DNA of 64,000 nt from Podarcis erhardii (lineage: Eukaryota), in NCBI GenBank assembly GCA_964252035.1, contig OZ176211.1. One strand, 5' to 3'. Below, one piece after another: positions 1 through 64,000 of the stretch; the first letter of the stretch is position 1; every line of letters starts with the position of its first letter. Made by a program: the position numbers and the translations under genes. The notes under the pieces were generated by a model. It worked only from the letters and a program-made list of their open reading frames with translations. It did no database searches and was not told where the DNA came from.

Positions 1-61
1 TGCTTCTATAAAGTATAAGCAGGAAATCTGAAGGTTCCTACTGCCCATCAAATATACTCAC

Positions 62-118
62 AGGTGGTCCTGGAGGTCCTCGGTCTCCCTTCTCGCATTC
101 ACAGCTCTTTTGCTCACA
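62..118 (-). CDS. COL28A1: COL28A1 coding exon 4 (57 nt, CEQKSCECEKGDRGPPGPP; start of collagen triple helix)
   Basis: Minus strand TAG|...|GTGAGT. Phase 0 at both ends. Matches recalled human CERKICECEKGDPGDPGPP. Confidence 0.93.
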
Positions 119-1435
119 CTACGGGTTCAACAGAAACAGCAATGTTATAATTTCACCTTTCCAACTATGAACGTAATTGTCCCAAATTGTCCCAGGATAC
201 TAGTGGTTCATTAGTCTGGTGAAAACCTGATGCTATCCACCAGAAATGGAGAACTGGAGTTAAGTCTCATCGGCGATGTAATGCTGGACTTTGGAGGCTC
301 CCATAATCAGAAAGAAGTTCTTACTGGACCCCAGGAGAAGGGAAGTGTCTTGTCTATTATATTATGTAGAGCTCTGGTGTCTGCACAAAGTCAGGCTTCA
401 GCGCAAGGCCATACAGAAAGTGCCTGCCCTTCTCCTTAGCCTGGAACTTAAGAAGAAGAGTGTGATCTCCAGCTTGTCCTCACTCTTGGCTTCAGAGCCA
501 CTTGGAAACAGTGAAAGGTCTTGCTTCTTCTGAGTGCCTCTGAAGCTAAGGGTAGCATCGAAGTTGAACCCTGGTCCTTATGGGAACGCACACAAGTTAA
601 GTGGCAATCACCCACAAAGACTGGCTACATGAGGCCCACAAAAGTGTGTTGGGTATGGGTATGGGTATAGCTATGGGTATCACAGTGTCCATGCACCAGG
701 CAGTTAAATGCAACTACAATTTCTCGGAGACTGACTAGATGTCACAGCAACACAACCCATGTGCCACATTGTAGGTAGTGCAGATTTCTATTGAAGTCTG
801 GGGGCAAGTTAAAGACAGGAGGGCTAGACAGGAGACATTTATTTGATGTGATCTTCTCTCAAAGTACTCCCCCCCCCCCAATTTTCAGATGACTATCAAA
901 ACCCCACTGGGAGAAAACTGGCTGAGAAGAATTGAACACGCATACCACACTACTGCCCACCTTACAGAGCAATCCACACCCCTTCTCACACTTGATAGGA
1001 AATTGGTAGATTGGTAGATCACCTGGATCCATGACATCTAGCTCAGCTCTCAACATGCAAAACTCATGCGCAGGCAAAACGCACATGTGCTTTTATCATC
1101 CTGCATCTTGCCTGGTTACACAGAAGTGCTTCCCCTGTGGGAAGTTTTGTCGCATGCAAAGTGGCCTTGATTCCCCAATGGAATGAAATCTTTTCTGTTC
1201 CCTTCCCTTGCAACTTCCCTTTCATGCCTCTGTTGGCTTCTTGCTTCTGAGAACAAGTCACTCCGATTCCCACCCCTGCATCCGCTCCTCTGGTCCCACA
1301 GGCCCAGGCAGCCACCTTGAAAAGGAGGAATGCTCCTGACCTTTAGTCCTTGCACAGCTGCTTGGGCCTCTCAGAGAAAAAAAACACTTCCATGTTGTTT
1401 CTGTTTGATCTATTCCTCTTAAAGAGATAAAAACT

Positions 1436-1678
1436 GCATACACACCATACATTTAAAGAACATTTTCCTCTCCCAACACTCGCGAGGAATCCTGGGAAAT
1501 GTGGGTCAATCAATCCCTCTTGACAGCAAACTCTCGGAACTGTAGCTCTGGGAGGGGAATAGATACTCCCTAACAATTCTCAGCACCCTGAACAAACTAC
1601 AACTCCCAGAATTCTTTGGGGGAAGCCACGACTGTTTAAAGGGGTATCATAGCACTTTAAATGTATGGTGTGGATGCG
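1436..1678. mobile_element. Non-autonomous DNA-transposon-like MITE with long terminal inverted repeats
   Basis: gcatacacaccatacatttaaag ... ctttaaatgtatggtgtggatgc are near-inverted. Related partial copies lie near 1770-1880 and 50360-50510. Confidence 0.55.
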
Positions 1679-2800
1679 GGCTATATTTTACTCACAGCAG
1701 ACCCATCAAAGTTAATTAACATGCCTAAGTTAGGTCCCTTCCTTTCAGTAAATTCTATGTAAAGCTTATTTTGTTAAGGGTGCTGGGAACTGTTGCTCTG
1801 TGAGAGGTAAAAACTACAGGTCCTGGGATTCTGTGTGGTGTGTGTGGAATGTGCTTTAAATATATGGTGTATACACAGCAAAAGATAACATTGGGGGGGG
1901 GGAGGAATTCCATGTTTATGCTGATCTGTGGATGATCCTCGGGGTCCTTTCCAATACTACAGTTCTATGATTCTATGATCTCAACTATATTGCTTGACTG
2001 CAGCTTGCTCTTACAACAATTCACTTGTCCCAGTATGCAAGGAGGAGAAACACACAAAGTGGAAATGGTATAAATGATGGACGAAGGCAGAGGTTTTTAA
2101 ACTGTGGCTGCCAACCTTGCACCCAGAAATCTCCACGTAGTTGCAATTGGAATCACACCAGTAGCAAAACGCGCCTGGCACCTGGCTAATTTCTAACAAC
2201 GCATGTGTCATTCAGTGGAATGGCACTATTGGGTTGTGTTGGTTTGAAAGAGCGCAAGTTGATGATGATGGTAGCGATGGCGTGTATTTGGGGGGTGGGA
2301 CCAGCTAGAACATGGAGGAATCACATGATTGTGCACATGTGCACCCCTTTTTCTTATGAGGACGTTATCTTTTTGCAGGAAATGTTATCTGAGAATCAGC
2401 ATATATTTACCCATGAAACGTGGGGCCTGCAACAAAATGTTGCAGTGCGCAGTGCTGCTGATCAGGAGTCCAGACACTCCATTTCATTCCTCTTCCCACC
2501 CAGTTCTCTCCACCCCCACAATAATCTAGCATGTCATGGTGGTCACAGAACATGTTCAAATCATTGGTCTGTTTTTGTGTGTGTCCCCTCATTCCTCCAT
2601 TCTAAAGCTTCCCCCTTAAAGGTTTTTTCTTTTTTTGTACTTCAGCAAACCTTCCCCCTCATGCCTGTTGATACCTCACGGTAGTGCATGTGCGAATGGT
2701 GCTGTTTTGACTACAAAGGCAACAGCACTCACAACTTGAACACTGGAAATGGAAGGGATGATGGACATGCCACTGAATACTCAAAAGCTGATCAACTTAC

Positions 2801-2821
2801 CCGCTCATCAAATAGAGTTGC
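2801..2821 (-). CDS. COL28A1: COL28A1 coding exon 3, 21-nt microexon (ATLFDER)
   Basis: Minus strand ttttatcttccag|GCAACTCTATTTGATGAGCGG|gtaagt. Phase 0/0. Aligns to human DILFEKK. Confidence 0.9.
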
Positions 2822-3401
2822 CTGGAAGATAAAACAATTAAATATATATATGTATTAGCATGACATGCCATTTCAACTCAGATTAGTCTGGTTAACAACA
2901 ATATTTATTTCAGGCACTTATGAATCGCTTTTCAGGTGAATCTCACAAAGTTGCTTTCATATTGGAAGAATAAGCATTGCTAAAACAATATCATAAAAAG
3001 TCAAGGTGCAGCAGGAAAAACACTTCTGGAAATACCGAAGTAAACCTGATATGATAGAGTCATTAGCTCTGTTTACCCAAACTTCATGGTGAGTATGAAT
3101 ATGTAAAATGGAACAGCAAGGCTCAAACCCAGCTGACTATTAGAAGATCAGAACAAATCCCGTCCGCCTCACTTATTCCTTTCTGTAATATGTTTTCTTC
3201 AAATGAGCCACCAGAGGCTCATTTCTTTATTTGCCATTTATGTATTCACAACTTCCACATCCAGTTCTCCCTTGAGAGCTTTGGTCTTCTACAATGTCTA
3301 ATATTTCTTGCCGTCTGACCTTACCACATCCTGTTGTTCTTCTGTGTTTCTATTTGACAGCAAACTGCTAATCTTTCTCATTATGCCATGGTAAAATTAA
3401 G

Positions 3402-3640
3402 GGGCATAGCTCAGTAGTAGCGCATTTGCCTTGCTTGTAAAGAGTTCTGGGTTCAATCCCCAGCATCTCCAGATAAGAACATAATGAGAGTCTGTTGGAT
3501 CACATATCAATGGCCCATCTAACCCAACCTCCTCACACTGGCCAGCCAGTTGCCTTTGGGAAGCCCACAAGCACAACCTGACCACAAGAGCATTCTCCCC
3601 TCCTTCTGTTTCCAGCCACAAGGCTCCAGTCACCTGAGCC
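3402..3640 (+). mobile_element. tRNA-derived SINE head followed by CR1-type 3' fragment
   Basis: A/B-box-like gcatagctcagtagtag ... gggttcaatcccc, then agaacataatgagagtctgttggatc typical of CR1 3' ends. Boundaries approximate. Confidence 0.55.
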
Positions 3641-5119
3641 ACAGGCCACTGCTGGCCATGGGGGAAGATCTCCATAGGTTCTGCTATGACATACCAGCTC
3701 CACCAGGCCTCCTCTGCCTGCAACCATCATCTGCAGGCAGCCATTCCAGCAGTGGCAGAGCTGGGAAGCAGAACTCAAGTGCATCCGCTCTGCTGTGACA
3801 GGCCAGCTCCATCAGGCCTCCTCTCCCCTAACGGTCAACCCGGGGGCAGACTTTCCATCAGTCAGGGGAAGAGTTATGGAGCAGGGCTCGTCTCATCGCC
3901 ATCAGGCACCTCCTGCCCCTGAACTGTGCCAGCTGGTCATTATGGAAACGGCTGTTTAGAAATTGGTGCCAGATTTGGGATTTGGGTTTTCCTCTTCCCT
4001 CCCTGTTCCCTTTCCCTTGTGTGTCATTTCCATTTTTAAAATTGTAAGCCTGTGGGCAGGGTCTGCCATGTTTTGATTGCATGTAAGCTGCTCTGGAAGC
4101 ATTTTTGACTGAAGAATGGGGTACAAATGTTCTAAATAAATGAATAAATAAGACCTGACAAGCATAAGCCCTCTTTTCCCACTTGAATGTTCCCAATAAC
4201 ATGTGCTGCCCCATTCATATGTTAAAGTTAGCAGAAGAGTGGTGTGTGATCTGAATGGGCACAAGGCTGGAATGCTACTGTTTCAAGCCACTGTGTGTCA
4301 CAGGAGCTGAGCAGGAATGGAGAGCTTACATAGCTAAAGTCATTCCTGGTCACCATATTGATTGAGTGACCATTTGATTTTTATTTATCGAAATTTATAT
4401 ACCACTGGATTGGGTTTTTTGTTAAAAAAACAAAACCCTCTAAGCTGTTTGGGGGGGGGATAAAATATTGAAATTACCAATAAAAAACAGTTAAAAACAA
4501 GAATTTAAAAATATCCAAAAGATGATTTTAAATCAACGGTAGCTGAACGAAACTTCTGCATGTTTGGATAGGCTTGCCTAAACATCTATGTTTTGAGCAG
4601 GTGCTGAAAAGAATACAGTGAAAGCGCTAGCCAGATGACAACACGCAGTGTTGATCCTGCCATGCTAAAACATTGGTTCCTTACAAGTCCTTCTTTCTTA
4701 ATTATTCATTTATTTGCAGCCTTTGTATGCCACTTCATAACATTAACTTCTCTGGGTGGCTTACAGTCAATGAGTAAGAAAAACAATTTTGCTATGAAGA
4801 AGCCACCCAGAGTGGCTTAGGCAACCTAGTCAGATAGGTGAAGTACAAATAAAATACTATTATTATTATTAGGCATGAATCATACAATCAAAATAAGCAA
4901 AAAATTAAATCATTGCACCCTCAAAGTTAAAGAAAACCCCCTCAGATTTAAAAGCTGAGAGACCCAGGCCACATCAGGTTTTTTAAAAGGCTGAGGTGAA
5001 CAGAAAGGTTTTAATCTGGCACCAAAAAGATCACCAGGCAACATTCCCTGGAATGGCTGTTCCATAAGTGGGATGCCACTACTTAAAGGGCCCTGTCGTT
5101 GGTGGCTACTATTGCTGTG

Positions 5120-5256
5120 GGATAGCTCAGTTGGTAGTGAGACTCTTAATTTCAGGGCTGTGGGTTCAAACCCTCTGTTGGGCAAAAAGATTCCTGTATT
5201 GCAGGGGGTTGGACTAGGTGAGCCTTGTGGTCCCTTCCAACTCTACGAGTCTATGA
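5120..5256 (+). mobile_element. tRNA-Lys-derived SINE with CR1-type tail
   Basis: atagctcagttggtag..gagactcttaatttcagggctgtgggttcaaaccc resembles tRNA-Lys(CTT). It is followed by gggggttggactag...ccttccaactcta...ctatga. Confidence 0.65.
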
Positions 5257-5298
5257 AACTATTACTAGAAGAAGAACCCTTAAAAAAATGTTACTTAC

Positions 5299-5855
5299 CA
5301 ATTGGTCCCGTATTTTGTCTGACAGGTTGGGATCGTTGAGGATGAGCACAGGCTTCCCGGGCGAATCGCCAGATATCGAACGCAGTTTGGCTTGATTGGC
5401 AACCTTCGAAAGGCCAATGGTGATGAATGATATTCCAAGGGCCCGGGCTGCTTCAGATATGCCCTGCACATCAGGAGACTTTGGGTGGTCGATCCCATCC
5501 GTCATCAACAAAGCCACTTTGACACCTATTTTACGGCCTTCTGTTTTGAACAACTGGGTAGCGTTGGAAATAGCATAATAGGAATACGTGCCGTGCCCGA
5601 TAAAGGTCATCTTGGCGACTTCCTGCTTAAAGGTCTGCAAGTTTCTCCATTCGGTAAAAGGATGGTCGATTTTGACCGAACTGCTGAACTGCATGATTGC
5701 CAGTCTGAAGTCATACCTGCGGACTCTGGTGGGCTTCATGAGGAAAACCTTGTCGCTTAAGGTGGTGACGAACTCCTTCTGCTTATCAAACAGGACATCT
5801 TTTGCGCTTTCGGAACTGTCCAGGATGAAGATGATATCGATGAAGCAGACGGAAG
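5299..5855 (-). CDS. COL28A1: COL28A1 coding exon 2 (557 nt), N-terminal von Willebrand factor A domain
   Basis: [14 protein letters not shown]...[15 protein letters not shown] matches the COL28A1 VWA1 domain (MIDAS DxSxS). Acceptor ccctccacag| is phase 1; donor TTG|gtaagt is phase 0. Confidence 0.97.
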
Positions 5856-6140
5856 CTGTGGAGGGCAAGATGGGACAGAGATCATTCAAAAATGGGGAAC
5901 AAAGCCGCAGTGGGAGAAGACAACAACATGGGGTGGTTTCAAATAGAAAGGGAAGAGGTGAGGGGGATTCCAATCCAGTTATAGGTTCTTCTCATTAAAT
6001 GGTGGAACAAGCAGGAGTCAGTGGTGGTCCTGCTTGTGGGTTTCCAAAGGCATCTGGTTGGCAACTGTGAGAACAGGACACTGGACTAGATGGGCAGTTC
6101 TTATGTTCTCAATTCACATGATAACAATAATATAATAGTA

Positions 6141-6556
6141 ATAATAAATTTTATTTATACCCCGCCCTCCCCGGCCAGAGCCGGGCTCAGGGCGGCTAAC
6201 ACCAGTAAAATTACAGTAAAAACATAATAGGGAAAAAAACCAATTTAAAATACAGGTTAAAATGCAATTTAAAATGCAGCCTCATTTTAAAAGTAGCCCA
6301 TAGATCAAAACCATAAGGGGAGGGAAACATAAGGGTCAGACTGAGTCCAAACCAAAGGCCAGGTGGAACAGCTCTGTCTTGCAGGCCCTACGGAAAGATG
6401 TCAAGTCCCGCAGGGCCCTAGTCTCTTGTGACAGAGCATTCCACCAGATCGGGGCCAGTACTGAAAAGGCCCTGGCCCTAGCTGAGACCAACCTAACCAC
6501 CTTGAGACTTGGGACCTCCAAAATGTTGTCATTTGTGGCCCTTAAGGTCCTCCGCC
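6141..6556 (-). mobile_element. 5'-truncated L2 LINE 3' end with 9-bp TSD
   Basis: Encodes WWNALSQETRALRDLTSFRRACKTELFHLAFG, nearly identical to the end of the 45576-47366 ORF. TSD ataatagta at 6132-6140 and 6557-6565. Confidence 0.88.
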
Positions 6557-7424
6557 ATAATAGTATTGCTGAAGTAGGGATTGGAAGTGTTGATTTAACA
6601 TAGGGCTGCAGTCCTTTAATATAGGAATGGGAAACCTGCTGACGTCTGAAGGTTCTCTTATTAGTTTGTGACTCCATGTAAATATCGTATGTTTTCTGAT
6701 TGTGAATTAAGAAACAGTTCAACTGTGTTATATAAATATTGTTAGTATACTATTAGCCTTTGTGTTGCTTTATGTTTATCAGATCGTTCTGTTTTGCAAC
6801 ACAGGGAATTTTTTTGTTGCAAGACGTCTGAATGCTGTCGGACTACAACTTCCATCACCCCTGACCATTGGCTGGACCAACAGCTGGAGCTGTTGGGAGC
6901 TGGAGTCCAACAACATCTGGAGGGCTATTGGTTTCTCACATCTGCTTTAATATGACGTACACTTCATAGAATCAGGACAGCCGGCATATTGCTGAAGGCA
7001 ACCTTTGGTGCACTGTATCTATTTACATTACAATGGCTCCTTCTGCTCTGTATTAAAGAAAACCCTAAGAAGTTTGCCTGTTATGTGTGTATGATAGGGA
7101 AAATGAAAACAACAACAACTAGAAATGAGTCAATTGCCTGAGCTGGATGGGGCTGCACTGCCCTGAAGGAGCAGGCATGCAGTCTGAATCTAGGGCTGTC
7201 CCGGGAAACCAGGAGTTTGTGCATTGGTGACTGCAAAATTGGATACCTGCAATGCACTCTGTATGGAGCTTTCATTGTGCTTGATCTAGAAGCTGCAGAT
7301 AGTACAGAATGCTGCAGCCTAATTGCGGACAGGAGTGAGAGCCTTTCAGCATATAACCCCCCTCCTCGGAGATCTGTACTGTTTGCCCATTTGCTATTGG
7401 GCCAAGTTCAAGGTGTCACAACAG

Positions 7425-7810
7425 CTTGGGATCACCTGATCCCATATATGCCTTCTAGACCACTTTGATCTGCAGAACTGACACTATTGTAGGTGCCACA
7501 TAGTACTAGCTCTGCAGTTGTAAGAAATCAAGCTTTTAGTGTAGCAGCAGTTATACTTTGGAACTCCCTGCCCATTGACACCAGACAGATGGTTTCATCA
7601 TACTCTTTTCGGCATCTGCTTAAAACATTTTTGTTTCAGCAAGCCAATCCAAACATGTAGAAGTCACATGTGCTTTATCTCTTTTTAGCTACTGTTGGTT
7701 AGAATTGTCTCTTGAAAGTTTTTTAATACCTGGTTTCAACTGGGATTTTTAAAATATTTTTTTTTATAGTGCTAATGTTTCATTTTCCATTATTGTAAAC
7801 TGCTTTGAGG
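7425..7810 (+). mobile_element. Degenerate L2 3' fragment
   Basis: gcttttagtgtagcagc..ctttggaactccctgccc..cttaaaacatttttgtttcagcaagc follows the L2 ORF2-end pattern. Confidence 0.55.
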
Positions 7811-8160
7811 TTTCCTTGCAACAAGATATTTTGTTTATTCAATAAGGAAATAAATATTCCAATCTATTCTGAAATTGTGGGTGTGCAATATGCATTTTCC
7901 AGTAGCACATTCCACCTGAAAAAAAGTCTGTTGAGTTTCTTTATGTGAAAGGGAACATGCCTTTTAGAATAGAATAATTATGTCCCTTGTAGTCTGGTCT
8001 TAATGGAAAACATGCTGTTCCCATAGAACTCAGGACTTGTTACCAAAATGATACAAAATCCCCATATATTAATAATTTGCCACTTTCCCTTGGAGATTAT
8101 TCCATTGCGCTTGGAAACATTTCATGCAGCCTATAGCAAATTCTAAGAAAATGACTTTAC

Positions 8161-8287
8161 CCTGAAGGTTCGCTTTTCCTGTTAGAGAACTTGGCTTCTG
8201 TCCCCTTCTTCTGTTTTGTCCATACACTACACAGTTTGTAGCAACAGCCAAAACCAAAAGGCAAAAGACAGAATGTTTTTTCCACAT
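8161..8287 (-). CDS. COL28A1: COL28A1 first coding exon (signal peptide MWKKHSVFCLLVLAVATNCVVYG...NLQ-G)
   Basis: ATG at 8287, hydrophobic signal peptide, donor CAGG|gtaaag is phase 1 and matches the acceptor at 5855. The exon extends 5' to an acceptor at ~8330. Confidence 0.92.
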
Positions 8288-8877
8288 AGCGACGGGGATT
8301 CAAAAATCAAAGGGACACTTACTGCTCCTGCTAATAAAAACAAAAAGAGCTGTTAATGTCTCGTGCATATTAATAATAAATCTGTAACTACTTAACACAC
8401 ATTTGCTCAATGAATATAATGCAGCCTTACCACTGACCAGAGCCAGCACCCGATAAAAAATATTGGGGGAAGAACAGAAGGGGCGTAGTATATTTCTGGG
8501 AGGGCGAGAAAGAAAGAAAACAGCAGCATATGTTAGTGGCAGAGATGGAATGGCCATCTGTCAGGGATTCTTAAGCTGTGATTCCTGCATTGCAGGGGGT
8601 TGGGCTAGATGACCCTTGGGGTCGCTTCCAACTTTACAATACTATTATTCAATGAATCCAGAAATGGAGGGCAAGGAGAGCAAGTTCCTTGTTTGAGGGC
8701 ATCCCCCCCCCCCCCCCCGTGCCGCCAATTTCCCAGGCTTAAAAAAAGAATAAAATTACTTCCCATTTTTAAAAATTAAAATTACGCTTAAATTATGATC
8801 ATTATCTTTTTAAGCAATGTTCCTTCCATTGTTCTGCTTATTTGCTTTTTGTTTTTGTTTGCTTAATTTTATTTTAC

Positions 8878-8922
<45 letters not shown>

Positions 8923-9155
8923 TTATTATTTATACCCCGCCCATCTGGCTGAGTTTCCCCAGCCACTCTGGGTGGCTCCCAATCAAGTGTTAAAAACAAT
9001 ACAGTGTTTAATATTAAAAACTTCCCTGAACAGGGCTGCCTTCAGATGTCTTTTAAAGATAGGATCACTGCTTATTTCCTTCACATCTAAAGGGAGGGTG
9101 TTCCACAGGGTGGGTGCCACTACCGAGAAGGCCCTCTGTCTGGTTCCCTGTAACC
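8878..9155 (-). mobile_element. L2 3' fragment (second subfamily) with (TAT)n tail
   Basis: RAFSVVAPTLWNTLPLDVKEISSDPIFKRHLKAALFREVF on the minus strand. (AAT)n tract at ~8878-8922. Confidence 0.8.
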
Positions 9156-9213
9156 CTATTGGCTTTAAAACGATTTGTTTTAAGCTCTTATACTGCAAGC
9201 TGCCTTGTGTATA

Positions 9214-9581
9214 CAGTTATACCTCAGAAGTTGAATAGAGTCTGTTCCGGAAGTCTGTTCGACTTCCGAAATGTGCGACTTCCAAAGCATGGCTTCTGAT
9301 TGGCTGCAGGAGCTTCCTGAAGCCAATCAGAAGCCACAGAAGCCCAGAGGCATAGCTAGGTGGGTGTGATGGGAGCAGTGCACCCCGGGTGCCATCGGGG
9401 CACTGCATGGCGCACCCCATCCCTAGCCCCTATGGGCCCCTATGAGCTGTTTGCCCCGCCCCTGGGCGCCTTGCCCCAGGTGCCCCAGAAGCTTCCTCTG
9501 CCACTGCAGAAGCCCCATCGGACGTTCAGCTTCCAAAAGAACGTCTGAAAACTGGAACACTCAGGAGCCGAGGTACGACTG
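9214..9581. mobile_element. Tc1/mariner (Tigger/pogo-like) MITE, TA-flanked
   Basis: TA|cagttatacctc ... gaggtacgactg|TA. Interrupted by a hAT MITE. Confidence 0.75.
9345..9506. mobile_element. hAT MITE nested in the Tigger-like MITE
   Basis: Perfect 8-bp TSD cagaagcc (9337-9344, 9507-9514). TIRs CAGAGGCATAG / CTCTGCCACTG match at 9 of 11 positions. Confidence 0.8.
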
Positions 9582-9613
9582 TATATGGTAGGAAATTGTG
9601 GGGAAATGTTCTA

Positions 9614-10119
9614 GCAGCAAGGATACTCATCGCTAAGAACTGGAAAACTCAAGATCTACCCACACTGGAAGAATGGCAGATGCAGCTGATGGACTATATG
9701 CAACTGGCGGAGATGACTGGCAGAATTCGAGACCTGGGAGAAGAAAGGATTGAAGAAGACTGGAAGAAATTTAAGATTTATCTACAAAAATATTGTGATT
9801 TAGAGGAATGTTAATAAGGATGCTTGGTTATAAATAATTGGCCATCACTAAATTGGATCGGAAATTGACGATAAATGAGATTAAGAGAAACAAAAATTTG
9901 TTGAAGAATTGTTACACCATATTGAATTGAGTGGTTATAAATTTGCAAATAAGATGATAATTTGCTTGAAAAAATTTATTAACGATGTAAGTGGGAGCGG
10001 GAGACGTGAGGAAGTCCAAAGAAGTTATGAAATTTTGTTAAAACAAAGCAATGCTGTTTATTATCTTTGTATTTCTTTTATAAAAAACCCTAATAAATAT
10101 TTTATAAAAATAAAAAAAA
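9614..10119 (+). mobile_element. 5'-truncated L1-clade LINE 3' end with 23-bp TSD
   Basis: AARILIAKNWK...EEDWKKFKIYLQKYC* (ORF2 C-terminus), AATAAA and A-rich tail. TSD ggaaattgtggggaaatgttcta at 9591-9613 and 10120-10142. Confidence 0.88.
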
Positions 10120-10145
10120 GGAAATTGTGGGGAAATGTTCTAAAC

Positions 10146-10331
10146 CAGGGGTTGACAACCTGGTCCCTACCGCCCGCTAGTGGGCGTTTCAGGATTCTAG
10201 GTGGGCGGTAGGGGGTTCTACGGCACAAGCTGAATCCTCCTTCCATCGAGCACTGGTGGGCGGTAAGGAAATTTTACCATCAAGAAAGATGCATTAGTGG
10301 GCGGTAGGTATAAAAAGGTTGACTACCCCTG
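10146..10331. mobile_element. hAT MITE (186 bp)
   Basis: TIRs CAGGGGTTGACAACC / GGTTGACTACCCCTG. Perfect 8-bp TSD ttctaaac (10138-10145, 10332-10339). Confidence 0.88.
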
Positions 10332-10422
10332 TTCTAAACAGACAGACAGCCTTGCCCTTCTAGTTCATGAATTAGATACACATATTTTCCAGAAAGCATG
10401 ATAAACGTTTCCCTTGGGGAAA

Positions 10423-10614
10423 GGGCCATAGCTCAGGGACAGAGCATCTGCTTTGCATGCAGAAGGTCCCAGGTTGAATCCCATGGCTTCTCCTGGTAGG
10501 GCTGAGAGATATCCCTGACTGAAACCCCAGAGAGCAGCTGCCAATCAGAGTAACCAATACTGAACTAGATAGGCCATTGGTCTGACTTGGTTTACATCAG
10601 CTTCCTATGTTCCT
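10423..10614 (+). mobile_element. tRNA-derived squamate SINE with CR1-type tail
   Basis: gggccatagctcag..gagcatctgctttgcatgcagaaggtcccaggttgaatccc head; tail cagcttcctatgttcct. A sister copy lies on the minus strand at ~61763-61921. Confidence 0.8.
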
Positions 10615-13340
10615 GTTGTCCAAAGCCGTATCAACCTTTTCACTTTTTTGAAATATTCTCAGGTATACTGTACCTGGCATTCTCCTACAAGAAAACAAGC
10701 TGCCCCGTGGTCTAATACCAGCTATTATAAACGCTGGAAATAATTGATGCAGAGAAATCACTTTAAATAGCAGGAATTAGCACTGTCATCCTATGCACAC
10801 ACTCCCCCGGAAGCAAGTCCCATTGAAGTGAATGGGGCCTACTTCTGAGTAGGCATGCATGAGATCGTGCCGCAGGTTACATTCTGAGATATGTGCAAAG
10901 TTCAAACTCTCCATTCTGTGTAGAAAACCTTTTGAGCCTCGCTCACCGCTTTATTACAATGCTGCTCATTTGGGTGCCTGAAGTGAGCATGCCTCAAAAT
11001 TTCATTTTAACACACAGGCGTGTCCATAAGAATTCATAGGCATTGATTTTAATTTATGTAACCCCATATTTTAGAAAGAAAATTATTTAGCAACAAAAAG
11101 CCACTACTAAGTTTTCCATTATTATAGTATGATCTTTAACATAGTCCATGGGATGTTGTTTGGCATATGCATATTTGGTTAGATTTACAAGATAGATGAG
11201 CAGCTTGATTGAACTTACAGCCAAATCCTATGTATGTCTACTTAGAAGTAAATCCAGCTGAGCTCAGTAGAACTTAATCTCAGGTAATTGTGCATTAGAC
11301 TGCAGCCTTATAATGCAATCCCGTACATATCAACGCAGAATTTAATTTCACTGAGGTTATCCTAGTAAAAAAACACCTCTAGCCTTAGCTGAAACTTACA
11401 AGAATATCTTAGAGAAATGCATTTACAATATATCACTAATATGAAACATTTCAACAATATGCTTCACTTTCCAATTCCAAACTTTCCTTACAGAATATTG
11501 TTTAACATCACCCAGTACTTTGATCTAATTAATTCATTCCCTCCCCCCCAAAAAGATGCAATACAATGTCATTTTAATAATATGACTATAATTATTATGT
11601 CATTTTGTTTCAAGTCCCATTTGAATTTTTTGCTAAGAAAAACAACTTCTAAAATATTGGTATCTTACCTTATAGAACACCAAATCAGCAAGCTTGGGAA
11701 TAAATAGTCTGTAAACAAATATGAACTAGAAAATGCATTCCTAGGTTCGCTGGGGTTTTTGGTTTGTTTTTAAATACTTTTAAGCACAGCTGTCCTTAAA
11801 TAAATAATTAGTCCTGATGCAAATCAGGGAACCCTGCATCTGGATTTTTCATGATCCTTTATTCATGTTTTATTAGTCCAAGTTGAATGCAGAGTGGTTA
11901 GGCATGCAGCCAGGTCTAGCAATCTGGGTGGGAGCATAAACAACTTTAAAGGAACAGCCATTCAGAGAATTTGCTATAGAGTTGGTTGCTGCTTGCTATT
12001 CAGTAAATGAAAGCGGTACTTCTTACAAACAACTTCCATTGGCATTTGTGCCTGTCCCTGCCATGTCTCCAAAGCGCACCCATGCTTATTATTCAATAAT
12101 GCTTCCTGTATGACATAAGAAATCAACCACGATACTATGTGTGCATTACAGTGAATGGCCAAAATTTGGGGAAGGTTATAGATGAGCTTTGAAAACATCT
12201 GGAAACAGGTACACCTCTTTATTCACTACACCTACACACACACACCAGTGAATTCTAGCAGTTGCCTTTATGCCACAGGTGGGGAAGCTTTTCGGTGCCA
12301 TCGGCCAGTCATTATCAGGATTGGGCTGCTACCTGTCAATCACCTGAGGGCACAATGGCTGGGAACTGGCATGCACTGCCAAAAATGGAACAGGTTTTAA
12401 CTCCCACTCATCAGCTGCTGGTGTTAAATCCTGATGTCTTGGTTGTGTGTGCCAATACCAAATTGAAAGCCACACCCCTGTCCATCACCTGATATCACCT
12501 GCCTATGGGTGTGATATCAGCTTAACTGACCTATAGGCCAAACTAGAACCCCTGGCAGATGGGTGTAAGTGGGTGGAGCTATTTTTTGTGCTTAGAAGTG
12601 GAGCATGTCCACCTGCACACCTGTGCAGATTCAGACTGCTCATAAGGTGCTTTGGTGGGCTTCCCAGCCACTCTACTCAGATACACATTATCTTACCTGT
12701 GCATCAATGAATTTCACGACCTACGGAGGTACTTTTTCGCTAGGCTCTCCCTTGGGTTTGGTGTATTCTTCAACAGTTGGTTCAACAATTAGAACTGAAG
12801 GATTCTGCTCCCATGAATTATTTCAAATTATTTCAAAAAGAAACAGAGTTCACAGTGCTTCCAAAAACATATCTACTTCAACATTTTTCACTTCAACAGT
12901 ATAAATTAGGGAGTCATTTTGTAGCTGCTACTTTGGGGAGCCTAAGTCCTTGGCCATCTACTGCAAATCATCCAGGGATCTACGGCTGGACCCAGATCTG
13001 CCCATCCTTGCTATGGACTACATGTATGTAAAGACCTGTACTCACAATCAGGAGAAATCAGGGTCCTGAAGCAGTGGGGAGAGAGCTCTACACACATAGA
13101 ACTGTACACAGTCAATAAACTAGACACATGGAGGTTGTAGGCAGGGGCAGCACCCTACAATCACCCTCCATGCATTCAGTCTAAGGCATGAAACAGGCTG
13201 CACAGTGTCCTGCAAAGGGTAGGGGACAACACCTATCCAACAACCATTTGCAGTTATCAACACATTCTGTTACCACTCCAGTTATTACTAAAGATTTCTT
13301 TCCAAAGGTTTCCTGCTGCAGAAAAAAATAAGCAAATAAT

Positions 13341-13413
13341 CTTCTGGCACCTTAAAGACTAACACACTGATAATGGTAGAAGTTCTCATGGATTAGAGTC
13401 CACTTTATCAGAT
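13341..13413 (-). mobile_element. Old Penelope-like fragment with decayed hammerhead
   Basis: Minus strand atctgataaagtggactctaatccatgagaacttc...gttagtctttaaggtgccagaag shares the gtctttaaggtgc motif with the younger copies. Confidence 0.6.
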
Positions 13414-13639
13414 TTGTTATGCCTCTGTGTGACAAGCACAATAAGTACTACAGACGTGGCACAGCCTGAGTCCATTTAGTCAGAAGCTTCAGTGCCCAAT
13501 AGGATTCACTTCCTCTTCAATAGGTTCAGGATTGCAGCCTAAGACTGCAGTCATAACCCTACTTACTTGGGAGAAAGTCCCACTGAATTTTGAGTAGACA
13601 TAATTAGGATTGCAGTCTTTGTCTGTCTCCCATTCCAGG

Positions 13640-14290
13640 CTGGGTCCCACAGAGATGCTCTGGCTAGGTGTGTGGAAAGGTGCAGGCCCAGCAGCAAATG
13701 ATCAGGACCAGGGACAGCTCATTGTGAAGCTGGATTCAGGAGAGCAGCCAGATACCAAGTTCACTCAGAGCTTGGAGTGTTGCTTTATGCTGTTTAGAGC
13801 CAATTGATGGCAAGCAGTCTTAGAGCAAGATGGCCAATCCTCTACCAGGTCAAGTTCAAGGATTTGGTGCTAACATTTATGACCATAAACAGCTCAGGGG
13901 CAGCTTGATAAAGCACCTTATCTCTGATATGTCCAGTAGGCCTCTGCATTCTGCAAGAGAGTTTCTCCTCCCAATACCTAAAATATCAGAAGTCCACTCC
14001 ACAGCAACATGGAGCAAAGCTCTCAGTGTGTATACCCCTGTTGTGTGGAACAGGATTCCTGTTGAGATATGACAGACATCCACTATTTGTACTTTCCCCA
14101 AACAACTGAACACACTTTTGTTTCAACAGGCGTTTCCAACTGGATGAAAATGACTCTGGATTGCATGTTATCTTGTTTTGGTTGTAAACTGATCTTCTAT
14201 TATTTTTGGTACGGTTTTCTAAACTTTTTAAAGTTTTTTTTTAATTGTGTTTGTAAATTGTCTTCACACACTTGTAGAAAGTAATTCATA
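13640..14290 (+). mobile_element. Degenerate L2 fragment
   Basis: Remnants of L2 ORF2 motifs (TEMLWLG; KALSVYTPVVWNRIP). Boundaries approximate. Confidence 0.5.
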
Positions 14291-15657
14291 AAATGATCAC
14301 TATCATTCTGATCATCATCCTAGCTTCCCTGGAGAAAGCTGGCATTCTGTTACACAGCCGTGTGCTTCAGTGGACTGGAATGCACACAGTGGGCCTCCCT
14401 TTGTAGTAGCTGGTCCTCCTGGGCTGTTGGTGGTTCTGGGAATGCGTCTTCAAAGTCCACTTAGACAGACCTATTTCCTCAGGAGCAGGGGATGAAGGCT
14501 CCACTCACTATTCTCCACTCACTATTGTAAATGTAAATGTAATTGTAACTTCTTTTCTTTGAGATCAATATGTCTCTACGTTTCTCTAAAGCCACAGCAG
14601 GCGATGCAACCTTCCAGCAGTTTGACTTCACCCCAAAAGTTGCACTCTTCCATTGTCTCCTGAGACAGATGGATGCCAGCAACTTCGTTTCTTTGAGATC
14701 AGCATGGCAACTGTTGCCTCTGAATACCTTACAAAGAAAATAAAGACTCAGTCGTGTAAAGTCCAGGAAGTGCACTTACGAGCTCCAGCATTTCCCAAAC
14801 CAAGTAATTTGAGCAGACTAACATATGCTGCTGTAAGGGTACGAATTATTTCAAGCTATACAGAAAATCTAATCAGAAATGAACCAGTTTGCCACCTTTG
14901 GGGACCTATATGATTGGACCAATCATTGTGTCACTATGTTTATTAATTCAGAATTATCTGAAATAAATTTATTGTCAAGTTTATCATATAGTTCTTTCTT
15001 TGTGTCATTAGCAGTTTATTATTAGCATTCTTATCTTTCATAGCATTCATGAAAATCACATGACAGGTCCATTGAACCTTTGCCAGCCTTGCCTTGGGCT
15101 CTTGGGAGCTGGAATCCAACAACATTTGGAAAACTATAGGTTAGCCACCCCTGGTCTATAGGAAAGTTAGTAGTTCTTTTCTCATTTGGTAGTTGTTATG
15201 TAACAACTTCAGGCTGGTCTCCAGACTGTCTGGGAAATGTTGCTTCCATTAGCTTCTTTTCATGGATATGTTCTTGGAAACCTGGCAGACCCTGAATGTG
15301 TGGGAATGTTGGGAAAACGTTGATGTGGAGACTGGCTGGATGCTGCCTCACAGCTTCTAAAACATTTTCCTCTTATACTATAGTTCACTTTTCCTGAAAA
15401 CCTAAAAAGAGAGATTAAACAAATCCACCAACATTCACATATCTTGGTCTGTTATTTTCTAAAATGGGAATAACTTAGGATCAAATTTGGGATCGACTAT
15501 CACATACACAGAAATTAAGGATTAACTACTGCCTATTAACTACTTTGATTGTGAGATAACTGCATATCTAAAGAGTAAGTAATAGATTAAAATAGATGGC
15601 ATTGTACTCTGTGGTTGTTGGATTGCAATTAGAGGGAAGCAGCTATTCTAGATTTAC

Positions 15658-16692
15658 CCGTATTTTTCCCTCTATAACATGCAGATTTTTTCTCCTAAAA
15701 AGTAAGGGGAAATGTCTGTGCGTGTTATAGAGCGAATGTGTGGTCCCTGGAGCCGTTTGTCCCAAGTGCATGGCAAAAATCAGGCAAAAATCATATTGTG
15801 CCGTCACGGAGGAGAGAAGGCTGCTGCTTTCCTGCATTTTGCCTCAGGGTCTTACTGCCCACCCTGTTCTGTTTCAGTTGCTGTTTGCTCAGACGGAACA
15901 AAGAGCAGTGAAATCCCCTCCCCTCCAGGCAACCCCTCCCCTCCAGGCAAGTAGAGAGGAAAGCAGAGCGTCCGCTCCGGTGCTGCTGCTGCTGCTGCTG
16001 CGTCTGGGGACTCGGCAGGCAGTGGAAAACATGCAGATGAGAGAGAGAGGGGGGGGGCTGGCTTGAGTGGGTGGGTGGACTTTTGCCTTCCTTTCCCCCC
16101 CCCCTTTAAACCCCTCTCCTGCATTCTTAGCCAGCTGCTTCTCCGCACACCCCTCTCGTGCTCCTTGTCCCTTCTATATTTTTCCTTCCCTCCCCACTTA
16201 AAACGTGGTTACAAAGAACGGATCCACATGGATCCTCAGGATCTTTGCATTGGGTCATCCCAAATTCACCATCAGATCACATAGCAATGATCTGATGCAA
16301 AAACAGGGCTGCAATGGTGCAAAAACATGGTTACAAAGCATGGATCCACATGGATCCTCAGGATCTTTGCATTGGGTCACCTCAAATTCACCATCAGATC
16401 ACATAGCATGTCCATGGCTACAGCCTGCCCCCCAAAAATCACACACCCACTGTTGCCTGGGGCTGCAATGGTGCAAAAACGTGGTTACAAAGCATGGATC
16501 CACAGGGATTCTCAGGATTTTTGCATTGGGTCACCCCAAATTCACCATCAGATCACATGTCTGTGGCCACAGCATGAAGCACAAAAATGATACATCCACT
16601 GTTTCATTCAGAATGTTTTTTCCCTTGTTTTCCTCCTCTAAAAACGATGTGCGTGTTATGGTCAGGTGCGTGTTATAGAGCGAAAAATACGG
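15658..16692. mobile_element. Non-autonomous Tc1/mariner element of Tc2/MER104-like terminal architecture (~1.03 kb)
   Basis: 25-bp TIRs ccgtatttttccctctataacatgc / gcgtgttatagagcgaaaaatacgg (2 mismatches), TA at the flanks, and a subterminal inverted TIR copy at ~15720-15736. Confidence 0.75.
16200..16560. repeat. Three ~85-bp internal direct repeats inside the Tc2-like element
   Basis: aaaacgtggttacaaag...ggatc...gcattgggtca..ccaaattcaccatcagatcacat at ~16200, ~16321 and ~16476. Confidence 0.85.
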
Positions 16693-18171
16693 TATATTTT
16701 CATATTTTATATAGATATAGTTGTTCTTTTAAAAAATGCAGTTGTTTTCAGCTGTTTCCATAATAACTACATACCATACCAACTACATACCATAGTTGCC
16801 TTTGACTGGACTTAACCATCCAGGGGTCCTTTACCTTTTTTTACCTTTACATATGTACAGTAATTATGTTGTGAATCACTTTGAGAACATTAATTTCAGA
16901 TGTACCTTAGTAAGCAATTCAGAAATTCAGAAATGAATGAATAAAAACTATAGCTTTTCAGCAAACAGGAAAAAGCTTCAGCTGTAGTCCAGCAAAGTTT
17001 TTGCTTTAGACAAGCTGAACAGATACAAGATACCTGTGTGGTATTTAGTTTCAATCTGGGACCAATTTGTTGCCTGTTCACAAAACCGAACAAGGTTCCC
17101 AGGAGTACCCAACAGGGTGCCCTCCAGATGTTGCTGGATGACAACTCCTATAATCCATGACCATTGACCATGCTGGCTGCGGAAGATGGGTGTTGGGAGT
17201 CTAACAACATCTGGAGGATGCTATGTTGGTGCCCACCATCCGAGATCAGTTCCATTGCCAGAGTCAACTCTTCGCAAAGTGTATTTCCCACACAACTGCT
17301 AGCCCCTCAAAGATCTGTGATGAAGCAATAGAGAGTTACTCTATATGTAGCTTTCAGGCAGACTTGAGTCGCAGTATTTTATTGTATCTTTAATCATTAA
17401 GCAGTTCGTATTTCACACTAAATAAACTGACATGAAGTGTGTCGACAGTTTTGTACTTTTGTTAATATCCATTGCCTGTTTGACAGCACTGAATGTGGGG
17501 CTCACTCTTCTCAGTCCTTGGTTTTGCGAAAGAAAGAAAGATGATTTGAGCTCCACCTTGTGGGTCTCAAGAGCACATCATTTAATTCAGGTCCTGTTAA
17601 ATAGCTGTTTCTGCAACCTTTACAAGACTAATGAATGTTGTAATCTTCCTCTCATATGCTATTACTTTTTTGTCTGTAAACTGCTCAAAGTTGGGATGAC
17701 CAGATTGGTAAAGAGGCACAGTCAGGTGCATTTTTAATAGTTGTGTAGAAGAGGGAATTTCAGTAAGCATAACTTGCATGGCCTGCTGAAACTGAGTTTT
17801 CAGCACAACTTTCAAAGTGCAGGTGACCTATCCTCTTTTTCATCCGGCAACCCTATTCAAAGGGTTTATTACTGCAAGGTATCAGAAATAGGATTTGTGG
17901 CTTCAACAAATTCTGCCTGATTTACAGAGCAATCCTATGTGTTTCTATTTGCGGGGAAGGGGGAGTTCAATCCAGTTTCTCATTAGGTAAGTGGGAACAG
18001 GATTGTACCCTTAAAAGTGGCTTGAAGGAAGAGGATCTTTCAGATTTTTTTCTTTCCTCACTGCGCCAGTATAGCAGTGCTATGTTGGTGTTGACATAGC
18101 AACTGGTTCTTCCAAAAATATTGTCTGCTACTGTCTACCAGAGCAGCACAGTGATGTCACATATATAGCTC

Positions 18172-18905
18172 AACTGGTAGAGCCTGAGACATTCCTCCAC
18201 ATGTGGTGGGAATGCCCTAAAATTCAACCCTTCTGGACAGCAGTCCTACAAGAGATATGCAAAATAACTAAACAGGTATTAGAACTCATTCCAGAACTGG
18301 CCCTGCTGAACATCTTCCAAGTTCATAATGACCACTCACATTATACAGAGCTTATAACCCACCTACTCTCAGCAACCAGAAGCCTCATAGCCAGACAGTG
18401 GAGAGACCTGTCAGGAGTAGACATGGACCAATGGTATCCAATTGTATGGGAAATGGCCTTACTAGAAAAACTAACCAATAAACTGAAGCTGAGACGGGGA
18501 CAAATAGAAGAGGATGCCTTCACCCCAGTATGGCTCCCTTTTATCACATACACAGCCCAACAAGACAAGAATCCACCATCAGCATACAAATCAATCTGGC
18601 TTATCTGACCCAACAAGCCCTCTCCCCCCCTCCCCACAAATGCACACAAACCCCACTGCAGCCAACCAACCACACCCTGCCCTCCAATACCTCATGGCCA
18701 AGGCAATGTAATAAATGAATAGAAAGGGAACCTACCCAATCAACGCTGATACAAAACCCCACAAGTACACTATACAAAAGAATATAAGGCTCACCACCCC
18801 AAGCCTTCCTCTCCCCCCTCTTGTTCACCAACCCTATACTGTACACAACACTAATGTCTAACAATAAATGTAACTGATTTGTAAGGAAGACTGTACAACC
18901 TGAAA
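18172..18905 (+). mobile_element. L1-clade LINE 3' fragment (ORF2 C-terminus plus 3' UTR)
   Basis: FLHMWWECPKIQPFW...LLSATRSLIARQW...W.PFITY matches the cysteine-rich C-terminal region of L1 ORF2. Confidence 0.85.
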
Positions 18906-18908
18906 AAG

Positions 18909-19217
18909 TTACAGATAGGTAGCCGTGTTGGTCTGCCATGGTCAAAACAAAATAAAAAAATTCCTTCCAGTAGCACCTTAAAGACCAACTGAGTTAGTTC
19001 TAGGTATGAGCTTTCGTGTGCATGCACACTTCTTCAGATACACTGAAACAGAAGTCACCGGACCTTTCTATATAGTGAGAAGGTGGGGAGGGGTATTACT
19101 CAGAAGGGTGGTGGGAATGGGTGATTGGCAGATAGCTGCGATGAGCCTGTTGACGACTCTTAACGACTGCAATAGGTCTGACAGGAAAAAGCAAGGGGTG
19201 AGAAGGTGAAAAATGGC
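18909..19217 (-). mobile_element. Penelope-like element (PLE) terminal fragment, copy 1
   Basis: Near-identical reverse complement of 44186-44490 with the same end points. Contains a hammerhead and the gtctttaaggtgctact motif. Confidence 0.8.
19004..19041 (-). ncRNA. Minimal type I hammerhead ribozyme motif
   Basis: Minus strand GTAT CTGAAGA A GTGTGC AT GCACAC GAAA GC TC ATAC: helix I GTAT/ATAC, intact core, 6-bp helix II, palindromic AGCU helix III, CUC cleavage triplet. Confidence 0.8.
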
Positions 19218-19629
19218 ATAATAAAATAAATAAACTGGCAGAGCCTGATCCCCTCAATCTCAGAGTGGTGGGCTCAAGCCTTCCACTTGCAAAGGGGGAG
19301 CTTTGAAAGAAGGCCAGATTTAGGTTTGATGAGGCCCTAAGCTCCTGAAGGTAATGGGGTCCTTTATATGTCCAGCTGTCCTTTGTCAACAACAAATTGT
19401 CGCTGTTTTTCTGTGTTGAATATATGCTATATGGTAATTTATGGACCTAGTAGGCACCTAAAGCCATTTGCACATAACAAAATAACACAAAACACTGTTG
19501 CTGTATGCTGGTTTTATTTTATTTGTTTTTTATCTTATATTTTGGAAATGTACATCCAGGTTTTTTCCCTTAAATTTTTTGGGGAGGCCCTCAGCTGCAG
19601 CTGGTTCAGCTTATACGTAAATCCGGCAC

Positions 19630-20260
19630 TGTTTGAAGGTGATGTTCAGGCGGGCTGGCGGGCAGCTTAGCCTCGTGGAATCCCGGGCAGTCTGCGCAAC
19701 CTCCTTGCCACGTAAGGGCAGCCGCTTATCAACCCTTCCGCGCTCGAAGAACCGAATCCCAGGAAAGCCACACCCATCCATTCTACATAAGGCCTCCTCC
19801 TCCGACTCGCCCCCACCTCACCGGATGTATTCCCCGCTCGCACCGGAAGCGGAAGTCTCCCTGAAGACGGAAGTGGAAACGGCGACTCCCCCCCCCCCCC
19901 AATTATCTTATACCTTCACTGGTTCGCTTCATTTTGACTGCGCAACTCCGGGACCCCAGGAGAGGAGGGGTTGCAGGGTGAGTCCCTCCCGCGAGACAGC
20001 TCCGGTTTGGGCGGTGGCGGACTCGGCCTCTCTTTCCTCTGGGGCCGCAGGGGCGGCAGTGCTCAGCATCCTGCAGAATTGGGGTGGGGTCTTTGAGGAC
20101 GGGGCGGCCTCTGCGCGCCTTCGCGGTGCTGCGCCCTTTTGAGTTCAAGGCGGGTACGACAGGCCCATTCGCGCTTCAGACGACGGGTGGGGACGCGGGG
20201 CGGGTGTGCAAACTGCGTATTGAGAATCACGGGCTTTGCAGGATGTATCGACCGCGCGTG
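19630..20260 (+). promoter_or_regulatory. MIOS: MIOS CpG-island promoter with tandem ETS/GABP sites
   Basis: CpG-rich region. CCGGAAGCGGAAGT at 19843-19856, a further CGGAAGT at ~19868, GC boxes. Confidence 0.8.
19860..19977 (+). other. MIOS: Probable MIOS non-coding first exon (start approximate)
   Basis: Strong donor CAGG|GTGAGT at 19978-19983 inside the CpG island, upstream of the acceptor at 20648. Confidence 0.55.
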
Positions 20261-20656
20261 CGAACGATCCCAAGTAAAACTTTATTATTATTATTTTACT
20301 TAAAACCTAGGTAAAACTGCAGAAAAATTTAAGTGGGTTATATAGTGCAATCTTAACCATTTCTCCTCAGAAACTGGTCCCACTGAATTCATTGGGGCTT
20401 TGTGGCAGGTAAGTGGGGTTGGGATTGGAGTCTTAGTCTCCCGTCGCACGATTCCCCCCGAAAGCATTTGGGAACGAGAAATTTGAATGTTATTAAGAAA
20501 TTCTCATTTAGATCTGGAAGACATTCACGGCCTTGTCGTGCTAAAATATTCTTTTTTCTTTTCTTTTTTGAAAAAAAACAGTGTCCATATGAACGAACAC
20601 AGTTCTAGTCTTCCAACAACACTTTAAACTACTTACATCAATTTGCAGCGGCAGAC

Positions 20657-21953
20657 ATGAGTGGCTCCAAACCTGATATTCTGTGGGCCCCACACCACGT
20701 TGATAGATTTGTTGTCTGTGACTCAGAGCTCAGCCTCTACCACATTGAATCTGCTGTCAGTTCTGAACTCAAAGCAGGATCACTGCGTTTATCTGAAGAA
20801 ACTACAGCTACCCTTTTGTCCATTAATTCAGACACTCCGTATCTGAAATGTGTGGCTTGGTATCCTAAATATGATCCTGAATGTCTCCTGGCAGTTGGGC
20901 AGGCCAATGGCCGAGTTGTCCTTACCAGCCTTGGCCAAGATCATAACTCAAAATCCAAGGATCTGATAGGAAAGGAATTTGTTCCAAAGCATGCTCGGCA
21001 GTGTAACACTCTGGCATGGAATCCACTGGACAGCAATTGGCTTGCTGCAGGCCTAGATAAACATCGGGCTGATTTTTCAGTACTGATCTGGGACATAAGT
21101 AGTAAATACACTCCAGAAACTCCAGTTGCTGCTGAGAAAGTAAGGCTTTCATCTGGAGACACTGAAGCAGGACTTGTTGTGACAAAACCACTTTATGAAT
21201 TAGGCCAGAACGATGCTTGCCTTTCTCTCTGTTGGCTTCCACGGGATCAGAAACTTCTTTTAGCTGGAATGCACCGAAACCTGGCTATCTTTGACCTTAG
21301 GAATACAAGCCAAAAGATGTTTGTGAATACGAAGGCTGTTCAGGGCGTAACGGTTGACCCCTACTTCCATGATCGTGTGGCTTCCTTCTATGAAGGTCAG
21401 GTTGCTATATGGGACCTTAGAAAATTTGAAAAGCCTGTATTGACCCTGACTGAACAACCAAAACCTCTAACTAAAGTAGCATGGTGTCCGACGAGAACTG
21501 GATTGCTAGCTACTTTGACTAGGGATAGTAACATAATCAAGCTCTACGATATGCAGCACACTCCTACACCTATTGGCGATGAAACTGAGCCTACAATCAT
21601 TGAAAGAAGTGTGCAGCCCTGTGAACACTATATTGCTTCCTTTGCATGGCATCCCACTAATCAAAATCGAATGGTGGTTGTGACTCCAAACAGGACTATG
21701 TCTGACTTCACTGTGTTTGAAAGGATCTCTCTGGCATGGAGCCCCATTACCTCTTTAATGTGGGCATGTGGGAGGCACTTGTATGAGTGCACAGAAGATG
21801 GAAAGGCTAATTCTTTGGAAAAAGACATAGCCACTAAAATGCGTCTTAGAGCTTTATCCAGGTACGGCCTTGACACGGAACAGGTCTGGAGAAACCATGT
21901 GCTAGCGGGAAATGAAGACCCACAACTGAAGTCACTTTGGTACACTCTGCACT
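20657..21953 (+). CDS. MIOS: MIOS (GATOR2 complex subunit, WD40 repeats) coding exon 1, 1297 nt
   Basis: [29 protein letters not shown]...KSLWYTLH is near-identical to recalled human MIOS. Ends at a U12-type donor ATATCCTTT. Confidence 0.98.
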
Positions 21954-23433
21954 ATATCCTTTTTAAAACTCTTGTATGCGGGAAGGAGTCTTAATATAGA
22001 GGGCTGGCTGCATTGTTAGGCAATGCTTTTGTCCTGGTGACAGATGAATGAGATATTCTCTTCTTAGCATTGTTTTGATGTATTTATTTCTGCTGCTTGG
22101 GAAGACTGTAGGTGGGATGGGCCAAAGCTTCATCTAGGCAAAAAAGAGCCAGACAACTGCAAAGATGTCCATTGGTTGTAGGACAGGAGGTCAAAGAAAT
22201 AAGCAGCAACAGAAACTTGAGACTTAGGGCATATTGGCAGGAGCAAAATATGTATTGATGATCCACTGGTGTCCAAGAAGACAGTGGTAGTAGGAAGGAA
22301 AGGTAGAGGAGGGAGCACATGGAGCAGGGTGGGGGCAGGGTGATGCACCACTTTCCAATTCCTTTAAGGAACCAGAACAGTTCTGCTAACATGATGCAGA
22401 TTTAACCAGTAGTATAGTATAGTCTTTGTAGGGATGCGGGTGGTGCTGTGGGTTAAACCACAGAGCCTAGGTCTTGCTGATCAGAAGGTTGGCAGTTCGA
22501 ATCCCCACGATGGGGTGAGCTCCTATTGCTCGGTCCCTGCTCCTGCCAACCTAGCAGTTTGAAAGCATGTCAAAGTGCAAGTAGATAAATAGGTACCGCT
22601 CCGGCGGGAAGGTAAACGGCGTTTACGTGTGCTGCTCTGGTTCACCAGAAACGGCTTAGTCATGCTGGCTGCACGACCTGGAAGCTGTACGCCGGCTCCC
22701 TTAGCCAATAAAGCGAGATGAGCGCTGCAACCCCAGAGTCGGTCACGACTGGACCTAATGGTCAGGGGTCCCTTTACCTTTACCTATGGTCTGTGTATTA
22801 CATAGGACACGTGGCTGATTTTTCGTTAAAAGGCTACTCTTCTTCATCCAAATGTCTGTTACTCTGTTGAAGTTTATTTATTGCCTTAGGCTATGACAAC
22901 CAGCAGAAAATAATTTATATGTTCAACAGAACAAACATCAATAGTTACAAAAAATCCAAACACCAGAACAAACTCATATAAACTGCCCCAAACCATATCT
23001 AGCATTATTTTTTAAACCATTAGAAGAAAAAGGTTCTGCCGTCCCCCTCCCCCATTCAACCAACCCATTAGATAATGAGCCTTTAGATAAAAACTTTAAT
23101 TAATTTACTTTATGCCTGAAAAGCAAAGTCACCACTGACCTTCAACCCAAAACTCATTACTGGCAGTGCTCAGGCCACATGATATGGCACAAATACCAGC
23201 TGTTGAAGGGTGGGAATGGTAATAAATTCCACTGGGATAGCACAAGCTCTTTCTTTGCGGACCTTAAGTAGCTTTTGGGATCCAAGCTGTAGTTCGTTTC
23301 TTCAAGAACTGAGGAGGGCCAAACCCAGTGGGGTATAGGAATTTCCTAGCCACCAAATGCATCATCATCATCATCATCTTTGCCGCATCTTATTTTAATG
23401 TTAATTTGCCAAGTTTCCTATACTTGAAAATAC
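21954..23433 (+). other. MIOS: U12-type (minor spliceosome) AT-AC intron of MIOS
   Basis: 5' ATATCCTTTT, 3' ...AAATAC|, branch-like TTCCTATAC at 23415-23423. Splicing restores H-F-MKQYTED. Confidence 0.92.
22431..22785 (+). mobile_element. Full-length Sauria-type SINE
   Basis: tRNA-like head, gtgcaagtagataaataggtacc core, RTE-like gagtcggtcacgact tail with (tttacc)n. Degenerate 13-bp TSD tatagtctttgta / tatggtctgtgta. Confidence 0.88.
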
Positions 23434-23532
23434 TTATGAAGCAGTATACTGAGGATATGGATCAGAAATGCACAGGAAACAAAGGATCTTTAGTTTATGC
23501 AGGCATCAAATCTATCGTGAAATCCTCTATGG
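23434..23532 (+). CDS. MIOS: MIOS coding exon 2 (99 nt)
   Basis: [33 protein letters not shown]; donor G|gtaagt. Confidence 0.95.
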
Positions 23533-23978
23533 GTAAGTGCATTTTGACTGATTTCTTACTTAATTTTTAAATTTTATTTTAATGAGTGATTTTGGCCAGC
23601 TATTCAGTCCCAGCTGCACCTACTTCACAGGGTTTATGTGAGTGGGAAATTTAATGGCCCGATGTACACCACTTTGAGGTTCTTCAGAGAAGGGTGGAAT
23701 GTAAACACGTCTGATAACAAAAATGAAACCTTCCTGGTGTCTTTTGAACTCATGCCGTTTCTGAGTGTGTTTTTTCAACCACTTTTCTGGTTCACATGAC
23801 ATTCTGCATGACTTCCTAGTACCCCAAGCCAACTTAATCTATTTGTACACAGATTTCTAAAAATAGATAAATCCTTTCTCCCCAAATAAGTAATTTTTGT
23901 CAGGTTTTGACGAAGGTGCAAGAAATAGCTGAAGAGCTGACTTAATTAACAGTAACTGTGATGTTTTTATCGTTAATA

Positions 23979-24162
23979 CAGTGGTACCTCCTGTTGCGGA
24001 CGGGATCTGTTCCAGAGTTCTGGTTGAATCCCAAGGTTTCTGCAACTGGAGGGACCACTTCTGCGCACACACGGCAAAAACCCGGAAATATACTTCCAGG
24101 TTTGCGCTTACGCATCCCAAAGTTTACATATCCAGAGGGATATGTAAGCGGAGGTACGACTG
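23979..24162. mobile_element. Tigger-like MITE
   Basis: TA|cagtggtacctc ... gaggtacgactg|TA. Confidence 0.78.
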
Positions 24163-24247
24163 TATTGGTTTTAGCTTTACATGTTCCTGAATCTAAGTTT
24201 CTATTTATCTTTGTATGCAAATAACTCAAAAAACAATTGTTCTTTAG

Positions 24248-24505
24248 GAACAACAGAGAACCTCAGGCACAGCAGGAGTGGATCAGACAGACAGGCTGAC
24301 ATTATTCAATATCTGAGTGAGGAGAGGTCACTGGCTTTGCAGCTTTGTGGATGGATAAAGAAGGGCACAGATCTGGATGTGGAGCCCTTTTTATACTCTT
24401 TGGAACAGGAAGGAGACTGGGAGCGAGCTGCTGCGGTAGCTCTATTCAACTTGGACATTCGAAGAGCAATACAGATATTGAACAAAGGAGCATCTTCTGG
24501 AAAAG
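24248..24505 (+). CDS. MIOS: MIOS coding exon 3 (258 nt)
   Basis: ...[16 protein letters not shown]...[21 protein letters not shown]; tttag| and |gtacc; phase 1/1. Confidence 0.96.
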
Positions 24506-25118
24506 GTACCTGCTGTGATTTGGTATCACTTTGGCAGAGTGAGCTGCTCCTTGTTGCATTTTCTTTAATAATATCCTGCTTATCAGTGAAAATAGAGATT
24601 TCATATTCTCTTCCGCTTCACAAAGGATTGAATCAGGTAAGTGCTCTGCCAGATGCAGCTGGTGTCTTCTGTTTGTGGAGGGCTGTTTTACACCCTATGT
24701 TAAAAAGAACATGAGAAAAACAAACCAAATCTGAATGTTTTCCATTGGCAGAAACAGGAGGCATGAATGGAACCCACTGATTATAGCACTGTGCAAGTGT
24801 TTGTAGCCAGTGGCTGTTTTCTATATGTTCATGGATCTTTGCATCCAATACAGTATATTTGGGGGGGAAACCTGGTTGGATCCCATACCCAATTGCATTA
24901 GTAACAGGAAAGGATAGACATCACAATTCTACTGTACCATGGATGAAGCATTGCCATGGATGAAGAGGCTGAAGGAGCAGTGGTACCAACCCGCCCCCCG
25001 CCCCCATTTCTTCATCTGATGTTGCACTATGTCCTGGAATCAGCCATTCTGAATGGTAGATCAAACTAAACAGTTATGCATGAATAGAATGTGGTGTATG
25101 AAGTAGTTCATGTCAATA

Positions 25119-25470
25119 CAGTGGTACCTTGGTTCTCGAATGGCTTGGTTCCCGAACAAATCAGCTCCCAAACGCCACAAACCAGGAAGTAAGTGTTCCA
25201 GTTTGTGAACGTTTTTTGGAAGCCAAACATCCGATGCAACTTCTGCTTGACTGCAGGAAGCTCCTGCAGCCAATCAGAAGCTGTGCCTTGGTATTTTGTT
25301 TTTTTCAGAATTGACTGAAAACTTATTTATTATTCAAGTGCCCTATCCCACCCCGCCCAGCAGTTATACATGCATGACTAAAACATTTTGGCTTTTAAAT
25401 GTACTGCAACGGTTTCAGGAGTCAAACCGACTCCCAGAACGGATTATGTTCGAGAAGCAAGGTACCACTG
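25119..25470. mobile_element. Tigger-like MITE
   Basis: TA|cagtggtaccttg ... caaggtaccactg|TA. The internal sequence is related, in inverse orientation, to 9214-9581. Confidence 0.78.
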
Positions 25471-25743
25471 TAGTGTTACTTTTCCCAGTATCGGGAAGTC
25501 AAGTTCTTCTCATAATCAATAAATTGTACCAGCATCTTTTGTTCTGCCTTTCAGAGCGAGTTCTGTTCCAGGGTCAGTGGCAGTTGTTTTTGTTGAACAC
25601 CTTGATTGCTGAGTTTGGGGGTACAGATCCCTCTGTCATCCCAAACAAAAGATTTTAACTGTATTTTCAAAATGTCCTTCAGAAGTGGAAACCAAATGGC
25701 TTGAAATGTTTGCTATTGTGTGGCCTTTATTTTTGCTGTGCAG

Positions 25744-25913
25744 GTGATCTAAACCTCAACGTAGTGGCCATGGCATTATCAGGCTATACTGATGAAAAGA
25801 ACTCCTTGTGGAGGGAAATGTGCAGCACCCTGAGGTTACAGCTCAACAACCCTTATCTCTGTGCCATGTTTGCTTTCCTAACAAGTGAATCGGGTTCTTT
25901 TGATGGGGTTTTG
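25744..25913 (+). CDS. MIOS: MIOS coding exon 4 (170 nt)
   Basis: [39 protein letters not shown]...FDGVL; cag| and |gtaag. Confidence 0.96.
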
Positions 25914-26488
25914 GTAAGCTATTTTTGTTAGCTAATCTCCGTTGACTAAATACACAAAGGCACAAATATTCAGATGCAAAACTGAGAACTTGATCTGGTT
26001 CTTTGTGTGTTAGAAAATTTGGCCCTGGGGTGCTTAGGACTTCGGTCGTCAGCAGCTTTCGTGAAACAATCCACTGTGAAAATGTTATTGAAAAGGAAAT
26101 AATGAACTCAGGTTTACGAGCATTGGCCATCATCTAAGAGGTGGAACATAACCCTAAATAATTAATTTCCCCAGATGGATTCCACTTCTCAACTTTGAGG
26201 TGGGATCCCAAGCTTCACTTGCTTGACAAAAATACATTAAAGGTCCCATTCTGAAGTTTCAGGGCAGGGATGTAGAATCTGTGGTCCTCCCGATGTTGCT
26301 GCATTCCTGGCTTCCATCGGTCCCAGCTAGTGGGGCCAGTGGTGAACAGAGACAGGAATGGGATGGGAATCCAGAACATCTAGGAGGTCACAGGTTCCCC
26401 AGTCCCATGTAAACATTTTCCTTAGATATTGCAAAGAGATAGGATTTGTTCAGCAGAGGTAGAGCCTGCACCCCTGCCATTGATTGTA

Positions 26489-26713
26489 CAGTGGTACCTC
26501 GGGTTACATACGCTTCAGGTTACATACACTTCAGGTTACAGACTCCGCTAACCCAGAAATAGTACCTCGGGTTAAGAACTTTGCTTCAGGATGAGAACAG
26601 AAATCGTGCTCCAGCGGCATGGCAGCAGCAAGAGGCCCCATTAGCTAAAGCGGTGCTTCAGGTTAAGAACAGAACTCCGGAACGAATTAAGTACTTAACC
26701 CGAGGTACCACTG
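26489..26713. mobile_element. Tigger-like MITE, abundant ~225-bp family
   Basis: TA|cagtggtacctcgggtta ... taacccgaggtaccactg|TA, 18-bp perfect TIR. Confidence 0.9.
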
Positions 26714-26975
26714 TACACTGCTTCTAAAACTCCCCCAGATTTGGGAAGTGGTGCTTGGAAACCAAACTGAGAAGTTGCAACCTATCTTGCACTTGGCAAG
26801 CAACTAGAAAAAAAGAATAGTTTTCTCAAAATCACTAAGGCTGTTTTTATTAATTTGTCATCTTATACAACTGTAAATATAGAATTGTCATAAAACTTAA
26901 CATCAGCCTTTTTTTTTTCAGGAGACTGGCTGTTTTTTTTCCAGGCTAATGCTAATGTGTTTTGTATTATTTCAG

Positions 26976-27041
26976 TATGAAAGTAATGTAGCTGTACGAG
27001 ACAGAGTGGCATTTGCTTGTAAATTCCTAACTGATGCTCAG
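26976..27041 (+). CDS. MIOS: MIOS coding exon 5 (66 nt)
   Basis: YESNVAVRDRVAFACKFLTDAQ; ttcag| and |gtgag. Confidence 0.95.
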
Positions 27042-27645
27042 GTGAGATGATCAGATCTGCCATCATTTTCTTCCTTTGTTCTTCCTAGATAACATAAAGG
27101 GTTGAATAAGTAATCACACACAGTCTTGCATGCTATTCTCTGGGTGTTGGAAAAAGAGTTTTGTCATCCAGAAGAATTTGCTAGCCATCCTGAAGTATAA
27201 TACCCATTTGAAATAAGTGTAAAATCTAATAGAGACTTGTTGTACCTTAAAGACCAAAGATTTCTTATGACACAAGCTTTTGAGGACTCGTCTAATGATC
27301 TCTGTACAGTCTTGTAAAGCATTTGCCCGTGGCAAGTATGAACTGCATCTGGGCAGTAAATATTTAACAGAGAAGAGTCAGCTTGGAATTCATGATTCTT
27401 TTAGGCCACCGCATTTGTTATGTATCCTTTCGGAAATATTTTGAAATTGAGTACACATTGAAGGTGGATATTATTTATTGCTTTTATCGCTAAATCCTGA
27501 TGATTAGATATAATAATCAAGACTTTAATTCTGCAGTGAGCCCAGCCCAACCATACCCCATTTGTGTATGAGTGTGTGTGTGTAGGCGTGTGGATGTAAT
27601 TCAAGGAATGAGCAAAACACTGACCAAACTTCTTATTTTAAATAG

Positions 27646-27804
27646 CTGAATAGGTTCATTGACAAACTGACAAATGAAATGAAGGAATCTGGGAACCTTG
27701 AAGGAATTCTTCTGACAGGACTCACAAAAGATGGAGTGGATTTGATGGAAAGCTATGTTGATAGAACAGGAGATGTTCAAACAGCAAGTTATTGTATGCT
27801 GCAG
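27646..27804 (+). CDS. MIOS: MIOS coding exon 6 (159 nt)
   Basis: [20 protein letters not shown]...TASYCMLQ; atag| and |gtttg. Confidence 0.96.
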
Positions 27805-28444
27805 GTTTGTATTTTTTTACATACAAAATCTCTGATTTATAGAATTCATGTCAATATTATACAACTCATTTTTTGTGTAATGTGCATAATGTAATATTTA
27901 ATAAATCAAAATTTAATTAAATGATACTGTGCATGGGGTTATTGTTTTTGTTCATTAGTATTGGATGTGTTTTTATATTATCAACCACCCTGTGATCTTC
28001 GGAGGAAGAATGGTATAGAAATTTAATTAATAATAGCAATTCATTATTGTGCTACCCAAATGTTAGCTACTGTGAAGCAATTCTGATAGGATATTGTGGG
28101 GCAATTCATGACTTAGTTCTTGGTAGCGTGGCTGCGGCAGGGGTGGGAGAAGCGAAGTGACTGCAACTTTTGGTACATGCACTTTCATCCTTGTTGGTTT
28201 ACAGAAAGCCACAGTTTGGATTGGGGTTATTTGCAAGCTAGGCAAATACATCATCATCATCATTATTATTATTATTATTATTATTAATTTATTTAATTAA
28301 GTGGTGTTCATAAACAAGCTTTAAAACTATTTAAAATGGGTAAAACAACATTTCTTAAGCTAGTGTTCAAAATAATGTAATGATGGTTTAAGACCATCTT
28401 TGGGGAGACCTTTGAAACAGTCTCCTCTATGCCTACCTTTTTAG

Positions 28445-28597
28445 GGTTCTCCATCCGATGTGCTTAAAGATGAGAGGGTTCAGTACTGGATTGAGAACTA
28501 CCGGAATCTATTGGATGCATGGCGGTTTTGGCATAAGCGAGCAGAATTTGACATTCATCGGAGCAAGCTGGATCCCAGTTCAAAACCTTTAGCCCAG
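28445..28597 (+). CDS. MIOS: MIOS coding exon 7 (153 nt)
   Basis: [51 protein letters not shown]; ttag| and |gtaaa. Confidence 0.96.
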
Positions 28598-29156
28598 GTA
28601 AATGTGCTTCTAATTTTTCTGACCATGTAGTGAGTCAATTTAGCCAATGGACATAAAGCAGCAGACTTCATTTGACAAAGAAAAGGAAGATACAGTTGTT
28701 TGCACGGTGCTTGTCTGATGCACTACTGGTGAGCAGTATTGTTTTTGTTTGGTACTGTTTTGTGTTTTTATATTGTAAACTTTGATCCTTGGATGAAGGG
28801 TGGTATAGAAATTTAATAAATAAAATAAATAAATGCCAAACCTTTATTTCTAAACAGAAAGTCCACCCAATATTGGCATATATATATTTATATTTTTCAA
28901 AATCAGTATCTCACCTGTCTGTCCTTTTTTTCTTTCCTGAACATACAAGCTTTTAATTTTTTAAAACATGTTTTGCTTCTGAACTTGTAAGCTCTGTTTA
29001 GCTATTATGGCCCATTGATAACCCTATCATCCCAGTGGGTGGGTATGAAGGGGTGCAGCTTGAAAAACCTATAGGGTAGCAATATATCTACTAGTTGCTT
29101 AATAATAAATAAAAGCAAATCTAATCACCCTCATATCCCTTTTTTATATTTGCAAG

Positions 29157-29361
29157 GTGTTTGTAAGTTGCAATTTTTGCGGAAAGTCAATTTCATACAG
29201 CTGCTCGACCATCCCTCATCAGGGCCGAGGATTCAGTCAGTATGGCGTAAGTGGCTCCCCGACCAAGTCCAAAGTCACAAGTTGTCCCGGTTGCCGCAAG
29301 CCCCTTCCTCGCTGTGCACTTTGTCTCATAAATATGGGCACTCCAGTTTCCAGCTGTCCAG
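29157..29361 (+). CDS. MIOS: MIOS coding exon 8 (205 nt; zinc-finger/RING-like region)
   Basis: [17 protein letters not shown]...[27 protein letters not shown]; AAG| acceptor, |gtatg donor. Confidence 0.96.
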
Positions 29362-29566
29362 GTATGGCTCCCTCCCATTTGTTGAACTTCTCCATTTTAT
29401 TATTCATAGGCTTCTAGCTTTGTGGTACAGAAAACTGAATACAGTCCTGTGAATGCTTATTTTGCTGAACTGCTTTACATCAGTTCACATATGAATGACT
29501 TTCTCTGAAAATGAGCTGTTTGTTACTGGCTTTGTCCTGCTTGTATTAACTGCCCCATCCTTATTG

Positions 29567-30710
29567 GGGTGTTGTTGTTTAGTCGTGTACGACTCTTCGT
29601 GACCTCATGGACCAGAGCATGCCAGGCACTCCTGTCTTCCACTGGCTCCCACAGCTTGGTCAAACTCATGTTCGTGGCTTCGAGAACAGTGTCCATCTCA
29701 TCCTCTCTCATCGCCTTCTCCTTGTGCCCTCAATCTTTCCCAACATCAGGGTCTTTTCTCTTCTCATGAGGTGGCCAAAGTATTGGAGCCTCAGCTTCAG
29801 GATCTGTCCTTCCAGTGAGCACTCAGGGCTGATTTCCTTAAGAATGGATAGGTTTGATCTTCTTGCAGTCTGTGGGACTCTCAGGAGTCTCCTCCAGCAC
29901 CATAATTCAAAAGCATCAATTCTTCGGCAATCAGCCTTCTTTATGGTCAAGCTCTCACTTCCATACATCATTACAGTGGTACCTTGGGTTAAGAACTTAA
30001 TTCGTTCTGGAGGTCTGTTCTTAACCTGAAACTGTTCTTAACCTGAGGTACCACTTTAGCTAATGGGGCCTCCCGCTGCCGCCTCATCGCCACTGTGCGA
30101 TTTCTGTTCTCATCCTGAAGCAAAGTTCTTAACCCGAGGTACTATTTCTGGGTTAGCGGAGTCTGTAACCTGAAGCATATGTAACCCGAGGTACCACTGT
30201 ACTGGGAAAACCATAGCTTTAGCTATATGGACCTTTGTCAGCAAGGTGATGTCTCTGCTTTTTAAGATTCTTCTAGGTTTGTCATTGCTTTTCTCCCAAG
30301 AAGCAGGCGTCTTTTAATTTCGTGACTGCTGTCACCATCTGCAGTGATCATGGAGCACAAGAAAGTAAAATCTCTCACTGCCTCAATTTCTTCCCCTTCT
30401 ATTTGCCAGAAGGTAATGGGACCAGTGGCCACGATCTTAGTTTTTTTTTATGTTGAGCTTCAGACCATATTTTGTGCTCTCCTCTTTCACCCTCATTAAA
30501 AAATTCTTTAATTCATTCTCACTTTCTGCCATCAAGGTTGTGTTATCTGCATATCTGAGGTTGTTGGTATTTCTTCCGGCAATCTTAATTTCGGCTTGGG
30601 ATTCATCCAGCCCAGCCTTTCGCATGATGAATTCTGCATATGTTAAATAAACAGGGAGACAATATACAGCCTTGTCGTACTCCTTTTCCAATTTTGAACC
30701 ATTCAGTTCC
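29567..30710 (-). mobile_element. RTE-clade BovB-like LINE, 5'-truncated and decayed
   Basis: IKKADCRRIDAFELWCWRRLLRVP...LKLRLQYFGHLMRR and GRNTNNLRYADNTTLMAESE; (caa)n-type tail. Confidence 0.92.
29974..30199. mobile_element. Tigger-like MITE (225-bp family) nested in BovB
   Basis: catcat-TA|cagtggtacc...ggtaccactg|TA-ctgggaaaaccatagc. Removing the MITE and one TA restores the BovB sequence. Confidence 0.9.
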
Positions 30711-30848
30711 ATACTGGGGTGTAGCTTCCCTTTAAGTCATCTTTAAGTGCAGCCTTTGCCTAACCCACATGCTCTCTTGCACCTGTTCACGGTGCTGTTT
30801 GAATACCACTTCTTTAACTGCCAGTCAGGCACTGGGAAAACAGGCCCT

Positions 30849-32032
30849 GGGGGGGGCCGCTAGGGGGCGCCTTGGAAGATGGCGGATATTAACATCTATC
30901 CAGCTCGCACGAGGTAATTAGAGGCTGATTTTGGGGAGTATATCTTTCTCCCTTCATCTCTCCAGGGGGGAGAGATGCCGTTTTCACCCGCTGTTCCCAT
31001 AAATCACCCCCGAGTTCGGAAGAAGGAGGGGTGAGGCACTGGGTGCACAACCCTTGGCGGGCCTCGGAACTCCTCCAAAGCCGCTTCCAGGAGCGAAACT
31101 AGTTGCGTTACTTAAAAGGAAAAAAAAATTGGGAAAGATAACACACATGCTTCAAGAGAGGCAGGAGGTTTTTATCTGCTAACAATTTTACCACTGAAAG
31201 GAAGAAGACTGAGACAGACTGAGATGGAAGATTACATCACAGTACTACAAATATGGTATGTGGATTGGAATGCCGGAACTAAGGGGGGGAAACGAATTTT
31301 TATTTCTTTTGCTCTATGTGATTATTAATAACCCTCCCTCTGAAGATCTGTCACAGAAATTAATTGCAAATGGGACTAAAAATGAATTGTGTGGGAATAA
31401 TTATGAACTCTGTGAAGGATTTGGAAAGAAGAAGGGCTCTCTCTTGTGACGCAGTAAGAATGGAAACTTGATAAGAGACCTGTGTTGCTGGAGTTGGTCT
31501 TGGGGAGGGTGAGCCGAAGATATATTATTTTCGATGAGATTGCGAACTGGAAGGGGCAGCCCTCCTGCAAAAAGACTAATTTACGATACAACAGGTCGGA
31601 AAAGCTAAAGAGCGAATTTCTAGACTGTATTTCATCGGAACGACAAAAATGGCGATTACTCGCTCGAGCGGAAATGACTGTTGGAGTAGAGTGATTTACG
31701 AGAGAGCAGCACAAAGCCCACACAGAAATACAAATAAGACTGTCTTTTTCAACCCACTTGCGGAGCATATCGGAGGAAAATGGAAAGGAAAATGAGTAAT
31801 GACAAGTATTGAGAAGAGGAGACTGGAAACATCATTCTTAATATGGAAGCAGAACAAATATTCGAGGATTGGACTCCTGCCACTCAAGAAGCATGGGTAC
31901 CCCCCACAAAAATTTATAATTTGGAAAACAATTGGATTATATATGTATTGTTATAATTTGGACTAATTGATTTGATGTGTTTAATTTGGAAATATGAAAT
32001 TTAATAAAAAATATTTTAAAAAGAGAGAGAGA
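30849..32032 (+). mobile_element. 1.18-kb non-autonomous L1-like retroelement with intact 5' end
   Basis: 13-bp TSD gaaaacaggccct (30836-30848, 32033-32045). 5' G8 run, AAGATGGCGG at 30876-30885, AATAAA at 32003 and an A/AG tail. No long ORF. Confidence 0.72.
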
Positions 32033-32737
32033 GAAAACAGGCCCTTGTGGGTTAAGTTCAGACTAAATGGTTCTTGGAGTTTTTAGGGAATTTTAAAATT
32101 TTGTAGTTAATGAGAAAACTTAAATCATGTCTGGAATTCAAAGAGCTACTTAGGGTCAACTCGGAAAATCTTTAAATATTTTGCCATAAATAAGAAAACA
32201 TACAGAATCACAAACTGCTTTTGCAAGTCTGTCTCATCATCAGTTTGCCATGTGTCATTGCAAAACACAAGCCCGGAGCTGGCTTAGGTATGCAGGACTC
32301 ATCATGTGTTTCATTGGATCCTGACACCTCTATAGCAATTTCACGCATCTGTTGCCCTGCAGATACACATGCTGGGAAGGGCGACTGGCCTCAGCTTTGT
32401 GTGCTGTGAAATAGAGGAGTATGGTGATGACACATGACTACATTTTTGACACTCTTTATCTGTGAAGAAGTGCTTCATATTTACAGGAAACATAATGTTT
32501 GAAGAGACACTTGTTTCCCTGATAATGATTACCCTCACAGCTGGGAGCCAAGTTTAAGATCTTTTCATCAAAATGGGTACAGATTATTTGTGCGTTATTT
32601 GAAAGATGCTCTGTGCTGCATGAAATTCCCATTTACAAATATTTGTAAACTTAAAAAAAAATCTAGGAGTTCTCACCTGTATTATGGAAATTGGCTTAAT
32701 ACTTTTCAGCCTGGGGGTGTTAACTGCTTGAGACACT

Positions 32738-32788
32738 GATTATTATGTTGCTTTGATTATTATGTTGCTTTGATTATTATGTTGCTTT
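32738..32788. repeat. 17-bp unit x3 perfect tandem repeat
   Basis: (gattattatgttgcttt)3. Confidence 0.95.
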
Positions 32789-32996
32789 ACTGGGTAATTT
32801 TGTTTTCTGTGCCATTTCAAAGTTGTTTCCAATCCTAGTCATACTCCAGATAGACACATAGAAATTATTGGACATTAATTGCAGTAAGTCTCCTCTGAGT
32901 TGAACTTAATTGGATACAACCCTGTCTCCATTGGTTTTAAACAACCTGTTCTCATTACCATAGAAATCAATTCAGACTACATTTTCTTATTTATAG

Positions 32997-33126
32997 GAGG
33001 ATCAAAGTCAGATGAAAAGGTGGATCTTAGCAAGGACAAGAAATTGGCCCAGTTCAACAACTGGTTTTCTTGGTGCCACAACTGTAGGCATGGTGGTCAT
33101 GCTGGACACATGCTTAGCTGGTTCAG
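32997..33126 (+). CDS. MIOS: MIOS coding exon 9 (130 nt)
   Basis: [43 protein letters not shown]; atag| and |gtaag. Confidence 0.96.
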
Positions 33127-34757
33127 GTAAGTTAACAAAGAATAATGTGTTGCTTAAGCCATGGGTTCTTCCTGACTGCATCCCACCTATTTAGAACTTC
33201 TGCTTATATGGATTTGTAGGCCAGCACATACTACCAGACTACTAATTCTGCTACAATAGCACCGAGAATTTAAGAGCCCTTGAAATGATAAGATTACCCA
33301 GCAAATGAAAGCATACGCATGAATTTGATACCTTTGATGAAAGTCTGTTCACATTTCCTCAAAATATACAAGAATTAAGGAGCTTTTTTTAATTACAAAA
33401 CCCAACACCACCTTGAGCATTAACCGAACATGGTAGCACATAATGTAGAACGATTCATAAGACAAATTTAGTGTATTTGAAGACTAAGGGAACATAGGGC
33501 TTTCTGCTGTTCTCATGTGTGGTGTTCAAGAGTGGTTTAATGTTGAATGTTTGCCTGGACTCTAAAAAGTGGCGGTATAAGGATTGCAGCCAACATGGCA
33601 TGATCAGAGTTCTGCTTGCACAATGGAACTTCCACTTTCCCCTGCAGTCCCCCTACTACCCTCCGAATTTTCTCTGAAAGGTCTCCCAACCTGCCAGTGC
33701 AGATGTCAAAGGCATATAGGGAGGTTAAGTTCCATTGTGCAAGTGGAGCTTATTGTAGTTCTGCTTTTGGACTAGCACTGTTGACTACTGCTCTAAGTCT
33801 AAATACCTACAACAGGCATGCTCAAGGATTTATGTGCCCCCTTGGTGGAATCCCCCCCCCCCTTCTGAACAGCAGGTCTCCATTGGAACTAGTTGCATAT
33901 GGTGCCTTGCAAAACATGCCTTCCTAGTAACTCATGCAGTTGGCATGAGTGAATTCATTACACATGTGAAGGCTAAATTGCTTTTTTTGCACTTCTACAA
34001 CTTTGGGGCATTTTTTATTTCTCAGGGTCTTACAAGTATTTTCTCTGTTGTCTTGCTGTAGCCTACATGCCCTCAGATGTTATAATAAAGCTGTTCATTA
34101 TTATCACAGTAAATGCTAGCTGACACATGGTAGGATATTTGAGGCATATGGTTTTCTCAGTATTGACCTCAAAGCAGTTATATTACCTTTTAAAGCTATC
34201 GCCCTTTGTTCTAGAAGCTCTTTCAACACGTTAGCTGTAGCCCAGAGCTCTATACAATGCACTCATGAAAGATTCTACGGGGAATGAACATAATGTTCCA
34301 ACTGCAGTCAATTGATGTTTCCAGGCAGTGCATTTAGGCTCAAATGGGTGGTGGGATGTTACATACATTATTCTGTGGTAGCTAATCATCTTGTATTACA
34401 TTCCAAGCTGCATTCCTCCACTTCCAACTGTTTTAATCTTTAGCATCAAATCAATTTTACTTTTGGAGCATGAACACACTGCTTTCAATTTATTGCTTAA
34501 AATAAGAATTGGAGGGAGATATTTCAGAGACACTTTTAAAATGTAGCTTGTAGAGTGGATTATAGACATGAGCAGCTCTGGATTATTATTTTTTTATAAC
34601 AATTTTAACCATTTGTGTATTCTGTAATCGCTTTCTAACCAATACCAAAGTGCTTTTTTCTTTTTTAAAAAGAAAAATAAACATTAATTTTTTTTGTTTC
34701 TTTAAAAAATAAAAAGGCTGCCTTGCAGTGTTATAATGCTACTTCTTTCTTATCTAG

Positions 34758-34854
34758 GGACCATACTGAATGCCCTGTTTCTGCCTGTTCCTGCAAATGT
34801 ATGCAGCTGGATACAACGGGGAATCTTGTCCCGGCAGAGATGATCCAGCCATGA
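34758..34854 (+). CDS. MIOS: MIOS final coding exon (97 nt including TGA)
   Basis: [31 protein letters not shown]. Exon sum is 2634 nt = 877 aa plus stop. Confidence 0.96.
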
Positions 34855-34967
34855 AACAGTAGAGCTTAAATAAGGTCCTTCACATGAGAGGCTTTCTCCA
34901 ATAGGTTTCCCTCACAGCCCGAACACATACCTCTAACGTGTTACTGTTGACTTGCCTGTAATAGAAA

Positions 34968-34973
34968 AATAAA
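34968..34973 (+). terminator. MIOS: Candidate proximal MIOS poly(A) signal (others at ~35809 and 37020)
   Basis: AATAAA ~115 nt after the stop codon. Usage unknown. Confidence 0.4.
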
Positions 34974-37491
34974 TCATCCTATCACATCAGCAATTTGATG
35001 TGTGGTTGATTTTGATTCTTCAAATTTGGCATGTGGACTTTGTTCAGTGGGTTGTGAAGCAGTTCATTTAAGAGGCATTTATAGGTTTCATTGAAATTCA
35101 AAGCAGCCTTCAAGACTTTCAGCACTACACTGTCCAGACCTTGAGGCTTCCATTTGAGATGAAGTGGCATCATTTGCTGTGTTTTGGTAACTCCATGAAC
35201 CTATAAAACACTATTGAAAACTCTTCTTGGAAAGACAGTCGTGCTGGATATAACAATGTTTCCACCAGCATTTTTTCTAGCTTAGATTTTAAAGTGTTTA
35301 TGCTCCCATCTATAACTTAGCTACCATTGCATTGCTTTTCTGTGACACTCCTAAGACAAATCTTAGCATGAGTTGAGCTGCTTCGGTTTGGATGAGTAAA
35401 TAGTAGTAGCTCAATGCCAGTGTAACATGCTTTGCGGGGCATCCCAAAATAATGTAATTAGTGTTACACAGCTACAGTCCGGTATTAATTAATCTGAAGC
35501 TTTTTAAGTTCAATGATGTGAAAGACCTAACCTTTGAAAAAAATGACAGCTTACCTGTATTCCCGAAACATACTATAGTGTGAATTGCATACATCCAAAT
35601 TTTGTTTTGGGTCAAGAGGACATTCATTTGCATCAGAAAACCACAAGCATATATATAATACACAATCAAGAACAGCCTGAGACATTACAGTTAAAAGTTC
35701 ACTTACAAAATGTGGACGATATAGAATATGTGTTGTGGCAATGGCTGCTCATATCAGATGTTGACGAGCAAATAAATTTTACCCCTCCAAAAAAACTGCC
35801 TATGTCAAAATAAAGGAGCTTATCGATTTCGATAGTGGATAGTATGTAATATACTTCAATAGTGTAAAGTATAGAAAGGTAACATTGCCATGAAATACAG
35901 AAGATGGCAATACACTGACTGGTATAGAACACTAGTGCAGGTGTAGAGAACTTTAGATTTTGCTCACCTACAACTCGCACTATCAGTGGCCACGTATACT
36001 GGGGTTGATAAGAGAGCCAAAGATTCCTCACACCTACTGTAGTGCATGTTACATTTTAGTTTACATTTTTTTCTACTGTTAATTAGCAACACGGCAAATG
36101 AGTTGCATTCAAACTTTCACTAGTCAACTAGAAACTTGAACTTCCTTTGTGCACATTTTCAATGCAATGTAATAATTGTTTGGCCTATATTATAGCTGCC
36201 TAATTGACAATCTTCTGTTGGCTTGGATGCAAGAACCATGCACAATATTCTGTGCATGCCCCTGGGCTTTCTTGCCTACTTTCTCACTGCATTATGAAGG
36301 GCAATGTGGTGCAGTGGGTAGGTAAACAATTGGCCACAGATGCAAGTGGGAGAGAGTTCTACTTGCATGCAGGCCATTTTGGATCCAAGCTTCCGTCTTT
36401 GTACAAAGATATGATGTTAAAAGGGGAGGGGGAAACAAATGCTTAATGGAAGCAGAAATATTTATTTCTATGTACACCATTTTTTAAATTGTTGTATTGC
36501 CTTAGTCAAAGTCTACTTCCTGTCAGAATTGCATTTTTACTATTGATCAATATTTGAGATGCATATCACAATATCTAAGTTCCTGTATTTTTGTAGTTGC
36601 TTCAATACATTTCCAGAATATCTAGAATTTTAAGCCATTAAGAGCAACTTAGACTTTATTTTTGTGCCCTTATATTCAAAGTATTAAGAGCTCTGATATT
36701 AATATGGTGTCTCCTTCCCTTCTGTAAAAAATTATACTGAGTATGTAAATAGGAACTGCTAATATGTGTTATCCAGTTGTCTTAACAGTATTTTGTAAAA
36801 TGAAAGCAGCTGTATTTGCTGACTTTGAGAGGGCACAAAGTCTTTTGTGTACATGAAAGTTCTGTATGAATATCTTAACAGTCAGTGCTCAATGATGCAG
36901 GGGCTGTACTGCATAGATTAGTTCTGACTCGAGCATTTCGGCTTGTGTATGTGTTTCTGCAGACCGAGGGTTTTTAACTACTTCTGTTAATACAGTTGCT
37001 TCTCCTTTTGACATTGTAAAATAAAAGCTTGATTTAACTTCCCATTTTGATTAAGCTGAATGTTTCATGACCTTCAAAGAGGTGATGCTGCAATAGTCCC
37101 GGTAGATACTAGTACCAGATTTTGTAGTATTGTGTTCTGATTTCAGCACCGGGCAGTATTGGGTGTTAAAAGTAAACAGGGAAGCTCCAACATTCCAAGT
37201 GTTTACTTTTATAGTAAATCTACATTGAAAAATTAGGCTTTGATTTATGGTAACCCCCCCCCCCGAAAAACCCCCAGGAGTCCTGCTTTACAATAATATT
37301 CCAACTACCTTGTAAAGAACAGATATTTGGTATGAATCATTCTTCAGACAAGAACTACTACATAAATGGTGTTTATTGTTGAACTGCTATAACATGCTGG
37401 TTAGGTAAGGCGACTAAAGCGCCAATTAAGTCTTAGAATAAAACCAAACACGTTTTAGTTTAGATGTAATCAATATTATGATAGTTTGCAT

Positions 37492-37497
37492 TTTATT
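37492..37497 (-). terminator. RPA3: Candidate RPA3 poly(A) signal (alternative at 37372-37377)
   Basis: AATAAA on the minus strand ~360 nt past the RPA3 stop. Confidence 0.4.
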
Positions 37498-37855
37498 TAA
37501 TACACTGATTTCTCTGATACTTTTCATGTACAAAAGATCACCTAAAAATAAAATAAAAATAAGCACTGTGTTATGTATTTACCTAAGATGGTTACCTGAG
37601 TGACAGCTTAACATTAAAATGCTTATCTATTGCGAAATACTGTCTCTCACTAGACACAGGTTTTTTGTCCTCAGGACAGCATCTCCATTTAGGATACAAA
37701 TGCATGAACGTCTAGATTATGTACTATATTGCTGGCATAGCAGACAGTCCCAAGTACACTTTAAGCAAGATTATTTCATACAGAGATTCTTGAACAGTTC
37801 TGTTCAGTAAGCATCACCAAATTGTCCACTCTTAAGTTGTAACAAAAAGTACCAA

Positions 37856-37932
37856 TCATGCATTAGTACTAAAAGGGTAGTAGTCAGGAAATTCATGGAT
37901 AATTTTCAGAGCTTCATTATATAGTGCTAAAT
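37856..37932 (-). CDS. RPA3: RPA3 exon 4 (77 nt including stop)
   Basis: D-LALYNEALKIIHEFPDYYPFSTNA* aligns to human [20 protein letters not shown]; ttctttcag| acceptor. Confidence 0.94.
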
Positions 37933-38349
37933 CTGAAAGAAACAAGAATATAACATTAAAAAACATTAGTGCAGGTGAACTATCCTATTTATACAATACT
38001 ACCTAAGAGACAACGTTGACTATAATGTGCATCTCATTCTTAAAGAAACATATACTCAATTCCAAAGTCAGGAAGGTTAAAAATATTTCAAGGGGTTGCT
38101 TTAACCAGTATCTTGCCTGAATGTGAACAGGGATTAATTTGATAAAAATCCAATTGACGAAAGCTCAGATTTGTAAATGTATCCACAACAGCTCTCCCTC
38201 TGTAAGAGCAATAACTATATTGAAGAGGCTATATAACAGATTTAATACATCAATAACAGAATTATCCTATCTGGCTAGATATATACCAAGTTCAGTGTTT
38301 TGAACAGACAGGAATGACAACTTGATCTATGACCATGAAGCTGTCATCG

Positions 38350-38473
38350 CAAGTGGCGGTACAGCGGCAGCAGGAGGCCCCATTAACTAAAGTGGTCTTC
38401 AAGTTAAGAATAGTTTCAGGTTAAGAATGGACCTCCAAAATGAATTAAGTTCTTAACCCGAGGTACTACTGTA
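38350..38473. mobile_element. One-ended fragment of the 225-bp Tigger-like MITE
   Basis: ...ggaggccccattaactaaagtgg...ttaacccgaggtactactg|TA. Confidence 0.8.
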
Positions 38474-38676
38474 TCCACACGGGATTTTAATTTCTGAAAA
38501 TGTATTTTGTGCATCTACTTCTTTGGGTATCATGCCAAACATAACTTCCATGGGGGAAAATAGTAGATAAGAACTGACCATTATTGAAAGAAACTTGTTA
38601 ATCAAGAGTGCCAGAAGCTTATTCAAAAGTATTGAAAACCTGCAATTTGCAATGAGGGAGGAAATAATTCACTTAC

Positions 38677-38785
38677 CAAATGCGTTTTTATCTTCTCTGA
38701 ACTGGGTATATGATGCACACATTATGTTTACTTGATTTGTAACTCTTCCTGCTACCTCAATGACCCCAGAGATCTCTTCTTCAAG
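38677..38785 (-). CDS. RPA3: RPA3 exon 3 (109 nt)
   Basis: LEEEISGVIEVAGRVTNQVNIMCASYTQFREDKNAF; cag| and |gtaagt. Confidence 0.95.
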
Positions 38786-39699
38786 CTGCAATAGCAGATG
38801 AACAAGTAAATGTCTTTATTAAGAATTTTACCAACAATCAATTTTACACCTCCCCCACCCACAATGCTTCTGGGAGTTCACTTTATGTTCCAACATAGCA
38901 CTTATGAATTGAAATTACAACTCACTAAACTTGGCTCTCTATTTTACATTAACACCTTACCATAAAACACTTTTAAGAATTACTTAAGAATGTTCAAGAA
39001 AGTGAAGTTCGTTCCAAGTAAAGGTGAGGTTATCTATTCTCTCAAACATCCACCTAACTACATCGTATATTTTGGGAATCTGTGACAAACACAGCCCATT
39101 CAAGCCTTTTGTCTTGCCTGACCCACCCCAGTAAATTCACCTGTTTTTTGCTGTTCATGTGAGCATGCATGCACACGCACATACTGATAACCCTATACAA
39201 ATGATATACAGATGACTGTGAAGAATAGGCAAGATCAAACATAAGACAAAGGAGTTTGTTGGTGTGGAAGTTATTTTTGTTGCACCAAGCAGAAGCATCA
39301 GTACCATACAGCACAGAAAAACAGAGGTTATGTTAGCTGAATATCTGTAGCACTAGCAGGCTACTGCATTTGATTCTAACCTTATATATATGGCTTAGGA
39401 GTGAGCAACAAACAATCCCAGACAAACCTATGGGGCAGGGGAGTTATGCCAAGCGGAAGAGTAAGAATATAAAAATATAATCAGCACACTGTTCAGTCTA
39501 AGAAGATGCTTCTATAGTCTTCAGGTACGTAACTTGATGGGGCAGTTGTAAATGCAGTAGTGCTTATTCTTGTTACTGGGCTAATACGAGAACTATATAA
39601 GTTCCTTTATCTAGCTGAGGTTTAGAACTTGAAGTCCTCATATATGGAACTCCTATACCAGCAACACAGAGACTGTTCAGGTCAATTCCGCTTCTACAA

Positions 39700-39850
39700 T
39701 TAAAGCCACTGTATAGGACTTGCTGATCGTAAGGCCGGCGGTTCGAATCCCCACGGCGGGGTGAGCTCCCATCATTCGGTTCCAGCTCCTGCCCACCTAG
39801 CAGTTCGAAAGCACCCTTAAGTGCAAGTAGATAAATAGGTACCGCTTTAT
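39700..39850 (+). mobile_element. Sauria-type SINE, 5' half (interrupted)
   Basis: cttgctgatc...ggttcgaatcccc...gtgcaagtagataaataggtaccgctttat; continues at 41185. Confidence 0.85.
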
Positions 39851-41184
39851 TGAGGCATCTAATCATAAGCCTGCATTTTTATAAAAGCTTCTATATATTT
39901 CAATCAAGGCTTGTATTTAAAAATGAGCTTAAAAAAAGGATTTTCAAATGTTTCATGCCAGGCAAAAGACCAGCTGCCTAAAAGAACCTTGGCAAGATGT
40001 TTTTCCTCCTAAGACAAGAAGGGCCCCATTGATTTATAGTAGAAAAACAATTCTCAAAGTCATAAAAAGGGAGAATTACATATGCTGCCCCAAGGCTGAG
40101 AAAACACCATTAGGAATGGGGAAGATAATACCAATGTGCCTCCCAGTAAAATGAGCCAGATCTTCTTTCTAAGGTTAAAAGGCCAGGAGCAATGGGGAGA
40201 AACATTTAGCTGGAAAGAGAACATTTTTGGGGGAAGTCTTTTTCTAAAGCTGTTTCTTAAACTAAGAGAGTTAAAAAAAGGTTAAAATGTGTTAAATGTT
40301 GGAAAGGCAACTGGCTTGGCAGAAGAAGCAGCTTCTTCCTATTTTATTTTGAGGCTGGAGAGGAGGGGGAAAGGGGGAGGTGCAAACTGAAGAGGCTTCT
40401 TTTAAAAGCTGTGTTTTATTGAGTTCCTTCCTTTTTACTTTGAAAAGCTTTATTCTTTTAAGAGGCTACCTATGATAAATGTATGAAATATATTAGCTTA
40501 AATATATTGGCTTAAATGTAATTATGCAAAGGATTTAAGGAATGCTAGATTCTTATTTCATATGGTTGTAAGAGTTGTATTTATCCTGAAATTAAGTCAG
40601 CCACCAGCCTAGCCCCCCTGCCGGACAGAGGACGCCATCCGGGCAGTCTTGATATATGGTTGTCAGGCATTTGTTTAGAAACATTAAATGAAGGAAATCT
40701 TTCAATGTTGATGTGAAACTCAAGATCCTTGACATCTGTTGAACATAAAAATGTAAGATTAAACATCTGTTTTAGAAGGCAATAGGGCAAGAAGGGCAAG
40801 AGGTGAGCTGGTAATTAAGATTCCATGTAAGATATATTATTACTTATTTGTCATTTATATATAGCTCTTTGTCTCCCTTATAAGGGCAAGGAAATGGGTG
40901 TATCTTTTGTGGGTGTATCTTTTGTGATTGGCTCTAGCAAACAGCCAATAGGAATTTCAACCAGGCTGATTGGACAGAGGCAGCCACAGGAGGAGCAAAG
41001 GGGGCTGGATTAAGGGAATATAAGTGCTGGCCAGAATGGCAGGAGGCCAGGCCAGAGCTTGGTAACCACGTACCACTGAGCCTCTTATTTATTTGTCTGA
41101 CAAATAAATTACTATTTTAATTTCTCTATTGCTGCGTTGAATATTTCATTCCAGCTAAGCGTTAACCACAAGCAGGGTGCTACA
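39851..41184 (+). mobile_element. Solo LTR (1334 bp), probably Gypsy or ERV type
   Basis: TG...CA ends, 4-bp TSD ttat (39847-39850, 41185-41188), three CCAAT boxes (40927-40973), TATAA at 41019, AATAAA at 41103. Confidence 0.75.
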
Positions 41185-41385
41185 TTATAGCGGGAAGGTA
41201 AACAGCGTTTCCATGTGCGGTGCTGGTGCTGGTGCTAGCTAGCCAGCTGCAGCTTCGTCACGCTGGCCACGCAACCCGGAAGTGTCTTCGGACGGCGCCG
41301 GCTCCCGGCCTCTTGAGCGAGATGAGCGCGCAACCCTAGAGTCGGTCACGACTGGCCCGTACGGGCAGGGGTACCTTTACCTTTT
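41185..41385 (+). mobile_element. Sauria-type SINE, 3' half
   Basis: ttatagcgggaaggtaaac...gagtcggtcacgactgg...acctttacc. Confidence 0.85.
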
Positions 41386-41456
41386 TATGCTCAACACCAG
41401 CAAAAACTGTTAAGCGTAAGAATTATGAAATCTTCCAAAAGACAAGACATACTTAC

Positions 41457-41531
41457 AGGTGTGTCCAGTTCCACGGTTGCATTTTTTCCTTCTCCATCAG
41501 ATAGGAAGAAAAATTTCCCAGATGGATGAAT
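41457..41531 (-). CDS. RPA3: RPA3 exon 2 (75 nt)
   Basis: [25 protein letters not shown]; ttag| and |gtaagt. Confidence 0.95.
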
Positions 41532-42426
41532 CTAAATAAAATTTCAAAACACTCATTTTAAAGGCACTTTTAGCCTGCTGCACCTGCCTATCAACACCAC
41601 TATGTCAGTCTTTTGTCAGAAATACTGAAACACTCAGGTAAATACTCCATCTACATGTGGGCATAACTGCATGCTTTAAAACTGTACATGGCAGCCTGTA
41701 AAAACCAAGCAGATTCAAGGTAATATATACAAAATAAGGATATATACCTCCACTCTCCTCCTGTTGCTTCCTCTCATAATTTTTTGGGGGTATTGGGGTT
41801 GTAATTGCCTTGAGTTTTTACAGTTATCCAAGGCAGGGTACCAATATAATAAACTTCATTTGCTAAATATCCTATGAATAATTTTCTATACCACCCCTCC
41901 TGTGTATTTAATGTGTTCCCACTGTAAACAGTTGAAATCACTAGCAGGAATACATTTAACACTTGTAAGTAACACAAACTTTGGATACTATGGATTTATA
42001 ATAGATTACATTACAGTAAAAGAAGCAGGAATAAAATTTTAGAAATGGAACTCATGGAGTGAGGGAGGTCAGAAGCTTCGAGACAAACTCTTTTTTGTTG
42101 AATTGTGTGAATTGTTATGTTTGTTGTGTATAATCAACAATCACTATGTAAAACTCACAATATATATATACAATATTTAATGTGTTCAGACTGCAAACCA
42201 AGCAAGAGATAAATGTTTTGTTTTTAAATAAAGGATGACAAATGATCCTCGACTTCAGCTGTCTCACAAACGGCAACATTAAAGAGCAGGAGCCTTTGGC
42301 GAAAGTTTGTCTGGAGCTAAGCGAGGGATACCATGGGCATTGCGGATGCACCACCCCAAGGGGCCTGCAATGCTCTGCAAGGCAAATCCCCGGGCGGACG
42401 AAGAGGAGTAAGGGAGCCACTCTTAC

Positions 42427-42525
42427 CTTTTCCAGGCGCCCCACGAAACAAACGGGCTTCCCAATGTACTGCGCCAACTGACTTGTGGCTACGCGTACCC
42501 GGGGTCCTTGCAGCACGTCCGCCAT
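42427..42525 (-). CDS. RPA3: RPA3 (replication protein A 14-kDa subunit) exon 1 (99 nt)
   Basis: MADVLQGPRVRVATSQLAQYIGKPVCFVGRLEK|gtaaga. The four exons total 360 nt = 119 aa plus stop. Confidence 0.96.
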
Positions 42526-42529
42526 TTCG

Positions 42530-43290
42530 GAACTGGGCGTCTGAACCAAGGCCGCCTCCCCCCCGCCCTTTGCCTTTTATCCAGGCTACATTGGCGGGAA
42601 ACTTCGACTTCCGCTCGCCGCGCGGGTCACCACGGCAACGGGCGAAGCGCGCAGAGTTCGACGGTCCCAGGGAAAACCTTCCAATACGCTCGCAGAATGT
42701 TCTACACGCAGGCGGCCTTACGTCATTTCCGTGTAGCGGAGAGCGCGTTAGGGAGTGTTTGCGCATGCGCGCGCCAGCTAACTTAGACTGTGATTTTCCT
42801 CAGCCGACGAGGTTACTTCAGTTCATTCGCCGGGAGGTGTCCCTCGTGAACCCGGAACCGGAGGTTGTTGTGGAGAAAAGGCTGCCGGAGGTGCGTATTC
42901 CAGACAGGCAGGTAGGGTCGGCTGTCAGAGAGGCCTCGCTCGTGGCGAAAACAGGAAAGTCGAGGCCGAGGGTTATTTCGTCCTTCGTTTGTGGCGCGCG
43001 GGGGCAGTTGTCGAATAACGCCGGCGGTGTTGTTTTTTTTTTGCGCTTCGACGGTTATATCCGTTAACATTCAGAATGTACGTGCGGATTTGGAACACGC
43101 GCACGCGCGTCGCCAGTTGGGGAGGGGTGTTGTGGAGCTGCTACGTCAGCTGCTCACGTCTGGTGGGCGGAGCTACCCGCGCCAACAAATTCGCTTTACT
43201 GCTTTTTCCACCTTATGGGGCAGAGCTCTTCTGGGTCCTCCTTGAGATGGGGCTATCTACCCATAGATAGTGGCGTAGAGCCACGGGATG
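42530..43290. promoter_or_regulatory. RPA3/UMAD1 bidirectional CpG-island promoter
   Basis: E2F site TTGGCGGGAAA at 42591-42601, NRF1 site TGCGCATGCGC at 42760-42770, CRE-like TTACGTCA at ~42719, ETS-like CCGGAA at ~42852. Confidence 0.85.
42830..42911 (+). other. UMAD1: Probable UMAD1 non-coding exon 1 (start approximate)
   Basis: Donor CAG|GTAGGG at 42912 in the CpG island, upstream of the acceptor at 49683. Confidence 0.55.
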
Positions 43291-44185
43291 ACGTTGAATT
43301 TTGACAGCCTACCTGTCTGGTCTTCTGTGTATAAATTAACGTCTGAACTGGTGACCCATAGAATAGAGGGGTGTCAAGAAGAAAACAAGGGTTGGCATCC
43401 CATTCAGAGAAACTTAGTTGATTAGTAGTTTGCGGCTTAGGTGATTGATTAATTCGTTAAATTCAAATATGTCAAAACAAGCAGGAAATGGAGTCTCTCT
43501 TTTTCTAGATTATTTATTCATTTATCACGGCAGGCAAGGGTGGATATGCTCATCGTAAGATGGCACGTGCTATCTGTGGTTTTTGTAAGTTCTTGTATAT
43601 AAAAAAAGTTTGGTTGTTTTCCAAAGCTGCTGCTTGTTAATTTTAATTAGTTAATATACTGTAATCTGCAAATCAACTAAAACGTTGCATCCCAAGAAAC
43701 ATGTATCTTGGCGGAGGGAGGGGGGAATGCAGTAGAAGTAAGTTTTGGAGACAACTGTGTGCTCTGTCTTGAAACATTACATTGTTTATGTGAGTAGATC
43801 ACTGTGAGTTATGGGATTGGCTAGGTTTAATCATGTGTCAGAGGTGGTCATACATTATTGCATTTGGTTAGCCCCTGTAAATGAACTGTTCACCTGAAGA
43901 AACTACTTCTTGAAAAATTATTTGCCCTCAAAATCTCCATTACCTAAGATATTTGTATTTGCCATAGAAAGAACCAATTTTTGTAAACCTTCAGTGCTGA
44001 TTGGCTACAAGCAATTTTTATTTGCCAAAGGCAAAGATACCTGTATCCCTTTTTACTACAAAGGAATTTCAGAAATAGACTGGAAAGAGAAGCTGCTGAA
44101 TTACAACTTATCACCAAACTTAAAACCATGGAGAAACCTGGTCTGAACAAAGACCTTGGATTCTTATCTCATTATACATGACAAA

Positions 44186-44490
44186 GCCATTTTTCACCTT
44201 TTCACCCCTTGCTTTTTCCTGTAAGACCTATTGCAGTCGTTAAGAGTCGTCAACAGGCTCATCACAGCTATCTGCCAATCACCCATTCCCACCACCCTTC
44301 TGAGTAATACCCCTCCCCACCTTCTCACTATATAGAAGGGTCTGGAAACTTCTGTTTCAGTGTATCTGAAGAAGTGTGCATGCACACGAAAGCTCATACC
44401 AAGAACTGACTTAGTTGGTCTTTAAGGTGCTACTGGAAGGAATTTGTTTTGTTTTGACTATGGCAGACCAACACGGCTACCTATCTGTAA
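44186..44490 (+). mobile_element. Penelope-like element terminal fragment, copy 2
   Basis: Near-identical to 18909-19217 in opposite orientation; contains a hammerhead. Confidence 0.8.
44362..44399 (+). ncRNA. Minimal type I hammerhead ribozyme motif (predicted cleavage after C44395)
   Basis: GTATCTGAAGAAGTGTGCATGCACACGAAAGCTCATAC, identical to the 19004-19041 copy. Confidence 0.8.
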
Positions 44491-44673
44491 ATGTTTATTA
44501 AGATAGTCTTTAAATTTCTTCCAATCTTCTTCCACTGTGGGAAGTAAGGGAATGGATTTGCTGATTACATAATGAAATTGGAATACAGAAGGGGGAGGTG
44601 TGAGGAGGTCGGAGAAATTAGGTTCAAGAAAATAAGGATGGAAATTATACTTTTTTTTTGTTTTGTTTGTTTG
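44491..44673 (+). mobile_element. L1-clade 3' end with 5' inversion (continues at 47556-47609)
   Basis: 44491-44533 reverse-complements to EEDWKKFKDYLNKH, and 44536+ continues C-G-K-stop. The 3' UTR motif gggag..gtgagga.gtc is shared with the L1 at 9614. Confidence 0.72.
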
Positions 44674-45585
44674 CTTCGCCGTGCGTGTGGGGAGGGCTTC
44701 CCCCTGCTAGCCCATTCTCCATCTTGGGCTTGGGGACGGGCCCCAGACTCCACCTCAGCATATAAGGCTTCAAGGAGGCCTCGGAACACCACTGCTGCCG
44801 CTTCGCCGTGCGTGTGGGGAGGGCTTCCCCCTGCAGGCCCATTCTCCATCTTGGGCTTGGGGACGGGCCCCAGACTCCACCTCAGCATATAAGGCTTCAA
44901 GGAGGCCTCGGAACACCACTGCTGCCACTTCGCCGTGCGTGTGGGGAGGGCTTCCCCCTGCAGGCCCATTTTCCACCTTGGGCTTGGGGACGGGCCCCAG
45001 ACTCCACCTCAGCATAAAAGACTCCAAGTAGGCCTGGGACACTGCTGCTGCCGCTTTGCCGGTGAGTCTTGGGGAGGACCGCTCCCCCTGCAAGCCCATT
45101 CTCCACCTTGGGCCTGGGGGCGGGCCCCAGACTCCATCTCAGCATATAAGGCTTCAAGGAGGCCTTGGAACACCACTGCTGCCGCTTTGCCGTGCGTGTG
45201 GGGAGGGCTTCCCCCTGCTAGCCCATTCTCCATCTTGGGCTTGGGGACGGGCCCCAGACTCCACCTCAGCATAAAAGACTCCAAGTAGGCCCGGGACACT
45301 GCTGCTGCCGCTTTGCCGGTGAGTCTTGGGGAGGACCGCTCCCCCTGCTAGCCCATTCTCCATCTTGGGCTTGGGGACGGGCCCCAGACTCCACCTCAGC
45401 ATATAAGGCTTCAAGGAGGCCTCGGAACACCACTGCTGCCGCTTCGCCGTGCGTGTGGGGAGGGCTTCCCCCTGCTAGCCCATTCTCCATCTTGGGCTTG
45501 GGGACGGGCCCCAGACTCCACCTCAGCATATAAGGCTTCAAGGAGGCCTCGGAACACCACTGCTGCCACTTCGCCGTGCGTGTGG
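44674..45585. repeat. GC-rich tandem array, 7 full units of 126-131 bp plus a 17-nt partial unit
   Basis: Unit starts at 44674, 44801, 44928, 45054, 45185, 45311, 45442 and 45569. Confidence 0.95.
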
Positions 45586-47366
45586 CGCAATTATTTAGTA
45601 TAATTCGGTCTTTAACGTCCCTCGAAGGACAGCCAAATTTAAATAACAATTTGACACACAGCTGTGAGGCATTTGCGAGCTTTTTTGCGGAGAAGGTCTT
45701 GTTGCTCCGCCATGACCTCCCTGCCAATTTGGATACAATAAAGGAACTGGAGGCCCCTCGACTGCCCTCGGGTTCAGTATTGGACCACTTTGACCGGATA
45801 TCCCCAGCCGATGTGGACAGACTCCTCCGAGCTGGAAAGCCCACCACATGTCCTCTCGACCCGTGCCCGTCCTGGCTGATTAGAGCGTGTCCAGACGAGG
45901 TGCGGGCCCCCCTGGGGGATATCATCAATCTGTCCCTTGGCACCGGGACATTCCCAGGGGAACTGAAGGAGGCAGTGGTGCGCCCGCTCTTAAAGAAAAC
46001 ATCATTAGATCCCTTAGATCTATCCAATTACCGCCCGGTTTCGAATCTTCCATTCCTGGGTAAGGTGATTGAGAGAGCGGTTGCTGAACAGCTTGGTAGG
46101 TTTCTGGATGAAACATCGGCTCTGGATCCATTCCAGTCCGGCTTCCGCGCTGGTCATGGGACTGAGACGGCTCTGGTCGCCCTAACAGATGATCTCCGCA
46201 GGCAGCTGGATCGAGGCGGGTCGGGGCTGCTGATTCTTCTAGACCTGTCAGCAGCCTTCGACATGGTCGATCACGAACTCCTGGACCACCGCCTTGCCGA
46301 CGTGGGGATCCAGGGCACAGTCCTTCAATGGCTGCGCTCGTTTCTCTCCGGTCGGGGACAGAGGGTGGCGCTTGGGGGGGAATTGTCATCCCGCCACTCC
46401 TTGGTGTGTGGTGTGCCCCAGGGTGCAATACTCTCCCCAATGCTTTTTAACATCTTTATGCGCCCCCTCGCCCAGCTTGTCCGGAGTTTTGGGCTGGGCT
46501 GCCATCAGTATGCTGATGACACCCAACTCTATCTGTTGATGGACGGCCACCCGGACTCTGCCCCAGACACACTGATCAGATGCTTGGAGGCTGTGGCTGG
46601 ATGGTTACGTGGGAGCCGGCTGAAGTTAAATCCTTCGAAGACAGAGGTCCTCTGGCTGGGACGGGACGACAGGGGGCTGAGGGGGCAACTCCCATCTCTT
46701 GCGGGGGTGCAATTAGTGCCAGCACCGTCCGTTAAGAGTTTGGGTGTAATCTTCGATACCTCCCTCTCCATGGAGGCGCAGATTGCAGCTATAACAAAGG
46801 CGGCATTCTTTCATCTCCGCCAAGCTAAGCAGTTGGCTCCTTACCTCTCACGCCCTGACCTAGCCACTGTGATCCACGCGACGGTCACCTCCAGACTGGA
46901 TTATTGTAACTCGCTCTACGTGGGGCTGCCCTTGAGACTGACCCAGAAACTCCAGCGGGTGCAAAATGCTGCAGCGAGACTCCTTACGGGGTCTTCGCTT
47001 AGAGATCACATTCATCCGGTGCTATACCAGCTGCACTGGCTCCCGGTGGAGTACAGGATCAGGTTTAAGGTGCTGGTTTTAACCTTCAAAGCCCTATACG
47101 GCCTAGGGCCCTCGTACCTACGGGACCGCCTCTCCTGGTATGCCCCACAGAGGAACTTACGATCTTCAAATAAAAACATCTTGAAGGTCCCAAGCCACAG
47201 AGAGGTTAGGCTGGCCTCAACTAGAGCCAGGGCTTTTTCGGCTGCGGCTCCAACCTGGTGGAACGCTCTCTCACAAGAGACAAGGGCCCTGCAGGACTTG
47301 ACATCTTTCCGCAGGGCCTGCAAGACAGAGCTGTTCCACCTGGCCTTTGGTCAGGGCGCAGCCTGA
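45576..47366 (+). CDS. L2-clade LINE ORF2 fragment: complete reverse transcriptase domain and C-terminus, no endonuclease
   Basis: 596-codon open frame with YRPVSNLPFLGKVIE, QSGFR, LLDLSAAFD, GVPQGAILSP, YADD (46509-46520) and LDYCNSL...QNAAARL. The GTG start lies in the array and is not a native start. Confidence 0.93.
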   Translation: MRVAQLFSIIRSLTSLEGQPNLNNNLTHSCEAFASFFAEKVLLLRHDLPANLDTIKELEAPRLPSGSVLDHFDRISPADVDRLLRAGKPTTCPLDPCPSWLIRACPDEVRAPLGDIINLSLGTGTFPGELKEAVVRPLLKKTSLDPLDLSNYRPVSNLPFLGKVIERAVAEQLGRFLDETSALDPFQSGFRAGHGTETALVALTDDLRRQLDRGGSGLLILLDLSAAFDMVDHELLDHRLADVGIQGTVLQWLRSFLSGRGQRVALGGELSSRHSLVCGVPQGAILSPMLFNIFMRPLAQLVRSFGLGCHQYADDTQLYLLMDGHPDSAPDTLIRCLEAVAGWLRGSRLKLNPSKTEVLWLGRDDRGLRGQLPSLAGVQLVPAPSVKSLGVIFDTSLSMEAQIAAITKAAFFHLRQAKQLAPYLSRPDLATVIHATVTSRLDYCNSLYVGLPLRLTQKLQRVQNAAARLLTGSSLRDHIHPVLYQLHWLPVEYRIRFKVLVLTFKALYGLGPSYLRDRLSWYAPQRNLRSSNKNILKVPSHREVRLASTRARAFSAAAPTWWNALSQETRALQDLTSFRRACKTELFHLAFGQGAA

Positions 47367-47555
47367 CTCCCTCCTCTGGCAATCTTTACAAAACTTTAGT
47401 TTATGGTTGCCATCAATTTTGATTTTAATTCATTTTAATCCATTTTTATAATGTTTTATAATGTTGTACTGTTTTAGTGTTGTTAGCCGCCCTGAGCCCG
47501 GCTTCGGCTGGGGAGGGCGGGATATAAATAAAATTTATTATTATTATTATTATTA
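45586..47555 (+). mobile_element. Young 5'-truncated L2 LINE with 3' stem-loop and (TAT)n tail
   Basis: Intact ORF, 3' UTR hairpin at 47487-47520, (tta)n tail at ~47535-47555. Confidence 0.92.
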
Positions 47556-47609
47556 GTGTATGTTTTTATTGTTAAACTTTAATAAATATCATTTTTTTTA
47601 AAAAAAAAA
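47556..47609 (+). mobile_element. Distal 3' end and poly(A) of the interrupted L1
   Basis: T-rich tract, AATAAA at ~47581 and an A run, resembling the end of the L1 at 10060-10119. Confidence 0.6.
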
Positions 47610-48649
47610 GATAAGGAAGACGCTTCTACAAAAGTTAGAGGAATTATTGGTTTCAGTAAGCAGCCTTCAGGATTCAAAGACCTTCATGTGCATAAGTCCA
47701 CTATTCCTTAAAAGAGCCCTACAAGTTAGGTTCAGTATTACTGTTCCTATATACGTGTGTATGAGTTGTATTCAATATTACCCCTACTCAGGGTAGACCC
47801 ATTGGAAAAAACAATCAAGACTGAGCATCCCCCCCATACCTTCATTCAAGATGTTGAACAACAATGGGCCCAGGACAGACATGTAGACTGTTAATAATTT
47901 TCAGCGTTATTTTAAAAGAGCAGAAGCCAGAGTATTTCCATTGGGCATTGGAACACACCTAGACCTATAACAAAAAGTTTTGCAATCAAAATATTGCAGT
48001 TTATGAGTTTTGGTAGGACTTTTAGTGTGCTTTAATGCAGCTTTGTAGAAGTCTAGTGGCCTGGTTTATCAAAATGAAAGTGTGAACTCTTTCTTTCATT
48101 CTTAAATATAATCTAAATTTTGTGATTGCAGATGAAGTTTTGAAATCCTGATACTAACATGTGAGCTTTAGTAACTCTGTGTTTTCCTCCCTTTTAGCCT
48201 AGTGTATAAAGGAAGGACATCTTTGCAGTTCAAGAAGAGTACTTCATAGTCAAGCATTTGGAAGGAAGTCAATGCTTGGAGCTGCTGAAAGTGAAAAGGC
48301 AAGTACTGCAGGATTTAGGAAGAGAGAAAGACATATCTGCACAACAGATTGGGAACTGATAGGAAGAGAAAGGTTATGGGGCAGTTTCCAACTCCCTCAT
48401 TCCATCAGCTCAAGGATTTGTGTTTGTGCAACAAGACTTTCCCCATGCGCTCTGCCCGTGCACCCCCTCAAAATCTGCTCTGGAGGGTTGTGAGAACCCA
48501 CTGAACAGATTTTGGTGGCACACGGGGATGAAGGGGGTGGGGAAGCTCCATTGTGCAAGTAGAAATCCTTGCAGTGATAGGAGGCGTACTTACTGTTACA
48601 TGGAATGAAAGCTATTAGGTTAAGGATCACCTTACTTATAAAAGAACTA

Positions 48650-48875
48650 CAGTGGTACTTTGGGTTACATACGCTTCAGGTTACAGACTCCGCTAACCCA
48701 GAAATAATACCTCGGGTTAAGAACTTTGCTTCAGGATGAGAACAGAAATCATGCTCCGGTGGTGCGGCAGCAGCAGGAGGCCCCATTAGCTAAAGTGGTG
48801 CTTCAGGTTAAGAACAGTTTCAGGTTAAGAACGGACCTCCGGAATGAATTAAGTACTTAACCCGAGGTACCACTG
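48650..48875. mobile_element. Tigger-like MITE (225-bp family)
   Basis: TA|cagtggtactttggg ... cccgaggtaccactg|TA. Confidence 0.9.
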
Positions 48876-49700
48876 TATTGTTTTGTTTCTTACTATGCTA
48901 TTTTTGTGTCTTTATATTGTAAAACATTCTCAGGTCCTTGGATGAAAGGCAGTACTGAAATTTTAATAATTATAATAATGTGGGATAGATTTTAAATAAA
49001 CAAATAATTAAAACAGGTCATTTCATGACTTAACTTAGTTTAGAATATGTCATCCTGTTAAATCAGGGGTTGCCAACCTTTTTCGAGAGGGTGCTGTAGG
49101 CCCCAGCCACAAAATGCCTGCCATGGGGTGGGTGGCATAACACAAAAAGAGAAGAGCGCAGTCATTGCTGCTGCTGCTGCTGCTTGCTTCCATACCCCAC
49201 CCCACAGACAACCTTAGGTTTAGCATGGAAAGTCAGTTATGCCCTGCTGGTCCTGACTCTGGGGAATCACACAGTATTGATTTCTCTGTAACACACATAA
49301 TTATTTTGCTTGACAGTAAAAATGCTCTTCACATAATCAGATGGTGTGCTGATTAAAATATTTTTATGATGGAAAATCTAATATTATCTTGACTAACTTT
49401 TTCCAGTGCTTGAGTTATTTTTCCAGGTGTCAGAGGTTGAGACACAGCCAACGCTGCTTGGGTGTACATAAACTCATATTTCTTGAACTGAGCAATAATG
49501 AACAACTGACTTGTATCTCTCTGGTGTTCTCTGTTTGCTCCTGCAGGATCCTCCCCCAGTCCAAGTCTCTAATCTTAGAACTTGATGTTAAGAGCATTTC
49601 ATAATGTTAATTTTGATGATGCCAGAATTGTGTAAGTTTTTTTTTACCATCACTTGACCCATTTCTCACCTTTTTGTTTCTAGACCTCTATTTCAAAAAG

Positions 49701-49782
49701 ATGTTCAACTTCTTCCGAAAAAACCAAGATACCAAGAAGGTATTGGTGACAGAAAAAGAAGCAGATGGATTTGTTTTTCTCG
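49701..49782 (+). CDS. UMAD1: UMAD1 first coding exon (MFNFFRKNQDTKKVLVTEKEADGFVFL-G); remaining exons not found in the window
   Basis: Matches recalled human [28 protein letters not shown]. Acceptor ttctag| at 49683, donor G|gtaagt. Synteny with RPA3. Confidence 0.93.
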
Positions 49783-52574
49783 GTAAGTGATTCTAAGAGT
49801 TTATTAAAAAAATCATATATTTTGAACAAAATTTTCTGGGTATTTCACAGGTTGTTACCATTTTATATTTAAAGTACATTCAGTTCACTAAGAAATTTCA
49901 AAGAAGTTAATCTTGAACCATGCCCCCCCGCCCCCGAGTGGTCATGTATGAACTGAAAATATAAACTGTAGACTTAGCATAGATGTTGTTTCTGCCTTGC
50001 CATTATTTCTCTTAGGCCCTTTGCATCATTTTTGGCACCACCCTCCCTGCTCACAAGTAACAAAGAGCTTAGTCAGAGGTCTATTTCCTGTGGTTGTAAC
50101 AGTTTAAAAATTTAAATGTTTTTAAGGGTAAGGTACAATCGCTGGTTTTAAAATAGTCAGTTTTTAAGATGTCTTTGATCGCACCTACACCATGGAATGC
50201 ATTTATTTTCTTTTTCTATTTCACTTTTCTTCCAAGCTGGGATTCAGAGTGGCTTACAACATTTAAAAATACCATTATAAAATGTGAACAAACTAGCTTA
50301 AAAACAATAGTTAATATTCATCAAAACACATTTAGAACCAGCATTAATATACAGTTTGCTGTGGCATTTAAAGCACGTGGCTTTCCCCAAAGAATTCTGG
50401 GAAATGTAGTTTGCGAAGAGTATTGGGTATCATAGCTCTGGGAGGGGTAAACTAGAGTTTTAAAGACTCTTCAGGGAAAATCATGTGCTTTAAATGAATG
50501 GAGTGGGTGTGACCTTTATTCTGAGGCAGCATTCAGTGAGTGACCTAGTTATGTTAGCAGCCTCCTTCAGCTTGGTGCCTTCCAGATCTTTTGGTCTTCA
50601 GCTCTCATCATCTTCAACCATTGGCCATTTTGGCTGGTGGTGATGGGAATTGGAGTCCAAAACACCTGGAGGGCAGCTGGTCAGGGGGAGGATGTGTAAT
50701 CCCAGTAATGTTGACTCCTTAAGAGAAATAGAGTGACATAAGATTCTTGCAGAGCCTCTGTTTGCATAGGGGGATTACTGTGATGAGACTATTGTCTTTC
50801 TGTGGCGTTCCTCAGCTTACTTGATCCTATTTTGAGGCCTAAATATAGTGTGCATGGGGAAATGTACACCGAGTTCGATAAAGATTTTGTGACATAGAAA
50901 TGACAAATCAATAGCCCTGAATGACAACTGAGTCATGGACACAGGAGAATCAGGAGCAATTGGGAACCGATACAGGATAGTGAGTCTTTCCATTCCTGGG
51001 TGGATAACAGCTCCTCTGTTGTTTCTGCCTCTTAGTTTGTGCATTACATTATCTCTCTGGGGGGAATGACAACCTTCTTCATAAATATCCTAGATGTGAG
51101 ACTTGTCAGCTAGTAACTTAAGAAGTTCTAAGAATTCTTTCCCATGAGGGTTTGTGCGCTGCGTCATGCATGCCCCAAATTCTCTGTGGATTTTTTGTTC
51201 TTGAGAGTGCGCGAGTGGAATTTATTCCAATCATTTGCCTGGGGGAATTAAGTAGTAATATTTCTTGCTGCATGTTGTTTTTCAGTAGGAGTTGCTTAGT
51301 ACCAGAGCATGTGTGCTCAAGGGTATATGCTCATGTGTACCCTGCTGGGTGGTGTGCAGAATAGTTTATGGTCTTGGAGAAGAAACTTTTCAGATCTTGC
51401 TTGCTGAGAAAGGAGGAAAACAGTATTGCTTCCCATATAGTTAAATGAAATTAAGTGCATGAAACGCTTGCTGTTCTTCATTGGTTGCCTGCATTCAACT
51501 TTGTTTGCTGAACGTTTGTAATAGTATTTTGAACGTACTGGCTTTTCTGATTCAATGAAGCTTCAAACAAGATTGACTTGAGCCCATCTTTCTCTCCTTT
51601 TGTTTTCCTGAGGTGTCCCAAATATAATATTTAATTTCATATAAACTGGAAGAATCAGGGGTCGTCTTTGTGACACTATTTATTTATTTAGTTCCAATAT
51701 CTATATGCCACCTAATGACAAAAGTCCTCAGGGTGGTTTACAAGTAAGAATTAAAAACACAAAATACCAAAAGAGAGAGAGAGTCACAACTGAAATTGTC
51801 CAATAATGAAACAGATTGAGACCATTGTCTCAGGTGGTGGGTACAGAGGCACTGCCCCTGTCCTGGGGACCTTCCGCCCAACCTCATTATTGTACATTTG
51901 GTGAGGCAAAGATCTTCTGCCGCTGCCTTTACTTCCTCCTCACTGTCTTACTTTGCTTAGAGAAAGGGCTGAGAGGGTCCTTTTTTAGAGCCAGGCATTT
52001 TGAGTGAGGGGGCCAGCAGAATGCCTGCATTCCTGTCATGGTTTGCCATGGCAGCTTTTTAAACTAAGAATTTTAAAAATGCTTTTATGGAAGTTGGAAG
52101 TGCATTCTCCTGCCCATCTCACCCAAAATGCATGGCAGTGAAGAAGGACCCTCTTCAGCCCTTTCTTAGGTGAGAGTTGAAGGCTGTGGTAGAGAGCCTC
52201 CATTAAGTTTCCTGGCATTAGAGTCATGTTAATATGAAGCAACTGTGTAAAAATGCTGTTTCCTTGGATGACTAGTGCAAGAAGAAATAACCACTATTCT
52301 ATACAAGTGTATTATCATTGTGTTCCTTCTTCTAAAATTGCTTGCCATAGTTCCATAAAACTTTTCCTATGCTATATAATTGGCACCATATCAAGATCAT
52401 ATGTATATTCAGGAGAGATGTGCCCTCCTGGCATCAACAAGCTTCATTATTATTACTTTTAGCTGCTTTTATTATATGTTTCTAAAACACCTTGATGCTC
52501 ATGTAGGTGGTGATTCAAAAATGAATAAATAACAACAATATTAATAATTAGTAATAATAATCATTCTGTCCTTC

Positions 52575-52775
52575 CTGCAAAGTACTCAGAGCAGCATACA
52601 TAAATTTGCTCCCAACTTAGACTTTATTTGCAAAACAACCCTGTGTGCAGGTGAGGAAGGTAAGGCTGAGGCTGGACCAAGATCACCCATTGAGCTTTGG
52701 GACTAAGAAGGAATTTGAACCTGGGTCTCCCTGTTCGTACTCTCAACATAATAACAGCTGCCCCACATAGGTAAC
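52575..52775 (-). mobile_element. Squamate tRNA-derived SINE (Squam3-like), degenerate
   Basis: acaaccctgtg..ggtaaggctgag..caagatcaccca..ggaatttgaacctgggtctcc pattern. A related 3' piece lies at ~23590-23710. Confidence 0.55.
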
Positions 52776-55700
52776 TGCTGCTGCTGCTGTTTTGTGTATG
52801 AAATACTTGCAATGGCTCTGCCCTGACTACCTTTTTCCATTTGGAACGGTTTCATGTGTGTTATCATTGTAATGGTTTTATTTGTTTTTATAGTTGTATG
52901 TTTTGTTGTTGTAACCAGCCCTGGAACTTTATGATGAAGAGTCGTTAGGAAATCTTAAAAATAATAATAACAAATAATAATATACCCAGTAATAATATAC
53001 CCAATAATAATAATAAATACCCAGTAATAATAATAAATACCCAGGCTTAATGATTGCACTGGTGTTCATCAGTGTTTCCTGCTTACCAGGATTTGAGGTT
53101 AGTTAGCAAACTCTAGTTGAGAAGAATTCTGGTTATTGATTGATTGATATTCTGCCTTTATTTCCTTATGGCACTCAAGGCAACAACACAGAGGGTTCCC
53201 TGCTGCTGATCACATCAAGAATTGGATTAGATTTCGCAAGGTTTACAGTATCATATGCCTTAAGACCATGGCCTGAGTCCACTATAAGCACTGCTAGCTG
53301 GGCTTAAAGGATCGCTGTGTAAAGATGTAATAAACTGGGATCAAGTATGTTGTCCTCAAAGTCTTGGTAAGCAGTATAGAACATATGGGGTTAGAATGGC
53401 TTTTAGAGATGGTTGTGGCTTTCTAAGTGGTAGGAATTATGTAAAGAAGCGGTAGCCAAGGGGGTATCGCCTGCTAGGTGTTGAAAACTACGACTCCCAC
53501 CATCCCTGAGCATTGGCCAAGTTGACTGAGGCTGATGGGAATTGTAGTCCACAACAATTGGAGGGCATCATGTTGGTTGCCTCTGGTGTATACTGTTTTA
53601 TTTATTGGTAATTCTTATTGATTTGTCTTTCTAGCAACCTTGCATTCATTCCTTGTAGCATTTCAAATGCTGTTCAACAGGTTTCTGCTCAGTATGCATT
53701 TGTTGCAAAATTGCTGGGGGGGGGGGAGAGATTTTTAATAAGCATCCCACCTTAATCAACTGCTCTATGCAAAAGTCGATTGGGACTTTTTGTCTACCGA
53801 TTGTCACTTCTTTATAATAACAGCTATATTTTGAAGTGCGAGTTTCTTTGGCTATCTTGCTCTTGCCTGTTCTGTGAATAACAGGGTTAAAAGCTCCATG
53901 CGTCTGATTACTGTAGTTTGAGTTCACTGGGCAAGGAAGATGAGGGAGACCTGAAAAACAACCCTCTCCAGTGTCACTGATTTCTAGTCGCATAAGGAGA
54001 TAATTGCTACCCCTTCATTCAGTGTGGAGTCAAACTAATCCTCTTGGGTTCTGGTTTTACACAAAAACAAAGTGCAGTATTGCTTTTGCATCATTAGGTG
54101 GCATCTTGCTTCATGCACTTCTCAAGTAAATTGAATACAGCATTAATTGCCAAGCTAGCTCTTTCTCCTACTATGGTTTTTGGGTTTTTTTTTAAAGAAT
54201 CTGTATGTCTGAAGTTTAATATAAAGCATAAATGGAATAATGTTTTCAGCCAGAGAGCAAATTTGAAATAATGGGACCAAAACCCCTAGAGCTGATTAGT
54301 ACAGTCTGAAGGGTCACACGAGAGCCCCAAAACACAAAGGAGTGAATTTGCATATTTTCACAAGAGGAAAATAACTGAATGCAACAACGTGAGTAACTAT
54401 CAGCTTCATGCTTTATTAATACTATAAAAGAAACAGAGAGAGTTGGCTAACTTAAGAGTACAGTTGAGTTTTGGTTGAATGAGCTCAATCAACATCTCCT
54501 ATGCAGATTAACAGAATTAGGTTACCAAACAATGGACCTTCATAATGCTTTGTAGTATAAGCAGGTGTGTTTCTTAAGAGTAGAATATGCTAAGTACAGC
54601 TTTCTCTGGACTTTGTATATTACCATATCTGAATGTTGGCATTGCCATTCAGAAGCACAATTGCCTGTCCCCTGGCTGTTTCATCCATGGGTCCAGCTTG
54701 TCATATAGTTTACAATTCTGTAAATACAGTGGGTGTAGCCTTTATGAAAGAACATCTGGCACATTTGGTTGATAATGTTGTTGTAGTCATTTGCAAAGTG
54801 TTCCTATTCTGGTTGTCGAGAACACAAAGGTTTTTAAGTTGCTGATGGTACATAAATCCAGTTGTGCTTGTAAACCTGCACCACTCTTTGGTCCAACAAA
54901 CACAGTTACAGGCGCTTAAAGTGTGTTTTGATGGGCTAATGCAAAACTTAGTAATAGGACTCCAAATTATCAGAGGCTTTGAGGTTGGGGCCCTTTGAGC
55001 AAAGTGTCCCTGTTTTGACACATTGTGGCTTGGGATAAGCAAACGTGTGCGTGTGTTTATGCACGTGCATGCATGCATGCATGCAAAAAGACAGGAGTCA
55101 ACTAATCTACTTGTTGCACATAGTCCTGGCAACAACACCTTACCCACTCTGGAAAATGTGACAAGTCGCCACTCACTTACTTAGCTGGATGTACACTGAG
55201 CAGTCCTTCCCTTCTCGGCACCAACCATTGCTAAGTATGCACGCCTCCTTCTCCCTGTTTCTCCGCACATCTGTGCTAAGGAGAGCTCTTGGTGGAGAGC
55301 TGCTGCTGCCTGGCAGCAGTGCAACCTTGCACTGTACATGTTTATTCCAGGATGGACAGCAGAGGCAGGCCAAGCACTGAGTGCTTCCTAGAATTCAGAA
55401 GTTTCAGAGGCAAGGAAGAAGCTTGCTTCTGGTTGGTGGGTGAGAAGAGGAAGGAAGTGATAGCTGCCATGACAGCCACAAAGAGGGACTGATGGAGACA
55501 GGAGAGAAGAACAAAGGAGTGGCCTCTTCTTAGTTTCAAGTTCAGGAGGATCAGGCTGTCTTGGCCTCTGAAGAGTTCTTCTGAGATTGGAATTGGGCAG
55601 GAGCTTCGGAGGCTCTGGAGTTCAGCAGGACACCAGATAATAGTCCTGATGACTATGCATTTGAGTTGCCTACCAAGGCCACCCAAAATCTGTGGGCCCT

Positions 55701-56689
55701 GGTCAAAGGTTGACTATTTGAACTATTTGAACTCTGTTGATAATCGTGCTGTAGTTGATTTAGATGGAGAATTAGCAATGTTGATTAGCATTGTAAGCAT
55801 TGCTTTGCTAGTGTACAGTAACTTCAAGAGTTATGACCTTGGCCAAATACTGCATTGTCAGGTACAGAATTGGGTTCTAACCATCTGCAGTCCCAAGTCA
55901 CTAGTTTGTTCTTGTTCAGGCTTGCAGTGTGTTGGTGTTTGACCTGTACAGTTCAGTTTTTTAGCAGAGTGAAAGACTACTGGCCGTAGACTGCTTCAGG
56001 ATTTGTGAAGGGCAAGTATATATTGGAAAGGATCCAAGAATGCTGAAGTTGATGTTGAAAACCACTTTGTGGGAAAACTCAAAAAAGAAAAATCCTTTGT
56101 TTATTGACTATGTGCTAGCAAATGACTTCTGGCCTACCTCATTACTCTTATAGATAACAAAACATAAATAGTGTATCAGGAATACTTCCCATATTGAGGA
56201 TTTTATTTACTGTTCCCTCAAATAATGAATACAATCATAAGGTTGGAAAGATCAGTATATAGTGCATCTGACTGAAGGCTGAGCACTTTCATCTAGGATT
56301 CTAGATTGTTTTTCGGTTTATCACATGATGTTCTATGGATTTGGCTTGTGATCACAGCATTAATCTGACTGCAGCACTTTACTGCCAACTCTTTTAAGAC
56401 ATCAGGTTCAGCAAGAGAAGAGTGTTGGATGTGGATTTTGTGGGGGGGGGGAGAGACCCTCCCTTCTATAATATTTGGCCTTTGGAATTGGTTGGTGGTT
56501 ATCTAGTTCCCGAGGAAGTAAGCATATAAACCTTTCCTAGATTCCTGTTTTACTTGTGGACAGAAGTCTTGATGAACAGTTGTCAAGTTAAGCTGATTCA
56601 AAGGGCAGGTGAGGAAAGAAAGCAACCATTTGATTTGCAGGCCTACAGATTTGTTGCTCATTTCTTTTAAATTATTATTATTGTTATAT

Positions 56690-57480
56690 ATTTATTTATA
56701 CCCCACCTTTTTCCCTGATGGGACTCGGCGGCTTATAGAGAAAAACAAGAATCGCTAAAAACACAGAAGAAACAATAATTAAAAAACAATTAAATATTGA
56801 TAGAATTAAAATTTAAAAACCCAAGGGACTTCACCTCAGTAGCTTGGTGTAATTTGATCTATCTTATATATTTTTCAGAAAAACAAAAACCTGCAAGTGA
56901 ATTGCGATATGCTTTAAATACCAGTTTTAAGATATATATTCCAAAAATACCAGTTTTACACGCCACCCTACAGTTGATCCCTGAAGCTTTCTTTAATTTA
57001 TTATTAAAATATTTAAACCCTCCTTTTCGAGCTCAAGAATGAGACCCGCAGGGTAGCTAACAACAGAGAGATGGCAAGGCATTCTACAAGAAACTTAAGA
57101 ACAGCACAGATATTCCAGATATGAGAACAAATAAGTAGCAGCAGAATTTAAGAGGCAGCCGGTTCTACCAAAACAGAAATCTTTTGATCTGGTATTTAAA
57201 GGCCGATTTGATCTCTCAGTGCCCGGCTTTCAAAGCCTCGAAGCCACAACTGAGAAGACCCTTTCACCACTTCTGATGGTGATGAGACAAGGAACAACAG
57301 TTCAGACGATACCGTCATAGATCAGTGGGCAGGCAGGATCGTAGAAGATACATCAAGCGACTTAGTCCTAAGGCATTTATAGCTTTAGAAGTAATAACCA
57401 ACATTTTGAACTGAGCTCAAAAGCAAAATGGGAGCCAGTGCAGAAGGAATATCAGCAGAGTCCTGACTATTGCATGTTGG
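56690..57480 (-). mobile_element. Degenerate L2 3' fragment(s)
   Basis: tttatatccccacc...ggcggcttatag tail and ccacaactgagaagaccct / ggagccagtgcag L2-type motifs. Boundaries approximate. Confidence 0.5.
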
Positions 57481-57853
57481 AATAATTGGTGTTTCCAAAT
57501 GCTTTTCAACAGAAGTCCTCTATATTTAATCTCGTACATGTGTTGGTTATGTAAATAATTCGCTTGGAAACAGGGCAGTTGGATCTGTTCTATAGGGCAA
57601 AATAATATTAGACACAAATGCTTGTTCATTCAATTGGGCTGCCATGAAATACAAAAGAATGGGAAACATTGTGTGAAAGGTTAAGTTAAAACAGAAGCGC
57701 TGCATAATTAGAAAAGGACAGTAGAGGTGCAATTTGTTTTGTACAGTAACTGTAAATTTCTGATGATGGGGAAACAGCACAGTATTGTTCAACAAAATGC
57801 AGGAGGTATTTTTGCATCTTATACTGAAGCAATGCATGAGACAATATATATTA

Positions 57854-58075
57854 CAGTGGTACCTGGTACCTCGGGTTACAGATGCTTCGGGTTACAGACT
57901 CCGCTAACCCAGAAATAGTACTTTGGCTTAAGAACTTTGCTTCAAGATGAGAACAGAAACCACGCAGCGGCAGCGGGAGGCCCCATTAGCTAAAGTGGTG
58001 TCTCAGGTTAAGAACAGTTTCAGGTTAAGAATGGACCTCCAGAATGAATTAAGTTCTTAACCCAAGGTACCACTG
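57854..58075. mobile_element. Tigger-like MITE (225-bp family) with a 7-bp duplication in the left TIR
   Basis: TA|cagtggtacct-ggtacct-cgggtta ... cccaaggtaccactg|TA. Confidence 0.9.
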
Positions 58076-58573
58076 TATATTGGAGGCAACCCAGCAGGCT
58101 CCATGATGCCTATGAAAAACTTCATTGGTTCCCCAGGGCAGGAGCCGCCAACTCTGAGCTTGTTTTAAAAAGGCTCTAGCCATCCCAGAAAGAAAGTGCT
58201 GTTTGTGTTTAATGGAGCAGCTTAGGCTTTGGTTTAGGGTTGGCATTTCGTGTGTCTTCAACAGCTGTATGGCAGGCAGACATTCAACAGGTCCATCCTT
58301 TTCTAGCATGGAAATACAATTATGTGAAAAGCTTCACCATGACTGGGCTGTCTAACTTTGTGATATGCCATAGTGGCCATTTTGTGACTAGAACCCACAG
58401 CACTCTTAAGATTTGAAATATGCCCACTGGTCCAAAAAGGTTGGTGACTTCTACATTAGATGTTGGCATGTCTGCCATTTACTAGTTCCTCTGAAGTTGG
58501 TTTGCTTTTGCTTTGTTTAAAGCTTCGTATCAGTCCATGAAATGAAGAGACTGGTAATATCAGTTGAAATAAC

Positions 58574-58731
58574 CAGTGGCGTAGCGTGGGTTGTCAGCAC
58601 CCGGGGCAAGGCAAGTAATTTGCGCCCCCTAACCCTGGATTTGCGCCCCCTAACCCTATCCCTAACCCTAACCCCCAGATGTTGCGCCCGGTGCGGCCGG
58701 CCCCCCCTGCACCCCCCACGCTACGCCACTG
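58574..58731. mobile_element. hAT MITE (158 bp) containing CCCTAA telomeric hexamers
   Basis: Perfect 17-bp TIR CAGTGGCGTAGCGTGGG and perfect 8-bp TSD gaaataac (58566-58573, 58732-58739). Confidence 0.92.
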
Positions 58732-59690
58732 GAAATAACCACACATACAAACCTCATTTCTCCACCCAAAATGGCTTTCAGTAAGTTTTTCTTTTTTTAT
58801 ATAGTTCTGGTAAGTACTCAGAAAAGAGTTCAAGGCTTGGTGAAAAAGAAAATGGGGCAATGGCCTTGTGAAGACGTCAGAACTGCTGTGTACTGTTTCC
58901 ATGAGCCGTGTACATGTATCATTGACATCTTGTGTTTATTTAGGCCAGGATCCAAAGGAATACCACCCATGCTCATATGCAAGGGCACTTTGGACTTTTA
59001 ATTTATTTATTTTTGAACAGTGGGTTCTCAGCGCTGCAAAAGCAGTTTATGACTGTTGATGGGGATCTGCCACTCGAGAAGTAAAAATTAAAAAGCCACT
59101 GGGTGAGCACAAGTCCTTGGGCTGTTTATGGATTTCAGCTATTTGTCGGTTTATATTTATACTTCACTATTTTAAGTGCTGGTTTCACATGTGGTTCTAG
59201 TGCGTAAGAAGTGCAGTTACACCCAGGAGAAATGCTAAGGTTGCATGTCTTCATTCACGAAATAGAAAAACTTGCATGTGAAGTGGGAGCCACAAGTGGA
59301 AATTCATGCACGGGTAGGCCAACTCACACAACAGTGGTAGGGTAGATTGCATGTGTGATGTCCAGGTTTGTAAGCACTGAGCTTCATGGATTTTTGTTCC
59401 CATTGTAAGCTCTGTATGTGTAGAGAAAGGGCATGCAAGTCCAAAGCTCTGTTCTTGCTTCATCATGCATATGACCTACATGCTAAGACCTTATGTGACA
59501 TGACCTTGCATCTCTGCTGACTGTGTCAACTGAAAGTCGAGAGGGCTTTGTTAAGAATTTCTCAATGTTTTGGTGTATATCTCAAATAAGCAACATTATT
59601 GAACTGTGGTCAGTTAGGGTTCCCACCACTTGTAAACCACTTTGGTCTCTATGCAAATAGCTGGATCTGCCGGGTGTGAGCTGATTTTTT

Positions 59691-59765
59691 ATTTTATTTT
59701 ATTTTATTTTATTTTATTTTAATTTAATTTAATTTAATTTAATTTAATTTAATTTAATTTAATTT
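59691..59765. repeat. Compound pentanucleotide microsatellite (ATTTT)6(AATTT)9, the tail of a minus-strand L2-type fragment
   Basis: Direct reading; adjoins tttatgtctaccaccctttatc...ctcagggcag. Confidence 0.9.
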
Positions 59766-61762
59766 TATGTCTACCACCCTTTATCTGCAGATCTCAGGGC
59801 AGTTCACAACATAAAAATGCAACATAAAAACATCTCCCATCTCTTTCCATATTCCACTCCCTTTGAGTGTAGAAGCCTGAATGCCACCTGAATGGAAAAC
59901 GCACCATTCCAAATTCTGGTTGGCTTTCAAGATCATAGCAAACAAGCCACGTTTGCTTCCCAATTCTGGTGTGTGTTTTTTCTTGCTGACGCATCTGACA
60001 GCCAGATGATTCATTTTTCTTTGCTGATATTTGTCAAGATAGTTCCATGAGATCAAGCATGATTCTTAGTCTCTAGCCAATGCTATGCCTTCCAGATATT
60101 GTTGGACTACAACACCTACCAGCCCCAGCCAACATTTCTAATGGTAAGGGGTCCAACAACATGTGGAGAGGGCCCCATGTTGGCTATCCCAGCTGTATAC
60201 AAAAGGTCCTTCTGTTGATGGAAGCTCTCTGGTTCAGTAGAGGCTTCTGTTGGTGCAACTGGAACAGGGATGATTTTCAGCCATTTGTCCTCCTGCATCA
60301 ATTCCCAAGCTATTTAGAATGCCCCCCAGCCCTCTAGTGCAGATTTGGAAGGTGAATTGCCAAAACCCACCTCTCTCCCAGTTTCAGTGCTGTAAGCCTC
60401 TACTGGATCAATGTGCAAGGGTAAAACTAGGATAGAACCCAAAACTAAGTACTTGCAAACCTCAGGTTAACCTAAAATTCTTAGGGGTTTTACTTTATTT
60501 TTGACCTCTTTGAAATTACAGAACCTTGGAAAGAATGGGTTAGTAATCTGTTCCTTTCCGTACATAATGCCTGGGATCCAAAGCAGGGCATCCCCAGTTC
60601 TGTATCTCCAGGGGGTCTTTGGGCATTTTCTGAGACAGTGCCTCACCCCACGCCATGGGGCAAACCACTTCTGAAACTCAAGTGCTATTCTAAAAAGCCG
60701 TTTCTGATATAGCATGGCGGTCAGCTCTTCAACGAGAAAAAAAGTCCTGCAAAATTATACCAGTCTCATCTGAGCCCTCGGGCGCACCTAATGTAGCTCT
60801 TTGAATCACAGCCAATGTGTCTGGCAAGGGGACTGGCATTGCTGCTGAGCATGATTAAGAGCTAAAGAAGTGATGATAAAGGGAGGCTGAAGTAGATAAG
60901 CAATGTGGGAAACCCCCCCCCCACCCAAAAAAGGCCCATAGTAGGGAAAAAAGCAATACTTTAACATTGGTTTGTTAATGTTTGTCTCCTTCTACCACTC
61001 CACCCCAATGGGTCTTGGTAATGCTGTGCATGACACCCTCTCTCTCTGCTAAGTATTTCTGGAATGCACAAAATTGAGATTGTGATCTGGTATAGGGGCA
61101 GGATTTTCTCTCCTCTGTAAAGCAAAAGGTAGGTGACCTTGAACAATCTACTGCTGCAGATTAAGAACACTCAAAGGGATCACTGAATAAGTATTTCATA
61201 AGTGAAGAGAGAGACAGAATGCTGATCTCATTTGTTATTGGGGGGTGGGGGGAGTTTTAGGGCAGCGGGGAAGGAAACTTTCCCTCCCAGTATAATGGTT
61301 ATAAATAATTTTATTATTTATAAGCTGCCCATCTGACTGGATTGCCCCAGCCACTCTGGGCGGCTCAGAACAAAATATTAAAAACACACTTAAACATCAA
61401 CAATAAAAAACAATGATATAGTGAGGAGCTATCTTGCTCTCAACTATGTAACAATAATCTTGAACCCTGCAGTAGATTTCCTTCTGTTTTTTCCGCTCCA
61501 CCCTCACTAGTAATGTAAACATATTCTGGATAGCCTCACAGCTTTCACAGATCCACAGCAAAGCTTGTGTTGTCCTGACCTGGGCTTCCTCTGCCTTTCC
61601 CAAATGTGCCCTGAACAAAAACTACAAGTATCACTGGAGTCTTGTGATATCAGCAAGCATAAAAAATGCAGTGTGTTCAGTGAAGATTGTCAGTGAAATG
61701 TCAGAATCCAGATAAATTTACCAGCATAGAATGTATGTCCACAGTTCAACGATGGACCCGTA

Positions 61763-61921
61763 TAAGAATATAGGAAGCTGCTTTATATGCGGGCCATTGG
61801 ACAATCTAGCTGACTGGCAGCAGTAGAAAAGGATATCGCCCAGCTCTACCTGAAGATGCAGGGAATTGAACATGCGATCTTATGCATGCAAAGCAGATAC
61901 TCCACCACCGAGCTACAGCCC
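61763..61921 (-). mobile_element. tRNA-derived SINE with CR1-type tail (same family as 10423-10614)
   Basis: Reverse complement gggctgtagctcggtggtggagtatctgctttgcatgc...cagcttcctat. Confidence 0.7.
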
Positions 61922-62424
61922 CTCCCTTTTGCCAGCTCAAGCAAAGTAGGGCCCCTTTTGACTTATCCCTTCCTGCCCTTGAAATGATTCTGTTTATGTG
62001 ATCACAAATGTGTACATGATCACAAATGCCACAGTTCCACCTGCACAAATGTCCAGAAAAGGTGGATCTAATCTTATCAGATGATTACAGTGGGTGTGGG
62101 TATATTCTCTTTTAAGGATAATCCAGTGATGACTTACGATTGAGTTGCACTATAGCAGTCAGCAGGATTACATATGGTTAAATTATTTAAAGTTGGGGGT
62201 TTCGCCTGTTGCCTTTCGGGAAAGACAAATCTTGTGGTGTGCATCTAGTCTGTCTCTTGACTTAAACTGGTGAAAGGTATTTTCTGCTTGAAATTAGAAT
62301 GATTCTGCCTGTCTAACACATCTGGCAAATTATCACAAACTGTTGCTCTCTGTGTGGATGTGGCTTTGCATACAGAGGGGAAAATTATAAGATCAAAACT
62401 GAAGGCTGAAGGCCAACAAAGCAT

Positions 62425-62426
<2 letters not shown>

Positions 62427-62460
<34 letters not shown>
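62427..62460. repeat. (CA)n microsatellite
   Basis: Direct reading. Confidence 0.95.
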
Positions 62461-62461
<1 letters not shown>

Positions 62462-63090
62462 CGGTCCCCTGTATATTGAGGACCCTCTTTTAAAATATCA
62501 ATGGCTTTGAAAAGTTGAAAGTAGTGTAGTTTTGCGTTTCCTGTGGAACCTATCAGTAGATAACAATTTACAGTCGGTGCCTTCTTCACAGCTGAATGGA
62601 GAAGAGGTGCTTGTTCAGTGAAATGGAGCAGCTGCACCCGGTTTGTCCTGTCTCACATTAACATTTTGCTTTTTAATCAAGACCTTCACAGTCCTCTGCT
62701 ACAGTTTTTCAGGACAGAAGTGGTCAGTTGCGAGGCAGCTGCAGCATAATTCAACATGTACATGAAAGCAAAATTAAAATAATAATGTGGAACTTCTGAG
62801 AAGTGAAGTAGTCCCTTAATGTTGCCCAACCTTAATGTTGCTAAACCAAATTCAGATGGCAGAATGAAAACCTTGTTTATTTTCAAAAAAAGGGTGCTGC
62901 TAAGTATTCTCTGCGGCAGAATGGAGGTTTTAACACTTCTTTTTAAGCTCAACCAGAACTTGAAAGGCTAGATATGTAGATCCGAATATATTGGTTTGAA
63001 GTCTTATGGCAAAATAATTGATGCCTATGCAATAGCATAAAAAGATCTGAGAAAGATACACTTTTCTCAATTTGTTTATGTATTGCTAGA

Positions 63091-63384
63091 CAGTGGGTTC
63101 CCAAAATGGGCACCATGGGTGGGGGGGCAGTGGGATTACCTAGGGGAGGCGCTAAGAGGTAGGCAGGTGCAAATCGCTATCAAGTTTTGTAAAGCTGGTA
63201 TCACTGGATCAAGTTTATCAATTTTGTTGAATTAAACTAAATGTGCAATCAATCATTTATGTTTTGAATTTTACTGTGTTACTGTCTTCTTTAGTGGATT
63301 GTGCAAACTGCAATTCTAGGGGACACTGGAGATGAGATTATAGAACTAAGGGGGCAGTGGCTCGAAAAAGTTTGGGAACCACTG
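63091..63384. mobile_element. hAT/Charlie-like MITE
   Basis: TIRs CAGTGGGTTCCCAAA / TTTGGGAACCACTG; no clean TSD. Confidence 0.65.
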
Positions 63385-64000
63385 CTTCAGAAAACCTGCT
63401 TCTTCTAGGTGCTCAGAAGTCTTTACAACTGGAGTTGCAGAAACCCGTATGAATTATCAAGCTGTGGCCTGGGAATGGCTTTCAGGTGGGCCTCTGTCTC
63501 CAGGCCATGCTGTTGCCTTTCAGCTATCAGCAGCAGCTGCCCACAAGCACCTGCAAGAGCAGGAGTTGGTTAAAGAGAGCAAGGTTGTAGTATGGAAAGT
63601 TGCCAGGCAAGGAAGGAAAGAGGGGAGAGAGATAACAGGAAGGAAGGAGGTGAAAGGGACTGATAGGAAATGGGAAGTGCTGGGTGCAGTGCTTTTTGAT
63701 GCCCCGCTTTACACACACACAAGCACACTTGCACCCCAGTTCCTCCCCACTTCCCATTAGGTATGGAAGCTTACACAAGCTCCCCTGCTCTCTAACGGCC
63801 CGGAGTGAGTCTTATAACTGCTGCAAAACGGGTGCTTTCATACCAGAAGAAAGCACAGCCCTGCAGGTGCTTCCCCCGCAGGAAACAACTATGTAACTGG
63901 GCTGTCGCCACTCAGCACATGGGTTTGAAGGGCATGAAAGGAGCCTGCACTTGACAGTTTTTCCTCAAGCCCCTGGGTCTTTGTATCTGCAATTTGTTTG

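Follow-up and report, generated by a model that had tools for sequence, protein, structure and literature searches.

Tandem monomers followed by a tether of about 250 bp make up the 5' UTR of mouse and rat L1, where monomers of the A, Tf, Gf and F types are distinguished, and no tandem duplication is reported in the L1 5' UTRs of lizards (PMC5381506). Recognition of their own 3' tail is known for L2-type LINEs (PMC4176376). In the open-access literature, neither a description of tandem monomers in an L2 5' UTR nor a 127-bp Podarcis satellite was found.

The window analysed here, a stretch of 64,000 nucleotides of Podarcis erhardii DNA (contig OZ176211.1), contains a GC-rich tandem array which runs directly into the open reverse transcriptase (RT) frame of a LINE. 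We take this LINE to be a member of the L2 clade, as assigned from the sequence alone by the initial annotation, the database names of its relatives being generic. Our preferred reading, to which we give a probability of about 80%, is that the array is the monomeric 5' UTR of the L2 itself, that an internal deletion made the joint between the array and the RT frame and that a composite poly(A) retrocopy brought the whole block to its present place. The coordinates of all the features are collected in Table 1.

Table 1. Features of the composite insertion (positions in the window; a dot in the strand column means that no strand is assigned).
Feature	Position	Strand	Evidence
Lineage-specific composite insertion, 3,557 bp, replacing 29–30 ancestral bases	44053–47609	+	Empty sites in five lacertids
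High-copy repeat, 5' edge of the insertion	44053–44185	.	Summed contig depth ~1e6 in three lizard runs
SINE copy inside the insertion	44186–44489	+	94% identical to window 19217–18903
Antisense fragment, 3' region of another LINE	44490–44537	-	87.5% identical to L002 6668–6715
Retroposon X (short, poly(A)-type; resembles L1-type LINE 3' ends), 5' half	44538–44672	+	Aligns to L009 12342–12456 at 73%
L2 5' UTR monomer array, 7 units of 126–131 bp and an 18-nt partial unit	44673–45585	+	TRF, identity matrix, homology to L010
Deletion joint, GG microhomology	45584–45585	+	L001, L008 and L009 compared at the same ORF2 position; loose contig ends
L2 ORF2 codons ~402–994 (RT and C-terminal part), stop-free	45586–47366	+	P0001/P0125 96% identical from residue 402 on; RVT_1
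L2 3' UTR with terminal (ATT)n	47367–47555	+	Collinear with L001, L008, L009 and L010 at 92–94%
3' half of X, also 3' edge of the insertion	47556–47609	+	Aligns to L009 12512–12542

TRF detected a single array, with a period of 127, 7.1 copies and 89% matches, together with a second, higher-order period of 257 bp. The units measure, in order, 127, 127, 126, 131, 126, 131 and 127 nt before the partial unit is reached; in the identity matrix units 1 and 7 are identical, while units 3/5 and 4/6 pair at 94–95%, thus defining two subtypes. Together with an ORF at 45576–47366, these data bear out what had been annotated initially, namely seven GC-rich units and a partial eighth abutting an RT frame, with a GTG in the last partial unit opening 596 stop-free codons. 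The array has a GC content of 0.64 and a CpG observed/expected ratio of 0.41, and not a single ATG occurs on its plus strand. Either CATATAAG or CATAAAAG on the plus strand, and CCAAG(A/G)TGG on the minus strand, were found in all the units; the TATA-like and YY1-like words pointed out earlier are thus indeed present, and present in every unit for the trivial reason that the units are repeats. The TATA-like word lies about 40 nt ahead of the unit boundary (CTGCTGCC) at which the L2 copy of the window begins, and L009, one of the Podarcis lilfordi relatives described below, begins in the same boundary motif.

No further copy of the unit was returned by a sequence search of the rest of the 64-kb window, and an Rfam scan of positions 43900–47800 at E up to 0.1 gave nothing. 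A 25-mer of the unit had no exact match among metagenome contigs, as was to be expected of a collection without lizard DNA. A protein word search with the 131-aa stop-free translation of the array yielded 81 candidates, none of them significant, so that no array-derived proteins of 72–229 aa are on record. In the contigs of three lizard species the summed depth was about 2e3–1e5 on the array bins vs about 18–330 on the single-copy flank, figures which are sums over contigs and not true copy numbers; a single contig in a run guessed to be RNA tells little about promoter activity. The monomer family exists at other loci besides the window.

Downstream of the array, the ORF matches RVT_1 (E 3.7e-37), preserves an intact YADD motif and is 96% identical to protein P0001 over 595 aa, and the DNA of the L2 is 92–94% identical to that of four P. 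lilfordi copies (L001, L008, L009 and L010). Its 3' UTR closes with a short tandem repeat and not with poly(A), the (ATT)n run ending at 47555 and having its counterpart in L009 at 12640–12677. In P0125 the endonuclease (Exo_endo_phos) occupies residues 65–260 and the RT residues 541–790; the window L2 starts at residue 402, so that the APE-type endonuclease is missing entirely, and the copy is a defective member of its subfamily and not autonomous.

Comparison with normal copies, as well as with the loose ends of normal L2 contigs, places the beginning of L2 homology at 45584/45585. At this joint, where normal copies read ...CTCGCCCGGCGCAATTA, the window reads ...GTGCGTGTGGCGCAATTA, and the two sides meet seamlessly with a 2-nt overlap (GG). 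About 1.5 kb is missing between the kept 5' end and the 3' 2 kb, namely the remainder of a monomer together with the tether and codons 1–401 of ORF2. The L2, initially annotated as 5'-truncated, is therefore internally deleted, having kept its 5' monomers. Splicing was considered as another source of the joint, an AG preceding the breakpoint in the normal L2, and was discarded because neither a GT nor a GC donor is present at 45586 on the side of the array.

The origin of the array is indicated by the relatives of the L2. L010, a P. lilfordi copy of the same subfamily with ORF2 residues 1–994 in a broken frame and DNA about 92% identical to the window L2, carries about 1.5 array-homologous units in the same orientation, roughly 200 nt upstream of its ORF2 ATG (9238). 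The array matches L010 8876–9041 by blastn at 70–76% (E 2.9e-11), with a plus-strand match at 8895–9012; in local alignment the z score is about 11, none of 500 dinucleotide shuffles reaches the score, and the antisense score stays at background. Among the copies examined, L010 is the only other one with a monomer of the array type, and the link between array and L2 depends on it. Tandem monomers of a different and commoner type, 101–115 nt long, occupy the same position in L009, where a 115-nt unit is repeated 2.1 times at 96% (8589–8830) before giving way to degenerate ones that reach to about 9010, and units of the L009 type are found also in L001 (7758–8003). Between the array and this second type no match was obtained by nhmmer, and local alignment gave a z of about 2 (p about 0.03–0.14); direct homology of the array to the L009/L001 monomers is thus not claimed, and their collinearity holds through L010 only. 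Indeed, a joint alignment shows the collinearity of the three monomer types, and the T-rich tethers of L009, L001 and L010 (200–250 nt, a part that the window copy has lost) can be aligned as far as the ATG.

In L001, L009 and L010, the three copies which extend from ORF2 codon 1 to codon 994 and whose frames are all broken, the same layout is found: GC-rich monomers of about 100–130 nt (from 1.5 to about 4 units), the tether, the ORF, the 3' UTR and the (ATT)n tail. The long ORF is single, comprises endonuclease and RT and measures 994 aa, and an ORF1 was not seen in any of the three. Judging from these sequences, a young wall-lizard L2-type subfamily has a 5' UTR of tandem monomers plus tether, in which two or more types of monomer are combined with a single ORF lineage. 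By analogy with mouse L1, the monomers would act as a putative internal promoter of the element. Because the array shares homology with the L010 5' UTR, and since tandem monomers precede tether and ORF2 in the subfamily, it is best understood as the leader of the L2. The initial annotation had put forward the array-RT fusion as new, saying beforehand that this would fall with a match of the array to the normal 5' region of an L2 family, and L010 provides such a match; the fusion is an ordinary defective LINE copy.

A one-off chimera, in which a template switch linked the cDNA of a 5'-truncated L2 with a satellite or minisatellite RNA unrelated to it, would agree with a monomer that is multi-copy, with an overlap at the joint of just 2 nt, as in template jumps, and with the entry of array and L2 into X as a single insertion. 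We nevertheless regard it as very improbable, because an independent L2 copy has the same type of monomer in its 5' UTR, in sense orientation and with a homologous tether beside it, and other copies of the subfamily have tandem monomers at that position. The derivation from a satellite RNA or from an inverted upstream part of the element, raised initially, likewise finds no support, the L010 match being in sense orientation.

The array and the L2 are flanked by the two halves of X. When joined, these halves align across the gap to L009 12342–12542, and the uninterrupted copy of X in L009 (12341–12543) is flanked by a TSD of 17 bp and ends in A10. In the window the 3' half carries AATAAA at 47581–47586 and A10 at 47600–47609, 13 nt after the AATAAA, and position 44568 is covered by about 22–31 contigs per run. 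Because the flanks are the two halves of an element that is uninterrupted in L009, the array arrived with the L2 and the two entered X together, as one insertion around which no TSD is visible; the former description of array and L2 as jointly interrupting one L1 3' UTR was essentially right in that a single element of the poly(A) type is interrupted. This contiguity also bears on the idea that a local array existed before the L2, which inserted into it or next to it, or that the array grew locally from target DNA after the insertion. The high similarity of the units, with units 1 and 7 identical, does show that unequal exchange or duplication has recently taken place among them, but the flanks are contiguous in the other copy of X, so that no array was present at the target, and the monomer is abundant in species without the insertion at this locus. 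A local origin is hardly credible on these grounds, and the array is better explained as having come with the L2 as its leader.

The initial annotation did not recognise the wider context, in which one lineage-specific insertion of 3.56 kb brought in not only array and L2 but also about 670 bp of other repeats. Window positions 42500–44052 and 47609–49500 are adjacent in P. lilfordi, P. muralis, P. raffonei, Lacerta agilis and Zootoca vivipara, the ancestral segment of 29–30 nt between the flanks is kept in all five of these lacertid genomes, and the sequence of the other genomes resumes exactly at 47609/47610. In two of the three lizard species the match of the flank contigs begins no earlier than 47609, which is what one expects of an empty site. 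Among the comparison loci, no match was found for positions 44053–44185; about 90 contigs per run diverge directly after 44490, at the end of the SINE; and the segment of L002 homologous to the antisense fragment lies downstream of a minus-strand RVT_1 ORF, the upstream consensus of the loose contig ends agreeing with L002. The insertion site is in an intron of UMAD1, about 1.5 kb from the CpG island of RPA3 (RPA3 was searched by reference from its exon-1 ORF).

The empty sites reveal a loss of the 29–30 nt and no duplication, the 3.56-kb insertion thus having no TSD, and a clear L1 cleavage motif (TTTT/A) was not seen at the target. A poly(A) tail and a polyadenylation signal are present at the 3' junction, and the block, which works like a retrocopy, would most plausibly be a recent one of the L1 type, made from a composite transcript; it is from the poly(A) end only that we infer the RNA route. 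A cut-and-paste transposon carrying the GC-rich array was rejected, the block having neither terminal inverted repeats nor a TSD. For the transport step only, an arrival of the block as DNA, through ectopic repair or segmental duplication instead of an RNA copy, would account for the missing TSD, the lost target bases and a target without a clear cleavage motif. Against it, the block stops exactly at the A10 that follows the AATAAA by 13 nt, which is the natural end of X as in L009, and a target deletion without TSD is known as a minority outcome of L1 insertion; transport as DNA is therefore considered unlikely, and a retrocopy is preferred.

Under the preferred reading, the events might have followed one another as follows. 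An L2 that retained its 5' end with seven monomers would have lost about 1.5 kb, either as a resident element or while it was being copied, most likely by a jump of the reverse transcriptase within the L2 RNA during insertion, or alternatively by a DNA deletion in the parent copy, both of which fit the 2-nt GG overlap. The deleted L2, as the split of X shows, was inserted into X at some other locus, and a Pol II transcript presumably crossed this donor locus and ended at the AATAAA of X. A poly(A)-dependent machinery of the L1 type may have copied this transcript into the UMAD1 intron, and at its arrival twenty-nine target bases were deleted and no TSD formed.

As regards the coding capacity of the RT frame, the first in-frame ATG (46263) would give 367 aa starting about 85 residues inside the RVT_1 match, it is preceded by six short out-of-frame ATG ORFs, and no ATG is in frame upstream of the RT domain. 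Of the earlier proposal that the array is a monomeric promoter or leader which re-arms a truncated RT, the leader is upheld by the homology to the 5' UTR of L010, while the re-arming is unsupported because an in-frame ATG ahead of the RT domain is missing. Initiation at the GTG finds no support either, the array having no ATG and the six out-of-frame ORFs coming before the in-frame one. The open RT frame probably reflects youth and not use, the copy being in all likelihood dead as well as non-autonomous.

A livelier role can be imagined, in which the monomer-plus-RT derivative is a propagating non-autonomous family, transcribed from its monomers, ending in the L2 3' tail, mobilised in trans by the proteins of full-length L2 and perhaps producing RT from a non-AUG codon. 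The intact 596-codon frame with its YADD motif would fit, as would the P. muralis protein model P0007, in which an 11-residue non-L2 N-terminus is followed by L2 from residue 403, the join lying within one codon of the window breakpoint; moreover, the recognition by L2-type LINEs of their own 3' tail (PMC4176376) would in principle permit mobilisation in trans. However, an intact frame is not rare at 4% from its relatives, the N-terminus of P0007 may be an unrelated exon, or P0007 the orthologue of the donor locus, and the RT domain has no in-frame ATG ahead of it, the short out-of-frame ATG ORFs coming first. Besides, the copy in the window moved as the passenger of a poly(A) retrocopy, whose start lies 620 nt ahead of the array, and not by its L2 tail. 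Such a family seems improbable to us, and it is distinctly improbable that the endonuclease-less derivative, with its seven monomers, open RT frame and L2 tail, is the founder or a member of a live non-autonomous L2 family with transcription from its own monomers, mobilisation in trans and possibly RT from a non-AUG start, and P0007 its second member. The defective copy, carried passively, remains the preferred reading.

A 5' UTR of monomers and tether like that of murine L1, in an L2-clade LINE of wall lizards, would mean that a similar promoter architecture has evolved convergently in a distant clade of LINEs, and the lizard L2 could serve as a second system in which to ask why tandem monomers evolve, for instance as a buffer against 5' truncation or through promoter turnover. 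The locus in itself offers a clean, dated composite retrocopy of 3.56 kb, which is situated about 1.5 kb from the CpG-island promoter of RPA3 and includes a GC-rich array as a candidate promoter.

Compared with the L1 of mouse and rat, the lizard L2 has in common GC-rich tandem 5' units whose number varies between copies (from 1.5 to 7), a non-repeated tether of 200–250 nt linking the monomers to the ORF, and monomer types which, within one ORF lineage, are unalignable or highly diverged. Unlike mouse L1, the lizard element is L2-type, ends in a microsatellite and has one long ORF only, and its units measure 100–130 nt vs about 200 nt in mouse, their promoter role here being putative. As in other internally deleted LINEs, the window copy keeps its 5' end and 3' part and has lost an internal block with 2 nt of microhomology; unlike the usual ones, its deletion leaves a long open RT frame flush on a repeated leader, and it is because of this that it looks like a designed fusion. 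The block resembles L1-mediated retrocopies of read-through or composite transcripts in its AATAAA and poly(A), in its older repeats in both orientations and in its absence from sister species, and differs from them in having no TSD and a deletion of 29–30 target bases. With the VNTR composites SVA and LAVA it shares a SINE piece, an antisense LINE piece, a GC-rich array, a retroelement fragment, an AATAAA and a poly(A); unlike in these, recurrence of the composite is unsupported, and the array is more simply explained as the L2's own leader.

Tandem Repeats Finder returned a single array of period 127 (7.1 copies, 89% matches), with a second, higher-order period of 257 bp, and a search of the whole window retrieved no further copy of the array unit outside it. 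Seven units of 126–131 bp and the first 18 nt of an eighth make up the array; unit 7 repeats unit 1 exactly and the pairs 3/5 and 4/6 are 94–95% identical, indicating that two subtypes alternate in mid-array. The plus strand of every unit contains CATATAAG or CATAAAAG and its minus strand CCAAG(A/G)TGG, confirming the TATA-like and YY1-like words reported in the initial annotation, and no ATG occurs in the array. As also reported there, the array runs flush into a 596-codon reverse transcriptase (RT) frame located directly 3' of it.

Coordinates of the features in the window, in Podarcis lilfordi loci carrying related L2 copies (L001, L009, L010) and in locus L002 with a more distant L2
Sequence	Position	Feature	Remarks
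Window	42115-42549	RPA3 exon 1, minus strand	31/35 aligned residues shared with P. lilfordi RPA3
Window	~42300-43300	RPA3 first exon and CpG island, minus strand	
Window	42500-44052	Conserved flank, 5' side	
Window	44053-47609	Lineage-specific block (3,557 bp)	In order: unassigned repeat, SINE, antisense LINE fragment, X 5' half, array, deleted L2, X 3' half
Window	44362-44399	Hammerhead-like motif	Within the SINE of the new block; a feature of a recently transported SINE, not an old gene feature
Window	44538-44672	X, 5' half	
Window	44673-45585	Tandem array	
Window	45059-45065, 45316-45322	G/GTGAGT	131-nt monomer subtype
Window	45576-47366	596-codon ORF	Pfam RVT_1, E 3.7e-37
Window	45584-45585	GG overlap at the joint	
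Window	46263	Earliest in-frame ATG	
Window	47556-47609	X, 3' half	
Window	47609-49500	Conserved flank, 3' side	
L001	8240	994-aa ORF	No ORF1 between 5' UTR and ORF
L009	8008-8248	GC-rich, partly palindromic 108-nt unit, x 2.2	No relation to the L2 monomers; the L2 5' end follows ~340 nt downstream
L009	~8630-8640	G/GTGAGT	Monomers
L009	9263	994-aa ORF	No ORF1 between 5' UTR and ORF
L009	12341-12543	Unbroken X	A10 tail, perfect 17-bp TSD
L010	8876-9041	5' UTR, ~1.5 units	
L010	9238	994-aa ORF	No ORF1 between 5' UTR and ORF
L002	10537-11003	151-aa ORF1 of a more distant L2	Ends in a TGA-CAG-TTA-ATG junction

The Podarcis muralis proteins that the RT frame matches at 96% identity belong to one 90%-identity cluster of 101 members, the full-length ones having 994 residues with an endonuclease domain at 65–260 and an RT domain at 541–790. 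Four P. lilfordi loci with the same L2 subfamily were compared (L001, L008, L009 and L010). ORF2 spans residues 1–994 in L001, L009 and L010, with all three frames broken by stops or frameshifts, and the L008 copy is cut off at residue 23. L009 and L001 have in common the ~490 nt that precede the ORF2 ATG, a region made up of tandem GC-rich units (115 nt x 2.1 at 96%, then degenerate units of 101, 55 and 83 nt) followed by a non-repeated T-rich spacer, or tether, of ~250 nt; these units showed no significant similarity to the window unit (local alignment z ~2; no nhmmer hit). The 5' UTR units of L010 are oriented like the window array and similar to it (blastn 70–76%, E 2.9e-11), with a local alignment (z ~11) whose score was reached by none of 500 dinucleotide shuffles and an antisense alignment at background score only. 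Between these units and the ORF2 ATG, ~200 nt further on, stands a tether alignable with those of L009 and L001, and the three monomer types are collinear in a joint alignment, L010 being intermediate. Since the L010 match combines the same orientation, a position upstream of the ORF2 ATG and a homologous tether, the array is, on sequence comparison, the monomeric 5' UTR that belongs to this L2 subfamily itself. The monomeric leader proposed in the initial annotation is thus borne out, and with it goes the novelty of the fusion, a match to the family's normal 5' region having been named in advance as removing it.

A consensus 5' splice-site word, G/GTGAGT, was detected in one of the window's monomer subtypes and in the L009 monomers. 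Human L1 leader transcripts splice out of their element, and given this word transcripts begun in the L2 monomers could do the same.

The first L2 residue of the window copy is 402 of ORF2, where, according to the loci comparison and to loose contig ends, normal copies read ...CTCGCCCGGCGCAATTA and the window reads ...GTGCGTGTGGCGCAATTA, thus leaving a 2-nt GG overlap at the joint. The seven-monomer 5' end and the 3' 2 kb are kept, and ~1.5 kb in total are missing, namely part of one monomer together with the tether and codons 1–401. The apparent fusion is accounted for by an L2 that underwent an internal deletion and still carries its own repeated leader, not by the 5'-truncated element first described, and the idea that the array re-arms the RT is left unsupported. 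The reverse transcriptase could have jumped along the L2 RNA, or a parent copy could have suffered a DNA deletion, the overlap being compatible with both. Splicing is an unlikely source of the joint, because a GT/GC donor is absent on the array side. Translation from a GTG, as formerly suggested, finds no support: six short out-of-frame ATG ORFs precede the earliest in-frame ATG, whose 367-residue product would begin ~85 residues inside the RVT_1 match. In a copy that differs from its relatives by a few percent, an open RT frame is nothing unusual. A P. muralis protein model, P0007 (UniRef only), has 11 non-L2 residues and then L2 from residue 403, a join one codon from the window's breakpoint; it could represent the donor-locus orthologue, belong to a family of deletion derivatives as its second member, or be a spliced model.

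Array and L2 together split a short poly(A) retroposon of ~200 nt, here named X, found uninterrupted in L009, so that their earlier description as interrupting one poly(A)-type LINE tail was essentially right. As the sequences on either side of the pair are the two halves of X, the array is not target DNA and was inserted into X together with L2 in one event. A LINE in L002 has a 3' end similar to the T-rich part of X. The L009 and window copies of X begin at almost the same base, and therefore X may be a discrete L1-dependent family rather than a randomly truncated LINE tail, with a copy number that depth suggests to be in the hundreds to thousands.

The orthologous locus was reached via the RPA3 exon-1 ORF and members of its protein cluster in P. 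lilfordi, P. muralis, P. raffonei, Lacerta agilis and Zootoca vivipara. Just 29–30 conserved bases separate the two flanks in all five genomes, indicating that the window lineage swapped these for the 3,557-bp block, now part of an intron of UMAD1, with the RPA3 CpG island ~1.5 kb away. The flanks show 96–98% identity with P. raffonei and P. lilfordi and ~92–97% with P. muralis, which places the window in another Podarcis-like species, with a genome of wall-lizard type. At its 3' end the block shows AATAAA and, 13 nt later, A10, and no TSD surrounds it. Most probably, Pol II transcribed a donor locus as far as the signal that X itself supplies, and poly(A)-dependent (L1-type) machinery then copied the RNA, the target site being deleted where a TSD would normally form; arrival by DNA-level duplication appears improbable. 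In the retrocopy reading the transcript would start 620 nt or more before the first monomer, and hence that RNA would not have been initiated by the array.

In Logan contigs of three lizard species, summed depth (sums over contigs, not counts) was ~2e3–1e5 for the array bins (one bin far lower), ~18–330 for the single-copy flank and 7e4–4e6 for the L2 bins. The flank contigs of two of the three species match only from 47609 on, as predicted by an empty site, so that their monomers lie elsewhere in the genome. The contig sums point, as an order of magnitude, to monomer numbers in the hundreds per genome, perhaps reaching a thousand or above, which a few hundred long L2 copies could plausibly supply with their 5' ends.

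No description of monomers in an L2 5' UTR was found in a limited library of the literature. The remaining interest is moderate: an L2-type LINE has a monomeric leader resembling that of L1, and a putative, very young composite retrocopy stands beside the RPA3 promoter. Tandem duplication was not found in lizard L1 5' UTRs, and mouse and rat L1 5' ends are laid out as monomers, tether and ORF (PMC5381506). The lizard L2 shares this layout with them, together with a varying unit number (1.5 to 7 in lizard L2) and unalignable monomer types on one ORF lineage, but differs in being another LINE type with a microsatellite tail and a single long ORF.
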